Shown here: one piece after another, positions 1 through 64,000 of the stretch
Layout: each line of letters opens with the position of its first letter
Numbering within the stretch: position 1 is the stretch's first letter
Assembly: GCA_043803745.1 (NCBI GenBank)
Contig: JAZDJS010000049.1
Location: 1 to 64,000, forward strand
From: an archaeon
Lineage (GTDB): Archaea; SpSt-1190; DYHY01
DNA: 64,000 nucleotides
Direction: 5' to 3'
Position numbers and translations under genes: made by a program
The notes under the pieces: generated by a model
Seen by the model: only the letters and a program-made list of their open reading frames with translations
What the model was told of the DNA's origin: nothing
Databases searched by the model: none

Positions 1-127
1 AACAAACGGGCCGGCAATAAGCCTCTACAAACAAACCGGCTTTGTCCTTGAGGGGACGCTGAAGGGGCAGGTTTTCTACAAGGAACAATATGTTGACGAG
101 CTGATAATGTCAAAGCGGCTCCTTTAG
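1..127 (+). CDS. GNAT acetyltransferase, C-terminal fragment (gene starts before window)
   Basis: Frame 2 reads TNGPAISLYKQTGFVLEGTLKGQVFYKEQYVDELIMSKRLL*, matching the GNAT N..AI.LY.K.GF..EG motif; not in ORF track. Confidence 0.75.
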   Translation, partial: TNGPAISLYKQTGFVLEGTLKGQVFYKEQYVDELIMSKRLL

Positions 128-928
128 GGCAAGTACTGAGAGCGCTTTGGAAGTCTGGGCCGCGGCAAGGGCCGGCTGGCGGAACCGTTCAGTCAGGGAA
201 ACCGGCTTTTCCTCGGAAAACTTAAGGTCGGCATATTCTATATTGTAGAGGACGAGCCCCTCTGCCGGAGCTGTCGGGATTCCCCTCACGGCGCCCGCCC
301 CGGCTTTTCCCAAGAGAAGCGCCTCGAGAAGGGAAAGGTTTATCGCGCCCTTTGCAGCCTCCTGCGCTCCGCCGACCATCCGTCTCACCTGATTCCATAG
401 GAAATTCCGCGCCGTGAATGAGAAAAGGAAGAATCCCGGGATACGCTTGACTTCGGCAGACTCGAGGGCAAACCGGGCGTTCTTCTCAACCGAATCTTTT
501 TTTGAAAAGGCTGAGAAATCCCGCTCCCCGGCCGCGAACTGGGCGACCGCCCTTGAAAGGAGGGAGAAGTCCTCGCCCGAATCCGGAAGGAAATACAGAT
601 AGGTCTTCCTCTCCGAATGGCGGGGAGTGAAGTCCTCCGGAACCTCCGCAAAACCCCAGACGCATACCGATTCCGGAAGCAGGTGATTGAGCTTCCCGAG
701 GATGGGCTTTTTCCCGGAATAGACGGCAACATTCGAGAGGGCTGAGACTCCCCGGTCAGTCCTTGAGGCGAAGAGAAGTTTGCCCTCCTCCGGGGCTGTG
801 AAGAACCCGCCCTTCCGGAGGGCTTGCGCAAGGGCGCCCGCAACGGTCGGAACCTTCGGCTGGATTTGGCTGCCGAAAAACTCTCCGCCGAAATAGGCGA
901 GTTTCAGGGCGTATTTGGCCTGGGACAC
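110..928 (-). CDS. truA: tRNA pseudouridine(38-40) synthase TruA
   Basis: AYFG..FFGSQ.QP, ASRTDRGVSA catalytic motif, FLWNQVRRMVG, APAEGLVL. Confidence 0.93.
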   Translation of the reverse strand: MSQAKYALKLAYFGGEFFGSQIQPKVPTVAGALAQALRKGGFFTAPEEGKLLFASRTDRGVSALSNVAVYSGKKPILGKLNHLLPESVCVWGFAEVPEDFTPRHSERKTYLYFLPDSGEDFSLLSRAVAQFAAGERDFSAFSKKDSVEKNARFALESAEVKRIPGFFLFSFTARNFLWNQVRRMVGGAQEAAKGAINLSLLEALLLGKAGAGAVRGIPTAPAEGLVLYNIEYADLKFSEEKPVSLTERFRQPALAAAQTSKALSVLALKEPL

Positions 929-965
929 AATTGTTTTTATTCAGGGGTGTTTAATTCGCTTTGCA

Positions 966-1739
966 TTGGCTGCCGGCACGGAAGTCTGGATTGACATAAG
1001 GAAGGGCGCAAGAGAGAACTCCGCAGAATATTTCGACAGGGCGAAGAAACTGAAGGAAAAACTCCGGCGCATAAGGGCGCTTCTGGAGTCTGAAAGCAAG
1101 CCGGCGGCGGCCAAGAGACCGGCTGCCGAAAAGGCCAAGAAAAAAACCGAGTGGTACGAACGCTTCAGGCATTTCATCTCGTCGGAGGGAAACCTTGTGA
1201 TAGGCGGGAAGGATGCCCGGATGAATGAGGAAGTGATAAAGAAGCACACCAGCAAGGCTGACACGGTTTTCCACGCGGATCCTGCGGGAAGCCCCTTCGT
1301 CGTTATCCGCGGAGCCTGCGGGGAGAAGACCCTCTCGGAAGCGGCAACCTTCTGCGCAGCCCATTCCCGCGCATGGCAGGCGCGGATTGCATCCGTTGAT
1401 GTCTATTGCGTGAAGCCCGAGCAGGTGAGCAAGAAAGCTCTGCCTGGGGAATTTCTCCCGAAAGGGGCTTTCATGATTTACGGGGAGAAGCGGTATTTCA
1501 AGAACACCGTTCTCGAGCTTGCCGTTTTCGTTTCGGAAGACGGCTTGCCCGCGGCAGCCCCCCCTTCGGCGGCGAATCAGAAAAAGTCGGTTGTGATAAT
1601 TCCTGGGGGGATTGAGAGGAAGGAAACTATAAGGGAAATAAAGGCTGTCATCGGGTTTCCCGGAAGGGATGATGAGATTGACAAGCTGCTCCCCCCGGGA
1701 AAATGCGAGTTCCTCAAGAGGAGAGTGCCGGACAAATGA
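966..1739 (+). CDS. NFACT RNA-binding domain protein (Rqc2/DUF814-like)
   Basis: WYERFRHFISSEG.LVIGGKDA..NE, FHAD..GSP, QVSK....GEFLPKGAFMIYG; start likely TTG 966 (ORF track 915). Confidence 0.85.
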   Translation: MAAGTEVWIDIRKGARENSAEYFDRAKKLKEKLRRIRALLESESKPAAAKRPAAEKAKKKTEWYERFRHFISSEGNLVIGGKDARMNEEVIKKHTSKADTVFHADPAGSPFVVIRGACGEKTLSEAATFCAAHSRAWQARIASVDVYCVKPEQVSKKALPGEFLPKGAFMIYGEKRYFKNTVLELAVFVSEDGLPAAAPPSAANQKKSVVIIPGGIERKETIREIKAVIGFPGRDDEIDKLLPPGKCEFLKRRVPDK

Positions 1740-2236
1740 GCGGGAATGCGAATGAACCGGAAAAGAAGCCGGAAACGGACATCCCCCTTTGGGCGGTTCT
1801 CCTCATGGGCGTCCTTATGATGGGGGCTTCTTTTGCAGCTGTCTTCTTCCTTGTTGGAGGCGGGGACATCTCCGCCCCGGTCGCAAGGAGCGAGGAATGG
1901 GAATACTGGGGTTCGCACTTTCACCTGAAGATAAAATACAACACAAGCGAGCCGGTAATTGCGACAAAGAACTCGGTCCAGGTCGGCAGGGGCTGCAACG
2001 TCCAGATAAACAGCTCGATAACGCCGGCGGGCAGCTTCAAGGAAAAGATGAACTTGATGATGAAACGCAGCGGGGACATCGTGATCCAGAACGCCACGAA
2101 CATAGGATCCCTTACCGCAGAAATCCAGACCGCGCTGACGAGAATCTATGCATACTACTGCTATGGGCGGACCTTCACGGTAACAACCGGAAAATACTGC
2201 AAATTCGACATAATTGTCGCGGCTTGCGAGGGATAG
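1736..2236 (+). CDS. Hypothetical single-pass membrane protein
   Basis: ATG overlaps upstream stop (ATGA); N-terminal TM segment. Confidence 0.6.
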   Translation: MSGNANEPEKKPETDIPLWAVLLMGVLMMGASFAAVFFLVGGGDISAPVARSEEWEYWGSHFHLKIKYNTSEPVIATKNSVQVGRGCNVQINSSITPAGSFKEKMNLMMKRSGDIVIQNATNIGSLTAEIQTALTRIYAYYCYGRTFTVTTGKYCKFDIIVAACEG

Positions 2237-2299
2237 CGGAATCCCAATAGGGGAAACCCCTGCCCAAGTGTTTTAAGGAAGTTTTCATCCCCGATATCC

Positions 2300-4465
2300 G
2301 TGACTGGGCTGCAAGCAAAAATACCCGGAAATGTCCTTGACGTTTTCGGGGGAAGGGGGCGCCTTGAAAAACTCTATCCCCCCCAGCTCGAGTCCCTGAA
2401 ATCCGGGCTTTTCCAGGGGAAGAACATTCTCCTCTGCACGGGAACCGGGAGCGGGAAAACCCTTGTTGCCGAGCTTGCGGCGCTGAAGACGGTTCTTTCG
2501 GGAAAGAAGGTAGTTTACATAACCCCTCTTCGAGCCCTTTCCGGGGAGAAATACGAGGAGTTCAAGGGCAAGTACGGGGGAAAATTCAAAATCTCCCTCA
2601 GCATCGGGGGGCTTGACAAGAACGGCCGCTGGCTTTCTGGAAGCGACATAATATTCCTGACAACCGAAAAGCTTGACGCGCTGATGAGGCATAGGGCTGA
2701 GTGGCTGGGAGAAATCGGGCTTCTCGTAGCCGATGAAATACACGAAATCGGGGGCTCGCGGGGGCCGACACTTGAAATGGTCATAGTCAAGATCCGGAGG
2801 CTCGTGCCTTCGGCACAGATACTCGCCCTTTCGGCAACGGTTGGGAATGCGGGAGAGCTTGCCGACTGGCTCGGCGCGAAGCTGGTTGAAAGCAGCTTCC
2901 GCCCCGTCCCCCTCAAGGAAGGGGTTATCTGCGGAAGGAAGATAGTTTTCAAGGATGAGGGGGAAAGGCACATCAGGAAACCCGGGGCGGAGGGCGCCGT
3001 TCTCGACTGCCTTGAAGGGGGGAGCCAGGCCCTTGTTTTCAACAACACGAGGAGGAGCTCGGAGAAGACTGCGGAGGAGCTCGCCGAAATAACCGATGCG
3101 TTCCTCCGCAATCCAGATCGGGAATCCCTCAAGGAAACCTCGAAAAAAATACTTGACGCGCTTCCGTCCCCGACCGCCCAGTGCGAAAAGCTTGCCGGGC
3201 TTGTCCTGAAGGGCGCCGCATTCCACCATGCCGGGCTTGTCCATGGGCAGAAACTCCTTGTTGAGGAATGTTTCCGTTCCGGGAAAATAAAGGCGCTTTC
3301 GGCAACGGTCACGCTTGTGGCCGGAATGAACCTTCCGGCGAGGAGGATTGTGATAAAGGGCCTTGTCGGATGGGGCGACGGGGGCCCGAGGGAGTGGCCG
3401 GTTTCCCTTTACAAGCAGGCGGTCGGAAGGGCGGGAAGGCCCGGACTTGACAGCATTGGGGAAAGCCTTGTTGTTGCGAGGGATGAGGCTGCGCTTGAGG
3501 ATGTTTTCGAGAATTACATCCGCGGAAAGCCGGAGGAGGTTTCCTCCCTTCTAGGAAGCCCGCCAATACTCCGGAGGGAAATTTTGGGGGCAATTTCGGC
3601 CGGCTTTGTGAAGAACCTTGGCGGACTCGTTTCGTTCTTCGAGGAAACCTTCTACGCCCACAGGAACGGGGGCGTCGGAAGAATCCGGGAAACGCTAGTC
3701 TCGGCGCTCGAGGAGCTTGACGCCTGGGGGTTTGTGAAATATTCCGGGGCTGAGAGAAAAAGCCGGGGGGGCTTCCTCGAGCTTTCGGAATTGGTCGGAG
3801 CCCCGGAAGCTTCCGAAGGGGAGATTTCACTTACGAAACTCGGGCAACGAGTTTCGGAGCTTTATCTCGACCCTCTTAGCGCAAAGGAGCTTGTCGAGGG
3901 GCTGAAGGCCGGCAACCCGGGGACGTTCAATTATCTCGTTCTCCTTGCCTCGACAACCGAACTCATGCCGGGGCCCTCCGTGCGGGTCGCGGAAAGGGAG
4001 GGGATATGGACAAGGATTGCCGGGGAAAAGCTTAGCGGAGCTCCGGAACCCTGGGAGCCTGAAGCGGAAGTTTTCGCGAAATCAGTGAAGCTTGCGATTG
4101 CGCTCGAGGCATGGATAGGGGAGATTTCCGACAGGGAGATAATGGAACGGTTCAGCATTGCCCCGGGGGACTTGAGAAGCCGGCTTGTCAATTCGGACTG
4201 GGTGTGCTACTCGGCAGCCGAGCTTGCGAAAATCTGCGGGCTTGCCGAGGCGCGCTCCGAGCTTGCGAAACTCCAGATTAGGCTCGAGCACGGGATAAAG
4301 GAGGAACTCATCTCCCTGATTAAGCTCCCCGGAATCGGGAGGGTGAGGGCGCGCAAGCTTTTCGCAGCCGGGCTCAAGAACCCGTCGGCGGTCCTTAACA
4401 CTAAAAAGGAACGGCTTGCTGCAATTGTCGGGGAGAAGACTGCCGAGAAGCTCCTGTCAACTTAA
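2300..4465 (+). CDS. hel308: Ski2-like DNA helicase Hel308/Hjm
   Basis: TGSGKT, DEIH, LSAT, AFHHAGL, GRAGRPG, C-terminal HhH GIGRVRARKL. Confidence 0.93.
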   Translation: MTGLQAKIPGNVLDVFGGRGRLEKLYPPQLESLKSGLFQGKNILLCTGTGSGKTLVAELAALKTVLSGKKVVYITPLRALSGEKYEEFKGKYGGKFKISLSIGGLDKNGRWLSGSDIIFLTTEKLDALMRHRAEWLGEIGLLVADEIHEIGGSRGPTLEMVIVKIRRLVPSAQILALSATVGNAGELADWLGAKLVESSFRPVPLKEGVICGRKIVFKDEGERHIRKPGAEGAVLDCLEGGSQALVFNNTRRSSEKTAEELAEITDAFLRNPDRESLKETSKKILDALPSPTAQCEKLAGLVLKGAAFHHAGLVHGQKLLVEECFRSGKIKALSATVTLVAGMNLPARRIVIKGLVGWGDGGPREWPVSLYKQAVGRAGRPGLDSIGESLVVARDEAALEDVFENYIRGKPEEVSSLLGSPPILRREILGAISAGFVKNLGGLVSFFEETFYAHRNGGVGRIRETLVSALEELDAWGFVKYSGAERKSRGGFLELSELVGAPEASEGEISLTKLGQRVSELYLDPLSAKELVEGLKAGNPGTFNYLVLLASTTELMPGPSVRVAEREGIWTRIAGEKLSGAPEPWEPEAEVFAKSVKLAIALEAWIGEISDREIMERFSIAPGDLRSRLVNSDWVCYSAAELAKICGLAEARSELAKLQIRLEHGIKEELISLIKLPGIGRVRARKLFAAGLKNPSAVLNTKKERLAAIVGEKTAEKLLST

Positions 4466-5274
4466 GAAAGGGCGGCTTCCTTCGGGAAGATTTCCCTGAG
4501 GGTTATCTCGAAGACGAGCGCCTGCCCCGCAAGGGGATGGTTCGCGTCAAGGGTCAGGGTCATCTCCTCGCCCGCCGGGAAAACCCGGGCAACCACTGCT
4601 GAAAGCCCGCTTGGGAAAATCAGGGTTTCCCCCACTTCCGGCTGAAGCTCGAAAAGGGCGAAGCTTGAGTTTATGTCAGCGAGAACTGCCGCACCGTAGA
4701 CTGTGTAGACGACCGTGCCCATGGTTTCGTTTATCCCGTTTTTCTGCAGCTCGGAATAGGGTATTGTCGTGTATTTCGGTATTGTCACGTTCTGCACCAG
4801 TGACTGCTGCGGATACCCATACGCATCCTCGGGAGGAATCCTGACCGTCTTCTTCTCGCCGACCCTCATCCCCTTGATCGCATTGTCGAATCCGGGAATC
4901 ACCGCTCCCGAACCGAGGGCGAACTGCATTGGCTCGTATGTCCTGGCCGAGTCGTATAGTCCGGATTCCTTTGCCTCAGCCTCGATGCTTGTGTCGAAAG
5001 CTTCCCCGTTCTCGAACCTTCCGACATAATCGACTGAGACCAAGTCCCCTGCCTTCGCCCCGGACCCCGTCACCAGCGGCCCAAGGGCGAAATATGCGAA
5101 AAGGACTGCGAAGCAAGCAATGAAGATCGCGGAGGCAACGCCCAGAGGGGTTTTCAAAAATGGCAATCTCGTTCCCTTCTGAACTTGAAGGCCTGACGAA
5201 AGTTTCTTGCTTTCGGGCTTGATCTTCTTTAATGCCGCGGAAGCGTGACTGATGCGGGATTTTTTCCTTGCCAT
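4462..5274 (-). CDS. Membrane-anchored FKBP-type peptidyl-prolyl isomerase (SlyD-like)
   Basis: VDYVGRFENGEAFDTS, VIPGFDNAIKGM.VGE, IPPEDAYG, DANHPLAG; likely start MARKK at 5274 (longer ORF overlaps minD). Confidence 0.88.
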   Translation of the reverse strand: MARKKSRISHASAALKKIKPESKKLSSGLQVQKGTRLPFLKTPLGVASAIFIACFAVLFAYFALGPLVTGSGAKAGDLVSVDYVGRFENGEAFDTSIEAEAKESGLYDSARTYEPMQFALGSGAVIPGFDNAIKGMRVGEKKTVRIPPEDAYGYPQQSLVQNVTIPKYTTIPYSELQKNGINETMGTVVYTVYGAAVLADINSSFALFELQPEVGETLIFPSGLSAVVARVFPAGEEMTLTLDANHPLAGQALVFEITLREIFPKEAALS

Positions 5275-5362
5275 TCCGGGCGCGCTCAATTCCGGTTTAT
5301 AACACTTACAACAGTTACAAAAACGAAATAACATATTTAAGGCGGGGCTGCGGGCTCCCCAC

Positions 5363-6127
5363 ATGACCAGAAGAATCGCAATTGTCTCAGGCAAAGGCGG
5401 CGTCGGGAAGACCACGACCGCCGCAAACCTTGCAATCTGCCTTGCCCAGTTCGGGCGCGACGTAACCCTTGTCGACGCCAATTTCACGACGCCGGACCTT
5501 ACGATGCATTTCGGGACGCCCGTCGGGACTCCGACGCTCCACCACATAATGGCCGGGGAATACACGGTCGACCAGTCAATACACACGCACATTTCCGGGC
5601 TCAAGTTCATACCTGCAAGCATTGCGATAAGCGACATGAAGAAGAGGAGATATCACCGCCTTGAGAAGATAGTCGAGAAGCTGAAGGGGGATTACGTGAT
5701 TCTCGACACCCAGGCCGGGCTTTCAAGCGAAGTCCTCTCGGTAATTGCGGCCTCGGACGAGGTCCTTGTCGTGACGAATCCGGAATGGCCCGCAATAACC
5801 GACGCGCTCAAGACGATAATACTTGCGAAGGAATATGGCGCGCACATAACCGGGGTCGTCCTCAACCGGGTGACCAACTCGAAGATAGAGCCTAACATGA
5901 AGGGGCTTGAGACAATACTTGAGACCAACATTGTCGCGATAATACCCGAGGACAGGGAGGCGAAAGAAGCGATAGCCAACAAGAATCCGATCGTGATTTC
6001 CTCCCCGAATGCGGATTCCGCAATCGCATACAAGCAGCTTGCCGCGAACATTGCGGCAGTGCCCTACAAGGCTCCGGGAAAGTTCAGCAGGCGCATGGCG
6101 CGGCTTTTCGGGAAAATATTCGGGTGA
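5363..6127 (+). CDS. minD: MinD/ParA family ATPase
   Basis: Deviant Walker A SGKGGVGKTT; C-terminal amphipathic helix FSRRMARLFGKIFG. Confidence 0.9.
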   Translation: MTRRIAIVSGKGGVGKTTTAANLAICLAQFGRDVTLVDANFTTPDLTMHFGTPVGTPTLHHIMAGEYTVDQSIHTHISGLKFIPASIAISDMKKRRYHRLEKIVEKLKGDYVILDTQAGLSSEVLSVIAASDEVLVVTNPEWPAITDALKTIILAKEYGAHITGVVLNRVTNSKIEPNMKGLETILETNIVAIIPEDREAKEAIANKNPIVISSPNADSAIAYKQLAANIAAVPYKAPGKFSRRMARLFGKIFG

Positions 6128-6139
6128 GGAAAAACCAAG

Positions 6140-6778
6140 TTGCCAGCAAGAAAGAAGGTTTCTGCGGGAATGAGGAGAAAGGACGACAGGGCCCTTACGG
6201 CTTCCGAGCTTTACAGGGAGTTTGGGGCTGCGCCCCCGGAAAGGAAAATGGGCTTTCTCCGGACAGTGCGGCAAGTCCTTTTCTTCCCGGACCATTTCTT
6301 CCAGCAGGTTGAACGGATTCCCGTTCCGCAGGCGTTCGGGCATCTGCTGAAAATCGCGCTGTTCCCCGGTCTCTGGATGCTTGTTGCCCAGTTCGCATTC
6401 GGCGGGGGGTTTGCGGCATCCGCAAAGGCGGGCGCGTCAACATATTTGGGCGTCATCATCTCCGCGATATTCTCGGCCGGAATAGTCCACCTTGCGGTCA
6501 AGCTTGCGGGCGGGAAGAAGAACGTTGGCGAGACTTTCAAGGTAGCGTCTTTCGCGGGAACGCCATGGTTCGTCCTTTCCCCGTCGCTCATACCCTCGAT
6601 ATTCGGCCTAATCTGGGCAGTCTATCTCCAGACAATCGGGCTTGCCGCAAGCCAGAGAATAGGAAAGCTCCCTGCTTTTTTCGCGACAATTCTGCCCATT
6701 TTGGTTTGGATAGGGATTGTGGCCTACGTCGTGATTACCTATCCCGAAAAAGTCCTGGAAATCCTTGGCGGGGCGTAG
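6140..6778 (+). CDS. YIP1-family multi-pass membrane protein
   Basis: VLFFP..FF, HL.VKL.GGK..ETFKV..FA.TP; about 5 TMs. Confidence 0.7.
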   Translation: MPARKKVSAGMRRKDDRALTASELYREFGAAPPERKMGFLRTVRQVLFFPDHFFQQVERIPVPQAFGHLLKIALFPGLWMLVAQFAFGGGFAASAKAGASTYLGVIISAIFSAGIVHLAVKLAGGKKNVGETFKVASFAGTPWFVLSPSLIPSIFGLIWAVYLQTIGLAASQRIGKLPAFFATILPILVWIGIVAYVVITYPEKVLEILGGA

Positions 6779-6866
6779 TCTCTCTGGATGAACCCGAAGC
6801 CTTCGGGCCTTCGGGAAAACGCGCCGTCTTTGCATTCGGCCCGACGATGCATGCCGAGGGGAAAAT

Positions 6867-8705
6867 TCAGTCCTTTAAGATGAACTCGCCAATCCTCTTT
6901 CGGGCGGCTTCGCGCGCAGCCTGATGCTTCGCGAGGAACTCGGAAAGCTTGTCAACAAGGAGCTGCTTCATCTCCCCGGTGAGGAGCTTGCCGCTCCGGT
7001 AATTGTCGTGGATTTGCTTGAGCCGCGAATCTGATTCCTCGAAGAAGGTCAGGTATTGGTAGGGGACATCAATGTCCGGGTTCCCGCCGAGTTTCCTGTG
7101 TTCCTCGACTGTCGGCTGCCCCCCGGAGAAAGCATATTTCATTATTTTCGCGCGTATTTCCTTCGGCGAGTCCGTCGTGTAAATCGCGGCGCCCTCGGAA
7201 GAGGACATCTTCCCTCCCTGTTCAAGCCCCGGAAGGAACCTGCAGTGTATTGCGGCGGGCTTTGGATAACCCAGCTTCGGCGCAACATCCCGGGCAACGC
7301 GCCAGTAGGGGTCCTGGTCAATTGCCGCGGGGATTAGGACGGGCACCTCTTTTCCCTCAAGGAAAGACGGGAGGAAACAGGGCGCAGCCTGCATTGCCGG
7401 GAAGAAGACTATGCCGATGTTGCTCTCGTTGGTGAATCCGAATGTTGCCTTGGCTGAGGAGAATGTGACTTTTTTCGAGACTCTTACCGCAAGGGGGTAG
7501 AGCGTCCGCGCATATTCAGTGTCAAGGAAAATCTTCGTTTTCTTCGGGTCAAAGCCAATTGCGATTATGTCAAGTATGTTCTCGTATGCGAGCTTTTTCG
7601 TCTCCTCTAGCGACAGGTCCTTCACAAGGTGCTTTTCGTCATCAGTTATCTCGAAATAGAGGTCGCAGCCGAACTTGTCCTGGAGCCATTTGCAGAAAAA
7701 CCAAGGTATGAGATGCCCGAGGTGCGTCTTGCCTGACGGGCCCCTTCCAGTGTAGAGGGCGAACTTCCCGCCCTTTTCATAGTGGTCCAAGAGGAGGTCA
7801 AGGTCCCGGTGGGAGAAGAAAATCTTCCTCCGGAGGAAATGATGGAGTTCGCCGCCGGTGTGCCTTTTCAGGCGAGCGAGGATTTTTTCGTCGAGGGGGT
7901 TTGTTCCGAACTGCTTGATTAGCTTGGAGTAGTCGACGTCGCCCCTGACTTCCCAGGGGGTCACTGTGAAACTCTCCTTCTTCGCAATCTCCTTGAAATT
8001 CTCGGGTGTCGGGGTCGCTACCAAGAACTCTGAAATTCTCGGCTTTTGCTCCGCCTCTGCAAAAAGGGCGGTCATGTCCTCTAAAGCTGCCTTGACGAAC
8101 TTCTCCGTATCTTCCGTCCCAAAGAACCAGAATATGAAAACGACTTCTTTTGTTTTCGGGGTTATTTTGTCGTAGCTTCCAGGCCCGTTCAGAAGGGAGA
8201 TTAGCACATTTTCACCATCGGAAAGGACGATGTCGTCTTCGACCAGGGTTTTCTTCGCGCCGGAAAGCGTCTCGTACGTAGCGCCCTTTTCGGAAAGGTT
8301 GAACGTCAGTGTGTTGTCTTTATGGGTTGAGATGTCGTGACAGGAAATCATGCATGCACCCTTCATCTCAAGATAGAAAAGCAAATCCTCGAGAAAGGTT
8401 TTTTCTCTTGGCGGGTTTTTTCCTTTGGCAACTGACTCTATTTGGAATTCTATCGGGACGCTTTTTCCGAACTTGGAGAAGAATTCCTTTCCGTGGGCAT
8501 CTGCTTGAGGGAAACTCTCCTTGGCTTCGACCCTTTTTTTCAGGCTTGCTGCAAGCGCTTTCTGGTATTTCTCCGGAACCCGAAGCTTTGTCGAATTGTC
8601 AATCCCCCCGACAAACATCGCTGCAAACTTCAACGAAGGGTATTTCTCCAAAAGCTCGGGCTTGACTGAAATTGAAACCGGAATTTTTGCGTCTTTGAAT
8701 GTCAT
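6867..8705 (-). CDS. trpS: Tryptophanyl-tRNA synthetase (archaeal/eukaryotic type) with N-terminal B3/B4-like domain
   Basis: VTPWEV, YTGRGPS, HLGH, AIDQDPY, KMSSS in the C-terminal ~370 aa; N-terminal ~240 aa resembles free-standing B3/B4 proteins. Confidence 0.93.
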   Translation of the reverse strand: MTFKDAKIPVSISVKPELLEKYPSLKFAAMFVGGIDNSTKLRVPEKYQKALAASLKKRVEAKESFPQADAHGKEFFSKFGKSVPIEFQIESVAKGKNPPREKTFLEDLLFYLEMKGACMISCHDISTHKDNTLTFNLSEKGATYETLSGAKKTLVEDDIVLSDGENVLISLLNGPGSYDKITPKTKEVVFIFWFFGTEDTEKFVKAALEDMTALFAEAEQKPRISEFLVATPTPENFKEIAKKESFTVTPWEVRGDVDYSKLIKQFGTNPLDEKILARLKRHTGGELHHFLRRKIFFSHRDLDLLLDHYEKGGKFALYTGRGPSGKTHLGHLIPWFFCKWLQDKFGCDLYFEITDDEKHLVKDLSLEETKKLAYENILDIIAIGFDPKKTKIFLDTEYARTLYPLAVRVSKKVTFSSAKATFGFTNESNIGIVFFPAMQAAPCFLPSFLEGKEVPVLIPAAIDQDPYWRVARDVAPKLGYPKPAAIHCRFLPGLEQGGKMSSSEGAAIYTTDSPKEIRAKIMKYAFSGGQPTVEEHRKLGGNPDIDVPYQYLTFFEESDSRLKQIHDNYRSGKLLTGEMKQLLVDKLSEFLAKHQAAREAARKRIGEFILKD

Positions 8706-8717
8706 TCCAATTGTTAA

Positions 8718-10028
8718 TCACCCCCGTTTCTTTATATTATCTGCTTTTGTCCGGCGCGTTTTGTCATATGCCGAAAGGTCCAGGAGGCCGTGGCCCGAGA
8801 GGTTGAAGAGGATCGCCCGTTCCCGGCCCCTGTTCTCCCTTGCAAGCCGGATTACCTGTGCGATTGCGTGCGCGCTCTCGGGGGCGGGGATTATCCCTTC
8901 AGCCCGGGTAAAAAGCTCGGCTGCACGGAAAGTCTCCGCTTCCCCGATTGAAACGGCCCGGGCAAAGCCCTCGGAAATTGCCTTCGAAAGGCTTGGGGCA
9001 AGCCCATGGTAGCGGAGGCCGCCGGCGTAGATTTGCGGGGGGATGAATCCCGAACCGAGGGTGTGCATTTTCAGGAGCGGCGTAGTCTTCGCAGAATCCC
9101 CGAAATCGTATTCGTATTTCCCCTTCCCGACTGAGGCGCATTCCTCCGGCTCGACAGCAACGAAATCGGCTTCGGGGAATTTCCGCATCAGGGGAAACGC
9201 TATTCCCGCGAAATTGCTCCCGCCGCCGATGCAGCCGACAACATGGTCCGGGGCTTCCCCGAACATCCTGAGCTGCTTTTCCGCCTCAAGCCCTATCACC
9301 GACTGGTGTATCATCACGTGATTGAGGACGCTTCCCAGGGCGTATTTCGCGGAGCCCCCGGATTTCGCAACGGTTTCGATTGCCTCGGATATCGCAATCC
9401 CAAGGGAGCCGGGATGTGCCGGGTTTTCCGAAAGCATCTGCCTCCCGAATTCCGTTTTTCCGGATGGTGAGGGAGATATTTCCGCGCCGTAGAGACCCAT
9501 TATGGTTTTCCTCCCGGGCTTTTGGTCATAGCTACACCTTACCATGAAAACCTCGCAGCCGATTCCCGCCCTTGCGCAGGCAAGGGAAAGAGCGGAGCCC
9601 CACTGGCCGGCCCCGGTTTCGGTCACAAGGGTTTTTACTCCCTCATCCCGGGCATAGATTGCCTGGGGTATTGCGGTGTTCACCTTATGGCTTCCTGTAG
9701 CTGTCATGTCCTCCCGCTTGAAGTAAATCCTGCATTTCGTCCTGAGGGCTTCCTCAAGCCCGAGCGCCCGCCTCATCGGCGTTGGCCGATTTATTGAATA
9801 GAGGGCGTCCCTGACCTCCCTGGGGATTTCTATCTTCCGCTTCCTTGAGAACTCGAGAGCAACCGCCGCCTTTGTGAAAAGGGGTAGAAGGGCCTCCGGA
9901 CCAAGGGGCTCCCCGGTCCCCGGATGCTTCGGCGGGGGCGTCCTTATGCTTCCGCAAAAGTTATGGTATTTTTTCGGGATGTTTCTCCTTCCAAGCCTCA
10001 CTTCCAACTGTTCGTTTCCTTTTTTCAT
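8718..10028 (-). CDS. trpB2: Tryptophan synthase beta-like PLP enzyme, TrpB2 type
   Basis: TGSHKVNTAIPQA (PLP Lys), ETGAGQWGSALS, GSLGIAISEA, AGGLRYHG, PAPESAHA, NLSGHGLLD. Confidence 0.93.
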   Translation of the reverse strand: MKKGNEQLEVRLGRRNIPKKYHNFCGSIRTPPPKHPGTGEPLGPEALLPLFTKAAVALEFSRKRKIEIPREVRDALYSINRPTPMRRALGLEEALRTKCRIYFKREDMTATGSHKVNTAIPQAIYARDEGVKTLVTETGAGQWGSALSLACARAGIGCEVFMVRCSYDQKPGRKTIMGLYGAEISPSPSGKTEFGRQMLSENPAHPGSLGIAISEAIETVAKSGGSAKYALGSVLNHVMIHQSVIGLEAEKQLRMFGEAPDHVVGCIGGGSNFAGIAFPLMRKFPEADFVAVEPEECASVGKGKYEYDFGDSAKTTPLLKMHTLGSGFIPPQIYAGGLRYHGLAPSLSKAISEGFARAVSIGEAETFRAAELFTRAEGIIPAPESAHAIAQVIRLARENRGRERAILFNLSGHGLLDLSAYDKTRRTKADNIKKRG

Positions 10029-10492
10029 TCCGTTCTTTCCTCATCTCCTTTTTTTTCGCTCATCCTAAGAATTTCCAAGGAGAATGAGACCGGCTCAAGA
10101 GCCGGATAGATGTGCCTGGTTGTTTTCGGGGGGAAGGTTTTCCCGGAAAGGGCTGCCGAGAAAACAAGCGCCTTTGGGAACTCTTTCGAAGGGTCTGAAA
10201 AGTGAATGACCCTTACTTGGGAATAGGAAACGAGGATTGCCGGGGCGAAAAAGCATCCGAGGGCGCGCAACGCGCCGGCGCGATGGTGCCCGTCGAGGAT
10301 TGCGCGGCTATGGGAGTCTATCAGGACCGGGGGGCCGAAGAAGCCTTTTTCGGAAATCGAGCGGACGAGCTCCCCGAGGGTTTCGGGAATTGTTCGCTCA
10401 TGCGGCTTTAGGTCTGAGATTGGGACTAGGCGAACTTCCCCAAAAACGACCACCACGCGTTTTACTATTTTCAGCCATTGGCTTGCATTCAC
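10025..10492 (-). CDS. ParB/Srx-fold protein resembling SerK/SbnI free-serine kinase (start uncertain)
   Basis: LKPHE, PVLID..S..ILDGHHR, PPKTTRH; stop overlaps trpB2 start (ATGA). Confidence 0.7.
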   Translation of the reverse strand: MNASQWLKIVKRVVVVFGEVRLVPISDLKPHERTIPETLGELVRSISEKGFFGPPVLIDSHSRAILDGHHRAGALRALGCFFAPAILVSYSQVRVIHFSDPSKEFPKALVFSAALSGKTFPPKTTRHIYPALEPVSFSLEILRMSEKKGDEERTE

Positions 10493-10512
10493 TCCCTTGT
10501 TGTTTCATCCTG

Positions 10513-10531
10513 AAAACAAAAACACAGAAAA
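10513..10531 (-). terminator. U-rich tract after leader hairpin (candidate attenuator terminator)
   Basis: Minus strand TTTTCTGTGTTTTTGTTTT immediately after the 9-bp stem AGACTGTCC/GGACAGTTT. Confidence 0.45.
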
Positions 10532-10554
10532 TCCAAACTGTCCGAACCGAGAAA

Positions 10555-10590
10555 CTACCAGCGCCAACGGGACAGTCTGCCTTGGTACAT
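10555..10590 (-). CDS. Putative TrpL-like leader peptide MYQGRLSRWRW*
   Basis: ATG TAC CAA GGC AGA CTG TCC CGT TGG CGC TGG TAG; two Trp codons among the last three; upstream of serK-like/trpB2/trpS. Confidence 0.65.
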   Translation of the reverse strand: MYQGRLSRWRW

Positions 10591-10611
10591 TGAAGGTTAC
10601 TTGCCGGAAAC

Positions 10612-10632
10612 TTCCTTATAACGGTTTTGTCA
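10612..10632 (-). promoter_or_regulatory. BRE/TATA promoter for the leader-trp operon
   Basis: Minus strand ACAAAACCG TTATAAGG, ending ~26 nt upstream of the leader ATG; implies a leaderless start. Confidence 0.55.
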
Positions 10633-10707
10633 CCGGCGGAAGTTTGTTTTCCCAAACGCCCCTTTTTCTCTTGAAAGAGAAAACGTCCCTTGGGGTAAAA
10701 AAGAGAA

Positions 10708-11577
10708 CTAATGCTTGCGGGAAAGGACAAGGAAGGTCCCTGCGCCGAGTATTATCGCTGCTCCGACTGATTGGACAAAATTGAATCCCTCCGCCAGAAT
10801 AAAGTGGCCGAGAAGGGCGGTTAGCACAGGGGTTATCATTGATATCATGGAAAAGGAGGTAACTTCAATGTTCTGTATTGCCTTGGTAATCAGGAGAACA
10901 CATACCACATTAAGGCATCCAGAAAGAACCACGAACGCGGGAGCTTCCAAAAGGAGCCCGCCACCGAGAAAAAGGTGGAGGACGACAAGCACCCCGGCGG
11001 AAAACAGCATCCTTCCCCAGGTTATGACATAGGTGCCAAATTTCCAAAAAGCCTTCTTCTGGTAAACGGTTGAAAAGGCGTAGAAAGCGGCTGCGCAAAG
11101 AATTAGAAAGTCCCCCGCCGCGGGGACGAACGCTTGGCCGCCGGTCGAGAGCAGGTAGATTCCGGAGAGGAACGCAACAATCAGGCCGGCAGTCCTCGGA
11201 CTGATTCGTTCCCTGAGGAGGAAAAATGAGAGAACCGGCACAAAAACAACTGTTGACTTTATGATGAACCCGTAATTTATTGCTGCGGAAACCTTCAAAC
11301 CCCAATTGGAAAATATGTTCCCAAAGGCGATCGCCCCTCCAAGAAACGCGAAGGGCAGGAAGTTCCCCTTGGAAAAAAAGGGCGCTTTTATTTTCCCCAT
11401 TGCCAACAGAGCGTAGAGAGTTGTCAGAACGGCAGACACTATCTGGACGTTGACCGAGTATGCCAAGGGGTTCTCAACCCCCCCGACCTTGAATGCAAGC
11501 TTGTCAATGAAAATGTTGAGCGCCCAGAATACTGAAAAAGCTAGGGAATACACTAGCCCCTTTCTCGAAGCTATCAT
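10708..11577 (-). CDS. DMT/EamA family transporter
   Basis: About 10 TMs, two EamA repeats (FFLLRERIS, GDFLIL.AA, FILAEGF). Confidence 0.85.
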   Translation of the reverse strand: MIASRKGLVYSLAFSVFWALNIFIDKLAFKVGGVENPLAYSVNVQIVSAVLTTLYALLAMGKIKAPFFSKGNFLPFAFLGGAIAFGNIFSNWGLKVSAAINYGFIIKSTVVFVPVLSFFLLRERISPRTAGLIVAFLSGIYLLSTGGQAFVPAAGDFLILCAAAFYAFSTVYQKKAFWKFGTYVITWGRMLFSAGVLVVLHLFLGGGLLLEAPAFVVLSGCLNVVCVLLITKAIQNIEVTSFSMISMITPVLTALLGHFILAEGFNFVQSVGAAIILGAGTFLVLSRKH

Positions 11578-11644
11578 TGCCTCTCAAACTCCCGAAAGCC
11601 CGGTTTAAAACGCTTTCAAGACGGAATTGTTTATTTACCCGTAA

Positions 11645-12685
<1,041 letters not shown>

Positions 12686-12689
12686 GAAA

Positions 12690-13907
12690 ATGCTGCTTGG
12701 AATGAAAACCCTTGACGATATCAACGTCGAGGAAAAGACGGTCCTCCTTCGGGTTGACATAAACTGCCCGACTGCGGAGGACGGCTCGCTGCTCGACGTA
12801 ACACGCATCAAAGCAATAGTCCCAACGGTCCAGGAGCTTTCGGAAAGGAACGCGAAGGTGGTCATACTCGCCCATCAGGGAAGAAATGGGAAACCCGATT
12901 GCACAAGCCTGAAGAACCATTCAAAGGCGTTAGCAAGCCTCCTCGGGGAAGAGGTCCTGTTCGTTGACAAGCCATCAGGACCGGACGCGCTTGCAGCAAT
13001 AAAGAAGGCTTCCTGGGGGGACGTCATTCTCCTTGAAAACCAGAGGTTCGACGAGGCTGAGCAGGAGGAAAAGACCCCCGACGAGCATGCGAACGACAAA
13101 ACCATTCTTGAATTGGCAAAGGCTTGCGACGTTTTCGTCAATGATGCATTCGCAGCAGCGCACAGGAGCCAGAGGTCGCTTGTCGGATTCTGCCCGATCA
13201 TGCCCTCCGCAATTGGAAGGGTGATGGAGGCGGAACTTGGCGCGCTTGAGAAAATAGCAAACCCGGAGAAGCCAGCCCTCTTCATTTTCGGGGGGGCCAA
13301 GCTTGACGGGATTGAGATTCTTGTGGGGAAACTCCTGGATTCCGGGCGGGCTGACAAGGTAATTGTGACCGGGCTTACCGGCCTTGCGTTCGTCCTTTCC
13401 TCCGGGCATTCCCTCGGCCCAACTGACGGGAAAATCCAGGGCGAACTTTCCCTTGAGGCAATGGCAAAGCTTGCGGAGCTTGTCGAGAAATATCCGATGA
13501 ATCTGCTTCTCCCGGCAGACCACCTTGCCGAGAAAGACGGAGCGCCCCTGATAGTCAAGCAAGTTCCGACCCCTTATCCTATCTACGACATCGGCCCCGA
13601 GGCGGCAAGCCAGTTCACTGCGGAAATCTCCCGGGCGAAGACTGTTTTCGTTAGCGGACCGGCGGGGTTCTTCGAGAGGGCGGGCTTTGGCGAGGGGACC
13701 AAGAAAATCCTGGAAGCGGCTGCGAACAGGACCGGCGAGGGCGCGCACACGGTGATTGGCGGGGGACATACAAACGCCGCGATTTCTAAGCTTGGGCTTG
13801 ACGGGAAGTTCTCGTACCAGAGCACCGGCGGCGGGGCGCTCGAGGCTTTCATAACCGGGGAGAAGCTGCCCGTTCTCGAAGCAATTAAGCATTCGTTCAA
13901 GGGCTGA
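12690..13907 (+). CDS. pgk: Phosphoglycerate kinase
   Basis: LLRVDIN.P, LAHQGR, LLEN.RF, VNDAFAAAHR, STGGGA; start ATG 12690. Confidence 0.95.
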   Translation: MLLGMKTLDDINVEEKTVLLRVDINCPTAEDGSLLDVTRIKAIVPTVQELSERNAKVVILAHQGRNGKPDCTSLKNHSKALASLLGEEVLFVDKPSGPDALAAIKKASWGDVILLENQRFDEAEQEEKTPDEHANDKTILELAKACDVFVNDAFAAAHRSQRSLVGFCPIMPSAIGRVMEAELGALEKIANPEKPALFIFGGAKLDGIEILVGKLLDSGRADKVIVTGLTGLAFVLSSGHSLGPTDGKIQGELSLEAMAKLAELVEKYPMNLLLPADHLAEKDGAPLIVKQVPTPYPIYDIGPEAASQFTAEISRAKTVFVSGPAGFFERAGFGEGTKKILEAAANRTGEGAHTVIGGGHTNAAISKLGLDGKFSYQSTGGGALEAFITGEKLPVLEAIKHSFKG

Positions 13908-13913
13908 TTGGAA

Positions 13914-14297
13914 ATGACCGCACCGATAAAACCGACAATTCCTTTCTCCGACCTTGAGAAAATAGATGTCAGGGTCGGGACAATAGAGGCAATCGAGGAT
14001 GTCGAAAAATCCGACAAACTCGTCCGGATGATTGTCGATTTCGGCGATCACAAGCGGAAAATACTCGTCGGAATGAAGAAGGAGAGACCCAATGTTTCCC
14101 CCGAGGACCCGCCGCTCAGGAGAATCCGGGACGAACTCCTTGGAAGGCAGGCGCTCTTCGTCGTCAACCTAGAACCGAGGAAAATAATGGGAGAGCTTTC
14201 CGAGGGGATGATTTTCGATATCGGATATGCCGACGGGCTCCTGCCCGTTCTCGCAGTCCCAGAAAAGCCGGTGCCTGCGGGCACGCGGGTCGGGTAG
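13914..14297 (+). CDS. tRNA-binding OB-fold protein (Trbp111/CsaA-like)
   Basis: IDVRVGTI, DFGD..RKIL.G, FVVNLEPRKIMGELSEGM. Confidence 0.85.
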   Translation: MTAPIKPTIPFSDLEKIDVRVGTIEAIEDVEKSDKLVRMIVDFGDHKRKILVGMKKERPNVSPEDPPLRRIRDELLGRQALFVVNLEPRKIMGELSEGMIFDIGYADGLLPVLAVPEKPVPAGTRVG

Positions 14298-14347
14298 CGA
14301 AAATCAGTTAGATATTTATCCGAGAAGTTCCGGGGCGTTTTTCAGCC

Positions 14348-15301
14348 GTGGCCGAAACTCCGCATAAGAAGAAAAGGGCGTTCTCCCTCCCGAAGGAAAA
14401 TTTAAGGCTTCTTCTTGCGGCGATTAAGCCGATACCGTTCATTCCCTTCGAAGGAAGGTTCCAGGAATACAAGGGGAGGATCGCGCCCATGGAGAACCTG
14501 ACAATGATCTCTCCTGTGAAAAGCTTCCTTTTCCCCGACGGCGCTGAAAGCTTCCGCTTCAACCTGAAAGGCCAGGCTGTTGTGAAAAAGGGAAACGCGC
14601 AGAAGGAGAAGATAGTTTTTGGAGTAAATCCCCTCGACATTCTCGCGCTCGAAACCCTTGAGAGCATCTTCAGAAAGAACCCTGCATATTCCGGGAGAAG
14701 GAAGGCAACCCTGATTATCGGAATGGGCGACTATTCCCGGGCGGGAGCTGCCTTTGACGTTTTCTTCCATGACAACGGACTTGACTATCTTGCTGTTGCG
14801 GGAACTCCCCGGGGGGAAAGGTTCCTTGCCAAATACAGGAAATTCTTCGGGGCAACCGATACGCAGGTCCCTGAAACTGGCAGGAGGGATTCTCTACTGA
14901 TTGACCCCGAAAAGCTCCGAGAGGCGGTCAAGAACGCCCCGAAGGAAGTTTGGGAAGAGGTTGCAAGAACCTGCCTTGGCTGCGGGATATGCTCATATGT
15001 CTGCCCGCTCTGCTACTGCTTCGAGGTTGACGATTCGGTCCCGATTGGCGAGAAAACCGGCGCCCGCTGCACCCGCTGGGATTCCTGCATGCTTGAGAGC
15101 TTCTCGGCCGTTGCCGGGGGGCACGTTTTCCAAAAGGAGCTTTCCTCGCGGATAAAGAACTGGTATTATCACAAGTTCGCGCGGGCAACTGCTGAGCGGG
15201 GGACGCCGGACTGCGTTGGCTGCGACAGATGCTTCCATTTCTGCCCGGTTGCAATAAATTTCAGGGAGGTTTTGTCAAAATGCCAGTCGAAGAGCCGATA
15301 A
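14348..15301 (+). CDS. hydB: Group 3b hydrogenase/sulfhydrogenase beta subunit (4Fe-4S dicluster)
   Basis: CLGCGICSYVCPLCYCF, RWDSC, CVGCDRC...CP. Confidence 0.85.
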   Translation: MAETPHKKKRAFSLPKENLRLLLAAIKPIPFIPFEGRFQEYKGRIAPMENLTMISPVKSFLFPDGAESFRFNLKGQAVVKKGNAQKEKIVFGVNPLDILALETLESIFRKNPAYSGRRKATLIIGMGDYSRAGAAFDVFFHDNGLDYLAVAGTPRGERFLAKYRKFFGATDTQVPETGRRDSLLIDPEKLREAVKNAPKEVWEEVARTCLGCGICSYVCPLCYCFEVDDSVPIGEKTGARCTRWDSCMLESFSAVAGGHVFQKELSSRIKNWYYHKFARATAERGTPDCVGCDRCFHFCPVAINFREVLSKCQSKSR

Positions 15302-16086
15302 GGGCAAAGGTTGCCGAGGCGAAGCGGATTTCTTCAGATGTCATACATCTGACCCTGAGGCCTGAGAGACGGATGGAAAACTGGAAACCGGGGCAGTTCC
15401 TAATGCTTTCGGTTTTCGGGTTCGGCGAAATCCCGGTCGGGTTCGCGTCATATGGAAAGAATGAGTTCGATGTTGCCGTAAGGACGATAGGCTCGGTTTC
15501 CGGCAAGCTCTTTTCAGCTGAAAAGGGAGATTATGTTGGCGTGAGGGGCCCCTTCGGGAACGGATTCGATGTCAAGGCCCTGAAGGGACGGGATCTGATA
15601 ATGGTTACCGGCGGCTGCGGAATCCCGCCGTTCCGCTCCCTGATACATTATGTCGAAAAGCACAGGAAGGATTTCGGGCAGGTCTGGCTTGTCTATGGGG
15701 CGCGGACGCCGCAGGACCTCCTCTTCTCCGAGGAATTCCCCAACTGGGAAAAGTTCATGGAAGTGCTGGCAACAATTGACAGGGCCGCTCCTGGATGGGC
15801 GGGCTGCGTTGGCTTTGCGAACCAAAGGCTCGCGGACATCAAGCTCGAGAAACCTGAGAATGCGACGGCAATACTCTGCGGTCCCCCGATGATGTATCGG
15901 CCGACCGTCGAATCCCTCAAGAAAATGGGGCTTGCCGACCAAGACATCCTTCTCTCCTTCGAGCGGAGAATGAAGTGCGGGGTTGGCGTCTGCCAGCATT
16001 GCGCAATAAACGAGAAATACGTCTGCAAGGAAGGGCCGGTTTTCAGCTACAAGCAGGTAATGGAGGAAATGCCCGATGCGTTCTAG
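15280..16086 (+). CDS. hydG: Group 3b hydrogenase gamma subunit (FAD/NAD(P)-binding, 2Fe-2S)
   Basis: PGQFLML, RGPFGNGF, GGCGIPP, CGPP.M, ERRMKCGVGVCQHC. Confidence 0.9.
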   Translation: MPVEEPIRAKVAEAKRISSDVIHLTLRPERRMENWKPGQFLMLSVFGFGEIPVGFASYGKNEFDVAVRTIGSVSGKLFSAEKGDYVGVRGPFGNGFDVKALKGRDLIMVTGGCGIPPFRSLIHYVEKHRKDFGQVWLVYGARTPQDLLFSEEFPNWEKFMEVLATIDRAAPGWAGCVGFANQRLADIKLEKPENATAILCGPPMMYRPTVESLKKMGLADQDILLSFERRMKCGVGVCQHCAINEKYVCKEGPVFSYKQVMEEMPDAF

Positions 16087-16888
16087 CAAAAAGGCGGGTG
16101 CGGACTTGCGTCCTACAGTCCTCCGCAGAGGACTTGCGGACTTGCGTCCTACAGTAGCAATCTACGACCTTACCGACTGCGAGGGCTGCGAGCTTGCGTT
16201 TGTTCCGATTGTCGAGAAGATTTTGAAAAACGCGCGGATTGTGGAATGGCGGCTCGGACAGGAAAGGAAGATTCCCGTGGAAGGGAAAATCGACGTTTCC
16301 TTCGTTGAGGGCTCGCCAATGACTCCTGAAGACAGGGAGCTCATGATTGAGCTGCGGGAGAGAAGCAAGACAATAGTCTCACTTGGAGCATGCGCGTGTG
16401 TCGGCGGGGTCCCGAGCCTTGCTGACAAGAGGGTCAGGGAGAAATTCATGTCCCTCATCTATTCCCCGGAATACAAGTCGAAAAGCAATGTCCCGGCGGA
16501 ACCCCTTGACAGGACAATAAAGGTCGATTATTACCTCCACGGCTGCCCGGTTCTTCCGGAGACTGTCGGATGGTTCCTTGAGCGGATCCTCATAGGGAGG
16601 ATTCCGGACAAGTTCGGGGGATATCCGGTCTGCCTTGCATGCAAGGCGCGCGAGAACAAGTGCCTCCTTCTGGAAGGCAAGCCCTGTCTTGGTCCGGTTT
16701 CGGCCGGGGAATGCGGGGCGCCCTGCCCAAGCTTCGGAAAGGTTTGCTATGGCTGCACAGGAAGGGTCCGGGGCGCGAACATTCCCCAGATGAAAGCTGA
16801 GCTTGTGAGAATCCTGGGAAGTGAGGCGCTTGCCGAAAGCCATCTGAGGATATTTCTGAAAGACTGGAAGGTGGAGGAGAGAGGCTGA
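16076..16888 (+). CDS. hydD: [NiFe]-hydrogenase small (delta) subunit
   Basis: TDCEGC, VEGS, GACACVGG, HGCP, distal Cys cluster CLGP..AG.CGA.CP....CYGC. Confidence 0.9.
   Translation: MRSSKKAGADLRPTVLRRGLADLRPTVAIYDLTDCEGCELAFVPIVEKILKNARIVEWRLGQERKIPVEGKIDVSFVEGSPMTPEDRELMIELRERSKTIVSLGACACVGGVPSLADKRVREKFMSLIYSPEYKSKSNVPAEPLDRTIKVDYYLHGCPVLPETVGWFLERILIGRIPDKFGGYPVCLACKARENKCLLLEGKPCLGPVSAGECGAPCPSFGKVCYGCTGRVRGANIPQMKAELVRILGSEALAESHLRIFLKDWKVEERG
16099..16155. repeat. 21-bp direct repeat flanking a 7-bp hairpin inside hydD
   Basis: TGCGGACTTGCGTCCTACAGT at 16099-16119 and 16135-16155; AGTCCTC-CGCA-GAGGACT between; protein ADLRPTV-LRRGL-ADLRPTV. Confidence 0.9.
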
Positions 16889-16942
16889 AGCGGATGCCGA
16901 AGTCTGAACCCAAACCAAATCGGATGAAGTGAAGAAAAAATA

Positions 16943-18142
16943 ATGGCAACTGACTATATTTCAAAAATCGAGGGGCATGGGCGGATTGAGGTCGACTTTC
17001 TCAAGGGAAAAGCAGAACTGCACATAGAGGAAGGGGAGCGGCTTTTCGAGGGGATTGTCGTTGGCCGCAGGTATGAGGACGTCCATTTCATTACTCCGCG
17101 GATATGCGGGGTCTGCCCGACAGCCCATAACCTGGCGACAATACGGGCTATTGAAGATGCGTTCAAAATCAGGGCAACTCCGACAGCGGTCGCGCTCAGG
17201 AAGGCGATGCTTTCCGCGCAGATTGTCCAGAGCCACACGCTGCACCTCTTTTTCCTTGCCCTGCCCGACTTCCTCGGGGTTGATTCCGGGGCGGACCTGA
17301 TGAAGAAGAATCCGAAGCTGCTTAAGAAAATCCTCGCAGTCAAGAAAATGTGCGACGCGGTTCTTCGGGGAATCGGGGGGCGGGAGGTCCATCCGACCAC
17401 GACCATTGTCGGCGGCTTCACCCAGTTTCCGGAGTTCCACCGGGCTGAAGAGCTAATAGACCTTGCGCGGGAAACCATACCTATTGCTGAAGAGCTGATG
17501 GAGGTCGCCAAAAAGGCAATCGGAGATTTCGCGCCGGTCCACAGGAAAACTACCTACCTCGCCCTTGAGGATTATTACGGCGATTCCTTCGTCGAGACGA
17601 GCGAGCGAGCCCGCTTCGACCCGAAGAAATACCAAGAAAACATTTCCGAAACTGTCAAGCTTTACTCAAGCGCCAAGTTCGGAACCCATAAGGGGCGCGG
17701 TTTCCTCGTTGGCGCGCTTGCGAGGAGAATCCTCGCCGGGAAGATGCAGCCGACAACAAGCATTTTTGACAACAACATTGCCCAGGGAGAGGAGATTTTC
17801 GAGTTCACTGAAGAGATTGAAAAGCAGCTTGCCCTTGCAGTCTCGACAGGCCTCCGGAAGGATGACTGGTCCGTTCCTGTCGAGCCGAGGGAGAGCTTTG
17901 GGGTGGGGGCTGTCGAAGCGCCGAGGGGAACGCTCTATAACAAGCTCTGGTTTGATTCGGGCGGGATATGCACAAAGGCTGACATCGTCACCCCGACCGC
18001 GCAGAACCTGACAAACATCGAGGATGATGCAAACGCGCTCCTTGAGCAGAACCGGGGGAGGAAGACTGAAGCCGACTTAAAGAGGCTTTTGGAAATGCTT
18101 GTTAGGGCATATGACCCGTGCATCACCTGCTCGGTGCACTAG
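16943..18142 (+). CDS. hydA: [NiFe]-hydrogenase large (alpha) subunit, group 3b-like
   Basis: KIEGHG, L1 RICGVC, EAPRG, L2 DPCITCSVH directly followed by stop. Confidence 0.93.
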   Translation: MATDYISKIEGHGRIEVDFLKGKAELHIEEGERLFEGIVVGRRYEDVHFITPRICGVCPTAHNLATIRAIEDAFKIRATPTAVALRKAMLSAQIVQSHTLHLFFLALPDFLGVDSGADLMKKNPKLLKKILAVKKMCDAVLRGIGGREVHPTTTIVGGFTQFPEFHRAEELIDLARETIPIAEELMEVAKKAIGDFAPVHRKTTYLALEDYYGDSFVETSERARFDPKKYQENISETVKLYSSAKFGTHKGRGFLVGALARRILAGKMQPTTSIFDNNIAQGEEIFEFTEEIEKQLALAVSTGLRKDDWSVPVEPRESFGVGAVEAPRGTLYNKLWFDSGGICTKADIVTPTAQNLTNIEDDANALLEQNRGRKTEADLKRLLEMLVRAYDPCITCSVH

Positions 18143-18657
18143 CTCCGGGCAAGGATTTCATTCATCTTCTGAAAGAATGCTTCCTCGCCCTTCCGCCAGT
18201 ACTCGACAATCGGGATTTCAAGCACGTTTTCCTTTAGAACGAGTTCGAGCTCTTGGAAAAATATGCCTTTGGCAGCCACCCTTTTTGGAGAGCCCGCCTC
18301 CATAATGTGCGTGAAGTTTATCCCGCAAGACGGACTTCCTTTGATTCCAACGAACGCGAGAACGTTCTGGCCGTCGGAAAGATAGTTTTTAGCGATTGCA
18401 ACTTGCTCTTCTGCAATTCTTCGGCAAAGCTGTCTGAACTCGGTAGTGAAAAGCTCCGGGAAAATTAGGCAGTCCCGATTCAACCCCTCAAAAACGTATT
18501 CCTGACAGGGCATCTGAATTATTCCTATTTCTTTCGTCTGGAGCCAGTCGACAACGCTGTGGACGATTGAAGGATGAATCACCTCGCCGCCTTTGCATCT
18601 TGAGTTCGTGTTGAGGATGCAGTGGGAGACAAAAACCACTTTTCTGCTCTGCTCCAT
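18139..18657 (-). CDS. DUF523/TudS-related Fe-S protein
   Basis: VSHCILN, QMPC.E, GIKGSPSCG, GIF; start MEQSRK. Confidence 0.75.
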   Translation of the reverse strand: MEQSRKVVFVSHCILNTNSRCKGGEVIHPSIVHSVVDWLQTKEIGIIQMPCQEYVFEGLNRDCLIFPELFTTEFRQLCRRIAEEQVAIAKNYLSDGQNVLAFVGIKGSPSCGINFTHIMEAGSPKRVAAKGIFFQELELVLKENVLEIPIVEYWRKGEEAFFQKMNEILARS

Positions 18658-18713
18658 ATTGATTGAATGGGAACTGAAAAGTTTAAAAGAATGCCTGCTC
18701 GTCGTCCCAGAAA

Positions 18714-18938
18714 ATGTGCCTAGCAATACCCGAAAAGATACTGAAAGTCGACAAGAAAGCGAAGAAGGCAACGGTTGCCGGGGGGAAGAAGATAGACATC
18801 ACCCTTGTTCCGGACGTGAAGGCTGGCGAGTATTTGCTGGTACATGCTGGGCTTGCGGTCCAGTCAATGAAAGCCGAGGAAGCTGAAGAAACCCTCCGAG
18901 TAGCAGCAAGCTGCGAGCATTCACATCCGGGAAAGTAA
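18714..18938 (+). CDS. hypC: Hydrogenase maturation chaperone HypC
   Basis: MCLAIP N-terminus, GEYLLVHAG.A. Confidence 0.93.
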   Translation: MCLAIPEKILKVDKKAKKATVAGGKKIDITLVPDVKAGEYLLVHAGLAVQSMKAEEAEETLRVAASCEHSHPGK

Positions 18939-19810
18939 TATAAAGCAAGTTCCGGAAAGAACAAAATGTCTGGCGTGAAGTTTCTGACATATCGGGCCTG
19001 GCTGTATTACCTTTCGACCAGTTCCCCCCCCCCCGTCGAAACTTAAACTGACTTTTTGGATCTTTTCCAGAAGCCTCCTCAGGCTTTTTCTGGGGATGGA
19101 AAAAACCGACTCTCTTTTGAAACATTTGGCGGAATTTGAAATAGAAACCAGAATAGGCAAGGCAAAATTCGTGAACACTTGTTTCGGAACGTTGAACCTC
19201 TGGGAACTTTTTTCTGGGGAGTTTTGCAGGGATGTTTCTCTGAGGCGCAAGGACGCAATAGTGCTCGACGTCGGAGCTAACTGGGGACTTTATTCTATAA
19301 AGGTCGCGGTGGCGAACCCTCAAGCCGAAATATATGCGTTTGAACCGGTAGGTTTCCTTTATTCAAAACTGAAAAAAAACATTGAAATTTCTGGAGCCAA
19401 AAACATAAGACCTTTCGAACTTGGTCTTGGAGACTTCAAAGGAAAAGCAAAGATACGTGACGACGGTTCTATTTTGAGCAAAGGTGCAGTCATAGAAACG
19501 GTGAAAATAGACTTGCTTGACAATTTCGTCTTGAAGAATAGAATAAATCGTGTCGATTATGTGAAAGTTGATATTGAGGGCGCGGAATACAAGTTTCTTC
19601 TTGGGGCGAAAAGATCGCTCAAAAAGTGGAAACCCTCACTGTCTATAGAGCTACACCCTTGGAATTGCAAAAATGTCGATGTGAAAATTTCAAAACTGTT
19701 GAGAACGCTAGGATATGAACACGTGTGGGTTCCGAAAGAAGACAAACGGCTCCTCAGAGCGGAGCCGAATTAGCCGCGTTTTTCCTCAAGTTGCCGCAAG
19801 CTGCGAGCAT
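18906..19810. repeat. 15-bp direct repeats (duplicated hypC 3' end) flanking the FkbM gene
   Basis: GCAAGCTGCGAGCAT at 18906-18920 and 19796-19810. Confidence 0.85.
18966..19773 (+). CDS. FkbM-family methyltransferase, frameshifted at a C11 tract (intact part 19096-19773)
   Basis: VLDVGANWG, AFEP, KVDIEGAE; ATG 18966 joins the main frame if C11 at 19024-19034 is C10. Confidence 0.8.
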
Positions 19811-19841
19811 AGCCACGGCAAGCACTAGCTGAATCCCCAAG

Positions 19842-20543
19842 TCAACCTAGGACTGCATCCAGATTCCGCCTATTGATTTTCTCAAGCAGCTTCGCCTGGC
19901 GCTTTGTCAGGATTTCCGCCGCAAAATTCCAGTGCAAGGCGAGATAATCCCCTTTCTCCGGGGCGCGCCCCAGGAATTCGGCGTCAATCTTCACATTGGT
20001 TTTCCGAAGCTTGCCGAACCTTCCGTTCTTCTCGACAAAGCGCCTTTCGGCAAATCCGTTCCCGAGATACCTTGCCGGGGAAATTATGCAGTTGTTCTCG
20101 GTTGCGCGGGTAGCCGGAACTGAGCCGGTTATCGTGTGTATGAAAAAGACGTGGAATGAGTGATGCGGCACAGCCGAAGCGGGAACTTTCGAAGCAAGGC
20201 TTTCGGCAATTCTCCTAGGGAGCCCCCGCTTGGAAAAGGTTCCCCTGATTAGATTGGAAAGTTCCGCTTGCCAGCTGCCCTCAATCAGCTTTCCCCCGGT
20301 GAAATGGGCGCGGACGACCTTTTCGTCAAGCGGGTCCCTTATTCCGCGGGCCCTGGAAATCATCCGCAGGTATGGATAGAGGGCTTCGAACCTTTCAAGG
20401 GCTTTCCTTACCTGGGGGGCGCCTTTTCCCGTACAAACAAAATTATACAAGGAATCTCCAGTCCCCTTCGGCCCGCAATAGCCAAGGCTGTTCGTGACAT
20501 AACCGTATCTTGCGGCAAGCAGGATTCCTTCCGAGTCTGACAT
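19842..20543 (-). CDS. DUF6390-like hydrogenase-associated protein
   Basis: ARYGY..NSLGYCGP, FE..YPYL..I, DPLD.KVV.A, PHHSFHV, GD.LALHW. Confidence 0.75.
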   Translation of the reverse strand: MSDSEGILLAARYGYVTNSLGYCGPKGTGDSLYNFVCTGKGAPQVRKALERFEALYPYLRMISRARGIRDPLDEKVVRAHFTGGKLIEGSWQAELSNLIRGTFSKRGLPRRIAESLASKVPASAVPHHSFHVFFIHTITGSVPATRATENNCIISPARYLGNGFAERRFVEKNGRFGKLRKTNVKIDAEFLGRAPEKGDYLALHWNFAAEILTKRQAKLLEKINRRNLDAVLG

Positions 20544-20549
20544 TTCGCC

Positions 20550-21431
20550 TCAAGCCGAAGAGGCGGGTTTTCCGGATTCGAAGGCGAAAAGCGCAAGGGC
20601 GCCTGCCAAGACAAGCCCCGCCCCGAGCCCTTGGGAAACTGTCGGAAATGAAATTCCGGAGGAGAGGGCGAATGTGACTAGGGGCGAAAGCGAGAGAACC
20701 GCCGTTGTGCTGAAAGCTCCGAAATGCTTTATTGCCGAGAAATACAGGAAGGAATACGCAAGCAAAACTCCTGCAAGGGCAAGCGTCCAGCCAAATGAAT
20801 TGAATGCAATTGACCAGTCAGTAGTCCTCCTGAAAAGGAGGAATGCCCCTAGAACCGGGAGCCCTCCCGCGAACCTGAAAAATGAAATCGTTTTCGCCGG
20901 GATTCCCGAAAGGAACTTTTCGGCAAGAAGCGCCTCCCCCGCCCATAGGGCTGTTGCTCCAAGAATCATCAGGTCGCCGGAATTGAAAGAAAGATTCGCA
21001 ACCCTCCAGAAAAGGAAATTCCCGGCAAGAAGCGCTGCCGAGATAGCTGCCCTTGATGCGGAAAGCTTCCTTAGGGCAAATACGGAAGCAACGAGGACAA
21101 ACACAAACATCGACTTGTGGAAGAAATTCGCCGAAACCGCCGAGGTTTCCTTCAGCCCGAGGAAGAAAAGGAGGAATGCGAGTCCTCCGGACAGGAAGGC
21201 GACATATGCAAGCGGGAGAGCAGTCTTCCCGGAAAATGCGGATTTCGCGCTTTTGATGTTTCTGACAAGAAAAAGCCCGAGGAAAACGGCAACAATCAGG
21301 TTTTTCAGGAATGAGAAGAGGACCGGGTCGGTCTGGCCAACCGCAAACCGGTTCAGGTAGATTGAAAACCCGCTTGTGGCTGCCGCGCCCAGCGCGAAAA
21401 GAAACCCCTTCCTGTTTTTTCCGACAAACAT
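20550..21431 (-). CDS. DMT/EamA family transporter
   Basis: About 10 TMs, GGLAFLLFFLGL, GDLMILGATALWA. Confidence 0.85.
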   Translation of the reverse strand: MFVGKNRKGFLFALGAAATSGFSIYLNRFAVGQTDPVLFSFLKNLIVAVFLGLFLVRNIKSAKSAFSGKTALPLAYVAFLSGGLAFLLFFLGLKETSAVSANFFHKSMFVFVLVASVFALRKLSASRAAISAALLAGNFLFWRVANLSFNSGDLMILGATALWAGEALLAEKFLSGIPAKTISFFRFAGGLPVLGAFLLFRRTTDWSIAFNSFGWTLALAGVLLAYSFLYFSAIKHFGAFSTTAVLSLSPLVTFALSSGISFPTVSQGLGAGLVLAGALALFAFESGKPASSA

Positions 21432-21475
21432 TCAAGCTATCTGGAACTGACAATTAAAAAACGTTTGGATTCCTT

Positions 21476-23104
21476 TTATTCCAGGGCAATCTCAAACCCG
21501 ACCGAAGGCTGGTCAATCCCGTGGTTCTCAAGAACCTGCGGATGGAGTTCCCCAATGTGGCCCAGAACCGCCCCTTCGGAGGAAATCTCCGCCTGCCTCC
21601 CCGGAAGGAACGTCGCCTTCTCCGAGGGCGAGAAGGAAACCTGGGAAATTCCAAGCTGCTTCAGGAGGCGCTCAATTTGCCCCTTGACAGTCTCAAAAGT
21701 CCCGCCGGAAAAGATTGCTGCAAGCCGCCGCTCGGTCCGGCAATTGACGTCTATCTCAGAGTCAAGGACAACGACGTCGCCAGCTTCGAAAATCGCCTGG
21801 GGATATTGGTTGTGCTTGTTAAGCTCAAGTATTGCGACAAGCGAGGGCAGGAGCTCGTCTCTGAGAAGCGTGAATTCCTCGGTTTTCGGGTTCGAGACCT
21901 GCGCAACCGGGCGCTCCGGCTCGTTCATTTTCCCAAAAAGCTTCTGTGCGCTTGTCATTGCAAAGGTATAGACCTCCTGATAGCCTAGGCCAATCATTGC
22001 GTCCTTTGCCTTGTTGCTCCGCGCAATTACCGGATGCTCGCGCCCGATCGAGGGGAGGGCGGGGATTTCCGGATCGAAGCTCGGATAGCCCAAACCTATC
22101 GCAACATCCTCGACAAGGTCGAACTGATGGAGAATGTCCGTGCGATATGCGGGGACCGAGACTTCCAGCGTGTCCGAATCAATTTCCCCGACTCCGAACC
22201 TCATGCGCTCAAGAGCGCCGGCAATTTCGTCGGCGGGAAGCTCAGCTCCAAGAAGCTTCCTCGCATAGGAAAGGGAAAACTTCATTTTCTCGGGGGAAAG
22301 GAACGGCGTCACATCATCCCCAGAATGGACAAGCTCTATCTGCGCGCCGCGCTCGGCAAGCCCGGTTGCGATTATCGTGCAGGCTTTCTGGACCGCATCC
22401 TCGTCAGTTCCGGTAACGTCAATCAGGAGGTTCCTCGTTGCCGGAGTCACGCGCGTAGCCCTGCTGTTTATTATCGGGGGCATTGAAAGGACCTGCCCGG
22501 ATGAGTCGACAATCAGGGGGTAGAGCTTCTTCCCCTCGAGGAGGTGCGCGTATTCCTGTCCCTTCGGATGCCTTTCGAGGATTTTCCGGCAGGTGAGGGA
22601 GAATTCCATCTCAAGGGGAATGAAGGAAACGCTGTCAGGTTCGACCGCTGTGTAGGTTATCGGGAACTTGATTTTGTCGAAATCATGTATGCCGATCGCA
22701 ACCTTCCGCCTTTTCCGCCCGTGCGTCTGGTGGAGCTTTTCCTGGATTTGCATTATCGAGGCAACGGTCTGGTCGTCCATCGCAACTCCGCGGACAATTG
22801 CAAAGGAAACGAAGGGCCTTACATCGCGCACGAGCGGGTCTATCTTCGCCGAATTTCCGGCGGGAATCGGGGAGTAGAGCCGCAGCCCCCGCTCAATTCC
22901 GAGGATTCCCTTGAGGGCGCGCGCAGCGCCTTCAATCATCAGTAGGTCAGGCCTGTTCGGGAAAACCTCTATTTTGAGCAAGTCCCCCTCCGGAGCTTCG
23001 GGCGGGCAGCCATACATTGCGAAAAAGTCCAGGAGCTCGCCCTTGGAAATCTCCGGGTTCCCCATGAGCCGCATGAGGTCGAAAAGGGAGAACTCAGTTA
23101 TCAT
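21476..23104 (-). CDS. pheT: Phenylalanyl-tRNA synthetase beta subunit (archaeal)
   Basis: PNRPDLL, QEKLH.T.GRKRRKVAIGIHD, SMPPIINS, YRTDILH..DLVEDVAI. Confidence 0.95.
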   Translation of the reverse strand: MITEFSLFDLMRLMGNPEISKGELLDFFAMYGCPPEAPEGDLLKIEVFPNRPDLLMIEGAARALKGILGIERGLRLYSPIPAGNSAKIDPLVRDVRPFVSFAIVRGVAMDDQTVASIMQIQEKLHQTHGRKRRKVAIGIHDFDKIKFPITYTAVEPDSVSFIPLEMEFSLTCRKILERHPKGQEYAHLLEGKKLYPLIVDSSGQVLSMPPIINSRATRVTPATRNLLIDVTGTDEDAVQKACTIIATGLAERGAQIELVHSGDDVTPFLSPEKMKFSLSYARKLLGAELPADEIAGALERMRFGVGEIDSDTLEVSVPAYRTDILHQFDLVEDVAIGLGYPSFDPEIPALPSIGREHPVIARSNKAKDAMIGLGYQEVYTFAMTSAQKLFGKMNEPERPVAQVSNPKTEEFTLLRDELLPSLVAILELNKHNQYPQAIFEAGDVVVLDSEIDVNCRTERRLAAIFSGGTFETVKGQIERLLKQLGISQVSFSPSEKATFLPGRQAEISSEGAVLGHIGELHPQVLENHGIDQPSVGFEIALE

Positions 23105-24603
23105 GGGAGGACAACCTCCGAAAGCCAGGAAAGGTCGTTCTGATAGTTCATTCGTATGTCCGTTTGCGCGAGTTTCAGCATTGCAAGCCGGTCAAGCCCG
23201 AGGCCCCACGCAAGGACGGGATACTCAAGCCCCGTCAGCGGCTTGACAACCTCCGGCCTGAAAATCCCCGCCCCTCCAAGCTCCATCCATCCCTTGCCCT
23301 CGATATAAACTTCCGGCTCAACTGACATTTCAGTATATGGGAAATATGCCGGACGGAACCTCACCCGCTCGAAACCCATCTGCCCTACATAGAACTCGCG
23401 CAAATAGCCGAGGAGGTTCCTGAAGGTAACGTTCTCGTCAAAAACAATACCCTCGACCTGGTAGAGCTCGGCAAGGTGCTTGTAGTCGAGGGTTTCGTTC
23501 CGGTAGACTTTGTCAATTGTGAATATTTTCGCGGGGGGTTTGTATTTGACAAGGGAGCGGGCGGAAACTGCCGTAGTGTGCGTGCGGAGAACCAGCTGGC
23601 GGGTTATTTCCTCGGACCAGGTGCCCCCCCAGCCCCTTCTTGAGCCAGTTATTCCGTGCTCGTGTGCCGCCTTCACCTTCGGAACAAGAAGTTCCGGGAC
23701 ATTCGCCCTTGAAGGGGTTGAGAGATAGAAAGTGTCCGCAAGGTCGCGCGCGGGATGGTCCTGGGGCTGGAAAAGGGCGTCGAAACACCAAAAGGTCGAT
23801 TCGACGAAGGGGCCCCGCTCCTCGGTGAATCCCATCTGGAGGAAAATCCTCCTTACCTGCTCGATTATCGAATGAAGGGGGTGGTGTTTCCCTGTCCTTG
23901 GAACGGGGGCTTGCGCATTCATATCGAACGCGCGGAATTCCAACTCCCGCCATTTCCCGGTTTCCAAAAGCTCCGGGGTAAGGCTCGTTTCCTTCGCCCT
24001 TATTCCCGAGGCAACCAGGTTGAGACCGGCTTCAGTTATCCTTGCCCTGTGTTCTTTCCGCTCGACCGGAACCGCCCATTTCCTGTGGACAAGGAGTTTT
24101 GCGACATCCTCCATAAGGGGCCCTGCACTTGACAGGATTTTCCCAAGCGCGTCCTCTTCGGGGGTTTTCAAGCTTAGGAAATCCGCGCCCCGGGGGGTTA
24201 CCGAAACTATTGTTTCTCCGTCAATTTTGGTTATTTCCACAAGCCCGGCTTTCTTGAGATGGCCAATTGAGATTGAAACAAGCTGTTCGTCAAGCCCGAC
24301 TTTTGCGGAAATCCTTGGAAGCGAGGTGTTCCCGGTTGAAAGAAGCGCTAAGATGATTTTCTTTTCCGGGAGGCCCTCCTTTGCAACCTGCGCGCCCTCC
24401 TGGGTTATCTTGAAAAGGAGGTCCGCCTTTTCCGCAAGCTCGGCGAATCCCTTCGTTGAGAGGAAATAGGCAGTCCTCGTCGCCGAGATTTTCTCGATTC
24501 CCGCAACCTTTGCAAGCTGCTCTGTTGAGATTTCCCCGCCGGAGGCTCCGGCAAGAGCCTTGAGAACCGCTATTTCAAGCGGGTGGAGGTCTGGTCCGAT
24601 CAT
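23101..24603 (-). CDS. pheS: Phenylalanyl-tRNA synthetase alpha subunit (archaeal)
   Basis: FDALFQPQDHPARD, LRTHTT, YRNE, YFPYTE, WGLGLDRLAM; start MIGPD. Confidence 0.95.
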   Translation of the reverse strand: MIGPDLHPLEIAVLKALAGASGGEISTEQLAKVAGIEKISATRTAYFLSTKGFAELAEKADLLFKITQEGAQVAKEGLPEKKIILALLSTGNTSLPRISAKVGLDEQLVSISIGHLKKAGLVEITKIDGETIVSVTPRGADFLSLKTPEEDALGKILSSAGPLMEDVAKLLVHRKWAVPVERKEHRARITEAGLNLVASGIRAKETSLTPELLETGKWRELEFRAFDMNAQAPVPRTGKHHPLHSIIEQVRRIFLQMGFTEERGPFVESTFWCFDALFQPQDHPARDLADTFYLSTPSRANVPELLVPKVKAAHEHGITGSRRGWGGTWSEEITRQLVLRTHTTAVSARSLVKYKPPAKIFTIDKVYRNETLDYKHLAELYQVEGIVFDENVTFRNLLGYLREFYVGQMGFERVRFRPAYFPYTEMSVEPEVYIEGKGWMELGGAGIFRPEVVKPLTGLEYPVLAWGLGLDRLAMLKLAQTDIRMNYQNDLSWLSEVVLP

Positions 24604-24659
24604 TCTTCTAGGGAAAAAACGGGGAAGAATAAAAGGGTTTTGCTGGGCTGAGCTTTGCA

Positions 24660-25448
24660 CTAAAAAGCTTCCCTTTCCCGTGCAGCCAACGCTTCATATG
24701 CGCCGGTTAGGAAACCCGTTTCGCTTGAAAGGACTGCGAAGTGCGTTGGCGGGCCGATTGCCCCGCACAATCCGCTTATTTCCTCGCAAACTGCGCCCAG
24801 ATATGCAACGCAGCCGGAAAAGTCGCCAAGCGAAACGGCTCCTGCTGGCGGCGGCCAGGCGGTTTCCTTCAAATCTCCCTTGTGGCGAAGCGCATGCCCG
24901 CCAAGAGCGGATTTGTAGGGCAGTCCCGCAGAATCCAAGCAAGTGCTGACTGTTCTTTTTCCAATCTCCTCAAGAGCGGCCTTTTTTTCTCCGAGTTCAT
25001 TCCAGAGTTCAATGTATTTGTCTATATCCGGGTCAACCGAGCTCAGGTAAATTGCAGTCCCGTCAAGGCCCGCCACAAGAATTCCGACGTTATACTGTAG
25101 GTCTGGCGCGGCATTTTTGAAAAAATCCGTTCCTTCGTAGCCGTTCGTCAATTCGTTGAAAATTTCTTGCCTTCTCCTTCTGAAGCCTTGGATGCTTTCG
25201 AAATATCTGCTGACAACATCCTCAACGCAAGCATCCGAAGGGATTTTCTTTGCGAGCCTTCGGGATCGTATGGCATCTCCTGCAGTTCCGAGGAGAAGCT
25301 TTCCGCGTTTGAAGATTTTCCTGTTAACATAACCCGGAAGCGGGTTGGCTGTGCAGGCAGTCCCATCTGGGCCTAGTTCAGCAACTTCCTGCCCGTCGGA
25401 AACAATGAAAACTTTCCCTGGCGCGGCAATTGCTCCAAGATAGGTCAT
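24660..25448 (-). CDS. Hypothetical protein, possible Ntn-hydrolase (HslV/proteasome beta-like)
   Basis: M-T N-terminus, IVSDGQ, RKIF, LLLGTAGD. Confidence 0.5.
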   Translation of the reverse strand: MTYLGAIAAPGKVFIVSDGQEVAELGPDGTACTANPLPGYVNRKIFKRGKLLLGTAGDAIRSRRLAKKIPSDACVEDVVSRYFESIQGFRRRRQEIFNELTNGYEGTDFFKNAAPDLQYNVGILVAGLDGTAIYLSSVDPDIDKYIELWNELGEKKAALEEIGKRTVSTCLDSAGLPYKSALGGHALRHKGDLKETAWPPPAGAVSLGDFSGCVAYLGAVCEEISGLCGAIGPPTHFAVLSSETGFLTGAYEALAAREREAF

Positions 25449-25500
25449 TAAACCACTTGGAAATGGTAAGTTATTAAACTTTGCGGGTTTTACTGGTTTC

Positions 25501-25803
25501 CTAGGACATTACAAGCCCGAAACCGGCTTCGGCAGCCTTTTCCTGGTCCTTGACTGCGGTGATTATCTGCGCGCCTTCATCTCCCTCAACCTCCGGATAT
25601 GGCTTGAGGTTTTCGGCGTTCTTGAGGAAGAATTCAATTGGCGCTGAAACTATCAGGAAATAATCCTCGCCCTTGAGGTTTAGCGCCTTCGCAGACTTGA
25701 GAAAATACCCTTGGGTCTTGAAATCATCCTTCTCGAGAAGCTCGGACTTCGCCTTGTCAAGTTCGGAGGGGGCAATCTTGAAAACCTTCTCGGCAAAGGA
25801 CAT
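25501..25803 (-). CDS. Small hypothetical protein coupled to sepF
   Basis: 100-aa ORF whose start overlaps the sepF stop. Confidence 0.7.
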   Translation of the reverse strand: MSFAEKVFKIAPSELDKAKSELLEKDDFKTQGYFLKSAKALNLKGEDYFLIVSAPIEFFLKNAENLKPYPEVEGDEGAQIITAVKDQEKAAEAGFGLVMS

Positions 25804-26198
25804 CAGAACGCGCTCTCCTTCTCAACCCGTATCTTGTCGGAAACGACAAGGAGCCACTTTGTGTCAAGCCCCAGTATTTCCCCGCCGAGCCGAGCGCAGG
25901 CAACCTTGACCTTCGAAATGCCCCGCTTGACTTCCTCAACATCGTTTATGTTCGCAATGTTAATAAGAATCAGCTCGTGGGATTGGAGAAGGGTCCGAAC
26001 AAGATCCATTTCCTCCGCCCGGGTTGCCCTGATTATCTTAACCCGGTAGGGCTTCTTTCGTGCAGTCCCCGGCTCGTTCGGATTGTTCGCAAGCTCCTCA
26101 ATGGATTCCTCGAACTCCATGACATATTCGGTTGGAATTTCCTTTTTCTGGATGAATGGAAGCCGCCTCTTAATTGAACGGATAAGATTCTGTGCCAT
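25803..26198 (-). CDS. sepF: Archaeal cell division protein SepF
   Basis: ELILINIA, VKRGISKVK..C..LGGEI.GL..KWLLVV. Confidence 0.7.
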   Translation of the reverse strand: MAQNLIRSIKRRLPFIQKKEIPTEYVMEFEESIEELANNPNEPGTARKKPYRVKIIRATRAEEMDLVRTLLQSHELILINIANINDVEEVKRGISKVKVACARLGGEILGLDTKWLLVVSDKIRVEKESAF

Positions 26199-26225
26199 TC
26201 CGGGGTTCAGACGACAACGCCCGTT

Positions 26226-27194
26226 TTAATCCTTTTCTGTTTTGCCCATCCGATGCAGCAGTATCCCGTTGCGCTCGGAATAGTCGACCGCTGATTTCCG
26301 GAATTCCGTGGCGAAAAGGTGGAGGTGTGCCGGAACGCCGAGGAGGATTGACTTTTCCCTGAGAATGCGCACGGCCTGGACGGATGCATCCCTCGGGGAA
26401 ATGTCGCAAAGGTGGAGGGAACCGTTCACCGGCTGGAAAACGACAAGGTCGAAGGAAAGCCGCCGCTCGACAATCCCCTCCTTCCTTTCGAAGGAGAATC
26501 GGGAGAACTTGAAATTCCTCGTGAATTTTCCGCCGGGAAACTCTTGCTCGGCAAGGGGAAGAAACCCACCTTTCCCGCCCGGGCGCTCGGCCGGTCCCTC
26601 CGGCAAAGCAAGTTCCCTGTCCGGAAGAAAAAGCACCTGTTTCCCGCCCGGCACCTGCTCTTCCCCGACAAGGGAAAATTCGAAAAGCGGCTTGAGGGAG
26701 TGCTCAGCCTGGCTCCTTGGGCAGGGAAGGCTTTCCACTGGAAGAAAATTCCTCCGTTCAAGAGCAAGGAGAACCTCCTTTCCAAGGGATTTCTGGCGGG
26801 CCGAAAGGTAGATTTTCCTCAGCTTCTCAGCCGCCTTCGCCCTGTCAGTGAAGAAAATGAGGCCGTGCTTCCCGCCTCGGCCAATCTGGATTTTGTTAAT
26901 TGATTTCTTGAATTCGGGAGGCAGTTTCGAGAGGAGCGGGCCGAGAAGGTGTCTTACCGAGCGGTTCAACGCGGAAACCGCGCTTTTGTTGCTTAGTGCT
27001 CGGGAGAATTGGATTGAATAAAGGCGTTTAAGCTCGGAAACGGTCTGCTTTCCTCCCGCCTCCGCAAGCGCAAGCTCGAAAAGCTCCTTTTCAGTCCTTG
27101 GCTCAGAAGAGATTTTTTCCGGGAGGGCGCTTGAAAGCCGTGCGGTAAGAGTTGCCTCCCATTTCTCCCCGAAATCTATCTTAGCCCTTGGCAC
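26226..27194 (-). CDS. Hypothetical protein, possible degenerate PD-(D/E)XK C-terminus
   Basis: 322-aa ORF; SFDLVV..LHLCD..F..SAVDYSERNGI. Confidence 0.55.
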   Translation of the reverse strand: MPRAKIDFGEKWEATLTARLSSALPEKISSEPRTEKELFELALAEAGGKQTVSELKRLYSIQFSRALSNKSAVSALNRSVRHLLGPLLSKLPPEFKKSINKIQIGRGGKHGLIFFTDRAKAAEKLRKIYLSARQKSLGKEVLLALERRNFLPVESLPCPRSQAEHSLKPLFEFSLVGEEQVPGGKQVLFLPDRELALPEGPAERPGGKGGFLPLAEQEFPGGKFTRNFKFSRFSFERKEGIVERRLSFDLVVFQPVNGSLHLCDISPRDASVQAVRILREKSILLGVPAHLHLFATEFRKSAVDYSERNGILLHRMGKTEKD

Positions 27195-27295
27195 GGCTTG
27201 AAAAGGCGCCGGGCAGTTAAATTAGTTTCTTTGGGGTTTAAGGGAGGGTCCCCTGGAGGTAAAACCTTATTTACCTCAAGCTCCGGCCTTTTGCC

Positions 27296-27505
27296 ATGGT
27301 AGAAACTGGGACGATTGCAGTACAAGTCAAGCTTGCGGACGGCAAATCCGCAACTGTCGTGGGAATCCTAAAGAACGACGGGGACGATGTTGTTCTGAGG
27401 ACTGAAAAGCCGGGGGTTGAGCTGCATTTCAATTATGTCCCGCTCCTGGAATACCTTTTCTCGGTTGAGAAGGAAAGGAAGAAAATAAAGCTAAAGCGGA
27501 TGTGA
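27296..27505 (+). CDS. Small hypothetical protein
   Basis: 69-aa ORF with upstream TATA-like CTTATTTA. Confidence 0.6.
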   Translation: MVETGTIAVQVKLADGKSATVVGILKNDGDDVVLRTEKPGVELHFNYVPLLEYLFSVEKERKKIKLKRM

Positions 27506-27517
27506 GCTGGAAAGGGA

Positions 27518-27976
27518 ATGGTTTTCGAGGGAGAGCTCGTAATTGTCCTTAACGAGCCCGCTAGCGAGGAGGAGCTTGTTTTTTTCGCGCGGACCGTTTT
27601 CGAATTCCCCTCGCCAACGTTCGTAATCTGCAATTCCCCGCCTTCCGTGAAGAAGGGTGTTGCCGAGGTCAATAGGATTGCGGGCAATATGGGGAGGAGT
27701 GTCCTGATTGTCCCGGACTGGGGCGCGGCAATTGAGATGTTCAAGCCCGAACGGGTCTTCTATTTTGACCACAAGGTTACGAGGGGGCTTGATGTAAGGA
27801 AGATTGCCGAACCCCTCAAGGCGGACAAGACAGTTGTAATTGTTTTCGGCACCGCGCCCCTGAAGGGCATGGAACACCTAGGACTCGAGTCCGAGCTTCT
27901 CCTGCCAACCGCCGTCGGGATTGCAATCTACCTTGTGCAGGAAGCCCTCAATCCGGCAACTCCGACGCTAGTTTGA
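27518..27976 (+). CDS. DUF2122-like (SPOUT-fold) archaeal protein
   Basis: FARTVF, GVAEV.RIA..MGRSVL.VPD...AIE.FKP. Confidence 0.6.
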   Translation: MVFEGELVIVLNEPASEEELVFFARTVFEFPSPTFVICNSPPSVKKGVAEVNRIAGNMGRSVLIVPDWGAAIEMFKPERVFYFDHKVTRGLDVRKIAEPLKADKTVVIVFGTAPLKGMEHLGLESELLLPTAVGIAIYLVQEALNPATPTLV

Positions 27977-28738
27977 GATCTCCCTCTCAATTACAGGGAG
28001 GGCTTCCCTTGCTATTTCAGAAACGTTGAGGAGTTTGAGGTCATGGGGTGCTTTGATTGAGTATTCCCTGCATCCCTTGTAAAGGACCCTTAGCTTTCCT
28101 TTGGAGGAAGGATCAATAACCCTGTCGTTTTTTGAGTTTATTAAAACGACTGGCAGAGAAACTTCCTTTCCCGGCAAAGGGAGTTTGTAATTAACTATTG
28201 AAAGCCACTGCTCGTTTATGCTCCTTAGGTCAACTGAATAAAGCCCTGAAAGCGCGGGGATTGTTGAAACGACAAGAAAGCGATAGATTTTCCGGAGGGT
28301 TTCGGAAAATCTGCAGGGATAAAAGAAGAAATTTATGGCCGCCTTGCCCACTGGGCGGAAATATTCCCCGCCTAAGACTATGAACGCCTTTTCAAAATCG
28401 CACCGTTTCCCGCGGGCAATTATCTCGTTAGCAACGGCTGCACCGAAGCTCACTCCTATCAGGACCGGCCTCTTTAGCTTGAGGGCCCTCTTCCAGGCAA
28501 GAATTCTTTCGGCAAGCGCGGGGATTGAATTGTCCTCTGTGCAGTCCGACTCCCCCCGCCCCGGGTAGTCCGGGGAAAGAATCCTGAACTTGAGATTTCT
28601 CTCCCTTAGGAAGTCTTCAATGGAATTCCCAAGGAGGTCGCCTGGCTGGAGGAAGACAAGGGTCTTTTCCGGGTTCCTGCAGCAGTTGTCATAGTAAGAT
28701 ATTCGACTTCCTTTGACCTTGACTCTCTTCTTAGCCAT
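27968..28738 (-). CDS. Alpha/beta hydrolase
   Basis: PDYPGRGES, GVSFG nucleophile elbow, D.VI, APH. Confidence 0.8.
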   Translation of the reverse strand: MAKKRVKVKGSRISYYDNCCRNPEKTLVFLQPGDLLGNSIEDFLRERNLKFRILSPDYPGRGESDCTEDNSIPALAERILAWKRALKLKRPVLIGVSFGAAVANEIIARGKRCDFEKAFIVLGGEYFRPVGKAAINFFFYPCRFSETLRKIYRFLVVSTIPALSGLYSVDLRSINEQWLSIVNYKLPLPGKEVSLPVVLINSKNDRVIDPSSKGKLRVLYKGCREYSIKAPHDLKLLNVSEIAREALPVIEREISN

Positions 28739-28830
28739 CCCTTCAATTGGAATTGTCTTTAGAGGATATTATCCTTTTCTCTCGCCGGAAACAAATAAAA
28801 AGGACGTTTTCCACCAAAACGAATCAACGC

Positions 28831-28926
28831 GGGTCCGTGGGCTAGTGGGCTAGTGGCCTGTGTCCTCCTCAGAGGACACTGATGCTCTGAGGAGCATTAT
28901 GATATAAGGCACTAGACCGCGGGACC
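28831..28926 (+). repeat. Degenerate tRNA-Val 5' copy with inserted hairpins, closed by a segment antisense to the tRNA 5' end
   Basis: GGGTCCGTGG(GCTAGTGG)x2, hairpins GTGTCCTC-CTCA-GAGGACAC and ATGCTC-TGAG-GAGCAT, then CACTAGACCGCGGGACC. Confidence 0.75.
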
Positions 28927-28944
28927 AGCTGAACAGAGACAAAC

Positions 28945-29017
28945 GGGTCCGTGGTCTAGTGGTTATGACGGCGCTCTCACACAGCGCAGGCCGCCGGTTC
29001 AATTCCGGCCGGGCCCA
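28945..29017 (+). tRNA. tRNA-Val(CAC)
   Basis: GGGTCCG acceptor pairs with CGGGCCC-A; anticodon arm GCGCT-CTCACAC-AGCGC; T-arm GCCGG-TTCAATT-CCGGC. Confidence 0.95.
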
Positions 29018-29113
29018 CTTGAACTCAACTTACCGCTTCGCGGATTTATCTTTGAGTTCAAGGACTTTCGCCTTCGCCCTTTTGGGGCTCGGCTCCAGCC
29101 ACCATGAATCCTA

Positions 29114-29173
29114 CCGGTTCCCGAACATTAGTGAGGCCCGTGCATTTCAGCACGGGAATTCCGGCCGGGTCCC
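29114..29173 (+). repeat. tRNA-Val 3' copy with 36-nt insert in the T-loop
   Basis: CCGGTTC [29121-29156] AATTCCGGCCGGGTCCC. Confidence 0.8.
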
Positions 29174-29290
29174 TCCGACTTCGGCTGGATTGTCTGCAGG
29201 CAACTCTGAGGAGGAACTACGCACTGCGTGCCTATGCTCGGTCACCCCTCGCTTTCCGTCCGGTTCGTAAGCGCTAGCGAAATCCGTGCC

Positions 29291-29890
29291 TCAACCGGAC
29301 CTGACAATTTTCCCTTCGGGCTTATCCTCGGAAAAAATCTCGGACTGGAATTTCGAGAAGGTCAGGGAACTGAAATTGGTAACCCAGATGTCTGGGGGGA
29401 GTCCCGCTTTCTGGCAGGTTTGGGAAATGAACTCCGGGACATTCCAGCCAAGTTCAACGGGAACCTGGGGAAGGAGGAGTCCTGAGAAGGAACGGTACCT
29501 GACGATAAGCCCGTCCGTTCCGATTTCGACCGAGGAAATCAGCTTCTTCACGTCCTTGGCAAATATCCTTTTCGGCTTTGTAAGGACAGAAACCTCGAAA
29601 AGCGTTTTCGGAAGTTCCCCTTCCCCGAGCGGCGGGAACCGGGAATCCCGGAACGCTGCCGAGAAAGCGGCCTCGAGAAGAGCGTCCTTCAGGGGGAAAA
29701 TCGGCTCGGTGAAACCAACACAGCCGCGCAGGGCTTTTCCGGGGTATGTTGAAAGGGTCACGAAACAGCCCAGTTTCTCCTCGCATGCTTTCGGCCAGTC
29801 AAACTCAATGCTGCTGCGGGGATTGGCGAACTTTGCCTTGAGATAGGTTCTCGCAGCCTTGACAAGGAATTTTCCGACAAGGAGGTTCAT
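29291..29890 (-). CDS. AMMECR1-domain protein
   Basis: GCFVTL, LRGCVG, AAFRD.RF, EVSVLT, GLLLPQV, C.KAGL. Confidence 0.9.
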   Translation of the reverse strand: MNLLVGKFLVKAARTYLKAKFANPRSSIEFDWPKACEEKLGCFVTLSTYPGKALRGCVGFTEPIFPLKDALLEAAFSAAFRDSRFPPLGEGELPKTLFEVSVLTKPKRIFAKDVKKLISSVEIGTDGLIVRYRSFSGLLLPQVPVELGWNVPEFISQTCQKAGLPPDIWVTNFSSLTFSKFQSEIFSEDKPEGKIVRSG

Positions 29891-30498
29891 TCGCGCCGTC
29901 GACCTCTTTTTTCAGTTGAATAAATCAGCCCGCCAACAATTCCCAGAAGAAGGATTCCGCCGAAGCCAATTGACGGGGTGCTTACCGTGAAAACGCCCTT
30001 TTTGTTTGCCTCGACAAGGAAGCTGGTGCATGCCTTCGAATTCGGGTGTGTGTTGTTGACCTCTGCAAGCAGGGCATCCTCGGCGTTGATGCAGACGGAA
30101 TATGCGCCAATGGCGCCCCCGAGGAAAACAATCGGGATTTTCCTCGTCTCATTCTGGGAGACTATCACTGAAATGCTCGGTGTCCCTCCGACAAATTTTG
30201 TGAAATAGCGTCCCTCACCGGAGAATGAAAGGCGGATTTCCCGGATTTCCGGAAGGGGCGAGGCAAGAAGGACCGAGAAGGTTTTCCGCTCCCCGAGGGG
30301 AACCCTCACGAGAGGCGGCTGGGTATATGCGAAATCGGAGAGGTAACACTGGTCGAAAGTCGGGCTGCAGCTTTCGCCGCCCGGGCAGTCCGAATCGCTT
30401 GTGCAGGCGGAAAAGGCCGGGGAACTTAGGAAAGCTAGGACAAGGAATGTAAGAAATGTCTTTGCTGCTGCAGCTGTTTTCCTTGCCTTTGGAACCAT
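29887..30498 (-). CDS. Secreted surface protein with Cys-rich N-terminus and C-terminal TM anchor
   Basis: Signal peptide, CTSDSDCPGGESC....C, TM plus basic tail. Confidence 0.7.
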   Translation of the reverse strand: MVPKARKTAAAAKTFLTFLVLAFLSSPAFSACTSDSDCPGGESCSPTFDQCYLSDFAYTQPPLVRVPLGERKTFSVLLASPLPEIREIRLSFSGEGRYFTKFVGGTPSISVIVSQNETRKIPIVFLGGAIGAYSVCINAEDALLAEVNNTHPNSKACTSFLVEANKKGVFTVSTPSIGFGGILLLGIVGGLIYSTEKRGRRRE

Positions 30499-30552
30499 CT
30501 GGGAGGAAGCTCCCGCTAGCCCTGAATAAATAGTTTCTTTTCCGGGAAAGCC

Positions 30553-31038
30553 CTAGCCCTTGATGTCTTCCTGGAGGTTCTCGAGATCCTCCTCGTGCTT
30601 GACCTCATCCTCGAGAATTTTCCTAATCATGTTGAAGGTGATATAGTCTTCCGAACCCTTGAGGGTCTTGAGAATCCTGATGTAAACCCCTATTACGCAC
30701 CTTTCGCCCTTGATATTCTGGGCAAGGAGAGCTTTTGTAGACGGGTTGGTTGGAGCGGCATATCCGCAGTTCCCTTCCTTCAGAAGAGCTGAAAACTCGA
30801 GAATCGGCTTGCCGCCAAGCTCGATTATGCGGTTGGCAAGCATGTCTGCGTGGCCCTTCTCCTCGTTGGCATGCTCGGAAAGCTCCTTGGCAACGTCAGG
30901 CCTCATCGGTCCCGTTGCGACAAGGGCGCCAGTCCAATACTGGTAATAGGCAAGCCATTCGTCAGCAAGAGCCTTGTTAAGGAGCCTGATTAGTTCGTCA
31001 ACCTTTTCCCCTGCAATTTCCCTTCCTAGTTTTCCCAT
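30553..31038 (-). CDS. DPS-like ferritin-family protein
   Basis: LNKALADEWLAYYQYW, EE..HA, RI.ELGG, DE..HE. Confidence 0.9.
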   Translation of the reverse strand: MGKLGREIAGEKVDELIRLLNKALADEWLAYYQYWTGALVATGPMRPDVAKELSEHANEEKGHADMLANRIIELGGKPILEFSALLKEGNCGYAAPTNPSTKALLAQNIKGERCVIGVYIRILKTLKGSEDYITFNMIRKILEDEVKHEEDLENLQEDIKG

Positions 31039-31154
31039 ACCGCCGATGACAAGGGTGCATTTAAGATTTCTTTTCCGCCCGGAACGGACTCGGGGGGTTG
31101 TTTTCCGGGCAAATTCCTGGCAAGCGTTTTAAATCGGGCAAGCGCCCTTTGGAA

Positions 31155-31733
31155 ATGCCGCAGGCAAATCCGCAAAAGGAACCGTGGGCAAGCGTTAGCG
31201 AGGATGGCGGAGTTCTCCGAGTAAGGCTTCCGGACGCCCTTGAACGGAAATATCTCTCATATGACGAGGGGGATTTCCAGGAGCAGGCTGAAGATGCATT
31301 AGCGCTCCTTTCCAAAGGGCAGGTTGGAAGAATAGTTTACCAGAACGAAGCTCCCGGCGGGGATGACTTGCTAAGGAAGGGCTTTGAAGCAAGCGTCATG
31401 GAAGCTGCCATCTACGAGGAGAAATACGGAAAATTGCTCTCAAGGCTAGGGGCCTATCTTAGACAGGCCGTTTCCCCGGCATTCTGGTCGCTAGTAACTA
31501 TCGGGGCTGTGGATTTCGGATATGACGTTATTCAATCTGACGCTCCAGTCCAGCTCAAGGTAATTGGCGGGGTAACCTCCCTTGTCTTTGGAGGGCTGGC
31601 TGCATTCGAGGGCTGGCGCGGTTTCCAAAGCCTGAAGGAAGCTTTTGAAGCTGACAAAACCGCTACGAGGAACGCCGAACTTGCCATAGAATACCTCGAC
31701 CTTGCGCAGGATGCCGGTTCCTATGCGAACTAG
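31155..31733 (+). CDS. Hypothetical membrane protein
   Basis: ORF with two hydrophobic segments; TATA-like TTTAAA ~25 nt upstream of ATG 31155. Confidence 0.55.
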   Translation: MPQANPQKEPWASVSEDGGVLRVRLPDALERKYLSYDEGDFQEQAEDALALLSKGQVGRIVYQNEAPGGDDLLRKGFEASVMEAAIYEEKYGKLLSRLGAYLRQAVSPAFWSLVTIGAVDFGYDVIQSDAPVQLKVIGGVTSLVFGGLAAFEGWRGFQSLKEAFEADKTATRNAELAIEYLDLAQDAGSYAN

Positions 31734-31824
31734 CTTTTGGCAAGACAAGGAAACCGGGGAATGAAATCTTTTCATCCGGGGCCTCGGATAACAATATAAA
31801 CCGCCAAAAGTCCTTTCTTGCAAC

Positions 31825-31902
31825 AGCGGGGTAGAGTAGCCTGGAGTGCTCGTCGGGCTCATAACCCGAAGATCGGACGTTCAAATCGTTCCCCCGCTAC
31901 CA
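31825..31902 (+). tRNA. Initiator tRNA-Met(CAT)
   Basis: A1-U72 AGCGGGG/CCCCGCT, three G-C pairs in anticodon stem TCGGG-CTCATAA-CCCGA, encoded CCA. Confidence 0.95.
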
Positions 31903-31914
31903 TCTTTTTTACCC

Positions 31915-32120
31915 GCGGGGGAACTAATTGGGTGGTTCTCCAGCCGCGGCTGGATCCAATCCGCGGATTGGAAAATCCACTCCCCGCTACCATTCTTTCC
32001 ATTATGCGGGGGAACGAATATTGGTGGTTCTCCGGACTGCAACACGAGTCCGTGCATTGGCACGGAAAATCTCCGTGTGACTGCACACAGACCTCGCCAA
32101 GGCTCGGCACTCCCCGCTAC
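31915..32120 (+). repeat. Two tandem tRNA-iMet 3'-end copies with palindromic inserts in the T-arm
   Basis: GCGGGGGAAC..GGTGGTTC[insert]AAATC[insert]CACTCCCCGCTAC twice. Confidence 0.85.
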
Positions 32121-32208
32121 TCTTTAATCTACGGTTATTTCAGAGGTTTCTTGCTTGATAACTAGTTCGCAAATTCAATTCCTGTAAGAGCATATACTTT
32201 TAGTTCTG

Positions 32209-33069
32209 TTATCTCTTGAGCAATCCAAAGGAACCCAATATTTCCCGTATGGCGTTAAGGGTTCTCCCATCATCTTTGGTCGGGTTGTATTCTGAAACAC
32301 TGAATCCAATGAGTTCATATCTTCTCAACAAGCCCGTTAGCAGTTTAGTTGACTCTTCAACACTCAAGCCCTCCGGAACGGGCATAGCCGCAGAAGGGCT
32401 TTCTTTCGGATCGAGTACGTCAACATCGAAATGGATGAACGCTTTTTTCACCTTGGAAATCTTTGGATCCTTACCAATCGTCTCGAAAAATCTATCCACC
32501 CCGCCGACAGAAATCTCATCACTTGAGAACTTCAAGATTCCTTGCTTCCTTATGAAAAGCGTTTCAGGGGCGTCGAGGTCTCTTGTTCCGACCAGGACAA
32601 GTTTATCATTGGTTATTGATTTTTTCTTCTTTGATACCGCCACCAGGCGTTTGTCGCCATATCCCAATGCAATTGCCAAAGGCATCCCGTGAACGGTTCC
32701 GCTTGGCGAACTCTTTGGAGTGTTTATGTCTCCGTGAGAATCGAACCAGAATGCCACAAAATCTTTGTGAACCTCGGCAAGCCCCGCAAGTATGCCGAAA
32801 GTGTAACTGTCGTCTCCAGTTATTACTGCAGGAACCTTGCCTGATTTAGCGGCCCTTTTTACAGATTCTTTAGTCTTCTTTGATACTTCCAGGCATTCCG
32901 ACAAATATTTCACCTTGCCTCCGGCATTCGTTGGATTTCCCTGTGGAACGGCAATCCACTCTGCATCTGCCGAGAGGTTGAATGATTCCAAAATTTTCTT
33001 CGGTCCCGCTTCAACGCCATCCTTGTGTGCTCCGCCAAACCACGCAGGAACCGCTATTATCTTGAACAT
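32209..33069 (-). CDS. Arginase/ureohydrolase family protein
   Basis: FDSHGDINT, SG..HGMP, VGTRDLD, FDVDVLDP, SEYNP. Confidence 0.88.
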   Translation of the reverse strand: MFKIIAVPAWFGGAHKDGVEAGPKKILESFNLSADAEWIAVPQGNPTNAGGKVKYLSECLEVSKKTKESVKRAAKSGKVPAVITGDDSYTFGILAGLAEVHKDFVAFWFDSHGDINTPKSSPSGTVHGMPLAIALGYGDKRLVAVSKKKKSITNDKLVLVGTRDLDAPETLFIRKQGILKFSSDEISVGGVDRFFETIGKDPKISKVKKAFIHFDVDVLDPKESPSAAMPVPEGLSVEESTKLLTGLLRRYELIGFSVSEYNPTKDDGRTLNAIREILGSFGLLKR

Positions 33070-33115
33070 CTACAAGAAAGGAACGGTTTGTAATAAATAC
33101 ATTTCTTCAAGCGAG

Positions 33116-33454
33116 TTAATACTTGAACCTCTTCTCGTAATCCTTGTGGCAGAACCATTCGAGTATGACGCTCAGAATCATCACCGCGTTCTCTTTGATG
33201 GTGTAGATAAGACGCCAGCCGTTGGGAAGGTCGTATTTCCATAGGTTCGTCAGTGCGTATTGCTTGTACTCCTTCGGCCACAGCTTCTTGGGCATCTTTA
33301 TTCCGCAGGAAGCGTCCTTCTTGAGGTCGGAGATCGCCCTGTTGATGAATCCGTAGAGGGCCTTGTCCTCGAACTTGCCGGCATTCAGCTCTTCAAAGTC
33401 GCTTTCTAGCTTTCTTGAAGCGAATGCTACGGCAAGTTGCTTGTCCGGACTCAT
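33116..33454 (-). CDS. RelE/ParE-like toxin candidate
   Basis: NLWKYDLPNGWRLIYTI...HKDYEKRFKY; coupled (ATGA) to upstream small gene. Confidence 0.6.
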   Translation of the reverse strand: MSPDKQLAVAFASRKLESDFEELNAGKFEDKALYGFINRAISDLKKDASCGIKMPKKLWPKEYKQYALTNLWKYDLPNGWRLIYTIKENAVMILSVILEWFCHKDYEKRFKY

Positions 33455-33738
33455 CTCAGCTTCACGCCTTGGGCGAGGATCTTCCGTATTCCTTCGGGGT
33501 CGTATGTCCAGATGACAGTTCCGTCCTTGTCTATCAGTATCTTACCAGAAGACTCCAGGTAATCTAGTATCACCTGAAAAACCTGATACATCATCTTCTT
33601 GGGAAGCCTCTTCCACAGCTGGTATTTGCCGTATTCCTGGCTATATTTCTGTATTGTTCTCTCCACCATTATCACAGATTCAAGGGTCGGATTGTAGGCA
33701 AGCTGGACTTGCATTTGCTTCGTTGTCGTCTTAATCAC
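33451..33738 (-). CDS. Small winged-helix protein, antitoxin/regulator candidate
   Basis: PTLESVIMVE..I, LWKRLPKKMMYQ, ILDYLE.SGKI. Confidence 0.6.
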   Translation of the reverse strand: MIKTTTKQMQVQLAYNPTLESVIMVERTIQKYSQEYGKYQLWKRLPKKMMYQVFQVILDYLESSGKILIDKDGTVIWTYDPEGIRKILAQGVKLR

Positions 33739-33871
33739 CTATATTGGTACATATAATATATTCATTTATATAGCTTTGGGCTGCGAACAAATATTGGCCG
33801 TTTAATAATACTTAAAGATAAGTTAAAGATTCTTCAAAGCTCAGAGAAAAGGTCCTTTCTATGACCCTTCC

Positions 33872-33969
33872 GTCGGTGCCCACAATTTCAAACTAGCGCG
33901 TTTCTATCTTAGCTGTCTTTGTAGTGGGGAACCGACATGGAAAAACTTAAAAAGGCGGTAGGCACTACA
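33872..33969. promoter_or_regulatory. Inverted operator-like repeats around the Fic promoter
   Basis: TGTAGTGGGGAACCGAC (33920-33936) and GGCGGTAGGCACTACA (33954-33969) flank CTTAAAAA; related GTCGGTGCCCAC at 33872. Confidence 0.5.
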
Positions 33970-33977
33970 TAAGTAAC

Positions 33978-34901
33978 ATGGCGTTCATCAGAAGAAAAAC
34001 AAAGGGTCTTGCGACATATTACGAACTCGTGGAATCTACGCGAGTTGGCAAAACAGTCAAGCAAAAGGTCCTCAAGTATTTCAAAAACTGGGACGCAATG
34101 CTCAAATACGCAAAGGAAACTGGGGTTTCCGTCCCAAAGGAAGGCGCAAGCGAACCGCTTGACAAGAGAACGGCTGAAGAACTCGAGCTGCTGCTGAAAA
34201 AACTGGAGAGCCTTCGCCCCCTGCCACTAAACACCGTCGAAAGCCTCAGAAAAAAGCTCGAAGTTGAGCTAACATACAACTCTAACGCAATAGAGGGCAA
34301 TCGCTTGTCGTTGAAGGAGACTTTTCTTGTCCTTGAACGCGGAATGACCATCGGCGGCCGCTCTGTGAGAGAACACCTCGAGGCGACGAATCACAGGGAC
34401 GCTCTGGTATCCTTGGAAACGCTTCTGAAGAAAAAACGGATAAGCGAAAAAGACATTCTCAGTCTTCACGCACTGATACTCGACAAGATCAGTCCGTTTG
34501 ATGCTGAGCTTTACCGAACGGAACGGGTATACATTACGGGTTCAGGGCACATTCCGCCCAGTTGGAAGGAAATACCTCAGCTCGTCGATGAACAGATCGT
34601 TTCCAAAATTAATTCCAACAGAAGGGGGCATTTTGCGATTGAGATAGGCGCAAAGGTCCAGCATTCTTTAACCTGGATACATCCTTTTGCGGATGGGAAC
34701 GGGCGGATTGCAAGACTCCTCACAAACTTGGTCCTTATGCGAGCGGGTTTTCCGCCGATAATTCTTGAGAAGCGAACAAGGAAAACCTATTATCGGTGCC
34801 TTGAACTAGCGGACAAAGGAAACCTGACGCCGTTTACTCGCCTAATAGCAAGGCAGGCGAAAAAATCGCTGAATCTGTGGATATCTGCCGCAGAAAAATA
34901 G
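33978..34901 (+). CDS. Fic family protein
   Basis: HPFADGNGRIAR Fic motif; SNAIEGN inhibitory motif. Confidence 0.92.
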   Translation: MAFIRRKTKGLATYYELVESTRVGKTVKQKVLKYFKNWDAMLKYAKETGVSVPKEGASEPLDKRTAEELELLLKKLESLRPLPLNTVESLRKKLEVELTYNSNAIEGNRLSLKETFLVLERGMTIGGRSVREHLEATNHRDALVSLETLLKKKRISEKDILSLHALILDKISPFDAELYRTERVYITGSGHIPPSWKEIPQLVDEQIVSKINSNRRGHFAIEIGAKVQHSLTWIHPFADGNGRIARLLTNLVLMRAGFPPIILEKRTRKTYYRCLELADKGNLTPFTRLIARQAKKSLNLWISAAEK

Positions 34902-35014
34902 AGTGGCCTGGCGTGCTCGTCGGGCTCGTGAGAACCCGACGATCGGCGGTTCTCCGTTCCACATGAAAGGTTTCCTCTGTAGGGACTCAACGCACATCAC
35001 ACGGAAATATCGCC
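34899..35014 (+). pseudogene. Degenerate tRNA-iMet copy with altered anticodon loop and 53-nt T-loop insert
   Basis: TAGAGTGGCCTGGCGTGCTCGTCGGGCTCGTGAGAACCCGACGATCGGCGGTTC closely matches tRNA positions 8-56; insert TCCGT...ACGGA. Confidence 0.8.
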
Positions 35015-35184
35015 AAATATGCCGCAGGACGGATAGGAAGACCGAAAATTTGCGCGGGTCATTCTGCCTAAGTTTTTCGAGCGCGCTTGGGGTGAAGCAA
35101 CCTCAGGCAACTGACCGTCGGCAAAATTCAGTACCTCTCAAAAGAGGTCATTTTATATAGCTAGATTTCATTCCGACACTTCGC

Positions 35185-36048
35185 ATGAAAGCCATACGCA
35201 TCATCCGAGGAACCCACAGGAACGAGTTCTCTGCATTCGAACTTGCGAGTGAGGTGGCGTCGGAAGTGCTCTCTGGGGGCGTGCCTTGCGATCTCATAAC
35301 GGTTCCTTACGAGAGGACCGTGCAATTTCTCTTCGATGGACTTGAAGCGGGCGGTTGGCCGGAGGTAAGTTCAAGGATAAAAAAGGCAATTGCCTTGGAG
35401 GAAGATGGCGCTGAACTGGCGCAACGGTGCTTTGCTTGGTATTCTTGGGCGGGCAGAAAACTCGGCTTTCCAAGCGCCAATAAATTAAGAAAACTCGATG
35501 AAAATCCGGCCTCCGGCCTCGCTTTGAGCAAAGCTGCCGCTATGATAGACGGCCTCGCCGAAGACGAATACTCAAGGCTCCCTGGCGAAGTCCTCTCCTG
35601 CTCTTTCCACAACTATTGCCTAGATATGGGAGGTTGTAACTCGCCACAAATACCCACCAGATTCTATCCATACTTCCCCGGAGATGAGCCTCCCGGGAGA
35701 TTCGTCCATGTGGTCGGAGCGGAAGACCCGCTGCTTTCGGGAGAAATCGCCTTTTCCCGGAAAGGGAACGCCGAGAGATACCAGGAAGTGCACGTTCTGG
35801 AGATTCCTGCAGTCTACGAGACCGCGCCCTTCCTAAGGGTTCCCGAACTTAGAGGAGACCTGCACGAATTTTATCTATATCGCGTTGACATGGAAAAGAC
35901 CGGGGAGGCGGGCCTCATTGGTCCGGGTTTCGTGAGGGCGATAGCGGAAGGACTCGTGCTGGCTGCTAGCGGGCGGGGTTCCCCGGAAAGCCGGCCCTCT
36001 CGGCCAGGCCCGTATCTGAAGTTCCGCCGGAATTTTGCTACGCCTTAG
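35185..36048 (+). CDS. Hypothetical protein
   Basis: 287-aa ORF with TATA-like TTTATATA 25 nt upstream. Confidence 0.6.
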   Translation: MKAIRIIRGTHRNEFSAFELASEVASEVLSGGVPCDLITVPYERTVQFLFDGLEAGGWPEVSSRIKKAIALEEDGAELAQRCFAWYSWAGRKLGFPSANKLRKLDENPASGLALSKAAAMIDGLAEDEYSRLPGEVLSCSFHNYCLDMGGCNSPQIPTRFYPYFPGDEPPGRFVHVVGAEDPLLSGEIAFSRKGNAERYQEVHVLEIPAVYETAPFLRVPELRGDLHEFYLYRVDMEKTGEAGLIGPGFVRAIAEGLVLAASGRGSPESRPSRPGPYLKFRRNFATP

Positions 36049-36058
36049 AGAAATCGGG

Positions 36059-36108
36059 AAATCTCCGTGCGTGCACGGATGGTCTGCGGACCACACTCCC
36101 CGCTACCA
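36059..36108 (+). repeat. tRNA-iMet 3'-end copy with two hairpin inserts (att-like island boundary)
   Basis: AAATC[TCCGTGC-GT-GCACGGA][TGGTC-TGCG-GACCA]CACTCCCCGCTACCA. Confidence 0.85.
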
Positions 36109-36113
36109 ATAAT

Positions 36114-36422
36114 TCATCCGTGATAGAGTTTAGCTTCGACGAACTCAATCCCTCTCTCACGGTAAACTCTGAGCCTCGTTACGCCGTCCCCGACAACGAA
36201 GAGTTCCGCATTAGGCTCAAGCGACAAGTCGATTGGGTAGGGTTTCTTTCCCGCGTCAAGGAGCTCCCGTATGCGCCGTTCCTTGGAAACCTGCCACACA
36301 TCGTTGTCCGTGAATATGACTTCTTTCTGCCGCTCCATTTTCAGGTGCTCGACAATATAAGAAACCGGAAAAGTGAACCTTGCTCCGTCCCTGAACTTGC
36401 GTTCGAGCCAAGGCTTGTCCAT
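36114..36422 (-). CDS. Small ParB/Srx-like protein
   Basis: PYPI, FVVGDGVTRL..YRERG. Confidence 0.5.
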   Translation of the reverse strand: MDKPWLERKFRDGARFTFPVSYIVEHLKMERQKEVIFTDNDVWQVSKERRIRELLDAGKKPYPIDLSLEPNAELFVVGDGVTRLRVYRERGIEFVEAKLYHG

Positions 36423-36540
36423 ATTGAACAGACGAAAAGCAAGCCTTTAACTTTTTCTGGTTCGGATAGCTGCTGAATGCGCAACGTTCTTTTGACTTTT
36501 TCGTGGGCGGTTGAGCCACTAGGGGATGTTCAACGCAGAA

Positions 36541-36948
36541 CTATCTTTCAGAGAACGGCGTTTTTCCCGGACGGGAGTATGGCTCTTCCCTTCCCCGGTA
36601 GAAATTGTAGCCCACGCCGCTTTTCTTCTCGAACACTACCGCCCCATAGAATTTTTCGCCCTTGGCATAGAACGGGCTGCCGTTATAGATCTGGTTCGCG
36701 ACAACCTTTCCCTCCTGGGCAGCGCCCCAATTGGTGAACTCGGGGGATTTTATTTCAAGGGCGGAATATTCGGCAAGGTTCTTGCTTCTTGCGAATTCGG
36801 CAAGTCCGGGATCGAAATCTGCCGCATTTTGCTTGAAATCAAAACTTACCTCTTTTGGAACGCCGAGGGCATCTTTTACCGAATCAAGATAGGAAAGGAC
36901 CTGACCTTTGGGAGGCTGTTTCTCCAAAAGAAGATATGCTGTTCCCAT
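36541..36948 (-). CDS. Hypothetical protein
   Basis: 135-aa ATG ORF with protein-like composition. Confidence 0.5.
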   Translation of the reverse strand: MGTAYLLLEKQPPKGQVLSYLDSVKDALGVPKEVSFDFKQNAADFDPGLAEFARSKNLAEYSALEIKSPEFTNWGAAQEGKVVANQIYNGSPFYAKGEKFYGAVVFEKKSGVGYNFYRGREEPYSRPGKTPFSER

Positions 36949-37278
36949 GCCTTTCTTCGCTCTCCATTATGTAAGCTATTGGCGCTCTTTGCGTATATAG
37001 TTGTCATTCAATGGTAACAATTTGAGGCCATTTGCTTAAAGCTATCGCCGAGAAAAGGGCTAATTGAAAATGAGGTTTTCTCCGCTTTTCCAAGGAACTG
37101 ATTTCACCTTGCCTGGGAAAAACCTCAGGTCTAAACGCAACTGTGCATTGCTTCTATTTCAAGAAGACCTGGACAGCAGGGGAGTTCGCACGGGGCCGGT
37201 CGAGGATAAGGGTCGGCCGAGTCCGAAAGGCGGGAAAAGCAAGCAAACTTAATTAGCAGAAGAATCGGAAAATCCAGG

Positions 37279-37914
37279 ATGTCTGGGAAAAAACTCCTGT
37301 CGCGGATTGCGCTCTTCCTCATCTTGGCAGCAGTCCTTGCAGCAATTGTCTGGCATAATATTTCGCCGGAAACCGGTCCCGAGCCCTTCGGGGAAATCCT
37401 GCCCTACAACGGGAAGGTTGTCAAACCGGTCGCGGGATATTCTGTCTGCTCAAACTACGGGCTGCGCCTCGACCCGTTCACCGGGAAGCTCGACTTCCAC
37501 AACGCGATTGACCTTTGCGCTCCCGAGGGGCGACTTGTCAGGGCGGCAAAGGACGGGAACGTTGTTGCAATTGGGAACGATTTAGTCGCAGGGAATTTCG
37601 TCAGAATGCAACATCCCGACGGGACATATACTTCTTATTTCCATCTTCTCTCCGTTTCCGACCGGGTTTCTGTCGGCTCGAACATCGGGGCTGGAACCGG
37701 AATAGGCCTTGTCGGGAGCACGGGAAGGAGCACCGGGCCCCATCTTCACTTCTCCCTGCAGGATGGGAACGAAACATTCATTGACCCAAGCGGCTTGCTT
37801 GGTATCAGGAACGATGGGAACGGGATTGGAGAGGACGGAACGGTTTCGCTCCTGACAAGAATCACCAGCTTTTTCACGCCATCGACCTGGGCGAATTGGC
37901 TCAACCCCAAATAA
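37279..37914 (+). CDS. M23 family zinc metallopeptidase with N-terminal TM/signal
   Basis: YGLR.DPFTG..DFHNAID (HxxxD), YFHL, VGSTGRSTGPHLHF (HxH). Confidence 0.92.
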   Translation: MSGKKLLSRIALFLILAAVLAAIVWHNISPETGPEPFGEILPYNGKVVKPVAGYSVCSNYGLRLDPFTGKLDFHNAIDLCAPEGRLVRAAKDGNVVAIGNDLVAGNFVRMQHPDGTYTSYFHLLSVSDRVSVGSNIGAGTGIGLVGSTGRSTGPHLHFSLQDGNETFIDPSGLLGIRNDGNGIGEDGTVSLLTRITSFFTPSTWANWLNPK

Positions 37915-37938
37915 AAACGGCAGAAATTTATAAGACGG

Positions 37939-38700
37939 TTGCCGGAAAGCCAACCCGTGCCAACAACAGACTGGTTCTCGATGAGGGTTTTCTACCCCCT
38001 CTTCGGAAAGCTCTTCAACTTCGGGCACAAGGGGATTGAAGGCGCGCCTCCCGGGGAGAATTTCATTTTCGTAATGAACCATGCCGGGGCACTCGACGTC
38101 TTTTTCGCACCGGCCGCAATAGTCCCATTCCGGAAAAGGCCCCTCCGAATCCTCCTTGATGTGAAAGTCTACCAAGTTCCCGTGCTAAACTGCCTTTTCA
38201 GGGGATGGAATCCGATTGTCTTCGATGTCGGGGATCCGGAGAGCCGAACGCGCTCAGTCCGGGAAGCTGTCGCGGCTCTTGGGGCGGGAGACGATGTCCT
38301 GATTTTTCCCGAGGGGAGCGTCAACGCAGACGGCAGGTGGAAGCTGAGGCTCCATACCGGAGCAGTGAAGATCGCCCTCCTTGCAAGGAAGCGGATCCTT
38401 CCGGCGAGAATCAAGGGAAGCTACGATGCATGGAAATTTGTCCTCTACAGGAGGCTCGAAATGTCCGACTTTCCGAGCAAGCGGAACAACGCCAAGTATG
38501 CCAGGGAATTTGCAAATGGAATGCACAACCCGTTTGCATTCAACTTCCGAACTCCCGTGCGGATTTCCTTCGGGAAGCCGGTTTCCCTTGAGAAGAATTA
38601 CGGGAAATTCGACCTGCGGAAGAAATCCAGAAGGACGAAGGGCTTCCTTGTAGCGGAAATCAATGAGCTAATGAAGGGAATCGGACGCATTCGGCTCTGA
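37939..38700 (+). CDS. Lysophospholipid acyltransferase (PlsC family)
   Basis: NHAGALD (HxxxxD), IFPEGS, FGKP. Confidence 0.88.
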   Translation: MPESQPVPTTDWFSMRVFYPLFGKLFNFGHKGIEGAPPGENFIFVMNHAGALDVFFAPAAIVPFRKRPLRILLDVKVYQVPVLNCLFRGWNPIVFDVGDPESRTRSVREAVAALGAGDDVLIFPEGSVNADGRWKLRLHTGAVKIALLARKRILPARIKGSYDAWKFVLYRRLEMSDFPSKRNNAKYAREFANGMHNPFAFNFRTPVRISFGKPVSLEKNYGKFDLRKKSRRTKGFLVAEINELMKGIGRIRL

Positions 38701-38762
38701 TGAGCGCTTATAACCCTCCGGGGAACGCTTAATAGCGTGGCTTGCCCAGTTCCAAGGGCAGA

Positions 38763-39557
38763 ATGGTGATTCCGGAGACTCAGTTCGAGTCTTGGGCTTG
38801 CCAAGGCTCTATGATCCGCGCGAGGGAAACCTATGAATCAGTCCGTGCGGCGCTGAAACCCCTCCGCGCGCTTGGATCAACGGAAGTTTATCTCCAGGGT
38901 TCCTACGGAAACAACACGAACATCCTTGCCGACGGAAACGTTGACATTGTCGCGCAGTTGAACGTCCCCTCTCCGGACCCGCTCCTTTTCAGCTCTTTCA
39001 GGAAGCGCGTGCTCTCCGCCCTGCAGGCATACTACAGCATTTCAACGGTTACCGAAGGGAATTTTTCCCTCAGAGTCAGGGATCCGAAGAACCGCCTTCC
39101 TGTCGACATCCTTGTCGGGCTCAAGTGCGTTGACGGACAGGGTTTCGAGGGGCTTTGGTTTTCATCTGCAAACGGGACCCAGATAACTGACTATCCGAAG
39201 CTCCACATCGAGAACGGGGAGAGAAAGGACCAGGAATCCGGCGGGAGATACAAGGAGACCGTCCGGGCTTTCAAGCGGGTCAGGGCGCACCTTTCCGAGA
39301 ACGGCTTGATTGAAAAGGGCGGCGTCCCGTCTCCTTTCCTCGAAAGCCTCCTTTACAACGTCCCGACAGGGCTTTTCAGCAAAAGCCGCCAGGAAACTTT
39401 CTGCAATTCGGTCGGCTGGCTCCTTGGCGCGCCTTTTGAGGAATTCAAGTGCCAGAACGGAAGGCGGGAACTTTTCGGAAGTTCGCCCCGTCAGTGGTCC
39501 GTTGAGCCGGCGCGCAAGTTCCTTGCAGCTGTCGAAGACCTCTGGAACCGGTGGTGA
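38763..39557 (+). CDS. cGAS/DncV-like nucleotidyltransferase (CdnE-like), atypical catalytic motif
   Basis: YLQGSYGNNTNI..DGNVDI, YPKLH.ENG..K, YKETVR.FK, ESLLYNVP, CQNG...LFG....QW. Confidence 0.8.
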   Translation: MVIPETQFESWACQGSMIRARETYESVRAALKPLRALGSTEVYLQGSYGNNTNILADGNVDIVAQLNVPSPDPLLFSSFRKRVLSALQAYYSISTVTEGNFSLRVRDPKNRLPVDILVGLKCVDGQGFEGLWFSSANGTQITDYPKLHIENGERKDQESGGRYKETVRAFKRVRAHLSENGLIEKGGVPSPFLESLLYNVPTGLFSKSRQETFCNSVGWLLGAPFEEFKCQNGRRELFGSSPRQWSVEPARKFLAAVEDLWNRW

Positions 39558-39606
39558 CCTGGTGGTGAACCGAAGGCAATATATTCTCCAGAGGCGTCCC
39601 GGGAAC

Positions 39607-40083
39607 ATGGAAAAAGGAGAGACTGGCTGCTGCCCACGATTCGCGCCAAAGGGCTGGGATGGGAAAATCCTCAAATGGAAGGGGAAAAAATTCGTGAAGG
39701 GAAGCGTTTTGACGCTCTTCTACATTCCGCTCAATTTCGGGCAGGTGATTTCCGGACTCATGAAAAAGATCTCGGCGGCAGGTGCGAAAAGCCCCGGCTG
39801 GATGGGACTCTCGGACCACACATCCCTGTTCAACATGGACATTTACGTTGCAGTCGACCGGAAGGTCCCGGCACTTAGGAACGTCGAGCTGAGCGGGAAA
39901 TTCTTCAGCAAGGTCTATGAGGGAGATTTCAAGGAAACCGGGAAATGGTGCGGGGATTTTTCTGCCCTGGCAAAGAAGAAGGGCTTCAAGATAGGGAAAC
40001 TCTACATGTGGTACACGACCTGCCCCAAGTGCGCGAAGGCATATGGGAAGAACTATGTGGTTATCGTCGGGAAAATCGGCTGA
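39607..40083 (+). CDS. Conserved GyrI-like/'hydrolase' small protein
   Basis: ETGCCPRF, SKVYEG, WYTTCPKCAK.YGKNYVV. Confidence 0.7.
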   Translation: MEKGETGCCPRFAPKGWDGKILKWKGKKFVKGSVLTLFYIPLNFGQVISGLMKKISAAGAKSPGWMGLSDHTSLFNMDIYVAVDRKVPALRNVELSGKFFSKVYEGDFKETGKWCGDFSALAKKKGFKIGKLYMWYTTCPKCAKAYGKNYVVIVGKIG

Positions 40084-40113
40084 ACAATTGGAAACTATTT
40101 TTCTCAAAAAAAA

Positions 40114-40491
40114 ATGGAAAGAAGCCTCGAGGAACTGCTTGCCGGACTGAAGCTAGCCGCCCCCGCAAATTCCGAGGAAATCGGAAAGGTCGGAGCTGCG
40201 CTTCCTAGTGATTACTTGGAATTCCTGAGAATTTCCAACGGATGCAGCGGATTCTTTGGCAAGCGTTACCTGATTCTTTACTCCCTCGAACGGATTGCCG
40301 CAGTCAACAAGACTCTAAATCCGAGAGGAAATATCGTTTTCTTCGGCTCGGACGGGGGCGAAACCGGCTATGCCTTCGGCTTCAAGGGAGATGTATTGGA
40401 AATCCCCTTCGACACGAACCTTGAGAAAAGGAAAGTTGTCTCGGCGGGTTTCCTGGGATTCCTTGAGAATCTGAGAAAATCGCAGGAGTAG
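40114..40491 (+). CDS. SMI1/KNR4 family (immunity-like) protein
   Basis: LPSDYLEFLRISNG, FGSDGGE..YAF. Confidence 0.85.
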   Translation: MERSLEELLAGLKLAAPANSEEIGKVGAALPSDYLEFLRISNGCSGFFGKRYLILYSLERIAAVNKTLNPRGNIVFFGSDGGETGYAFGFKGDVLEIPFDTNLEKRKVVSAGFLGFLENLRKSQE

Positions 40492-40502
40492 GAAATTCGC
40501 AG

Positions 40503-41174
40503 CTACCAGATTCCGGGAACGAGCCGGTATTTCGTTTTCCTGCAGTATTGCCGGTAACCCGGAAGGGTTTTCAAAAGGAGCTTTTCCTCGTCAAGGAGCC
40601 GCAGGATTATCACGGGCGGTATTACAAGGAAGGGTATCAGCGCAAGGAAAGAGCCGAGCGCAAGCGGGGTCAGGAGAAACATCGCAATAACTCCCGAATA
40701 CATCGGATGCCTGACGATAGAATAGGGTCCGGTTGCAACAACCTTCTGCCCCTTCTCGACCTCGACAACCCGGGAAAGGTTGCTGTTCTCCCTCATAACA
40801 AAAAAGACGAGAAGGTAGCCGAGGAAAACGCCGACGCTTGCTGCAATTGCAATTTCCGCCGGCACTGGCGACCATTTGTAGCGGTAGTCGAACCCCGGTA
40901 TCGCAAAGCCGATGAGGGCCAGGATTGTCGAGAAAAATATGAACTTTCCCTGGCTGGCCCGCTTTTCCTTGAACCTCATCCTGCGCTCAAGGAGCTTCCG
41001 GTCGTTCTTCAGGAAATACGCGATAACGAAAAGCGTGGGGAGGATGACTAGCCCTGTGTAAACCCAGGCGTTCCAGTAGGAAAGCGAACCTGCCGGGAGG
41101 AATAGGATTGCTAAAATTGAAACTATCGCGGCCAGGAACTTGGAAATTATACTCCACGCCGAGAATTTGCCCAT
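40503..41174 (-). CDS. Isoprenylcysteine carboxyl methyltransferase family membrane protein
   Basis: QKVVATGPYSIVRHPMYSG, EE..L...LPGY..Y, RL.PGIW. Confidence 0.88.
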   Translation of the reverse strand: MGKFSAWSIISKFLAAIVSILAILFLPAGSLSYWNAWVYTGLVILPTLFVIAYFLKNDRKLLERRMRFKEKRASQGKFIFFSTILALIGFAIPGFDYRYKWSPVPAEIAIAASVGVFLGYLLVFFVMRENSNLSRVVEVEKGQKVVATGPYSIVRHPMYSGVIAMFLLTPLALGSFLALIPFLVIPPVIILRLLDEEKLLLKTLPGYRQYCRKTKYRLVPGIW

Positions 41175-41207
41175 ATACTCAGAGTGCGAATTCAGGTATT
41201 TATCATC

Positions 41208-42134
41208 TTACCTGAGGACCTCGTCATATCCTATGTGCCTGAAAAAGACCTCCAGGTCGCCCTCGTAGAGGCTGAACGGGTCTATGGAAAGCGCAGTTAT
41301 TCCCTCGGTCTGCTGGAACGGTGAACTTGGAAGATTCGGGCCCCTTATTGAGAATGTCGTGAGGGGATGGATGTGCCCTTTTTTGGAGGAATCCCTGTAA
41401 GGGGGCAAGTCAGTCCTCCAAAAGACCGCTCCACCGTCCTCCGCAATCTGGATTACGCCCAAGCGACTCCAGTTTCCCTTGACATCTAATTGGTAATCCC
41501 GCCCGTTATAGTTCCCGAAATGGCTCCAGATTTCACCGGCGCCCGGGAGCCCTTCCCCGATAGGCTTTGGGAACAAATAAGGGTAGAAATCCAGGTGGAA
41601 GAATACGGGCCTATATGTCTTGAGTGGATTGTCGTTCCTTGAAAAGACAATTCCCGATTTTCCTGAGAAAGTTTCATCGGGAGGAATCGGGACGCCCGTG
41701 TTCGCGTATGCCGGAACCGAGAATCCTTCTATCGGGAACTTGAACGAAACCTTTTCGGCGCCACACTCAATTGAAGTGCCTGCTTTCTCAAGTGCGGTCT
41801 CTTCAATCTCCGGTCTTAGGCGGGCAAGCAGGGCTTGCGGAGTTTTGCTTTTTTTGAGCAGCCTTAGGAATCCCTTCGAAGCGTTCTCATCAACGCACCA
41901 CCAGTTATCGGGATATTCAGAGTCTTTTTCGGCTGAGCGGGCAAGTCCGTTTTGAAAAGCATCCCCATAAACCGAAGCAAGCCAGGGAAGGGCAAACTCC
42001 TTCGCAGCCGAAAAGTCGTATCTCTCGCCCCTCCACCAGTCGAAATAATCCTTCTGGGAATTGTGGGGCGGGCGGGTCCCTCCGGCTGCCTCGTAAAGGC
42101 CTTTCAGGAATTTCGAGAGTTCAAGAGGCGGCAT
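41208..42134 (-). CDS. Hypothetical protein
   Basis: Start likely MPPLELSK at 42134; the upstream extension is antisense to the next gene. Confidence 0.55.
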   Translation of the reverse strand: MPPLELSKFLKGLYEAAGGTRPPHNSQKDYFDWWRGERYDFSAAKEFALPWLASVYGDAFQNGLARSAEKDSEYPDNWWCVDENASKGFLRLLKKSKTPQALLARLRPEIEETALEKAGTSIECGAEKVSFKFPIEGFSVPAYANTGVPIPPDETFSGKSGIVFSRNDNPLKTYRPVFFHLDFYPYLFPKPIGEGLPGAGEIWSHFGNYNGRDYQLDVKGNWSRLGVIQIAEDGGAVFWRTDLPPYRDSSKKGHIHPLTTFSIRGPNLPSSPFQQTEGITALSIDPFSLYEGDLEVFFRHIGYDEVLR

Positions 42135-42225
42135 GGGAAGAATTTTCCGGGGGAGATTTATCAGCTTTTCCGTGGTCACTGGAAAAATCCCCAAGGCTTT
42201 TATTCGGACGGCTCTTTTCAGCCGG

Positions 42226-43572
42226 ATGGAAATGAAAAAACTGGTTTTTGCTTTCGCCCTTGCGCTTTCCGCGCTCTTGTTTGCACCGGCATATTCCGCC
42301 TGCGTGAACCCCCTCGACAATTCGACTTTCGCGGGGAAGATTGAATCGCTCGGGACAACCAGCTTCTGGCTAACCTCGAACGTAACGCTCTGCACCGGAA
42401 GGTATGAGCTCGGGTCTAGGAGCTTCATCCTGAGCTCCGGCCACACCGGGATAACCCTTGACTGCAACGGCTCGACAATAGTCGGCCCCGGAAAGATCGG
42501 GGGCGCTAGCGGAGGGGTTCTCTTCGGATGTTTTTCAGGGAACACATATTTCACCTGCACGCTGAACTCGGCGGTCAGGAACTGCGTTTTCGAGGAGCAG
42601 AACACCGCAATAAGCGCGACAAACGTAAACAGCATCACAATCGAGAACAACACAATCAGGAACGTCAACTACGGAATTTCCGTCAGCGGTTCAAAGAACC
42701 CGGTGATAAGAGACAATTCGATTTCCGGCGCGATTTTTGACGGGATAAGCATCAGGGAGGGAATCGGGAGCTGGAAGACAATAGGGGCTGACGTTTCAGG
42801 CAACCTTGTCTCCGGCTCGGGGCATTACGGGCTCAACATGCTTTTCGTTAATTCAAGCACATTTGCCGGAAACAGGATTACCGGGAACGGGTATGGCGGC
42901 ATTTACGCGCTGTTCACCAACGCAAACACCTTTTACAACAACCATTTCGAGAACTCAAAGAACGTCCGCCTCTCGAACTCGACCGATTTCTGGAACATCC
43001 AGAAGACTGCCGGGACAAACATAATCGGAGGACCCTATCTTGGGGGGAACTACTGGTCGAACTATAACGGGACCGATTCCGACGGAGACGGGCTCGGGGA
43101 TTCCTCGCACTCCGAGAAACTCCTCGGCACGGACAAGGGACTGGAGCTTTCCGACAACCTCCCGCTAGCGCGCGTTCCGACCTGCTTTGCAAAGGAGGTT
43201 TCCTCGCAGTTCGGAGTCGGGACGGGATTCCAAATCCCTGCTGCGCTCCCCTACAAGAACGAGATTTTCAACGTGAAGCTCTGGGCGAACCAGACCCCTG
43301 CCGGGAGCTTTGTCGTTTCCGGGGGGGCGGTTTCCTCTATTTCCTGTTCCCAGGAACAAAAGCCTACATATACAGTCTATGTAACGAGGCCTGAAGCAGT
43401 CGGAGAGGTTGCGAACTCGGCTGACCCGCTGGCGGAATTGAACCAGAAAATCTCCTTGAAGGAAATCGACATTCGGGGGGAGACCCTGCCAAAGAAAATA
43501 GGCGCGTTCTTCACAAAGGTCGGGCTGAAGGTCGCGAATTTCGTCCGTTCCTTCGGCAAACGGAGAAAGTGA
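42226..43572 (+). CDS. Secreted right-handed beta-helix (NosD/PbH1) protein
   Basis: Signal peptide, N.I..N..GI repeats, FYNNHF, NIIGGPYLGGNYW, DSDGDGLGD. Confidence 0.85.
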   Translation: MEMKKLVFAFALALSALLFAPAYSACVNPLDNSTFAGKIESLGTTSFWLTSNVTLCTGRYELGSRSFILSSGHTGITLDCNGSTIVGPGKIGGASGGVLFGCFSGNTYFTCTLNSAVRNCVFEEQNTAISATNVNSITIENNTIRNVNYGISVSGSKNPVIRDNSISGAIFDGISIREGIGSWKTIGADVSGNLVSGSGHYGLNMLFVNSSTFAGNRITGNGYGGIYALFTNANTFYNNHFENSKNVRLSNSTDFWNIQKTAGTNIIGGPYLGGNYWSNYNGTDSDGDGLGDSSHSEKLLGTDKGLELSDNLPLARVPTCFAKEVSSQFGVGTGFQIPAALPYKNEIFNVKLWANQTPAGSFVVSGGAVSSISCSQEQKPTYTVYVTRPEAVGEVANSADPLAELNQKISLKEIDIRGETLPKKIGAFFTKVGLKVANFVRSFGKRRK

Positions 43573-43617
43573 ATTTTCCGGCCGTCAGAATTATAAACCT
43601 GTAAAGCAGTCTCACCT

Positions 43618-44217
43618 ATGGCTGTTCCCTTCGGGAAAATCGCTTTTGAGGAAGGCGGCGACAGGACTTTTGACGAAACGAGGAAAATCTCGAAATATTA
43701 CGTGTCCTGGGAGGAGTTCCTAGGGCTTGCCGAGTCAGTTGCCGAGAAACTAGACCCGCTGAAATATGACATCGTGCTCGGGGTTGCGAACGGCGGGCTT
43801 TCCTTCGCGCAGACGGTTTACGAAAGGATACGGGACGGGAACCGGGAACTTTCCTGCGGAAGCGTCCAGCTTCGGAGATACCGCCAGGAGGGGGACGGGC
43901 GCGGAGTCGAGTTCTTTTATTTCCCGGATGAGCTTCTGCGGGGAAAAAGGACTCTTGTGTGCGACGAGGTTGCCGATGACGGGATCACCTTGCAGGCGCT
44001 CAAGACAAGGCTTGAGGAAATAGGATGCTCGACGGAATATGCAACTGTTTTCGTGAAGGAAGGCTCTGCTTTCAATCCAGACTATTACGGAAGGCGGATC
44101 CCAAAAACTGTCCGGCATAACGGCGAAGCATATCTCAACTGGCTCGTCTTCCCCTGGGAGAAGGAATGGGCGGAGTTTTATCTCGGCAGGAGGGCTCCGG
44201 CAGCCAAGAGAACCTGA
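43618..44217 (+). CDS. Type I phosphoribosyltransferase (purine PRT-like)
   Basis: GVANGG, LVCDEVADDGIT, PDYY, WLVFPWE. Confidence 0.85.
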   Translation: MAVPFGKIAFEEGGDRTFDETRKISKYYVSWEEFLGLAESVAEKLDPLKYDIVLGVANGGLSFAQTVYERIRDGNRELSCGSVQLRRYRQEGDGRGVEFFYFPDELLRGKRTLVCDEVADDGITLQALKTRLEEIGCSTEYATVFVKEGSAFNPDYYGRRIPKTVRHNGEAYLNWLVFPWEKEWAEFYLGRRAPAAKRT

Positions 44218-44750
44218 CGCGTCCGTTCGGGAACCGTTCCAGTTACCGTGATGTATGGGATTTCTTCCTCATCCAGGAGCCGCACAAGCTCCGAATCTAT
44301 CGCAAGCCTCAGGTCCGGCCTGTCAGGCCTGACGCCGTCCCGCTCAAAGGGGATTTCGGGAGGGAGATAGACAACCAATTCATACCTCCTTTTCGCATGA
44401 CCGATTCCCGCGGTCCGCAGGGGGAAGAGAAGCTCCCGAGGAACCCCGAATTCCTCTGTGAAAACGTACGCGGACGCTACTCCGTTAAGAGTCCCGCCCT
44501 CCGTGACGAAATGGGCTTCCCTGTTTTCGAATGTTGCCGTTTCCGCTAGGGCCGCAAGGGAAAGATATGCCGCCTCAATGGGCCTGTCAAGGACGCGCAG
44601 GTCGCCGGCGCCCCTCGCTTCCCGGAATTTTGCTTTCACGGAATCCGCCGAGACCGGAAGCGCAAGCTCGCGCGAAAGCTCGGCAACAAGAACCGATTTT
44701 CCCGAGGAATACGTGCCGACAACCGCGATTCGCGTGTATTTCGAGGTCAC
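44178..44750 (-). CDS. AAA_28/NadR-like P-loop kinase
   Basis: GTYSSGKS, YLPPEIPFE.DGVR, VTGTV.ER. Confidence 0.75.
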   Translation of the reverse strand: MTSKYTRIAVVGTYSSGKSVLVAELSRELALPVSADSVKAKFREARGAGDLRVLDRPIEAAYLSLAALAETATFENREAHFVTEGGTLNGVASAYVFTEEFGVPRELLFPLRTAGIGHAKRRYELVVYLPPEIPFERDGVRPDRPDLRLAIDSELVRLLDEEEIPYITVTGTVPERTRQVLLAAGALLPR

Positions 44751-44826
44751 TTCGGCTGGAATCGGGGCGGATTTTTAGCTTTTTGACTGACTTTTTATAT
44801 CGGGAGTCGCTTGAAATGGATTCAAA

Positions 44827-46296
44827 ATGAATGCAGTTTTCAAGAGGCACAAGTCGGCGCTGGTCCTCCTCGCAATACTCGCCTTCGCCCTTTCCCTCCG
44901 GCTCCAGTACTTTGTCGGACCGGGACTCAACGATGACGTCGATTATTTCTACAGCGCAAGAGCGGTTTCCAGGGGGGATTTCGGCTCCCTTTACGGGGGA
45001 AGCATAAACGCGATAAGGTCCATGGTGACCGCCCCGATTGCGTTCTTCTTCCGGCTTTTCGGGAGGACTGACAAGTTTGTCGCTGAAATCTGGCCCCTCC
45101 TTTGCTCCCTAGGAACTGTTGTCCTTACCTATTTCCTTGGGAAAGGGCTTTTTTCGCAAAGGACGGGCCTGCTCGCGGCGTTCGTTCTTTCCTTCTTCCC
45201 TGTCGATGTTGCCTTCTCAACCCAGATAGTTCCCACAACGCAGGTCGTCTTCTTCTTCACCCTGACGCTTTTCCTGCTTTTCCGCTCCCTGACCAAAAAA
45301 CGGGCGCCGGGGAAATTCCTTTTCCTTGCCGGGATTTCCGGCGGGCTCGGATATCTTGCCAACATAATGATGGTTTTCGTCCTCTTCTTCTCGGTCGGGC
45401 TCTTCCTGTTGATGTACTGCCGCGGATTTAGGAGGCTTCTGCGCGCGGCAATCCCGATTATCGTCGGATTCCTCCTTGTCTTCCTTGTCGAGGCGTGCTT
45501 CATGTTCGCTTTCACCGGGAACCCCCTGCACCGGCTGCAGGTAATACACGAGACTGAGAAGATGATCGGGACGAACACTGCAATGGAATATTATCCGAAG
45601 GTGATGGGAACCATCACGAACCCGGACTATTCGGCCCATCAGGGGAACCTGGGGCTGCATTTTTTCGCCTTCGTTGCGGGAGCTGCTTTCCTGACGGCTT
45701 TCCGGAGAAGGAAGGGAGCGATTTTCCTTGCGCTAACCTTTCTCCTGATAATGTCCTATTTCCAGTTCGGGATAATGACTTCGACGCTCAAGCCAATCGC
45801 GAAATGGGTCAGATACCTGATAATATTCGGCCCGATTTTCTCCATCTCAATCGCGGAATTCTTCCGTTCGCTTCTTCCATGGGAAAAATTGACGGCGCCG
45901 CTCGCCGCCCTGGTTCTCCTCTTCGCAACGATCCCGTATCTTGAGGGAACAACAAGGGCATACAACGAGCAGCTGGAACCGTTCAGGGAAACCGCAGAAT
46001 ATCTGGACTCCCTGGAAACGGATTCGCCCGTCTATGCGGACGGGACTGCCGCCGCCTTCTTCTCGATTGAGCTCGGGTTCGGAAGGATGATCCGTGTTTT
46101 TGACAAGAAGACCGAACCGGAAAATGTCGCCGGGAGTTATGTTGTACTGAACGGCTCTCGAGGCACCTCCGAAAACCAGGAAATGAGAGGCTATTTGCCG
46201 GAATTTGCAAGAAACCCGCCTGGGAACTTCCGCCTTGTCAGAAAGATAGAGGGCAAGTTCTTCTCGCCGGAAATCTACTATGCGGAGAAAACCTAG
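44827..46296 (+). CDS. GT-C fold glycosyltransferase (ArnT/PMT family)
   Basis: LRL..F......DD..Y...A, LTYFLGK.LF, RY; many TMs. Confidence 0.82.
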   Translation: MNAVFKRHKSALVLLAILAFALSLRLQYFVGPGLNDDVDYFYSARAVSRGDFGSLYGGSINAIRSMVTAPIAFFFRLFGRTDKFVAEIWPLLCSLGTVVLTYFLGKGLFSQRTGLLAAFVLSFFPVDVAFSTQIVPTTQVVFFFTLTLFLLFRSLTKKRAPGKFLFLAGISGGLGYLANIMMVFVLFFSVGLFLLMYCRGFRRLLRAAIPIIVGFLLVFLVEACFMFAFTGNPLHRLQVIHETEKMIGTNTAMEYYPKVMGTITNPDYSAHQGNLGLHFFAFVAGAAFLTAFRRRKGAIFLALTFLLIMSYFQFGIMTSTLKPIAKWVRYLIIFGPIFSISIAEFFRSLLPWEKLTAPLAALVLLFATIPYLEGTTRAYNEQLEPFRETAEYLDSLETDSPVYADGTAAAFFSIELGFGRMIRVFDKKTEPENVAGSYVVLNGSRGTSENQEMRGYLPEFARNPPGNFRLVRKIEGKFFSPEIYYAEKT

Positions 46297-46304
46297 GGAA
46301 ACCC

Positions 46305-46700
46305 TTAGGGCGCGCCCATCCGTCCGGAGAATTCCTGGCTTATTTCAAGCGACGAGCCCTTGACGGATACGAGGGTTCCGCAGCTTTCGGAAAGGCATCC
46401 GCCTATCTTCGCGGTTGAACAATCGACCTTCCCGACACAGGAAATCGCAATCTGGCTTGAGAAGCTCGAGCCCTTCTGGATTCCGAGCTGGAAGGACTGG
46501 ATGTTCCGCCGGAACGAGTAAGGGGCGGCGTATATCTCCGAAATCGTCCTGTTGAAATCCGAGACAATGGAAATTTCCTGGCTCGGCCTCTCCGCCCCGC
46601 CCCGGTACCCATTCCGAACAATTGCGCCAATTGCAAGAAGGTTCAGGACTATTATCACCGCGGCAATCACGAAGAACTGGGCTCGGCGCCGTCCCCCCAT
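46305..46700 (-). CDS. Pilin-like protein (class III signal peptide)
   Basis: MGGRRRAQ-FFVIAAVIIV. Confidence 0.65.
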   Translation of the reverse strand: MGGRRRAQFFVIAAVIIVLNLLAIGAIVRNGYRGGAERPSQEISIVSDFNRTISEIYAAPYSFRRNIQSFQLGIQKGSSFSSQIAISCVGKVDCSTAKIGGCLSESCGTLVSVKGSSLEISQEFSGRMGAP

Positions 46701-49072
46701 CAGGATTTCCTCCAAAGCATTATCTTTATCGACCCGCCCCTTCCGGTTCCCGGATTGAACGCGAAAATCTGGGAAACCGTCGCGTCTGTCGCAGGCGAAA
46801 CTTCCCGGTCGGAGTATCCGGGGTTGTCCGGCGGGGAAACCCAGTATGTGCTTCCGGAATGGCGCGATTCTCCGAAATCAACGTATGCCTCAGCAATCGT
46901 GTTGTTCCCCAGGGAAACGGGATAAAACGGGATGGCGCCCCCGTAGGGAATTCCCTCCGCAACCAGGCTGCTTGCCGGGAAAGGAACATCCTCTCTCGAG
47001 AAAATTATCTCCCGGATTCCGACGCGTCCTCCCGGAACAAACGCGCGGAAGGAAATAGTGTCGCCGGACGAAAAGTCCGCCCGCTCGATTGACGAGGTTT
47101 CCGGATTCAGGACGAAAACCCGTCCGGGAACGTAGGGGATTCCCGCCTGCGAAAGGTTAAGGGAGACCTCGAAGGTCCGGTCGCCCAGACCCCAGTTCTC
47201 AATTGTTATCGGCGCCGACTCGAAGCCCTCCTGCAGAGGAACGTCTATCTCCTCAAGGGCAATCGACTGGATTGTGGCGTTTGTCTGGTTGACTGCGCAA
47301 AGGAAACTGTTGGCTCCCTGCGAGAAGAACGCCGAGGGAAGAGAGAAAATCTTCTCAACGAACCTGTCCTCGGAGATCGAAGAAAACCCGGGGATTACTA
47401 GGCCGGAGAATACCAGGTTGCTCGAAAGGTTGCAGGAAAGCTCGACCGTTATGTTGAACCGCTTCCGTATCGTGAAGTTCGCGATTACGAGTCCCGGAGC
47501 ATCCGGAAGGAACTCGTTGATGAAGGGTATTTCGGTCTGCGTCGTGAGTATGCTTGCCGACGAGGAGTCTATTTCCTTCTTTTCGTTCCCGAAAAATCCG
47601 GCGGGCCTAAGATCCCTTGCGGTTGCTGATTCGCCGAATGTGAAAAGGGTCGCAGTCTCAATCGGAGTCTGCGCAGAGTAGGAGCCGACCGTTATCGGCT
47701 CGTCAGGATAGAGAAGGGTTCCGTTGAAGGAAAAGCTTTTCTGCCGCTCCGGGAAAACCCCGACCTTTGAAGACGCCCCGTCCGAGAAAAGGAGCCCCTT
47801 CTTCAGGGCCGTCCCGGCTGGGGAGGAAGGCCAGGAATCGACAAGGAGGAAATCTCTCGGGAATGTTATTGAATCAAGCCGGGGCGCATAGCTCCCCCCA
47901 TCCGAAAGCCTCAGCCGCCTTTGCACCAGCAGCCTGCCGTCGTCGAAAAGGGTCGCGGAATATTCTATTTTCCCGTCGCTTCCCGAAATCTGCCAGTTGG
48001 CAGTCACCCTTCCGACCGCCCTCGTCGAATTCACAAGATGGGGTGCGGTCGAAACCGCAAGGGAACTTCCAGGAAGCTCCGGAATCCCCTCAAGAACGAG
48101 CCCCCCAGTTGCGTTCAGGACCTTGTAAGTTCCGAAGGTTTTGTCGATCTGGACCGAATAGTTCTCGGATTGCAGCGTGAAAAGGAACGCGCTTTCTTGG
48201 AAGGAAAGGTTCGACTCGCGGGACCTCGGAGAAACCGGATAGCCTATCCTCGAGACAACGAAAACGGTTTTCCTCTCGGCTGGCGGAACGAAGGTGACTG
48301 TCGCGCGCGGAGCCTGCTCAATTGCCCGCGTGAGTATCCGCACGTCCTGACCTGAAACGTCGCGCTCGGTCCATACGGGCCTGACAATCCTCGGGTTCTG
48401 CTCCCCGGTGGAGAAGTAAACATACCCGTGGATTGCCTCGCCAGCCCCGATTGTTGCGTTGAACAGCAGGGTCGGGACGAGAGTCCCGTTCGTTTCCTGG
48501 ATGTTGTGGAGGATGAATGAGGTCCGCGCGCCCCGGGCAAAAAGATCGAGCGAGGAAACCGAAGGAACATCAACGGTCCCGTCGCCGTTTGAATCGAGCT
48601 TCGGAAGGGTCACGGTCAAATACACCGGAGCGTCCATGATTTCGCCGCCGAGGTTCTGGACTGCGAAGGGCACCCGGTAAAAATTGAATGAAATTGACGA
48701 AGGGTATTCCGTCGAGGAAAGGTCGGTTACGAATATGTCCGTTGAGTTGATGATTGCGGGAAAATCGACGTAAACCGTCTGGGGATTCTCAAGCGGGTTC
48801 GCCGAAATTGGCGTGAAGAAATCCCCGAAAACCTTGTAGGAAAAGCTTGAGGGGACTGCATAGGAGATGAACTGGTCGAACGAGTAGAAATCGGAAAGGG
48901 CGAGGCTGTTCACCGATTCGGAATATGCCGAAAGAACGTCGTATCCGACCTGTTTTGCCACTGAGGTGCTCCTGTCCCCCGTATCCCAGTTTATGAACGC
49001 CTGGAAAGTCGCGATGACCATCACTATTGCTATCAGGGACTCGACAGCCCGAAGGAAGGATTTCCTGCCCAT
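46700..49072 (-). CDS. Large pilin-like/adhesin surface protein
   Basis: MGRKS-FLRAVESLIAIVMV followed by beta-rich 790-aa body. Confidence 0.65.
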   Translation of the reverse strand: MGRKSFLRAVESLIAIVMVIATFQAFINWDTGDRSTSVAKQVGYDVLSAYSESVNSLALSDFYSFDQFISYAVPSSFSYKVFGDFFTPISANPLENPQTVYVDFPAIINSTDIFVTDLSSTEYPSSISFNFYRVPFAVQNLGGEIMDAPVYLTVTLPKLDSNGDGTVDVPSVSSLDLFARGARTSFILHNIQETNGTLVPTLLFNATIGAGEAIHGYVYFSTGEQNPRIVRPVWTERDVSGQDVRILTRAIEQAPRATVTFVPPAERKTVFVVSRIGYPVSPRSRESNLSFQESAFLFTLQSENYSVQIDKTFGTYKVLNATGGLVLEGIPELPGSSLAVSTAPHLVNSTRAVGRVTANWQISGSDGKIEYSATLFDDGRLLVQRRLRLSDGGSYAPRLDSITFPRDFLLVDSWPSSPAGTALKKGLLFSDGASSKVGVFPERQKSFSFNGTLLYPDEPITVGSYSAQTPIETATLFTFGESATARDLRPAGFFGNEKKEIDSSSASILTTQTEIPFINEFLPDAPGLVIANFTIRKRFNITVELSCNLSSNLVFSGLVIPGFSSISEDRFVEKIFSLPSAFFSQGANSFLCAVNQTNATIQSIALEEIDVPLQEGFESAPITIENWGLGDRTFEVSLNLSQAGIPYVPGRVFVLNPETSSIERADFSSGDTISFRAFVPGGRVGIREIIFSREDVPFPASSLVAEGIPYGGAIPFYPVSLGNNTIAEAYVDFGESRHSGSTYWVSPPDNPGYSDREVSPATDATVSQIFAFNPGTGRGGSIKIMLWRKS

Positions 49073-49726
49073 CTAGCTAGAAACGACCCCCACGGATATT
49101 TCGCGCGTACCGTAAAGCCGCTCAACCTTGTCATATGAGAAAATGAACAGGGTGTAGACCCCCTCCCCGGCCGGGACAAGGGAAACCCGTCCGGAAGGGT
49201 CAGTCTCCCGGGAGTCGATCAGACTGTCCGAGGAATTGACGAGAAGGGCATATGTCCTTCCCGACGGGATTCTCCCGTCGAACGCCCTCGGAATGATCGT
49301 TACGTTGATCGGAGTCGAGTTTGAGAACGTGTCGAAGGAGAACGCGGCTTCCCCGGGGGCCTTTGCAAGAGGGTTCTCGAAATATGTTCCGATTACAATC
49401 GAAGGAAGGAAAGAAATCCGGAAGTTGTAATCCTCCTTGATTCTCACCCGCTCGCGGAGGGCGGAATAATTCCCTTCCGGGATTTCCATCAGCTTCGTGT
49501 AGTTGAGACTTCCGTCGCCTTCGGCGAATCCGTTCGAGCTGCTCGCGGAAAGCTCGGTCACGACCTTCTGGGCCTTCGTTTCAAGGAGCGCGGTTTTCGC
49601 GGAATCGCTGACGCTGAGATAGCCGCGGAAGACCGCGGAAACCACGAGCATCGTGGCGAACAGGAAAATCATCGCTGATGCGACGAACTCGATTGCAAGC
49701 TGAGCTGAGCGCGACCGCCTCACCAA
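49073..49726 (-). CDS. Pilin-like protein (class III signal peptide)
   Basis: RSAQ-LAIEFVASAMIF. Confidence 0.7.
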   Translation of the reverse strand: MVRRSRSAQLAIEFVASAMIFLFATMLVVSAVFRGYLSVSDSAKTALLETKAQKVVTELSASSSNGFAEGDGSLNYTKLMEIPEGNYSALRERVRIKEDYNFRISFLPSIVIGTYFENPLAKAPGEAAFSFDTFSNSTPINVTIIPRAFDGRIPSGRTYALLVNSSDSLIDSRETDPSGRVSLVPAGEGVYTLFIFSYDKVERLYGTREISVGVVSS

Positions 49727-50253
49727 ACCAGGACGGATACCTCCACGGGCAGCTTTCTTCCTGCAGAGGGAAGCTCGACGACCGTCTGCCTAATCGCCTT
49801 TGTTGCAACGACGGAGGGCGGCACATCCCTTCCGCGGAAATAGAATTCCCCGGGGACCGGAAAGAAGCGCACGGTCCGGTTTTCGATGCCGCCGATTTCA
49901 ACCCAGATTGTGTGATTCTCAAAGGAAACGTCCTCCGGAATCCCCTCGGTTGAAAGGTAGAATGTCGCACGCTTGGTCAGCCCGACGAACCCGCCTCCGT
50001 TCCAGTTCCGGCTGTCGGAGTAGAGGGAAAAGAACGGCGCGAGGGCTTCGTTGGAAAAGTAAAGCCTTACGGGAACGTTCTCCCCTGCGAAGGAGGGGGT
50101 TACCTCGAACGCGGTCTGGGAAATGTCCCCGACCCTGCCGACAAGATATCCGGATGAACGGGTTTCGGCGCCTCTTGAAACGGCTGCCGAAAGGAAAATC
50201 GCGAGCAGAAAGACGATGACGAAGAGGGCGGGCCTCCTCTCTCCGGCTGCCAA
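49720..50253 (-). CDS. Secreted hypothetical protein in pilus locus
   Basis: N-terminal hydrophobic segment; coupled to neighbours. Confidence 0.6.
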   Translation of the reverse strand: MAAGERRPALFVIVFLLAIFLSAAVSRGAETRSSGYLVGRVGDISQTAFEVTPSFAGENVPVRLYFSNEALAPFFSLYSDSRNWNGGGFVGLTKRATFYLSTEGIPEDVSFENHTIWVEIGGIENRTVRFFPVPGEFYFRGRDVPPSVVATKAIRQTVVELPSAGRKLPVEVSVLVW

Positions 50254-50254
50254 C

Positions 50255-51457
50255 TCAACGGCTCACCAGCACGCTTATTGTTTTCGTAAGCGGTTTGTTC
50301 GAGCCTCCCGGCTCAAGGGTCACGTCAACCTTGTATTTTCCGGGCAGCGCGGGAACTTTGAGCTTGTACTCGATCTGGCCGCTCTGCTGGGTCGTTGTCT
50401 CATACCGTACCCCGTCTATCACTATGATCACCCGGCCGCCCAAGACGGGGGTGCCGTCCGCGAAGAAGGCGGATCCCTGCAGCGTGTAGAACGCGGCAGG
50501 CCTCGTCTGGGTTTCGGATTCGTTTATGTCGAGGAGGAGCGCCTGCGGCGGAAGAGCGACCATGAAAATCGCGACCCCGATAAGAAGCATTATCGCGGCG
50601 TGCTTTATTCCGGCGACGACCCTTCCCTCGCCAAGCTGCCCGGCAAGAAGCCCGTTGAAAACGGCCTGGATTATCACCATTGAGAAGAACATCTTCCGGT
50701 AGTAGGACGGCCCGAACTGGGAGGACGTTCCCCCGCCGCTTCCGAAAAGCCCGCCTCCTCCTGCGGAAAGATTCATCGCGAAAAGGGGTCCCAAAATCTT
50801 CTGGAGGACTATGACCATCCCCAGGAAGATGAAGAAAATCACATACATCACGAGGACCTGCTGAGCCAGCTTGTTCTGCCTATCCGCCTCAAGATCCTTT
50901 ACGAGCACGGCATTGCTTGCAACCGAGGACATTGCCTCCGCGATGTCTCCGCCGGATTCGAAGGCTTCCATCACGACGGTAACAGTGTGCTTGATGAAAT
51001 CGGAGCGGCTCATCCGGTCCTCGAACATCCGGATTACCTTCGGGAACGGGACGCCCCAGGAAAGCTGGGCGGACATCTTCTGTATTTCCGGAGAGAGGGC
51101 GCCATAGTCGACGTCCCTTGCCTGGAGTATTGCATCGATAAGGGTTATCCCCGATTTCTGGGCTTCCGCAAGGGAACGGAGAAAGTCCGGGAACTTGTCC
51201 TCGATTGCCTTTGTCCGCTTGTAATCATAGTACTGGTAGAAAAGATGCGGCGCCGCGCCGATTCCGAACACGAACGGAAGGTACTGGACCGATGTCGGGA
51301 CATCGAAGCCGTTGATGTAAAAGTCGATGAACAGCAGGGCGATTGCAAGGACCCCGGAGAAATACATCACCTTGTGCTTTGTATCGGTTACCCTGCCGAG
51401 GACTATTTGGAGGTCGCTTGGCTTCTTAATTCTCGCTTCGTCTTCGGTTTTTTCCAT
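50255..51457 (-). CDS. Type II secretion system F/TadC-like platform protein with extra C-terminal Ig-like domain
   Basis: IEDKFPDFLRSL, DYGALS.E, LSWG, ESGG, GL.AG..GEG...AG.KH. Confidence 0.85.
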   Translation of the reverse strand: MEKTEDEARIKKPSDLQIVLGRVTDTKHKVMYFSGVLAIALLFIDFYINGFDVPTSVQYLPFVFGIGAAPHLFYQYYDYKRTKAIEDKFPDFLRSLAEAQKSGITLIDAILQARDVDYGALSPEIQKMSAQLSWGVPFPKVIRMFEDRMSRSDFIKHTVTVVMEAFESGGDIAEAMSSVASNAVLVKDLEADRQNKLAQQVLVMYVIFFIFLGMVIVLQKILGPLFAMNLSAGGGGLFGSGGGTSSQFGPSYYRKMFFSMVIIQAVFNGLLAGQLGEGRVVAGIKHAAIMLLIGVAIFMVALPPQALLLDINESETQTRPAAFYTLQGSAFFADGTPVLGGRVIIVIDGVRYETTTQQSGQIEYKLKVPALPGKYKVDVTLEPGGSNKPLTKTISVLVSR

Positions 51458-51481
51458 TTTGTTCCCTCCTCTTTTGCTGGT

Positions 51482-52360
51482 TCAGGTCGGCGAAATCATC
51501 GAAATCAGGAGCATGAAACCGACCGAGATCATCGGCAGGACCGCGTAAATGACAATGTTCTGTATCATCACCATCGCTGTCCCGGTCGTCCCTATCATGT
51601 TCATTATGGTCGACATTATTATGAAGAAGATGCTTCCGACAATAACCGCCGTTATGTAAAGCTCCGTGAAAAGCGAGAGCTCCTCGACGTAGTTGTCGAT
51701 GTTCCGCCGGTAGTTCTGCATGTAGCCCTTGCCCTTCTCAATCAGGAACGAACGCAAATCCCCCCCGGTCACCAGGGTCGACCTCATCCCCCAGAGGAGC
51801 CCCTTCAGCTCCTCGGACGGGGTCCGGTCGGCTGCCCGTGAAAGGGCTGTTGCGATGTCGGTGCCGAAAAGCTCGGTGTCGGCAATTATCCCCCGGGCCT
51901 CCCTCGAGATTTCCCCGTATTCCGGGAAGTCGGCAAGTATCTTGAAGATCGCGTCCGTCGTCATCCCGGTTCCCGCGAGGGTCGAAAGGTAGATTGTCGC
52001 GAAGGGAAGGGCGTTCTCGATCGATTTCTTCATCGATTCGGCCTTGATCGTCGGATAGAAGTACAGCAGGGAAAGGATCAGCGCGGCGGTCGTTACGCCG
52101 ACCAGGAAGGTGACGCCGACGGTCGTGGAAATCGGAAGCCCGAGCGCAATGCAGAGAACGAAGGCCATCGGGGCTGTCATGAGCGGGGTCAGCACCCCTG
52201 TTAGGAGGCCGGATGAAACGAACTCGTCAACTGACATCCGTATCCCCGCCTTGCGCAAGTCCTCCTTGAGCGGCGCGAAAATTACCGAGTTTGAATCGAC
52301 GAACCCGCCGAAAACGGCAAGGGACATCTTAGTGTATGGGTCTACGTCCGCTATTGCCAT
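51482..52360 (-). CDS. Type II secretion system F/TadC-like platform protein
   Basis: YP......IENALPFA, EYGEIS.E, RTPS, TGGDL. Confidence 0.85.
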   Translation of the reverse strand: MAIADVDPYTKMSLAVFGGFVDSNSVIFAPLKEDLRKAGIRMSVDEFVSSGLLTGVLTPLMTAPMAFVLCIALGLPISTTVGVTFLVGVTTAALILSLLYFYPTIKAESMKKSIENALPFATIYLSTLAGTGMTTDAIFKILADFPEYGEISREARGIIADTELFGTDIATALSRAADRTPSEELKGLLWGMRSTLVTGGDLRSFLIEKGKGYMQNYRRNIDNYVEELSLFTELYITAVIVGSIFFIIMSTIMNMIGTTGTAMVMIQNIVIYAVLPMISVGFMLLISMISPT

Positions 52361-52363
52361 GAA

Positions 52364-54262
52364 CTACTTCTTTTCCGCCCCCGGGACAATCTTTCCTGGC
52401 ACCGGCTCATGGAGCTCCCTTGAAACCATCTGCATCATTTCAGCCGGATTCGTGTAATACTTTGCAACATAGCTTGCGAACAGGCGGTAATCCTTGACGT
52501 GCTTCAGTTTCAGCCATTCGAGAAGCTTTGCGCGCCGCGCGATTTCCGAAAGGATGCTTGCCTCGGTAATCCCCCTGAAATGGGCGAGCTTCTCAAGGAT
52601 TATGCTCGGATCCTTCGGGACGATCTTGTCCTCGATTGCGTTCCACTCGAAAACTGTGTTGCTTTTCAGGGTTCCGTCCTTCAGCATGACCTTCCTGATC
52701 TCGACAATCTGGCTCGCCCTGCGGACATACTGCCCCTTCAGTTTCGTCCGCACTATGAATATTATCGCATCGAGGTTCTCGAGCATTGCCGGTGAAAGCG
52801 AAATCGGCGGGGTTACGAGGCGGTCGACCACCTTCTGCACGTTGTCGGCGTGGAGCGTCCCGAGGGCGGGGTGCCCGGTTGCCATTCCCTGGAACATTAC
52901 GTTGGCTTCCGCGCCCCTGACTTCCCCGACGATTATGTAGTCCGGTCTCTGACGGAGCGACGCCTTCAGGAGGTCGAACATCTCAACGGAGCCATATCTT
53001 TTCTCGCTTGAGACTGCCCGGGCGACCTGGGGAATCCAGTTCGGGTGAGGCAACTGGAGTTCGGCAGTGTCCTCGATTGAAACTATCTTCTTCGTCGGCT
53101 GGATGAAAAGTGAAATCGCGTTGAGCGCGGTGGTCTTCCCCGTTGCGGTCGCCCCGGAAACCAGGATTGACTTGCCCTGTTCGATAAGGAACCAGATGTA
53201 CGCAAGAGCGAGAGTCGAAAGGGTCCCCATTTCAATAAGGTCGACCGGCGTGAAGGGCCTCTCGGAGAATTTCCGTATCGTGAAATTGCTTCCCCTGCGC
53301 GCGATGTCCGAGCCAAGGGTTGCCTGGAGACGGCTTCCGTCGGGGAGGGTTGCGTCGAGAAGCGGGGTTGCGACCGAAATCGCCCTGCGGCACCTCTGCG
53401 CAAGCTTGACGGCGAACGAGTCGAGCTCGGCTTTCGTCTTGAACGTGATGTTTGTCCGCATTTCCCCGTATTCCGGGTTCCGGTGGACGATGTATGCGGG
53501 GATGCCCACCCCGTCACAGGAAATGTCCTCGATTTGCGGGTCGTGCATCAGCGGCTCTATCTCGTTGAGCCCGACGAAATCCCTGAATAGGTAATATTCG
53601 AACCGCGCCCTCTGCTCCTCGCTAAGCTTGATGTTGAAAAGCTCGACAATCCTGTAGAAATTCTCCTTGAGATATGCGAACTGGCTTGTCTGGGAGACTG
53701 CGGCGAAGTCGATGTCAAGCTTCTCCTCGAGTTTCTTCTCTATTTTCCTGAGGAGCTCATTCTCCTCGGGGCTTATCTGGGGCTCGATCACCTGATAGAT
53801 GAGGCACTGCTCCTCGGGGCTCCAGAAAATCTGGACGTATGAGAAAACCTGACCTGTCTCGGATGCGATGAGCGGATAGGATTCCCTTATGTTCGCCTTG
53901 CTTTTCTCCTTCCATTCCGCGGAAACGGGGGCGCTTGTTTCCCCGGCAAGCCCCTCGTGAAGCAGGAATCCCTTGAATTTCGAATCCTCGTCTTCGTCCT
54001 CATCCTTCTTCTCCCGTTCGAATCCGTCAATGTGAAGCGTCTGGGAGAATGGATATGCCTGCTGCGGCGAGGTGACGTTCACGTTTATCCTCTGGCCGGA
54101 AGCGGCGCCGGCCGCAAGAAACCGCCTTGCAAGGACGCGGTTCCGCATTTTGGAAATCGCGCCTCTCACAATTGCCGAAGAGGTTATCGATCCGGGGCGG
54201 GCCGGCTGCCTGAGGAGGCGCTTTCTCATTAGTTTCTTTTTGTTTATTGGCATTGGGATCAT
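52364..54262 (-). CDS. Type II/IV secretion ATPase (VirB11/FlaI/CpaF-like)
   Basis: D..IEDISCDG, FTIRKF, GATATGKT, SIEDTAEL, LRQRPDYIIVGEVRG, TLHA. Confidence 0.93.
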   Translation of the reverse strand: MIPMPINKKKLMRKRLLRQPARPGSITSSAIVRGAISKMRNRVLARRFLAAGAASGQRINVNVTSPQQAYPFSQTLHIDGFEREKKDEDEDEDSKFKGFLLHEGLAGETSAPVSAEWKEKSKANIRESYPLIASETGQVFSYVQIFWSPEEQCLIYQVIEPQISPEENELLRKIEKKLEEKLDIDFAAVSQTSQFAYLKENFYRIVELFNIKLSEEQRARFEYYLFRDFVGLNEIEPLMHDPQIEDISCDGVGIPAYIVHRNPEYGEMRTNITFKTKAELDSFAVKLAQRCRRAISVATPLLDATLPDGSRLQATLGSDIARRGSNFTIRKFSERPFTPVDLIEMGTLSTLALAYIWFLIEQGKSILVSGATATGKTTALNAISLFIQPTKKIVSIEDTAELQLPHPNWIPQVARAVSSEKRYGSVEMFDLLKASLRQRPDYIIVGEVRGAEANVMFQGMATGHPALGTLHADNVQKVVDRLVTPPISLSPAMLENLDAIIFIVRTKLKGQYVRRASQIVEIRKVMLKDGTLKSNTVFEWNAIEDKIVPKDPSIILEKLAHFRGITEASILSEIARRAKLLEWLKLKHVKDYRLFASYVAKYYTNPAEMMQMVSRELHEPVPGKIVPGAEKK

Positions 54263-54271
54263 TCCTTGTTC

Positions 54272-54979
54272 TTATCCTACCGAGAGCGCAAGATTCATCC
54301 TGTCATTGCTATTATATGTTACTGCCGCAAGTTCCGCCGAGGAGCCGAATATTTCCCCTAGGACGCTGCGGGAAAGCTTCACCGGGTAATATGCAACCTT
54401 CCCGCCCGCGAAAGCCCTTACGCAGGAAGGAGGGTCGTTCCCGATCCGGCAGGACGAGTCGTTGGCCTTTGAGAAGGAAATCTCATATGACGCTCCCGAA
54501 AGCTCCCTCGGGAAGCGCAGGAAAAGGGTGAAGTTGGATTCAGGATTCCGGTCTGCGAGGATGTCCGCCTGGGCAAGGGCAAACGCAAGGTCGCTTGCAG
54601 CGGCGGAAAGGCTGTTCTTTATTTCCGAATCCTTGATTCCCTCGGAGATTTTCCCGAACATCATTGCGACAAGCGTGAGAATCATGAAAGCCGAGAGGGA
54701 GAGGAGGGAGAATTCGATAATTTCCTTTTGTGCGCGGCGAGCCTGCCGGCATATTTGCGCACAAAAGACTTCGCTCCGCTCAGCCTTCTGAGCCCGCCGA
54801 TACCCGAATCCTATTGGGCTCAGAAACTTCCGCTTCGCTGCAGCTTTTTGGACTCTGCCCAAAAAACCTCGCTGATGCTCGGCCTTCTGGCGTTTCAGTC
54901 CAGGAAATTCCGCCAGATTTCTCCAGTGCTGAAGCACGGACCCTCTAAGGAGGGGCTGAAGCTCAACCTTCTTTCTCAT
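54272..54979 (-). CDS. Pilin-like protein with repeat-derived N-terminal extension
   Basis: RRAQ-KEIIEFSLLSL..F hydrophobic segment after ~80 aa of repeat-encoded sequence. Confidence 0.6.
   Translation of the reverse strand: MRKKVELQPLLRGSVLQHWRNLAEFPGLKRQKAEHQRGFLGRVQKAAAKRKFLSPIGFGYRRAQKAERSEVFCAQICRQARRAQKEIIEFSLLSLSAFMILTLVAMMFGKISEGIKDSEIKNSLSAAASDLAFALAQADILADRNPESNFTLFLRFPRELSGASYEISFSKANDSSCRIGNDPPSCVRAFAGGKVAYYPVKLSRSVLGEIFGSSAELAAVTYNSNDRMNLALSVG
54725..54970. repeat. Array of REP-like hairpin units
   Basis: Stems CTTTTGTGCGC/GCGCACAAAAG, TTCTGAGCCC/GGGCTCAGAA, TTTTTGG/CCAAAAA, TCTGGCG/CGCCAGA separated by ACYTCGC..GCTCRGC linkers. Confidence 0.8.
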
Positions 54980-55100
54980 TCTGGCTGTGTAACGTAACTC
55001 AGTGAATATAAACCTTTTTGGGGCCCTTCGGAATTTAGATTGCTGTTGTTGTTGCGGATTGAATCCTCAGTCTTTCCGGGTGGGGGCGGGAAATTTGGGA

Positions 55101-55862
55101 TTAGTTTGTATCAACTGAGCCCCTGTCGGGGACGGCCTTAGCGGCAGCTGCTTTTTTGGACTCCGCTTCGGCGCGCGCCTCAGGGTCCCCGTATGCAGCG
55201 GCAAGGCGGCTGCTCAGTTCAGTCTTTTTCTCATATGTCATCCTGAAAACCTCATCCGCAAGCCCCAGGAGGCCGGCGTAGATTGTCACGCGGTCAGTCT
55301 CGGAAATTCCCGTGGGAACATCGGCGCGCACGCTAAGATTCCCGTTCAGAAGGCATACTGTATAGGGATTCAGGGAATTTTCGCCATATGCGAATTGGCC
55401 GACAACCAGAGACAGACTTGGAGCGGGTTTGTCATAATTAGACTCAGACCTAGTTATTGACCTAGTTATTGCAGTTATTAGTATTCCTGCCTTTACGTCT
55501 GCAAGAGCAAGTCCGCCTGAAACATATTCGCCGCCCTTGAAAAACGCTGAGGGAAGTCCTCCAAGAACTCTGTTTTTGGCAAGCTCTTCGAACGCTTCGT
55601 AAATCGCTTGATATTGCAGGGTTTCCCCAGACACGTCCGGGTAAAAAGGCGTTTCCATGCGGAATGGGTCAATATTGACCGTGATTTCGTGTTTCGTTAC
55701 AGCAAGCTCAGAATCATCGTCATCATACCTGAACGTTACGGTATGCTGCGGCGAGCCCTTGCTTACGCCATCCATTATCCCTGGAAGTGCTGCAGCAGTG
55801 CTCCTTATGCCATATGCCGTTCTCTCGTCTTGGTCGATTGCAACGCTTGTCAGCTTTATCAT
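55101..55862 (-). CDS. Hypothetical protein (possible distant member of 58-60 kb paralog family)
   Basis: 253-aa ORF; NGNLSVRA....SETDRV.IYAGLLGL......Y. Confidence 0.6.
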   Translation of the reverse strand: MIKLTSVAIDQDERTAYGIRSTAAALPGIMDGVSKGSPQHTVTFRYDDDDSELAVTKHEITVNIDPFRMETPFYPDVSGETLQYQAIYEAFEELAKNRVLGGLPSAFFKGGEYVSGGLALADVKAGILITAITRSITRSESNYDKPAPSLSLVVGQFAYGENSLNPYTVCLLNGNLSVRADVPTGISETDRVTIYAGLLGLADEVFRMTYEKKTELSSRLAAAYGDPEARAEAESKKAAAAKAVPDRGSVDTN

Positions 55863-55930
55863 GTCTCAGACCAGGGAGTTTGGCTTTATAATATTATCTA
55901 CTGGGGAATGGTTTATTTCAGCTATCCGGC

Positions 55931-56851
55931 CTATTTCATCATAATCGAAATAGTTACTGTCCTTACCTTCCTTCCGGCAACAATCGAGAGCGTCGAACCC
56001 TCGTTCTTCAGTATTACCGAGAAGGTGCCCCTTGTTGTTACGCTCGTTCCCTCGGCGGGAACCGCCTTAATCACGAGCTGCTCGCTCCCGACCGGGTCGA
56101 AAATGTTCCTTGGCTTGAGCTTGAGGCGCGTCCTGAAAAGCTTGCCAATCGGTTCGGACTGGGCAAGGACTGCTCCGGGCTTGTCTTTTCCTAGGAGCCC
56201 CGTTCCGGTCTCGTATTTCTCGGAAACAACGCTTGCGTAATTGTTCGCATAGTCCGCGGCATCGAGGCGGAACTCGGTCCCCTCGACATTCGGGAAGAAT
56301 GTCCCGACAATCGAATATGACTGGCCAGTCCCAGGGAACTTTATTGAATTGTCCGGGCAGAGGCAGACTTCCTTCCCGTATATTTCGGGGGGCAGGTCAG
56401 TTGCGGAAGTGAAAGTCCCGTTCTTGCTGCAGGCAGTGTAGATTCCGCTTGCGCAGGTTCCGCTGGAAATCGGCTCGGCAAGGAGCCAGGCCTCCTTCTG
56501 GATGTACGGGGAAATCGAATCGTCGATCGTCGTCTCCCTCGGGGCGAAGAAGCGCATTTCAGTCGAGAGCGTGTAAGTAAGGACGTAGTTGTCGGTCTGG
56601 TCGGGCTCTATCTTCATTTCGCCCTTGTCAACCTGGACCGTTGTCGCTGACTGACCGCCCTCCCGGGCAACCCGCGCGAAATCGTTCGAAATCCGCCCGA
56701 AGGTCTGCTTCACATATTCTATCCTGTTGGCATCCCCGCTCTTTGAAATGAGGGGCATTCCCCATGTATATGCGGCTGCTATCGAGCCGAGAACTATTGC
56801 AACGAGGACAACTGTCCCGACGATTTCAGATTGGGAAGGTCTTTTAGCCAT
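55931..56851 (-). CDS. Pilin-like protein (class III signal peptide)
   Basis: KRPSQ-SEIVGTVVLVAIVLGSIAAAYTWG.PLI.K. Confidence 0.75.
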   Translation of the reverse strand: MAKRPSQSEIVGTVVLVAIVLGSIAAAYTWGMPLISKSGDANRIEYVKQTFGRISNDFARVAREGGQSATTVQVDKGEMKIEPDQTDNYVLTYTLSTEMRFFAPRETTIDDSISPYIQKEAWLLAEPISSGTCASGIYTACSKNGTFTSATDLPPEIYGKEVCLCPDNSIKFPGTGQSYSIVGTFFPNVEGTEFRLDAADYANNYASVVSEKYETGTGLLGKDKPGAVLAQSEPIGKLFRTRLKLKPRNIFDPVGSEQLVIKAVPAEGTSVTTRGTFSVILKNEGSTLSIVAGRKVRTVTISIMMK

Positions 56852-56890
56852 TCTGACAGTCCCTCGTCCCGCTCATTATTAATGTTTACT

Positions 56891-56976
56891 GAATCGCGAA
56901 CGCCTCGGCCTTTAGGCCGAGGTGAGATATCCCGCGATTCATGTCAAGCCCCGCCCTTCAGGGCGAGGTCTTTGAC
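56891..56976. mobile_element. IS200/IS605-family end remnant (non-autonomous, PATE/MITE-like)
   Basis: Hairpins CCTCGGCC-TTTA-GGCCGAGG and GTCAAGCCCCGCCC-TTCA-GGGCGAGGTCTTTGAC; no transposase. Confidence 0.7.
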
Positions 56977-57070
56977 CCGAAATTCCCGATGATTAATCAG
57001 TTAATGCAAATCGGGGGGGCCTGCCGGGCAGCCGAGCGGCTAAGAAACCAACCGAACCCGCAATCCGCAA

Positions 57071-57595
57071 TCAGTTGGGGGAATACTGGTAGGTTGTCAT
57101 GTCGAGGCTGCCATAGGGCGGCTGGACCTTCACTGAAAGGCGCGGATAGCTTCCCCCGACCGGCGAGCCGTACGTGCTGTTGCAGGTCAGCATCATCACA
57201 GTGTCAATGCCGAAGTTTCCGCCAAGCGCGTCAAGTTCGGAGCCGAGATATGTGCAATCGGCGGTGGCAAGCGTTGTCGGACCGACCGAAGACGGCTTGC
57301 TGTCGAAGTAAACGATTGTCTTGTCAAAGTCCGTTGCCGGAAGCTCGTAGGAGCCCGTGTTCCTGACAACGATGAAAATGTCGGAGGACTCGTTCCAGAT
57401 TGAGTCGATTGTATATCGCGTGTTCTGCCTCTTCAGGTCGTCGGTGAGGCGGTTCGTCCCTTCGCTCCTGAGCATGTCGCCGAGCTTCACAATCCACAAA
57501 TATGCCGCTCCCGCGGCTGCGATTGTCATTAGCAAAAGCAGGATTACCGCAACTACCGGCGTTATCCCTTTTCTTCCCTTTCTGTTGGTTCTCAT
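57071..57595 (-). CDS. Archaeal type IV pilin
   Basis: RKG-ITPVVAVILLLLMTIAAAGAAYLW class III signal. Confidence 0.88.
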   Translation of the reverse strand: MRTNRKGRKGITPVVAVILLLLMTIAAAGAAYLWIVKLGDMLRSEGTNRLTDDLKRQNTRYTIDSIWNESSDIFIVVRNTGSYELPATDFDKTIVYFDSKPSSVGPTTLATADCTYLGSELDALGGNFGIDTVMMLTCNSTYGSPVGGSYPRLSVKVQPPYGSLDMTTYQYSPN

Positions 57596-57596
57596 T

Positions 57597-58010
57597 TTAC
57601 TTTTCCCCTCCGGAAACCCGCGACATTTCCTTTGCAATCACGCTGAGCGAGTTTATCAGCGAGTTGTTCTGGTCGATTATCTTCTCAAGCCGCTCGTCCG
57701 GCTGTCCGGCTGCCTGGATTGCGTTGGCTTCCTCCTCCGCTCCGGAGACGAGTTCCTCAACAAGGCGGTTTATCGATTCCGCGAGCTTGTCAAGCTTCGA
57801 GTTGGTTTCGCTTATCTTGTTTATCAGCTCACCCTGTTTCGTTGAAAGCTGGTCGACAATTGCCTGGTTCATCCTGAGAATCTCGACAATCTGGTTAACG
57901 AGGACCGACTGGTCCGGGGAGGCTTTCATCTGGTTTCTAAGGGACTGGATCTCCCGCTCAATCTTCCTAACCGGTGTTATCGGAACTAGTTCAAAGTCGT
58001 CTTCTGACAT
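57597..58010 (-). CDS. Coiled-coil hypothetical protein
   Basis: ELVPITPVRKIEREI; heptad-rich. Confidence 0.7.
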   Translation of the reverse strand: MSEDDFELVPITPVRKIEREIQSLRNQMKASPDQSVLVNQIVEILRMNQAIVDQLSTKQGELINKISETNSKLDKLAESINRLVEELVSGAEEEANAIQAAGQPDERLEKIIDQNNSLINSLSVIAKEMSRVSGGEK

Positions 58011-58118
58011 TGCAATCAGTTACAAACTGCTCGCCGGATATAAAAGCATTTTGGCCTTTTTTCAGTAATTCCGGAAAAGGGCGTTTCCAGTCCGATTTAG
58101 CGGCGTTGAGGGGTTATC

Positions 58119-59192
58119 TCAGGCAGGTGAATATTCCGAATCAACATATTGAAGAGCTTTGCAGAAAAGGTTGACAACGTGCCTTGAGGGCGCTGTTGCG
58201 GATGCGGTTACTGTAATGTCCCGACCTTTTCTCCGGATTTCCGCGACGTTGCCGAACGCTATTTCCGTCCAGCCATGGCGAACGACTTCCTCACCAAGAA
58301 CGGTTTCCGGAAGAGCTTCCCACAAATCTTCCATCAAGCCGGGAGAGTTCCCCCAGAATGAAGTATAGAGTCTCGGAAGCCCGGTTTCATCCTTGACGGC
58401 GCCATAGCCGGCGGGCTTTGATGTTGCAAATATTATCGGTGAGTTTGGTACAAGGCCGTTGCCACAGGAAACGTATCTGTCGCAAGCGTGCCCGGAAATT
58501 CTCAAATGCGCGCCTGGATTCGCCCTTGCCGCATCAAGCCCATTCGCAAGAGCTTTTCTTCCCGGATACGCCGAAAGCTCCGCCGCCCCCTGTTTCAGAT
58601 CACTTATGACCATTTGGAAACCGTCCTGATTCTGGTATGCTTCCTCAAGCTCAGCCAAGGTCTTCAAGAAAAGCCACGCAACCTCGCCTGAAGGCGCGTT
58701 CTGTTGTGCGGTAACTGAAAGGTTCCAGCCTCTGCTTCTTGCGGTGACAATTTTGCCAACCGTCAGGGTTCTTCCGGAATAATAGGTTGTCTCGCCACCC
58801 ACTTCATCCGGAAATGCCTCGAAACAATCTTCTGGAAGAAATCCCGCATCCTCAAACGCGACATGCATCCGCGGCGTTTTTCCCGTTTTTCCAGCCCCAA
58901 ACCCTCCGGTTTCAGAAGTTATCGTTATTTTCGGCTCGCGCGGGAGAAGGAAGGTTTCACCAAGACCGGCGTAAAATCCTGAAATTGGCTTGCCATCGAT
59001 AACAACCCTTGAGCCAGGGTCTATTGCAACCGAATCCAATGACTTTTCTAATAGGCAAATTCCTTTTTCTGAAGGGGTTTTCCAATCTGTCCGCCTGCGG
59101 GCTCCGGGAGCGCTGCTTGGAGGTGGGCAGTTATGCCAGTAAACAGGGCGGTTTCTTTCATCTCCCCAATATATTGGCGCGCCAAGAGGCAT
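58119..59192 (-). CDS. Hypothetical protein with internal domain duplication
   Basis: Two units sharing P.I..TS...G[FY]GA.K....PR, ED.[FW]EA.P..V.GE, R.[KR]G...[ST]VTA...APS..V..LF.K.L. Confidence 0.65.
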   Translation of the reverse strand: MPLGAPIYWGDERNRPVYWHNCPPPSSAPGARRRTDWKTPSEKGICLLEKSLDSVAIDPGSRVVIDGKPISGFYAGLGETFLLPREPKITITSETGGFGAGKTGKTPRMHVAFEDAGFLPEDCFEAFPDEVGGETTYYSGRTLTVGKIVTARSRGWNLSVTAQQNAPSGEVAWLFLKTLAELEEAYQNQDGFQMVISDLKQGAAELSAYPGRKALANGLDAARANPGAHLRISGHACDRYVSCGNGLVPNSPIIFATSKPAGYGAVKDETGLPRLYTSFWGNSPGLMEDLWEALPETVLGEEVVRHGWTEIAFGNVAEIRRKGRDITVTASATAPSRHVVNLFCKALQYVDSEYSPA

Positions 59193-59213
59193 TTCGTTTT
59201 TCTTTCCTCCTTT

Positions 59214-59780
59214 TTAAGACGGTGCTAACTCCTTGTAAGATTCGGAAAGGGCATGGAGCCCCCTGCAAAGGTCCCGAAGGATTATCTTGTCAGCATAGCC
59301 GGGCTGGCAGAACGACTTGGTTGTCACGACCCCTTTTTCGAAAAGGATGTCAACGCTCGGTTTCCCGTTAAACTCAACCGAAAAATGTTTTTTCCCCCCA
59401 TTTTTGGCAACAACCGAATATCCGCGCGCTTTGCAGAATTCCTGGCATAGCCCGTTTTCAAGCTCATCTGGCAGAGCAGTTCCGCCCAGTTCAATTGCAA
59501 CTGAAAGGCCGGTCCAGCTGTATTTCGGGTCATCAAGGCTATCTGCCGGAATCCCTTCCGCTGAGACGAGAGCGGGGTTTTCATAGGTTCCCTTCTTCGC
59601 ATAAGTTATTTCGAATTCCGTGGGGATTGCGCCTTCAAGGGACAAATCGGCCGCTTCGACGCGGCTCGGTTCCAGAGCCTGCATTCCCGGGGCTTTCAGC
59701 TTGGCAAGTTTCCCCATCACCTTCGAAACAGTTGGGTTTTCCTCAAGGCCTGCGTATCTCCGGTATCCTTCGCTAGGCAT
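59214..59780 (-). CDS. Hypothetical protein (paralog family)
   Basis: GAIPTEFEI...KKG; C-terminal D..I...LC.GL.AL...Y. Confidence 0.6.
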   Translation of the reverse strand: MPSEGYRRYAGLEENPTVSKVMGKLAKLKAPGMQALEPSRVEAADLSLEGAIPTEFEITYAKKGTYENPALVSAEGIPADSLDDPKYSWTGLSVAIELGGTALPDELENGLCQEFCKARGYSVVAKNGGKKHFSVEFNGKPSVDILFEKGVVTTKSFCQPGYADKIILRDLCRGLHALSESYKELAPS

Positions 59781-59783
59781 TCC

Positions 59784-60347
59784 CTAGGGCCCTCCTCTTG
59801 CTTCGGCCGCAACTGGAGTGTACGCAGCCCTCACCGCCCCGAGCGCAGCGCAGAAATTTCCATACAGCTGCCTGTCGGTCATTCCGAGAGAATAGCATGC
59901 GCTTACTGAAACGAGTCCATTTTGAATCCCTTCTTCATCGAACCTTATCAGCACTAACTGTTCCGCATCAGCTGAGCTTGTCGTAACGTTTTGATATGTC
60001 ATGCGGGATTTGGGCGACACATCAATCTGCCTAGAATCGCAAAGGACAATTCCCTTTTCGTCTCTACTCGCTTCCAGGGCAGTTTTAGTCCGGTTTACAA
60101 GGGCGGAATAATCAGAAGCCTTAGGAACGCCCATGAACAATTCTGTCCCGATTATAACGGCGGCTCCGTCTTTTTTGATGAATAGCTTTATTTCTGTCGG
60201 AAGAGCTCCTCCGTCGGAGCCAAGAAGCAATTTGGTGGAATAAACGTCCGAATCGACAGTTCCACCTCGCCTGGCTCTGGCAATCCTGCTGATTATTTCG
60301 TCGTCAAATGTAATGATGCTGGCTGGCATTTTCCAGCTCGGAGACAT
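59784..60347 (-). CDS. Hypothetical protein (paralog family)
   Basis: GALPTEIKL..KKDG; C-terminal DRQLY.NFC.ALGAV...Y. Confidence 0.6.
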   Translation of the reverse strand: MSPSWKMPASIITFDDEIISRIARARRGGTVDSDVYSTKLLLGSDGGALPTEIKLFIKKDGAAVIIGTELFMGVPKASDYSALVNRTKTALEASRDEKGIVLCDSRQIDVSPKSRMTYQNVTTSSADAEQLVLIRFDEEGIQNGLVSVSACYSLGMTDRQLYGNFCAALGAVRAAYTPVAAEARGGP

Positions 60348-60454
60348 CTGGAGCTTTTAAATCCTTCCTTTTTTAACCATTTCAAAGTAGTCTATTCTGG
60401 CAAGATACACGTTAGCGGCAAAAAGCAAATAAACCGGGAACCGGCCCCTCCGGG

Positions 60455-61447
60455 ATGCCAGTTGAAAATTCTCCGCAAACTAAGACCGCAATCTTCTTCC
60501 ATTCGGACCCGGACGGGATTGTCTCGGCAGTGAACGTTCTCCTCTCATTTTCCCCCGCCGGAAGGAAGGCAACTAAACTCTTCCCAATGAGGCAGCAGGA
60601 GCTCCTTCCGGGAAAGCTTCGGAAAGCCAAGGGTAAGTTCGACCAGGTTTTCATCCTGGACCTGCCCCCCAGCGAGAAGGAGGTCCGGGGGCTTTCTCCG
60701 AGGACTGTGATAATAGACCACCACCAGGGCAAGCCGATAACGGGAAAGGGAACCGTTCACCTCAACCCGAGGTTCTCCGGCAAGCCGTCCTATCCCGTCT
60801 GCTACCAGACATATGTCCTGATGGGCGGCAGGGATTGGCAGGCTTTCGTCGGCGTTGTCGATGACTGGGGCGTCGGGCTTTTGCCAAGCTTCGCTGCGAG
60901 GATGTGGAAGCCTTACGGATGGATTGGAAGCCAGGAGAACCTCTATCTTTATTCGGATGCCGGAAGAATCGCCTTTGCAATAGAATCCGCAGTCAAGTTT
61001 TACGGGGAGGAAAAGGGCGCGCTCCTTGCTGTCAAGTCCCTCCTTGCCTGCAAAACCCCGCAGGAATTCCTTTCCGGGAAAGGCGGCGCGAGAAAGCTGC
61101 TGAAAGCTGCTGAAAAAATCTCAAGGGAGGTTTCGGAAGCGCTCGGGAAAGGCGTTGTCTATGTTGGCAAGCGCCTCGAGATATACGAGCTCAATTCGAA
61201 ATACAACATCAAGCGCGAGGTAATCCAGAGGCTGAAGATAGAGAGACCGGGAAAATACGTCCTTGTCTACATCAGGCAAGGGAGCCAATACAATTTCTCC
61301 CTTCGGGGGCCGGGAAAGATCCCGGAACTCATTTCCCCGTACGGAGGCGGACATCCGGAAGCCGGCGGGGGACGAGTTCCGGCGAAGGAACTCTGGAAAT
61401 TCCTGGGCAGCCTCAAGAGGCAGATTGAGAAATCCGGGAAGAAATGA
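60455..61447 (+). CDS. DHH/DHHA1 phosphoesterase (RecJ/NrnA-like)
   Basis: HSDPDG, ILDL, IDHH, SLRG, GGGHPEAGG. Confidence 0.88.
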   Translation: MPVENSPQTKTAIFFHSDPDGIVSAVNVLLSFSPAGRKATKLFPMRQQELLPGKLRKAKGKFDQVFILDLPPSEKEVRGLSPRTVIIDHHQGKPITGKGTVHLNPRFSGKPSYPVCYQTYVLMGGRDWQAFVGVVDDWGVGLLPSFAARMWKPYGWIGSQENLYLYSDAGRIAFAIESAVKFYGEEKGALLAVKSLLACKTPQEFLSGKGGARKLLKAAEKISREVSEALGKGVVYVGKRLEIYELNSKYNIKREVIQRLKIERPGKYVLVYIRQGSQYNFSLRGPGKIPELISPYGGGHPEAGGGRVPAKELWKFLGSLKRQIEKSGKK

Positions 61448-62169
61448 CTTCTCTTTCTCGCCTGAAAAGGGAAATCCATTCATCCCTTGAAAAACGCTCC
61501 TGCAAAAAGCATGCCGAAGGGATGAGGCGCTATTTCAAGGAGGATATCCGACCCCTCGGGGTAAGGACGCCTATTGTCCGGAAGCTTGCAGCGGATTTTT
61601 CCGATGCGCGCAAACTTCCGAAGGAGGAAAGTTTCTCCCTTGCGGAACTGCTTCTTGAAAAATCCTTCGAAGAGGGGATTTTCGGACTTTATCTCCTCTC
61701 CCGGACGAAACGGCAGTGGGATTGCTCGGATTTCCCTTCCCTGAAAAGGATTGCGGGAAAACTCTCGAACTGGGCGCATTGCGACGAGTTCTCCTGCCAT
61801 ACAATCAATCCCTTCGTTGAGCGTTTTCCGGATTCCGGAAAGGGACTTGTGGGCTGGGCTGGCTCGGAAAACAGATGGCTCAGGCGGGCTTCGGCGGTTT
61901 CCCTCGTTCCCTCCGTCCGGAAGGGGAAGTTGACCTCCCTCGCTTTCCTAGTTTCGGGGAAGCTTCTTCCTGACGGGGAGGAGATTGTCCAAAAGGGCGT
62001 TGGCTGGCTCCTGAAGGAACTGGCGAAAGCGAAGAAAGGAGAGGTGGTCGGATTTCTCAAGAAACGTAGCGCTTCCCGGATGATCTACCGTATTGCCTTC
62101 GAGAATTTCCCGGAGGGGGAGCGGCGCGCGCTGCTCAACGGGATTTTCCCGAAGGGTTGCCGCCCGTGA
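61444..62169 (+). CDS. DNA alkylation repair protein (AlkD-like HEAT repeat)
   Basis: LGVRTP.VRK, NWAHCD, SENRWLRRAS, VQKGVGWLLKE. Confidence 0.88.
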   Translation: MTSLSRLKREIHSSLEKRSCKKHAEGMRRYFKEDIRPLGVRTPIVRKLAADFSDARKLPKEESFSLAELLLEKSFEEGIFGLYLLSRTKRQWDCSDFPSLKRIAGKLSNWAHCDEFSCHTINPFVERFPDSGKGLVGWAGSENRWLRRASAVSLVPSVRKGKLTSLAFLVSGKLLPDGEEIVQKGVGWLLKELAKAKKGEVVGFLKKRSASRMIYRIAFENFPEGERRALLNGIFPKGCRP

Positions 62170-63433
62170 AATTCTGATGAAGGTGGCTGTCATCGTTGAA
62201 GCGGATGATCCTCGGCATTTTCCCGAGGGAAACCGAAAGCTCGGAAATCCTGCAGTTCCCCGGGAAGAAGGGCCTTGCGTCGAGGGGGCTTATCCCGAGA
62301 ATGACCGCAAGCAGGATTTTCAAAAAGTTCCCGTGCGAAACAATTGCAACCGTCTTTCCCCTGAAGCTGGAAAGCCGCCTCTCAAGGAATTTCTTCGCGC
62401 GAAGCTCGACTTCCTTCTGGCTTTCCCCGCCATGGCTTTTGTCAGTGTAATCCGAACGCCCGGACGTTTCCCTCCAGGAAATCCAGTCCGCAAGGGGCCG
62501 ACCCTCAAACCTTCCGAAATCCCGCTCAGCCAAAAGGGGCTCGATCGAAACGCGGGCGCCCTTCAACTGCGCGATTGCCTCCGAGGTCTCCCTCGCACGG
62601 GAGAGCGGGCTTGAGAAGATGAAATCGAGTTTCTCCCCGTAAAGGACCCGGGCGGTCGCCCTCGCCTGATTCTTCCCCTCCGCTGAAAGGGGAATTTCGG
62701 TTTTCCCGCGCATTATCCTTGAGCTGTTTGAAAGGGTTTCCCCGTGCCTGACAAGTATCAGCCGGGTTTCGTCATACCTCCTTTTTTTGCGCGCGGCAAG
62801 ACCGCCAAGATGCTTCGTGATGTTGAGCTTCTCAACGTAAACCCTCCCGAGCTTCCTGTCGAGGATTATCTCGGTTATCGAGCAGTTGTCGAACTTGAGT
62901 GTCTTGACGTGGCTCAGGGGGATTCCAGTCAGTTCAGAAAAGAGGACTGAGAGGGTGCCCCCGTGCGAAACCACTGCGACCGTGCCGCGCGCTCCGAGGA
63001 GCAGCCTGCCGAAATCTCCTATCCTCGCGCGCATCTCCGAGAGGCTCTCCCTCCCGGCAACCTTCTCGTTGATGTCAGCCGGATGCTTCCGAAGGCGCTC
63101 CCAAAGCTCGCCCGGCAGCTGGGAATGCTTCTTCCCCTGGAAGCTCCCGTGATACTGCTCCCTCAGGGATTTCACAACCTCGACTTTCGTGAATCCGCGC
63201 TTCTCCTGGGCGCGGGCAACCTCGTCGGCGGTTTCCTTCGCGCGCCGGAGCGGACTTGAGTAAATTTTGTCAAACCGCTCCCTCGAAAGGAACGCTCCGA
63301 GGGCCTTGGCCTGCTTCTTTCCAAGCCCGGTCAGGGGGGAATTTATTGTCCCGCCGAAAACCCGCTCCCTATTGGTTGTCGTTTCCGCGTGCCTGATAAG
63401 GATTATCCGCGCCTGATTGTTCTTTTCAGCCAT
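62135..63433 (-). CDS. Histidine phosphatase with two tandem catalytic domains
   Basis: RHAET...SSPLRRA...GRES...SHGG and RHGET...SSPLSRA...GGES...SHGN. Confidence 0.9.
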   Translation of the reverse strand: MAEKNNQARIILIRHAETTTNRERVFGGTINSPLTGLGKKQAKALGAFLSRERFDKIYSSPLRRAKETADEVARAQEKRGFTKVEVVKSLREQYHGSFQGKKHSQLPGELWERLRKHPADINEKVAGRESLSEMRARIGDFGRLLLGARGTVAVVSHGGTLSVLFSELTGIPLSHVKTLKFDNCSITEIILDRKLGRVYVEKLNITKHLGGLAARKKRRYDETRLILVRHGETLSNSSRIMRGKTEIPLSAEGKNQARATARVLYGEKLDFIFSSPLSRARETSEAIAQLKGARVSIEPLLAERDFGRFEGRPLADWISWRETSGRSDYTDKSHGGESQKEVELRAKKFLERRLSSFRGKTVAIVSHGNFLKILLAVILGISPLDARPFFPGNCRISELSVSLGKMPRIIRFNDDSHLHQNFTGGNPSGKSR

Positions 63434-64000
63434 TCAGACTTTCCCCGCCAGGTGGCTGGTGTCATTTGCAAGGTTCAGCTGGGGCTGACCATGGTGCCTA
63501 TGGGCAGTTATTTCGGAGACTGAAGCGTTCGAAAGCCAGAATATCCTGCAGTTCTCAATCGGGAGGTTGAGCGCCTTTGCTAGAAGGACCTTGCCGAAAG
63601 CCCCGTGGGTAACGAGGACCACGGCCTCTTCTGAGCCGGCGCCTTTTGCCTTTGAATGAACCTTCCAGAGAAGCTTTCCCGCCCGTTTCTCGGCAGCCCT
63701 GTACGTCTCGCCTCCGTGGGCGGAATATTCCGGGTCGACGGGATGCATGTAAAGCTTTTTTACGTGCTTCTTGAGAAGACTTGAAAACGCCAGCCCCTCG
63801 AAATCCCCGAAATCTATTTCCGCAAGGAGCGGCTCTTGGGCAATCTTTTTCCCCGGGTGGAACCTGGCGATTTCCCGCGCAGTCTCAAGAGCCCTTCTTA
63901 TCGGCGAGGAATATATCGCAACGACTCGCTCCCTTGAAAGCCGCTTCCCGAGCGCGCGGGCCTGGGTGCGCCCCGTCCCTGAAAGCGGATAGTCCGCGCC
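63434..64000 (-). CDS. Histidine phosphatase (5' end beyond window)
   Basis: Frame open to window end: DYPLSGTG.TQA..L, YSSPIRRALETA, LAEIDFG.FEG, GGET, THG, NAS. Confidence 0.88.
   Translation of the reverse strand, partial: GADYPLSGTGRTQARALGKRLSRERVVAIYSSPIRRALETAREIARFHPGKKIAQEPLLAEIDFGDFEGLAFSSLLKKHVKKLYMHPVDPEYSAHGGETYRAAEKRAGKLLWKVHSKAKGAGSEEAVVLVTHGAFGKVLLAKALNLPIENCRIFWLSNASVSEITAHRHHGQPQLNLANDTSHLAGKV

Follow-up and report, generated by a model that had tools for sequence, protein, structure and literature searches.

Three adjacent genes of an archaeon, serK1, trpB2 and trpS, probably encode a compact salvage route in which serine is converted to O-phosphoserine, O-phosphoserine and scavenged indole to tryptophan, and tryptophan to Trp-tRNA, a prediction made without any measured enzyme activity. 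The mini-SerK protein, as we call the small serK1 product, would convert free L-serine to O-phospho-L-serine with phosphate from an undetermined nucleotide donor, TrpB2 would make L-tryptophan from the phosphoserine and from indole acquired from a host or the environment, and the sole TrpRS of the cell would charge tRNA-Trp with the product. That the indole comes from outside is inferred. The first-pass annotation had proposed this pathway, and the inference is supported by the grouping of the small protein with the serine kinases SerK and SbnI, by the linkage of its gene to trpB2, by T-box leaders in bacteria and by the lack of trpA, C, D, E and F; the kinase activity remains inferred. If the pathway is real, an archaeon unable to make tryptophan de novo keeps a three-gene route from serine and indole to Trp-tRNA, and the kinase involved is related to the rare free-serine kinases but stripped down and unstudied.

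Layout of the inferred operon, and gene complement

Open reading frames were re-read from the window, meaning the whole 64,000-nucleotide stretch of DNA analysed, and serK1, trpB2 and trpS were recovered on the minus strand exactly where they had first been annotated. The features discussed are as follows.

10025..10492, (-), mini-SerK gene serK1, 155 aa, ParB/Srx fold; predicted free L-serine kinase
8718..10028, (-), trpB2, 436 aa, stand-alone TrpB-like PLP enzyme
8706..8717, (-), trpB2/trpS spacer, 12 nt, sequence read directly
6867..8705, (-), whole trpS open reading frame, 612 aa
7971..8705, (-), TrpRS N-terminal extension, residues 1-245, B3/4-like fold
6867..7970, (-), TrpRS catalytic and anticodon-binding part, residues 246-612, archaeal-type
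10493..10707, (-), intergenic region upstream of serK1, 215 nt
10708..11577, (-), EamA/DMT-family transporter gene, PF00892

The description of three co-oriented, tightly coupled genes is confirmed by these coordinates: the serK1 stop and the trpB2 ATG share a 4-nt ATGA overlap, and across the 12-nt gap the trpS ATG is preceded by a Shine-Dalgarno-like GGGGTGA at the end of trpB2. A single transcription and translation unit is the best explanation, co-transcription being inferred, and the 215-nt region at 10493-10707 is the likely site of the operon promoter, an inference that has not been shown. Rfam gives no match (E <= 0.1) between window positions 4000 and 14000, so a T-box with a UGG specifier is not met at this locus, as expected for an archaeon. 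The translation start of serK1 may be the GTG at 10453 (142 aa), which is where the entry in the public protein collection begins (residue 14); alignments with homologues begin only near residue 15. The co-oriented EamA gene 215 nt upstream (PF00892, 91.6 bits, cut-off 28.2) had been suggested as a supplier of substrate, an idea left without comparative support by the absence of an EamA homologue (E <= 1e-5) from all 80 related loci, and its membership in the operon is doubtful.

The trpB2 product meets the test for TrpB2 membership, scoring 592.8 bits against NF009057 (cut-off 366) and 550.9 bits against TIGR01415 (cut-off 518.85) while failing the TrpB1 profile TIGR00263 (175.6 vs a cut-off of 392.45). 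Its best PDB matches are 6hul_B (422 bits), 4qys_B (388) and 6hte_B (387), with TrpB1-type chains at 142 or below, and its gene is the only one of TrpB type in the assembly. TrpB2 enzymes are described as using O-phospho-L-serine and as having high indole affinity in the available portion of one source (PMC11917138, citing Busch 2014, Hettwer & Sterner 2002), and a preference for phosphoserine is inferred for the enzyme encoded here.

The trpS product meets the test for an archaeal/eukaryotic-type TrpRS, matching NF008927 at 530.7 bits (cut-off 478) over residues 243-611 and TIGR00233 at 286.8 bits (cut-off 176.75), and no other TrpRS is encoded in the assembly, where the second profile match is TyrRS. 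Its N-terminal extension matches Pfam B3_4 (PF03483) at E 5e-5 and 23.4 bits, under the 29.3-bit cut-off, and a structure search of the Atlas placed it at TM 0.80 to free-standing B3/4-domain proteins and to the B3/4 parts of CPR ArgRS fusions; a single-sequence model (pLDDT 38.5) was too poor for use. No sequence homologue of the extension was found among proteins of similar or shorter length, and the 372-residue TrpRS of a same-genus species lacks it. We regard it as a new and unique N-terminal domain on a TrpRS, B3/4-like in fold with a Pfam score short of the threshold.

The genome comprises 1.23 Mb in 51 contigs and is 90.02% complete, and gene absences in it are therefore provisional. 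Profile searches of the whole assembly returned no match to Trp_syntA, IGPS, Chorismate_bind or PRAI, and the earlier statement that the other trp genes are missing holds across the assembly for trpA, C, D, E and F (trpG fell outside separate testing), which fits indole salvage. The sole Glycos_transf_3 match was rejected as TrpD, being an AMP phosphorylase (TIGR03327, 560.6 bits vs a cut-off of 535). Tryptophanase candidates were likewise rejected: the Beta_elim_lyase matches, one of them above the Pfam cut-off at 36.3 bits, are sugar and alanine aminotransferases according to NCBIfam.

As for phosphoserine, the Aminotran_5 matches considered as SerC proved to be two SufS proteins, a sugar aminotransferase and an alanine aminotransferase, no PGDH scored above cut-off, and SepRS was not found in the assembly. 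Without SerC, and without PGDH above cut-off, there is no evident source of phosphoserine except a kinase. This stands against a reading in which the small protein runs in reverse (phosphoserine + NDP to serine + NTP), or acts on another hydroxy-amino acid, and TrpB2 uses plain L-serine. A distant SbnI-like family (DUF1015, 'SerBK') has been proposed as a replacement for phosphoserine phosphatase, to judge from the accessible part of that report (PMC13759103), and lends the idea some footing; the phosphoserine use reported for TrpB2 enzymes speaks against it as well, and we give it very little weight. A second mini-SerK paralog, serK2, and a CysK/CBS-like enzyme are also encoded in the genome, and phosphoserine therefore probably serves more than tryptophan synthesis; serK2 is apparently paired with the CysK-like gene, a pairing not noticed before. 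A further new finding is that a same-genus species has deleted the module, having lost serK1 and trpB2 and, with them, the EamA gene.

A cut-down relative of SerK and SbnI

By sequence and fold the serK1 protein belongs with the free serine kinases SerK and SbnI, in cut-down form. The PHE, DGHHR and PPKTTRH motifs claimed for the 10025-10492 product are all found, at residues 30-32, 67-71 and 121-127, and searching the PDB with phmmer gives 8 matches at E <= 1, of which PF0380 (1vk1, 1.9e-11), SerK (5x0b, 5.3e-10) with its mutants, and SbnI (1e-4) all lie at E <= 2e-4; the eighth is a non-significant dihydroorotase (E 0.24). The alignment pairs residues 21-92 with positions 19-94 of SerK/PF0380 and residues 107-133 with 205-231, so that P30-H31-E32 falls on SerK 'kphe' ('kphq' in the E30Q entry) and E32 on SerK E30, the residue mutated in 5x0e/g/j/k. 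Tests for a ParB/Srx core with the SerK E30-type Glu and a D-G-x-H-R segment, and for a C-terminal P-K-T-T-R-H segment, are both met. An AF2 model (pLDDT 89.6) finds SerK 5x0b (E 3.8e-9, TMq 0.72), 1vk1 and SbnI as its best Foldseek matches, the TM values being 0.66-0.72 for SerK/SbnI, about 0.41 for ParB/Noc and 0.35-0.41 for sulfiredoxin.

What is missing lies between the two aligned stretches, which flank a gap equal to SerK residues ~95-204: the middle domain of SerK and SbnI, some 110 residues found in all serine kinases characterised so far, is absent, and the test for it is not met. The spacing from DGHHR to KTTRH is accordingly 54-60 in mini forms vs 143-149 in the three full-length forms in which both motifs could be measured. 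Invariant positions of the mini-SerK family are H31, E32, D67, G68, H69, H70, R71, Y90, K107, P121, K123, T124, T125 and H127; all invariant columns of the alignment (H, E, G, H, R, Y, K, T) are common to mini and full-length forms, and the inserted domain of the latter has 0 columns conserved at >= 70%. The SerK equivalog test (a full-length match to NF053625 of at least 380 bits) is not met, the match covering only positions 15-92 of 244 (E 2.5e-11, 43.2 bits), nor is that for SbnI (NF033589, 23.3 bits, below the 350-bit cut-off). Membership in the SerK/SbnI family, as first claimed, is thus borne out by motifs, fold and sequence kinship and falls short in the ~110 absent residues and the failed family cut-offs.

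The protein is predicted to be a free L-serine kinase; activity, substrate and phosphate donor are inferred, there being no activity data for any mini form. The donors on record for relatives are ADP, ATP and CTP. One SerK-like archaeal protein was reported to bind CTP rather than ATP (PMC12704722), which leaves the phosphate donor open.

The first-pass annotation had also named grouping with DNA-binding ParB nucleases as a possible refutation. A ParB-type DNA-binding protein or nuclease, or an operon regulator adjacent to trpB2 for reasons of regulation, could be argued from a weak ParB_N match (16.4 bits, cut-off 26.3, E 0.0093), from the first description of PF0380 as a ParB-like nuclease (PMC5120207), and from SbnI, which also regulates sbn genes and is named 'bifunctional transcriptional regulator/O-phospho-L-serine synthase' in NCBIfam. 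However, phmmer and Foldseek both group serK1 with SerK/SbnI: no ParB appears among the 8 PDB matches, and the TM to ParB/Noc is well below the 0.72 to SerK. TIGR00180 reaches only 18.7 bits (cut-off 58.45), and Pfam and NCBIfam profiles detect no helix-turn-helix or other second domain in the 155 residues, so the ParB/Spo0J test (ParB_N above cut-off, helix-turn-helix and dimerisation domain) is not met. Neighbouring genes in other genomes also weigh against a regulator, since the bacterial trpB2-serK pair is already T-box-regulated and the CysK-type linkage and fusion (both below) point to metabolism. We regard a ParB-type role as highly improbable.

Gene neighbourhoods in other genomes

The mini-SerK family is large, with 1369 representatives and 373 relatives among GTDB species genomes, spread over many archaeal and bacterial phyla. 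A neighbourhood survey bore out the proposed serK-trpB2 linkage as conserved. Counting a TrpB2 more than 40% identical, on the same strand and within ~600 nt of the small gene, TrpB2 adjoins the mini-SerK gene in 19 of the 80 loci surveyed in other genomes (16/61 among loci with at least 1.5 kb on both flanks), which is above chance. On the tree the TrpB2-linked state takes 7 changes, at least 2 of them forced by well-supported branches, and the linked copy is the sole mini-SerK gene in 18 of the 19 linked genomes. We found no published description of the TrpB2/mini-kinase pair. One archaeal locus (L045) carries trpB2, mini-serK and trpS in that order as a tight array on one strand, a second trpB2-serK-trpS cluster new to this study.

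The link to tryptophan is most direct in bacteria, where 8 of 14 loci have a full-length Rfam T-box match immediately in front of trpB2 (3 above the Rfam gathering score, 5 at E 1e-11 to 1e-17) and two more loci have weak matches. In three alignments the specifier position, assigned by reading the alignment, is GAA-UGG-A, and these leader sequences place the bacterial trpB2-serK pair under Trp (UGG) T-box control. Such a leader, together with translational coupling to the sole TrpRS here and in L045, is hard to reconcile with a TrpB2 that joins phosphoserine to a nucleophile other than indole and so makes another beta-substituted amino acid. TrpB-type enzymes are generally known to accept other nucleophiles, and a second TrpB2 function was once proposed, according to Merkl 2007 (PMC1854888); the chance that tryptophan is not the product nevertheless seems slight. 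No TrpA or IGPS match was found in 17 of the 19 TrpB2-linked genomes. Lack of TrpA does not set the linked genomes apart, because TrpA above cut-off is also missing from 41 of 50 genomes whose mini-SerK is unlinked.

Most mini-SerK genes (61/80 loci) have no adjoining TrpB2. In 13/74 loci a CysK/M-like gene is no more than two genes away (12 of them at +1), in 10/74 SufS is no more than three away, and two proteins fuse mini-SerK to CysK/M-type domains (P0178, TIGR01136, 395.7 bits; P0052). Conversely, three genomes in a 41-genome sample of relatives (G027, G034, G038) have TrpB2 without TrpA and no detectable mini-SerK, and therefore the kinase is not obligatory for TrpB2.

These data bear on whether the small protein is a stand-alone kinase at all or instead assists or regulates fold-type-II PLP enzymes (TrpB2, CysK-type) as a subunit, for example as a nucleotide-sensing activator or as a half-enzyme active only when docked on its PLP partner. 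The absence of the ~110-residue SerK/SbnI domain, the fusions and the apparent retention in this genome of one paralog per PLP enzyme all favour a subunit. But the invariants of the full-length kinases are all kept and strongly conserved (among them the E30-type Glu, G-H-R, K-T-T-R-H), which would be unexpected for a purely structural role, and mini-SerK has no PLP enzyme nearby in 31 of the 61 well-flanked loci; we think a subunit unlikely, without dismissing it.

In a stricter version the mini-kinases would be obligate partners of their PLP enzymes, a reading which as a whole we hold to be improbable. The serK1 product would dock on TrpB2 and that of serK2 on the CysK-like enzyme, the synthase replacing the lost SerK domain, and phosphoserine would be made and consumed without a free pool. 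The cut-down form would then be a widespread ancestral core, with SerK and SbnI as later elaborations, and the B3/4 editing-type domain would clear tRNA-Trp carrying tryptophan analogues, because promiscuous TrpB salvage would convert indole analogues too.

Comparison with known systems

SerK (Thermococcus kodakarensis TK0378, ADP-dependent; PDB 5x0b, 5x0e-k; P. furiosus PF0380, 1vk1) is the best sequence and fold match of mini-SerK, and the two have in common the ParB/Srx N-terminal core with PHE and DG(H)HR and the C-terminal P-K-T-T-R-H. In Thermococcus SerK supplies phosphoserine to CysK, a fold-type-II PLP enzyme (PMC5120207), and a similar supply role is inferred for mini-SerK, with TrpB2 as partner here in place of CysK. 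No clear SerK homologue was recognised beyond the Thermococcales and Desulfurococcales by the authors who described the enzyme (PMC5120207), a narrow range unlike the many phyla of the mini family. Mini-SerK is also smaller, at 155 aa vs 242-244 aa, for want of the ~110 residues from SerK ~95 to ~204.

In staphyloferrin B synthesis SbnI makes phosphoserine for SbnA, a PLP enzyme from the same gene cluster. SbnI (PDB 5uje, 5ujd, 6nr6) has the same fold and motifs as mini-SerK, but it is 254 aa long, carries an additional domain and also acts as a regulator. Mini-SerK further resembles single-domain ParB-CTPase-fold proteins and sulfiredoxin in being small and almost nothing but the ParB/Srx nucleotide-binding fold. 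Very short archaeal forms of the former were noted in a 2025 survey (PMC12704722), which draws no PLP-enzyme, TrpB2 or serine link ('pyridoxal', 'cysteine synthase' and 'tryptophan' have 0 occurrences). To sulfiredoxin the fold similarity reaches only TM 0.35-0.41.

The TrpB2 of the window is like the known O-phosphoserine-dependent enzymes (PDB 4qys, 6hte, 6hul), being closest to the Sulfolobus TrpB2 structures, and their indole-salvage role fits a genome in which TrpA is absent. The source of phosphoserine is not named in the accessible portions of that work (Busch et al. 2014; Hiyama et al. 2014). Outside trp operons trpB2 was reported to have no conserved gene neighbourhood (Merkl 2007, PMC1854888); unlike that picture, trpB2 here is coupled to trpS and has a kinase-like gene as its dedicated partner.

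The three-gene unit and its products

The first-pass annotation had described three co-oriented, tightly coupled genes in this region, and the open reading frames (ORFs) bear this out: serK1, trpB2 and trpS are ordered head to tail on the minus strand, the stop of serK1 overlapping the start of trpB2 (ATGA), and trpB2, with GGGGTGA at its end, being separated from trpS by 12 nt, all as read from the sequence. The features of the region are listed below, the GAPDH-like and phosphoglycerate-kinase-like ORFs having been named by reading their translations.

5363-6778, plus strand: ParA/MinD-type ATPase and Yip1-domain membrane protein, one flank
6867-8705, minus strand: trpS, 612 aa
7971-8705, minus strand: B3/4-like N-terminal extra domain of TrpRS, residues 1-245
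8718-10028, minus strand: trpB2, 436 aa
10025-10492, minus strand: serK1, a mini-SerK gene, 155 aa
10708-11577, minus strand: EamA-family transporter gene, co-oriented, 215 nt upstream of serK1
11660-13907, plus strand: GAPDH-like and phosphoglycerate-kinase-like ORFs, other flank

In the public protein collection serK1 starts at residue 14, giving 142 aa. The flanking genes are ordinary. The transporter, earlier suggested to supply substrate, found no support in that role or as a member of the unit, an EamA homologue occurring in 0 of 80 mini-SerK loci from other genomes.

The 436 aa protein is TrpB2 by profile score (NF009057, 592.8 bits against a cut-off of 366; TIGR01415, 550.9 bits against 518.85), scores far under the TrpB1 cut-off, and has Sulfolobus TrpB2 chains 6hul_B, 4qys_B and 6hte_B as its closest solved structures. 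Residues 243-611 of the trpS product are archaeal-type TrpRS (NF008927, 530.7 bits against 478; TIGR00233, 286.8 bits against 176.75), and the assembly encodes no other TrpRS, its second profile match being TyrRS. Its N-terminal extension gives a weak B3_4 match (E 5e-5, under the Pfam cut-off), and no sequence relative of it was detected among proteins of similar or lesser length. An ESM Atlas model of the extension reaches TM 0.80 to free-standing proteins of the B3/4 domain, a PheRS-editing-type fold, while a single-sequence AF2 model (pLDDT 38.5) was too poor for a fold search.

Profile, PDB and fold searches all group the serK1 product with SerK and SbnI, as had been proposed, and not with ParB. 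Among family profiles it matches the SerK equivalog NF053625 best (E 2.5e-11) and SbnI next, but the SerK match covers only profile positions 15-92 of 244 and scores 43 bits against a cut-off of 380; the protein is thus outside the SerK and SbnI families as curated. A PDB sequence search returned eight matches at E <= 1, the significant ones all being PF0380 (1vk1), SerK (5x0b plus E30 mutants) or SbnI, and the sole other a non-significant dihydroorotase (E 0.24). Alignment with SerK is in two parts, residues 21-92 with SerK 19-94 and residues 107-133 with SerK 205-231, so that some 110 SerK residues are missing. A confident AF2 model (pLDDT 89.6, pTM 0.81), for which 108 rows were aligned, retrieves SerK, PF0380 and SbnI at the top of a Foldseek search (E 4e-9 to 3e-7, TMq 0.66-0.72), against a TMq of about 0.41 for ParB/Noc chains and 0.35-0.41 for sulfiredoxins. 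When 22 full-length and 4 mini forms are aligned, the invariant columns (H-E of the PHE motif, G-x-H-R of DGHHR, one Tyr, and the K and T of PKTTRH) all lie within the parts that the mini form keeps; in the inserted domain of the full-length forms, no column reaches 70% conservation. SerK E30, which is mutated in substrate-trapped PDB entries, is the counterpart of the Glu of PHE. Sequence comparison and the predicted structure place the serK1 product, as a shortened form, with the relatives of the free serine kinases and not with ParB proteins.

Distribution and gene neighbourhoods of mini-SerK

A HMMER search of 1.84 billion representatives recovered 1369 family proteins at E <= 0.001, of which 390 also pass E <= 1e-10. 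Among the 150 representatives listed, 117 have at most 200 aa, 23 have 201-300 aa and 10 are longer. The spacing from DGHHR to KTTRH is 54-60 in short forms and fusions, and 143-149 in the three 201-300 aa forms where both motifs could be measured. A locus search with a 12-row alignment found 373 stretches in GTDB species genomes that encode a relative; the best 80 of these come from archaea (Thermoproteota, Bathyarchaeia, Thermoplasmatota, Micrarchaeota, Brockarchaeota, Njordarchaeota) and bacteria (Bacillota, Caldisericota, Ignavibacteriota, several CPR phyla). The available part of the original SerK report records no clear homologues beyond Thermococcales and Desulfurococcales (PMC5120207), and a 2025 survey of the ParB-CTPase fold, as far as its accessible text goes, saw very short archaeal single-domain proteins without linking them to PLP enzymes (PMC12704722).

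The linkage of such a gene to trpB2, put forward from the window alone, recurs elsewhere. By tblastn over all 80 loci, 19 encode, on the same strand and no further than about 600 nt away (within 400 nt in 18), a TrpB2 more than 40% identical to that of the window; of the 61 loci flanked on either side by 1.5 kb or more, 16 do. Beyond these, one locus (L053) has a 29%-identical PALP gene 1.3 kb away. The order is trpB2 then serK in 17 linked loci, and serK then trpB2 in L003, L069 and the window. At E <= 1e-10, 18 of the 19 TrpB2-linked genomes have no family member besides the linked copy. The TrpB2-linked state, mapped on a maximum-likelihood tree of the 80 loci, requires 7 changes, and well-supported branches force at least 2 of these; twelve bacterial rows form one clade (99/99), and the archaeal and CPR cases are scattered. 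The second paralog from the window's genome entered this tree as an off-frame row, which is disregarded, and the window copy, long-branched (1.89), is not placed.

ORFs were called in 74 of the 80 loci (all but L004, L015, L019, L027, L037 and L062). A CysK/M-like PALP gene lies within two genes of mini-SerK in 13 of these, directly downstream in 12, and a SufS cysteine desulfurase lies within three genes in 10. The other loci show no recurrent metabolic partner; in Thermoplasmatota, for example, pyrB/pyrI are found upstream. The CysK/M-like proteins encoded at L013 (6546-7805) and by 12 other cluster members, from Thermoproteota and Caldisericota, are about 390-420 aa long; their PALP domain begins only near residue 117, which leaves an N-terminal extension of about 115 residues. 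In a Micrarchaeota locus (L042, 3338-3943), a PdxT-type (SNO) glutamine amidotransferase of PLP synthesis is encoded two genes upstream of the trpB2/mini-serK pair.

Two kinds of locus tie mini-SerK to tryptophan outside the window. A full-length T-box lies directly upstream of trpB2 at the Rfam gathering score in 3 of 14 bacterial loci (L039, L025, L066), and an E-value threshold adds 7 more, 5 of them full-length and in the same place (E 1e-11 to 1e-17) and 2 weak; none was found at L050, L081, L002 or L010, where only the gathering score was applied. The specifier position reads GAA-UGG-A in the three alignments inspected, and the specifier codon, which from our own reading of the T-box consensus we take to be UGG, is a tryptophan codon. 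If so placed, it implies that uncharged tRNA-Trp turns on the trpB2/mini-serK pair in these bacteria. The archaeal link is one of physical proximity: an uncultured archaeon, unrelated to the window organism and with a genome of about 1.1 Mb, carries trpB2 (TIGR01415, 616.5 bits), mini-serK (129 aa) and trpS (TIGR00233, 233.9 bits) in one same-strand array with gaps of 33 and 9 nt (L045, 4708-7503). Its gene order differs from that of the window, and its TrpRS is only 30% identical.

Neither TrpA nor IGPS was matched in 17 of the 19 TrpB2-linked genomes, so TrpB2 cannot be fed by TrpA there. The absence of TrpA does not by itself discriminate: TrpA scores above its cut-off in 2 of 19 linked against 9 of 50 unlinked genomes and is absent by that measure from the remaining 41, a count that leaves out 11 loci (L070-L080).

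Gene content of the genome and loss in a relative

The search for tryptophan genes was carried beyond the window to the whole assembly (1.23 Mb, 51 contigs, 90.02% complete, 0.6% contaminated), where profiles for TrpA, IGPS, Chorismate_bind and PRAI found no match; the lone Glycos_transf_3 match, a candidate for TrpD, is AMP phosphorylase. Beta_elim_lyase gave two matches, of which one exceeds the Pfam cut-off (36.3 bits), but NCBIfam names their ORFs as a sugar aminotransferase and an alanine aminotransferase, and no tryptophanase-type gene was identified. No SerC was found either, the Aminotran_5 matches being two SufS, one sugar aminotransferase and one alanine aminotransferase. Nothing exceeded the PGDH cut-off (168 bits against 454) and SepRS was not found in the assembly, so that a serine kinase would be the only evident source of phosphoserine.

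A genome of the same genus (G001) keeps the window's gene order from ParA/MinD as far as GAPDH and PGK, apart from a deletion of about 2.6 kb (L102; contig C10, 8071-8660). Of trpB2 there remains about 150 nt of the 3' end, residues 374-425, with one in-frame TGA; EamA is a 35-90 nt remnant, and serK1 is absent. The remnants indicate that the genus ancestor had EamA and trpB2 at this place and that G001 lost them by deletion; presumably the ancestor also had serK1 between them. TrpRS in G001 is of normal length (372 aa), 72% identical to window residues 246-612, without the N-terminal extension, and whether the B3/4-like domain was gained in the window lineage or lost in G001 cannot be told. 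No TrpB2 was found in any of 16 relatives from the family, order or small-genome class (G001-G016, leaving out G006 and G008, genomes of 3.6-3.8 Mb). The comparison with G001 catches module loss in real time and marks the module as a conditionally useful salvage trait.

Proposed indole salvage and its alternatives

The most economical explanation, and in our judgement probably the right one, although no mini form has been assayed, remains that of the first-pass annotation: mini-SerK, its activity being inferred, would phosphorylate serine, TrpB2 would join the phosphoserine to scavenged indole, and TrpRS would use the resulting tryptophan. The phosphate donor of SbnI is reportedly ATP. For Tk-SerK it is ADP, according to the accessible portion of the original description (PMC5120207), and CTP binding by a SerK-like protein is mentioned in the part available of the fold survey (PMC12704722).

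The genome encodes two PALP enzymes, TrpB2 and a CysK/CBS-like protein, and a second mini-SerK paralog, serK2, 44% identical to the window copy:

Contig C50, 19166-20079 (L082): CysK/CBS-like gene, truncated at the contig end
Contig C13, 2796-3143 (L100): serK2, 5' end cut by the contig end

In a same-family genome (G003; L101, 6487-7825) the orthologues of both (61% and 60% identical) are neighbours that read in the same direction, with about 100 nt between them. The two contig ends share no overlap of 15-200 nt, and it is only from this synteny that we infer that an assembly break has most likely split the pair. Such a pair would mean one mini-kinase for each phosphoserine-type PLP enzyme. 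Among the ten longest family representatives scanned, two join the mini domain to CysK/M-type domains (P0178, TIGR01136 at 395.7 bits, and P0052) and none is fused to TrpB2. These fusions and the one-paralog-per-enzyme pattern would also fit a small protein that has no function except as partner or regulator of its PLP enzyme. This is the main rival to a kinase role, and we consider it unlikely. Complex prediction for TrpB2 with mini-SerK (score 0.00, mark 0.32) gave no evidence either way. Six other long representatives (P0049, P0050, P0051, P0054, P0061 and P0102; 455-649 aa) contain the mini-SerK core once or twice; in P0102 it is joined to a hexapeptide-repeat/gamma-carbonic-anhydrase-like domain, and in the other five the flanking regions have no Pfam match.

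Among the weak points of the salvage reading, the mini form lacks about 110 residues present in all characterised kinases, and three genomes (G027, G034, G038) have TrpB2 without TrpA and without a detectable mini-SerK.

For two decades TrpB2 has been recognised as a widespread 'second' tryptophan synthase, and since 2014 as one that depends on phosphoserine; its substrate source and its role in genomes without other trp genes are not explained in the papers we searched. A dedicated minimal serine kinase beside TrpB2 would provide a concrete two-enzyme route, Ser + NTP/NDP + indole -> Trp. Free serine kinases are today known from a few thermophiles and staphylococci. Should the shortened protein prove active, the family would grow to hundreds of lineages, DPANN archaea and CPR bacteria among them, the smallest catalytic core of ParB/Srx-fold kinases would be defined, and tryptophan auxotrophy in reduced genomes would have to be rescored as indole-dependent, not tryptophan-dependent.

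No paper linking TrpB2 to a serine kinase was found in a search without most subscription journals, and in the text available Merkl (2007) detected no conserved trpB2 neighbourhood outside trp operons (PMC1854888). The features specific to the window are its three-gene form including trpS, a second paralog, the same-genus loss and the TrpRS extension. In its proposed working, mini-SerK with TrpB2 would resemble Thermococcus SerK with CysK and SbnI with SbnA, but the window protein belongs to neither curated family.

Follow-up and report, generated by a model that had tools for sequence, protein, structure and literature searches.

The 64,000-nt window analysed here (contig JAZDJS010000049.1) carries on its minus strand an 11-codon upstream ORF (uORF), MYQGRLSRWRW*, which precedes genes for a SerK-like protein and TrpB2 and may plausibly act as a leaderless, tryptophan-sensing leader. 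Weighing promoter geometry, gene context and comparison with other archaeal leaders, we consider that about as much speaks for this reading as against it.

Leader-peptide attenuation is the textbook proof of communication between ribosome and RNA polymerase in bacteria. A full-text literature search retrieved no description of an archaeal leader-peptide attenuator; given this search, leader-peptide control, known in bacteria, would be new in an archaeal case. If the reading is true, stalled ribosomes can set gene expression in Archaea, the third domain. The leader would constitute a simple natural reporter for coupling, acting via intrinsic or FttA/aCPSF1-type termination or via translation, and would add a regulatory layer to genome-reduced archaea living on salvaged indole. 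The features of the locus are collected in Table 1.

Table 1. Features of the leader region and of the neighbouring genes, in window coordinates
Feature	Position	Strand	Remarks
Tryptophanyl-tRNA synthetase (TrpS) with 240-aa N-terminal extension	6867..8705	-	NCBIfam NF008927, 530.7 bits, residues 243-611
TrpB2 (TrpB-like PLP enzyme)	8718..10028	-	Overlaps SerK-like stop by 4 nt
Promoter-like box AATATAAA	8731..8738	-	-33 to -26 of trpS ATG 8705, inside the 3′ end of trpB2
Short SerK-like protein, 155 aa, GTG start	10025..10492	-	ParB-like N domain and C-terminal PKTTRH motif
U-rich tract UUUUCUGUGUUUUUGUUUU	10513..10531	-	19 nt; 2 nt past the hairpin, 21 nt before the SerK-like start
Predicted hairpin	10534..10579	-	5′ arm 10579-10570 (uORF codons 4-7), 3′ arm 10543-10534
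Leader uORF MYQGRLSRWRW*	10555..10590	-	ATG 10590 to TAG 10555; 11 codons, leaderless-type
Predicted promoter: A-rich BRE-like ACAAAA 10630-10625 and TATA box TTATAA 10621-10616	10616..10631	-	Genome-wide motif position and PWM
20-nt palindrome TTTTCTCTT-TC-AAGAGAAAA	10665..10684		Flanked by T/A runs; 24 nt past the EamA stop
EamA-family transporter gene, upstream neighbour	10708..11577	-	Pfam EamA, 91.6 bits

The candidate leader ORF and its predicted promoter

Start codons of the source genome, which encodes TBP, are preceded by AT-rich and TATA-like motifs that peak at -32 to -27, and a TATA-like motif occurs at -34 to -28 in 118 of 673 genes. A Shine-Dalgarno peak upstream of start codons is absent genome-wide, and the GGAG found before 17% of the 312 operon-internal genes points to weak Shine-Dalgarno usage; 16S rRNA, from which the anti-Shine-Dalgarno sequence would have been read, could not be located in the assembly. 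Judged by these sequence patterns, the genome uses leaderless mRNAs and leaderless initiation dominates.

The leader ORF fits this architecture. Its TTATAA box begins at -31 relative to the ATG, so that the AUG sits where the genome places leaderless start codons, in agreement with the leaderless nature proposed for it by the first-pass annotation. Among the 250 positions scanned in the spacer with the promoter PWM, 10591 (7.96) and 10590 (6.96) are the top two predicted starts, and the latter score exceeds that of 76% of 341 ATG genes and is reached by 2.6% of 1940 intergenic ATGs. The GTG of the SerK-like gene at 10492 scores -3.2 and has no promoter signal of its own. This geometry predicts a transcription start at 10591/10590, that is, at the AUG of the uORF, and suggests that the uORF is translated.

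The uORF lies on the same strand as the SerK-like/TrpB2 pair and upstream of both genes. Its final four sense codons are CGU-UGG-CGC-UGG, the Trp codons occupying 10566-10564 and 10560-10558. Such a composition is rare within the genome: at least two Trp codons are present in 34 of 4686 ATG ORFs of 5-15 codons (0.7%) and in 28 of 1067 intergenic ATG ORFs of 5-30 codons. Leaderless-type short uORFs, defined by a TATA-like motif followed 28-34 nt on by an ATG, are also infrequent (7 of 673 upstream regions), and MYQGRLSRWRW* is the sole Trp-rich one among the seven, with its Trp residues clustered in a short peptide. Elsewhere in the same genome no leader-like uORF with cognate amino acids was seen before cognate genes; uORFs with runs of F, T, H, I or L were considered and set aside, the genes downstream of them being non-cognate (a PMT-like transferase, an inositol monophosphatase and unknowns). 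It counts against a leader that an ORF of 11 codons with only two Trp codons may be what is left of the 5′ end of a gene since lost.

The predicted leader RNA and the genes downstream

The elements from which the first-pass annotation had built a tryptophan attenuator, namely the TTATAA box, the 11-codon Trp ORF, the stem, the U-rich tract and an alternative pairing of that tract, are all present on the minus strand; the alternative pairing consists of TTTTCAG (10516-10510), complementary to CTGAAAA (10474-10468). The 9-bp stem (10578-10570 with 10543-10535, including one G-U) encloses the Trp codons as described, can be extended to 10 bp by the pair 10579/10534 and contains a weak 5-bp inner helix; its 26-nt loop holds the two Trp codons together with the uORF stop. 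Its stability, however, is no better than that of shuffled sequences. With an RNA start assumed near 10594, and only then, the hairpin has the lowest energy of all folds (-16.3 kcal/mol). An equal or better energy is reached by 78 of 200 shuffled sequences, and the folding z-scores of +0.17 (10595-10470), -0.19 (10594-10528) and +1.04 (10594-10493) are none of them above chance. In the 102-nt fold the partner of the U-rich tract is the purine-rich stretch ahead of GTG 10492 (z +1.04), a structure whose link to stalling is not evident. No antiterminator helix competing with the hairpin is evident in the leader, where a single hairpin is seen and no 1:2/2:3/3:4 set, and no convincing duplex sequestering the ribosome-binding site was found there. 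A cmscan of 10000-11200 against Rfam, with matches accepted up to E 10, found no Trp_leader and just two weak matches, both unrelated.

The U-rich tract is itself unusual, being one of six in 5′ regions with at least 15 T per 20 nt, and among 596 upstream regions its T4-N-T5-N-T4 pattern was seen in 2. T5+ runs follow stop codons no more often than they precede starts (19.1% of 460 versus 17.6% of 596), so the genome shows no general sign of termination at oligo-U and the tract at 10531-10513 can be called a putative terminator only. A scan of 10300-10900 for consensus terminators returned 0 sites.

The first-pass annotation had placed the uORF at the head of an operon made of serK-like, trpB2 and trpS genes. 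This holds for the first two. TrpB2 is a full-length match to NCBIfam NF009057 (592.8 bits versus a cut-off of 366, residues 7-432). TrpB2 uses O-phosphoserine. The source genome, 90% complete, yielded no match to the TrpA, IGPS or TrpE families, and the SerK-like/TrpB2 genes therefore look like a Trp-salvage pair working on indole; in another genome (G003), too, a SerK-like gene is paired with a PLP enzyme. The SerK-like product matches the free serine kinase of PDB entry 5x0b (E 5e-10) over two stretches, the N domain and the C-terminal PKTTRH, and lacks the middle ~110 residues of SerK (on SerK itself, PMC5120207). The NCBIfam SerK model NF053625 aligned only to residues 19-92, with 43.2 bits versus a cut-off of 380; by these matches the product of 10025..10492 is SerK-like, short of full SerK identity.

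The trpS gene has a promoter-like context of its own. The box within the 3′ end of trpB2 has a PWM score of 11.6 (96th percentile among 341 ATG genes), and in the same-genus relative G001 the sequence TTAATAAG stands at an equal distance from the trpS ATG, which suggests that trpS probably has its own promoter. Because of this strong leaderless-promoter context, it is only for SerK-like/TrpB2 that the uORF can be said with certainty to be at the head, and it would lead trpS by read-through only. The N-terminal extension of TrpS matched B3_4 weakly, its 23.4 bits lying under the gathering score, and no relative was found for it in the PDB. Aragorn detected 40 tRNAs in the source genome and no tRNA-Trp, an absence which may be explained by an intron-containing gene or by the missing 10% of the genome.

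On the other side of the leader, the palindrome of the spacer was considered as an operator. This was rejected because a 22-nt identical copy recurs past the stop of an unrelated gene, about 20 nt beyond that of a phosphoesterase (G000:C44:5373-5394, in the source genome G000); by position and sequence, the palindrome is likely a bidirectional terminator-like element.

Tryptophan-rich leaders in other archaea

Other archaea were checked for short ORFs ending in Trp codons and for covarying stems, a test that the first-pass annotation had recommended for related genomes. Both were found in the genus g216. An ORF of 31-50 codons ending VVL(F/S)QWW(Q/H)* is kept in 7/7 of its species, about 190 nt upstream of trpC-trpD-trpE, with a GGTGGT Shine-Dalgarno-like site in several of them. 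These leaders can form two mutually exclusive helix sets, 100% (84 cells) and 97.6% (42 cells) paired, in which three pairs are changed on both sides (covariation). The genus g25 keeps an ORF of 45-46 codons ending (F/I)WAWRWL(T/L)WP* upstream of TrpB2 in 4/4 species, with both internal indels of 3 nt. Variability at its codon positions (11, 9 and 13 of 45) provides no coding signature; Rfam gave nothing relevant for this leader, no tRNA was found in it, and a comparison of the peptide with the protein collection yielded no candidate. TrpE was found in only one of the four g25 genomes and, similarly, was not found in G000. The G000 and g25 leaders share the 11-nt UUGGCGCUGGU and no further sequence homology.

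A leader orthologous to that of G000 was not found in relatives, genome contigs or metagenomes, and the uORF stands as a lone sequence. In G001, synteny with G001-G004 indicates that EamA, the SerK-like gene and most of TrpB2 are deleted, a 3′ TrpB2 remnant being left and the spacer gone; none of the three family relatives has TrpB2. Protein searches with SerK-like and TrpB2 covered 40 relatives, where neither SerK-like nor TrpS lies within 1.5 kb of TrpB2 (0/13 loci), and one genome-contig scan and one metagenome scan gave just distant SerK-like matches (34-56% identity).

A wider archaeal survey was drawn from the matches listed (150 per search). For TrpB2 it covered representatives of 80 of 82 genera, and for TrpE representatives of 77 of 109. 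Matches near contig starts were dropped ('+' matches below 150 in the TrpB2 survey and below 2500 in the trp-operon survey), and the TrpE contig of G042 was left out of the trp-operon analysis. Among the matches listed, Trp-rich uORFs precede TrpB2 in 8/80 cases in sense versus 4/80 in antisense orientation, and Trp-rich ATG uORFs precede trp operons in 1/68 versus 1/68; this sample shows no general enrichment of Trp-rich uORFs in front of archaeal trp genes. Apparent Trp-rich ORFs in G053 and in the genera g47 and g68 were discarded as overlapping or out-of-frame coding readings, or for unclustered Trp, and in G043 the second TGGGCTTGGCGGTGG site falls within a coding gene.

The leaders of g216 and g25 resemble that of G000 in being archaeal, on the sense strand, with clustered terminal Trp codons and, beyond them, structured RNA and a run of U. 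They differ in length (31-50 codons), in being not obviously leaderless and in their demonstrated conservation (7/7 and 4/4), whereas the G000 leader stands alone. That archaea sense Trp by ribosome-read leader peptides, which would then have arisen at least three times (G000, g25 and g216), is a generalization that we advance tentatively, leaning slightly towards doubt. If it holds, it would be direct genomic evidence that coupling, or stalling-dependent mRNA remodelling, serves gene regulation in Archaea, with the G000 element as the most minimal form known. Taken by itself the G000 case is unproven; through the conserved g216 and g25 leaders the question of archaeal Trp leaders becomes directly testable.

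Possible mode of action and competing explanations

The attenuator reading survives in part. A Trp-rich uORF next to a leaderless promoter, the salvage genes and the precedent of g216 and g25 count for Trp sensing, whereas no antiterminator is evident and gene 3′ ends show no excess of U-runs. We infer ribosome stalling at the leader, with an effect on termination or on initiation, as follows. The SerK-like/TrpB2 mRNA would start at A10590 or one base earlier, and with such a start the 11-codon ORF would be a 5′-terminal leaderless frame, translated by default. When charged tRNA-Trp is scarce, a ribosome would pause at the UGG codons and cover uORF codons 4-11, so that the 5′ arm 10579-10570 could not pair with 10543-10534. 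With ample Trp, the ribosome would finish and depart, and the hairpin would form directly before the U-rich tract. The indole-salvage genes would be expressed less in the hairpin state and more in the stalled state, through either premature termination at the U-rich tract or a leader fold hindering SerK-like initiation, the latter in the manner of mycobacterial leaderless poly-Cys short ORFs. Termination-based read-through and translational control are equally likely.

Such a device would share with bacterial TrpL (the E. coli type; Rfam Trp_leader) a short ORF upstream of Trp genes with Trp codons near its stop, a hairpin overlapping the ORF with a U-rich tract next to it, and a logic that needs coupled transcription and translation. 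In contrast to TrpL, it belongs to an archaeon with TBP/TATA promoters, its ORF is leaderless and its Trp codons are non-tandem (W-R-W); it has a single hairpin with a 26-nt loop, lacks the 1:2/2:3/3:4 system and any Rfam match, and precedes salvage genes (SerK-like/TrpB2) rather than trpEDCBA. Archaeal termination needs no hairpin (reviewed in PMC13675443). Mycobacterial leaderless poly-Cys short ORFs are presented in bioRxiv 10.1101/834739 as Cys-responsive attenuators; there, too, a leaderless 5′-terminal ORF of cognate codons precedes an amino-acid operon and a stalled ribosome is proposed to remodel the leader. The mycobacterial system is bacterial and translational and frees a sequestered ribosome-binding site, whereas no convincing duplex of this kind was found in G000 and the tract past its hairpin is U-rich. 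The archaeal Trp regulators TrpY (Methanothermobacter) and Tar/TK0271 (Thermococcus kodakarensis) appear in PMC6737238 as DNA-binding proteins acting at promoters. On that account they share the purpose proposed for the G000 leader, Trp-responsive control of archaeal Trp genes, and differ from it in being promoter-acting proteins rather than cis leader ORFs; no operator of that kind was seen at the G000 locus.

The competing explanation that we take most seriously, while rather doubting it, is chance: a real promoter would be followed by a 5′ leader of ~98 nt in which AUG, Trp codons, stem and U stretch are coincidental or left over from a displaced gene. A folding stability no greater than that of shuffles is what chance would give, as are the absence of a conserved orthologous leader among the genomes searched and the background rate in the antisense controls (4/80 and 1/68 among the matches listed). 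The similar-looking matches in G053 and g47 proved to be overlapping-frame artefacts, and the locus was picked from a very large scan, in which rare coincidences are expected. Against this, several independent rare features (7/673, 0.7% of short ORFs and 2/596) come together at the genome's one Trp-related locus, and both Trp codons are C-terminal, beside the stop, as in the conserved g216 and g25 leaders.

The uORF might instead be translated constitutively, as a ribosome entry point or general brake, with Trp control left to a DNA-binding regulator. We find this improbable, because it leaves the choice of Trp codons unexplained, no regulator gene or operator-like repeat is evident from the TATA box to the SerK-like gene, and the sole palindrome of the spacer is terminator-like. 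It would nevertheless agree with the dominance of leaderless initiation and the weakness of Shine-Dalgarno sequences even within operons, with the proteinaceous nature of TrpY and Tar (PMC6737238) and with the HTH gene or palindromic boxes that adjoin TrpB2 in other lineages. Very improbable, in our view, is that the U-rich tract is a weak promoter of a leaderless SerK-like mRNA beginning at GTG 10492, the TTATAA box and uORF being cryptic or giving an independent tiny transcript. The tract does lie at -40 to -21 of this GTG, about the usual promoter position of the genome, but the PWM score there is -3.2 versus 7-8 at 10590/10591. The genuine TATA boxes of this genome include A (TTATAA, ATATAAA) and are not T-only runs, and the other five T-rich tracts of 5′ regions lie upstream, not downstream, of a TATA box.

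The leader of the SerK-like and TrpB2 genes

The 11-codon upstream ORF (uORF) located in the spacer before the SerK-like and TrpB2 genes had been proposed to be part of a Trp attenuator in the first-pass annotation. Checking of the sequence confirmed that the features described are present, and all coordinates proved correct.

Features of the locus, all on the minus strand
Feature	Position	Remarks
EamA-family transporter gene	11577-10708	upstream neighbour
Spacer, 215 nt	between EamA and SerK-like genes	
T-run and 20-nt palindrome	palindrome 10665-10684	in spacer, 24 nt past EamA stop
BRE/TATA, ACAAAA-CCG-TTATAA	10630-10616	
uORF MYQGRLSRWRW*	10590 (ATG) to 10555 (TAG)	
Stem	10579-10570 with 10543-10534	both Trp codons and stop in loop
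U-rich tract UUUUCUGUGUUUUUGUUUU	10531-10513	starts 2 nt past hairpin end
SerK-like gene, 155 aa	10492-10025	GTG 10492, 21 nt beyond U-rich tract
TrpB2	10028-8718	4-nt overlap with SerK-like stop
Tryptophanyl-tRNA synthetase gene (trpS)	8705-6867	

The source genome (1.23 Mb, 90% complete), of which the window is contig C49, encodes TBP as well as a 639-aa beta-CASP protein. Genes were called crudely, giving 1203 ORFs and a coding share of 88%. Relative to the start codons, both AT content and the frequency of TATA-like motifs reach a maximum at -32 to -27. Leaderless mRNAs are therefore common: of the 673 genes preceded by 50 nt or more of spacer, 118 carry a TATA-like motif at -34 to -28, and no Shine-Dalgarno peak was found upstream of the start codons called. 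A promoter position weight matrix trained on 88 genes with a motif at this distance comprises an A-rich BRE-like stretch (-37 to -33) and TTTWWAAA (-31 to -24). Its score at 10590, 6.96, exceeds that of 76% of 341 ATG genes and is attained by only 2.6% of 1940 intergenic ATGs. The SerK-like/TrpB2 transcript is most likely to start with the uORF AUG, because the top two positions across the whole spacer were 10591 (7.96) and 10590, and the SerK-like GTG scored -3.2. The score of the trpS ATG was 11.6 (96th percentile), its box AATATAAA lying within the 3' end of trpB2, and trpS of the same-genus genome G001 has a similar box at equal distance from the start. We conclude that trpS has a separate predicted promoter, which corrects the earlier assignment of the three genes to one operon.

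Short ORFs of this kind are infrequent in the genome. At least two Trp codons occur in 34 of the 4686 ORFs that start with ATG and are 5-15 codons long, and in 28 of 1067 intergenic ATG ORFs; sense-strand upstream ORFs with two Trp inside four codons precede only four genes. A TATA-like motif followed 28-34 nt on by the ATG of a short ORF closing before the gene is present in 7 of 673 upstream regions, the other six products being MGII, MQKV, MR, MAAGEG, a Trp-free 16-mer and a 26-mer with one Trp. T-rich windows (at least 15 T per 20 nt) form six tracts in 5' regions, of which the five besides that of the leader are located in divergent spacers, on the upstream side of the TATA box, and the T4-N-T5-N-T4 pattern was detected in 2 of 596 upstream regions.

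The stem and the tract described initially are present, but the fold is no better than shuffles (z = +0.17, -0.19 and +1.04 in three leader windows), and minimum-energy prediction yields the hairpin only for an RNA starting near 10594. Because the fold is ordinary and runs of five or more T are equally frequent before genes (17.6% of 596) and after genes (19.1% of 460), we only infer that the tract may act as a terminator. The spacer palindrome, of 20-22 nt with flanking T/A runs, recurs at 5373-5394 of contig C44; the copies lie about 20-24 nt beyond the stops of two unrelated genes, and the motif is a candidate bidirectional terminator of this genome.

Gene functions and tryptophan supply

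The TrpB2 assignment is secure (593 bits versus a cut-off of 366). For the product of the first gene, the matching structures are those of free serine kinase (5x0b and 1vk1), over the N domain and a PKTTRH motif at the C terminus. The protein is a short form without the middle third, some 110 residues, of the serine kinases of known structure, and it falls far under the NCBIfam SerK cut-off; we call it SerK-like, its identity as SerK being putative. Its homologue in a family relative, G003, adjoins another PLP enzyme, a 345-aa PALP protein (L004:1474-2917), and a PLP enzyme is paired with a short-form SerK-like gene in both genomes.

Searches for the TrpA, IGPS and TrpE families gave no match in the 90% complete source genome and matches in all 14 control genomes. 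Salvaged indole is therefore the probable source from which the SerK-like/TrpB2 pair makes Trp, and induction of the pair upon Trp shortage would make sense. Neither 16S rRNA nor, among the 40 tRNAs called, tRNA-Trp was found in the same incomplete assembly. At its N terminus, the tryptophanyl-tRNA synthetase is extended by 240 aa (window 7986-8705, minus strand). The extension has no relative found in the PDB and matches B3_4 weakly, below threshold; the G001 enzyme lacks it and begins at the catalytic domain. Elsewhere in the genome (L002:1150-1500, contig C44), several direct repeats, whose unit ends in a reverse-complemented tRNA 3' end (GTGGGGCGAGAGG...), adjoin tRNA-like sequence and look like stacked integration-site remnants.

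Trp-rich leaders in other Archaea

Searches of related genomes found no orthologous leader. G001 is missing a segment from inside EamA to near the TrpB2 end, which comprises EamA, the leader, the SerK-like gene and most of TrpB2 (L146:3755-4505, contig C10). A 130-nt TrpB2 3' remnant, 74% identical, sits there before trpS; the block was therefore ancestral and was lost as a unit.

A search of 401 genomes gave TrpB2 in 175. Trp-rich short ORFs showed no general enrichment ahead of TrpB2 (80 genus representatives; 8 sense versus 4 antisense) or, with ATG starts, upstream of TrpE-containing gene chains in the 68 resolvable of 77 genus representatives (1 versus 1). Several matches were rejected as artefacts. 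Two, in genera g25 and g216, are real judging by their conservation.

In g25, a 45-46-codon ORF ending (F/I)WAWRWL(T/L)WP* is present in four of four species (L016:2863-3003, minus strand; L041, L042, L043). It follows a strong BRE/TATA and is itself followed by a U run and by the TrpB2 GGAGGT site. The leader of about 190 nt between BRE/TATA and TrpB2 is conserved, GC-rich and structured, with a long helix pairing ORF codons 4-9 with 17 nt past the stop, and matches neither Rfam nor tRNA. Both indels within the ORF are of 3 nt; no third-position bias was seen among the four species. The W-x-W-x-W pattern occurs only twice across the whole G028 genome, and TrpE was found in only one of the four g25 genomes. 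In a sister family, palindromic boxes lie at the TATA box instead.

In g216, a 31-50-codon ORF ending VVL(F/S)QWW(Q/H)*, with an N-terminal part diverged in sequence and length, lies about 190 nt upstream of trpC-trpD-trpE in seven of seven species (L233:5557-5652, plus strand; L238-L243). The species share two sets of helices that exclude one another. Pairing amounts to 100% in one set (84 cells) and 97.6% in the other (42 cells), compared with 17-67% at slid positions; three pairs have changed on both sides, and a U run follows. This is the pattern of a classic attenuator, and the leader may be a Trp attenuator, for which seven related sequences provide modest evidence.

Different control of TrpB2 is likely in G053, where a 95-aa HTH ORF lies immediately upstream (L072:99-386, minus strand), and in genus g269, where conserved TGTACA-containing boxes surround the TATA box (L155-L157).

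Proposed tryptophan sensing and its alternatives

Since genuine Trp leaders amount to about 2 of 148 surveyed genus-level loci and chance Trp-rich short ORFs to about 4%, this feature alone speaks against function, and we consider a chance origin of the uORF features possible, if somewhat improbable. Sensing is favoured by the exact leaderless promoter context, by Trp codons placed among the last codons of the ORF, a position shared with the two conserved leaders, and by a hairpin ending 2 nt before a very rare tract, features that were partly picked post hoc and are not independent of one another. The attenuator interpretation is partly supported. In its favour are the leaderless geometry, the Trp-salvage genes and the g25 and g216 leaders; the stability of the fold and the frequency of T-runs after genes lend it no support, and trpS probably has its own promoter. 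We regard a functional Trp sensor as an evenly balanced proposition, within which termination and translational control share the probability equally. What is left falls to a uORF translated without sensing, or to a second promoter.

Literature searches found no description of an archaeal leader-peptide attenuator. The terms 'attenuation' and 'leader peptide' do not occur in an archaeal coupling review (PMC8116511) or in a 2026 termination review (PMC13675443). Little is known of archaeal Trp regulation beyond TrpY, to which Tar was added, according to PMC6737238. Mechanistically, the nearest known case is the leaderless poly-Cys sORF of mycobacteria, whose effect is on translation (bioRxiv 10.1101/834739). 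If true, the proposal would mean leader-peptide sensing in Archaea, in a minimal leaderless form. The conserved g216 and g25 leaders are stronger evidence than the uORF itself that the phenomenon exists in Archaea, and merit separate study.
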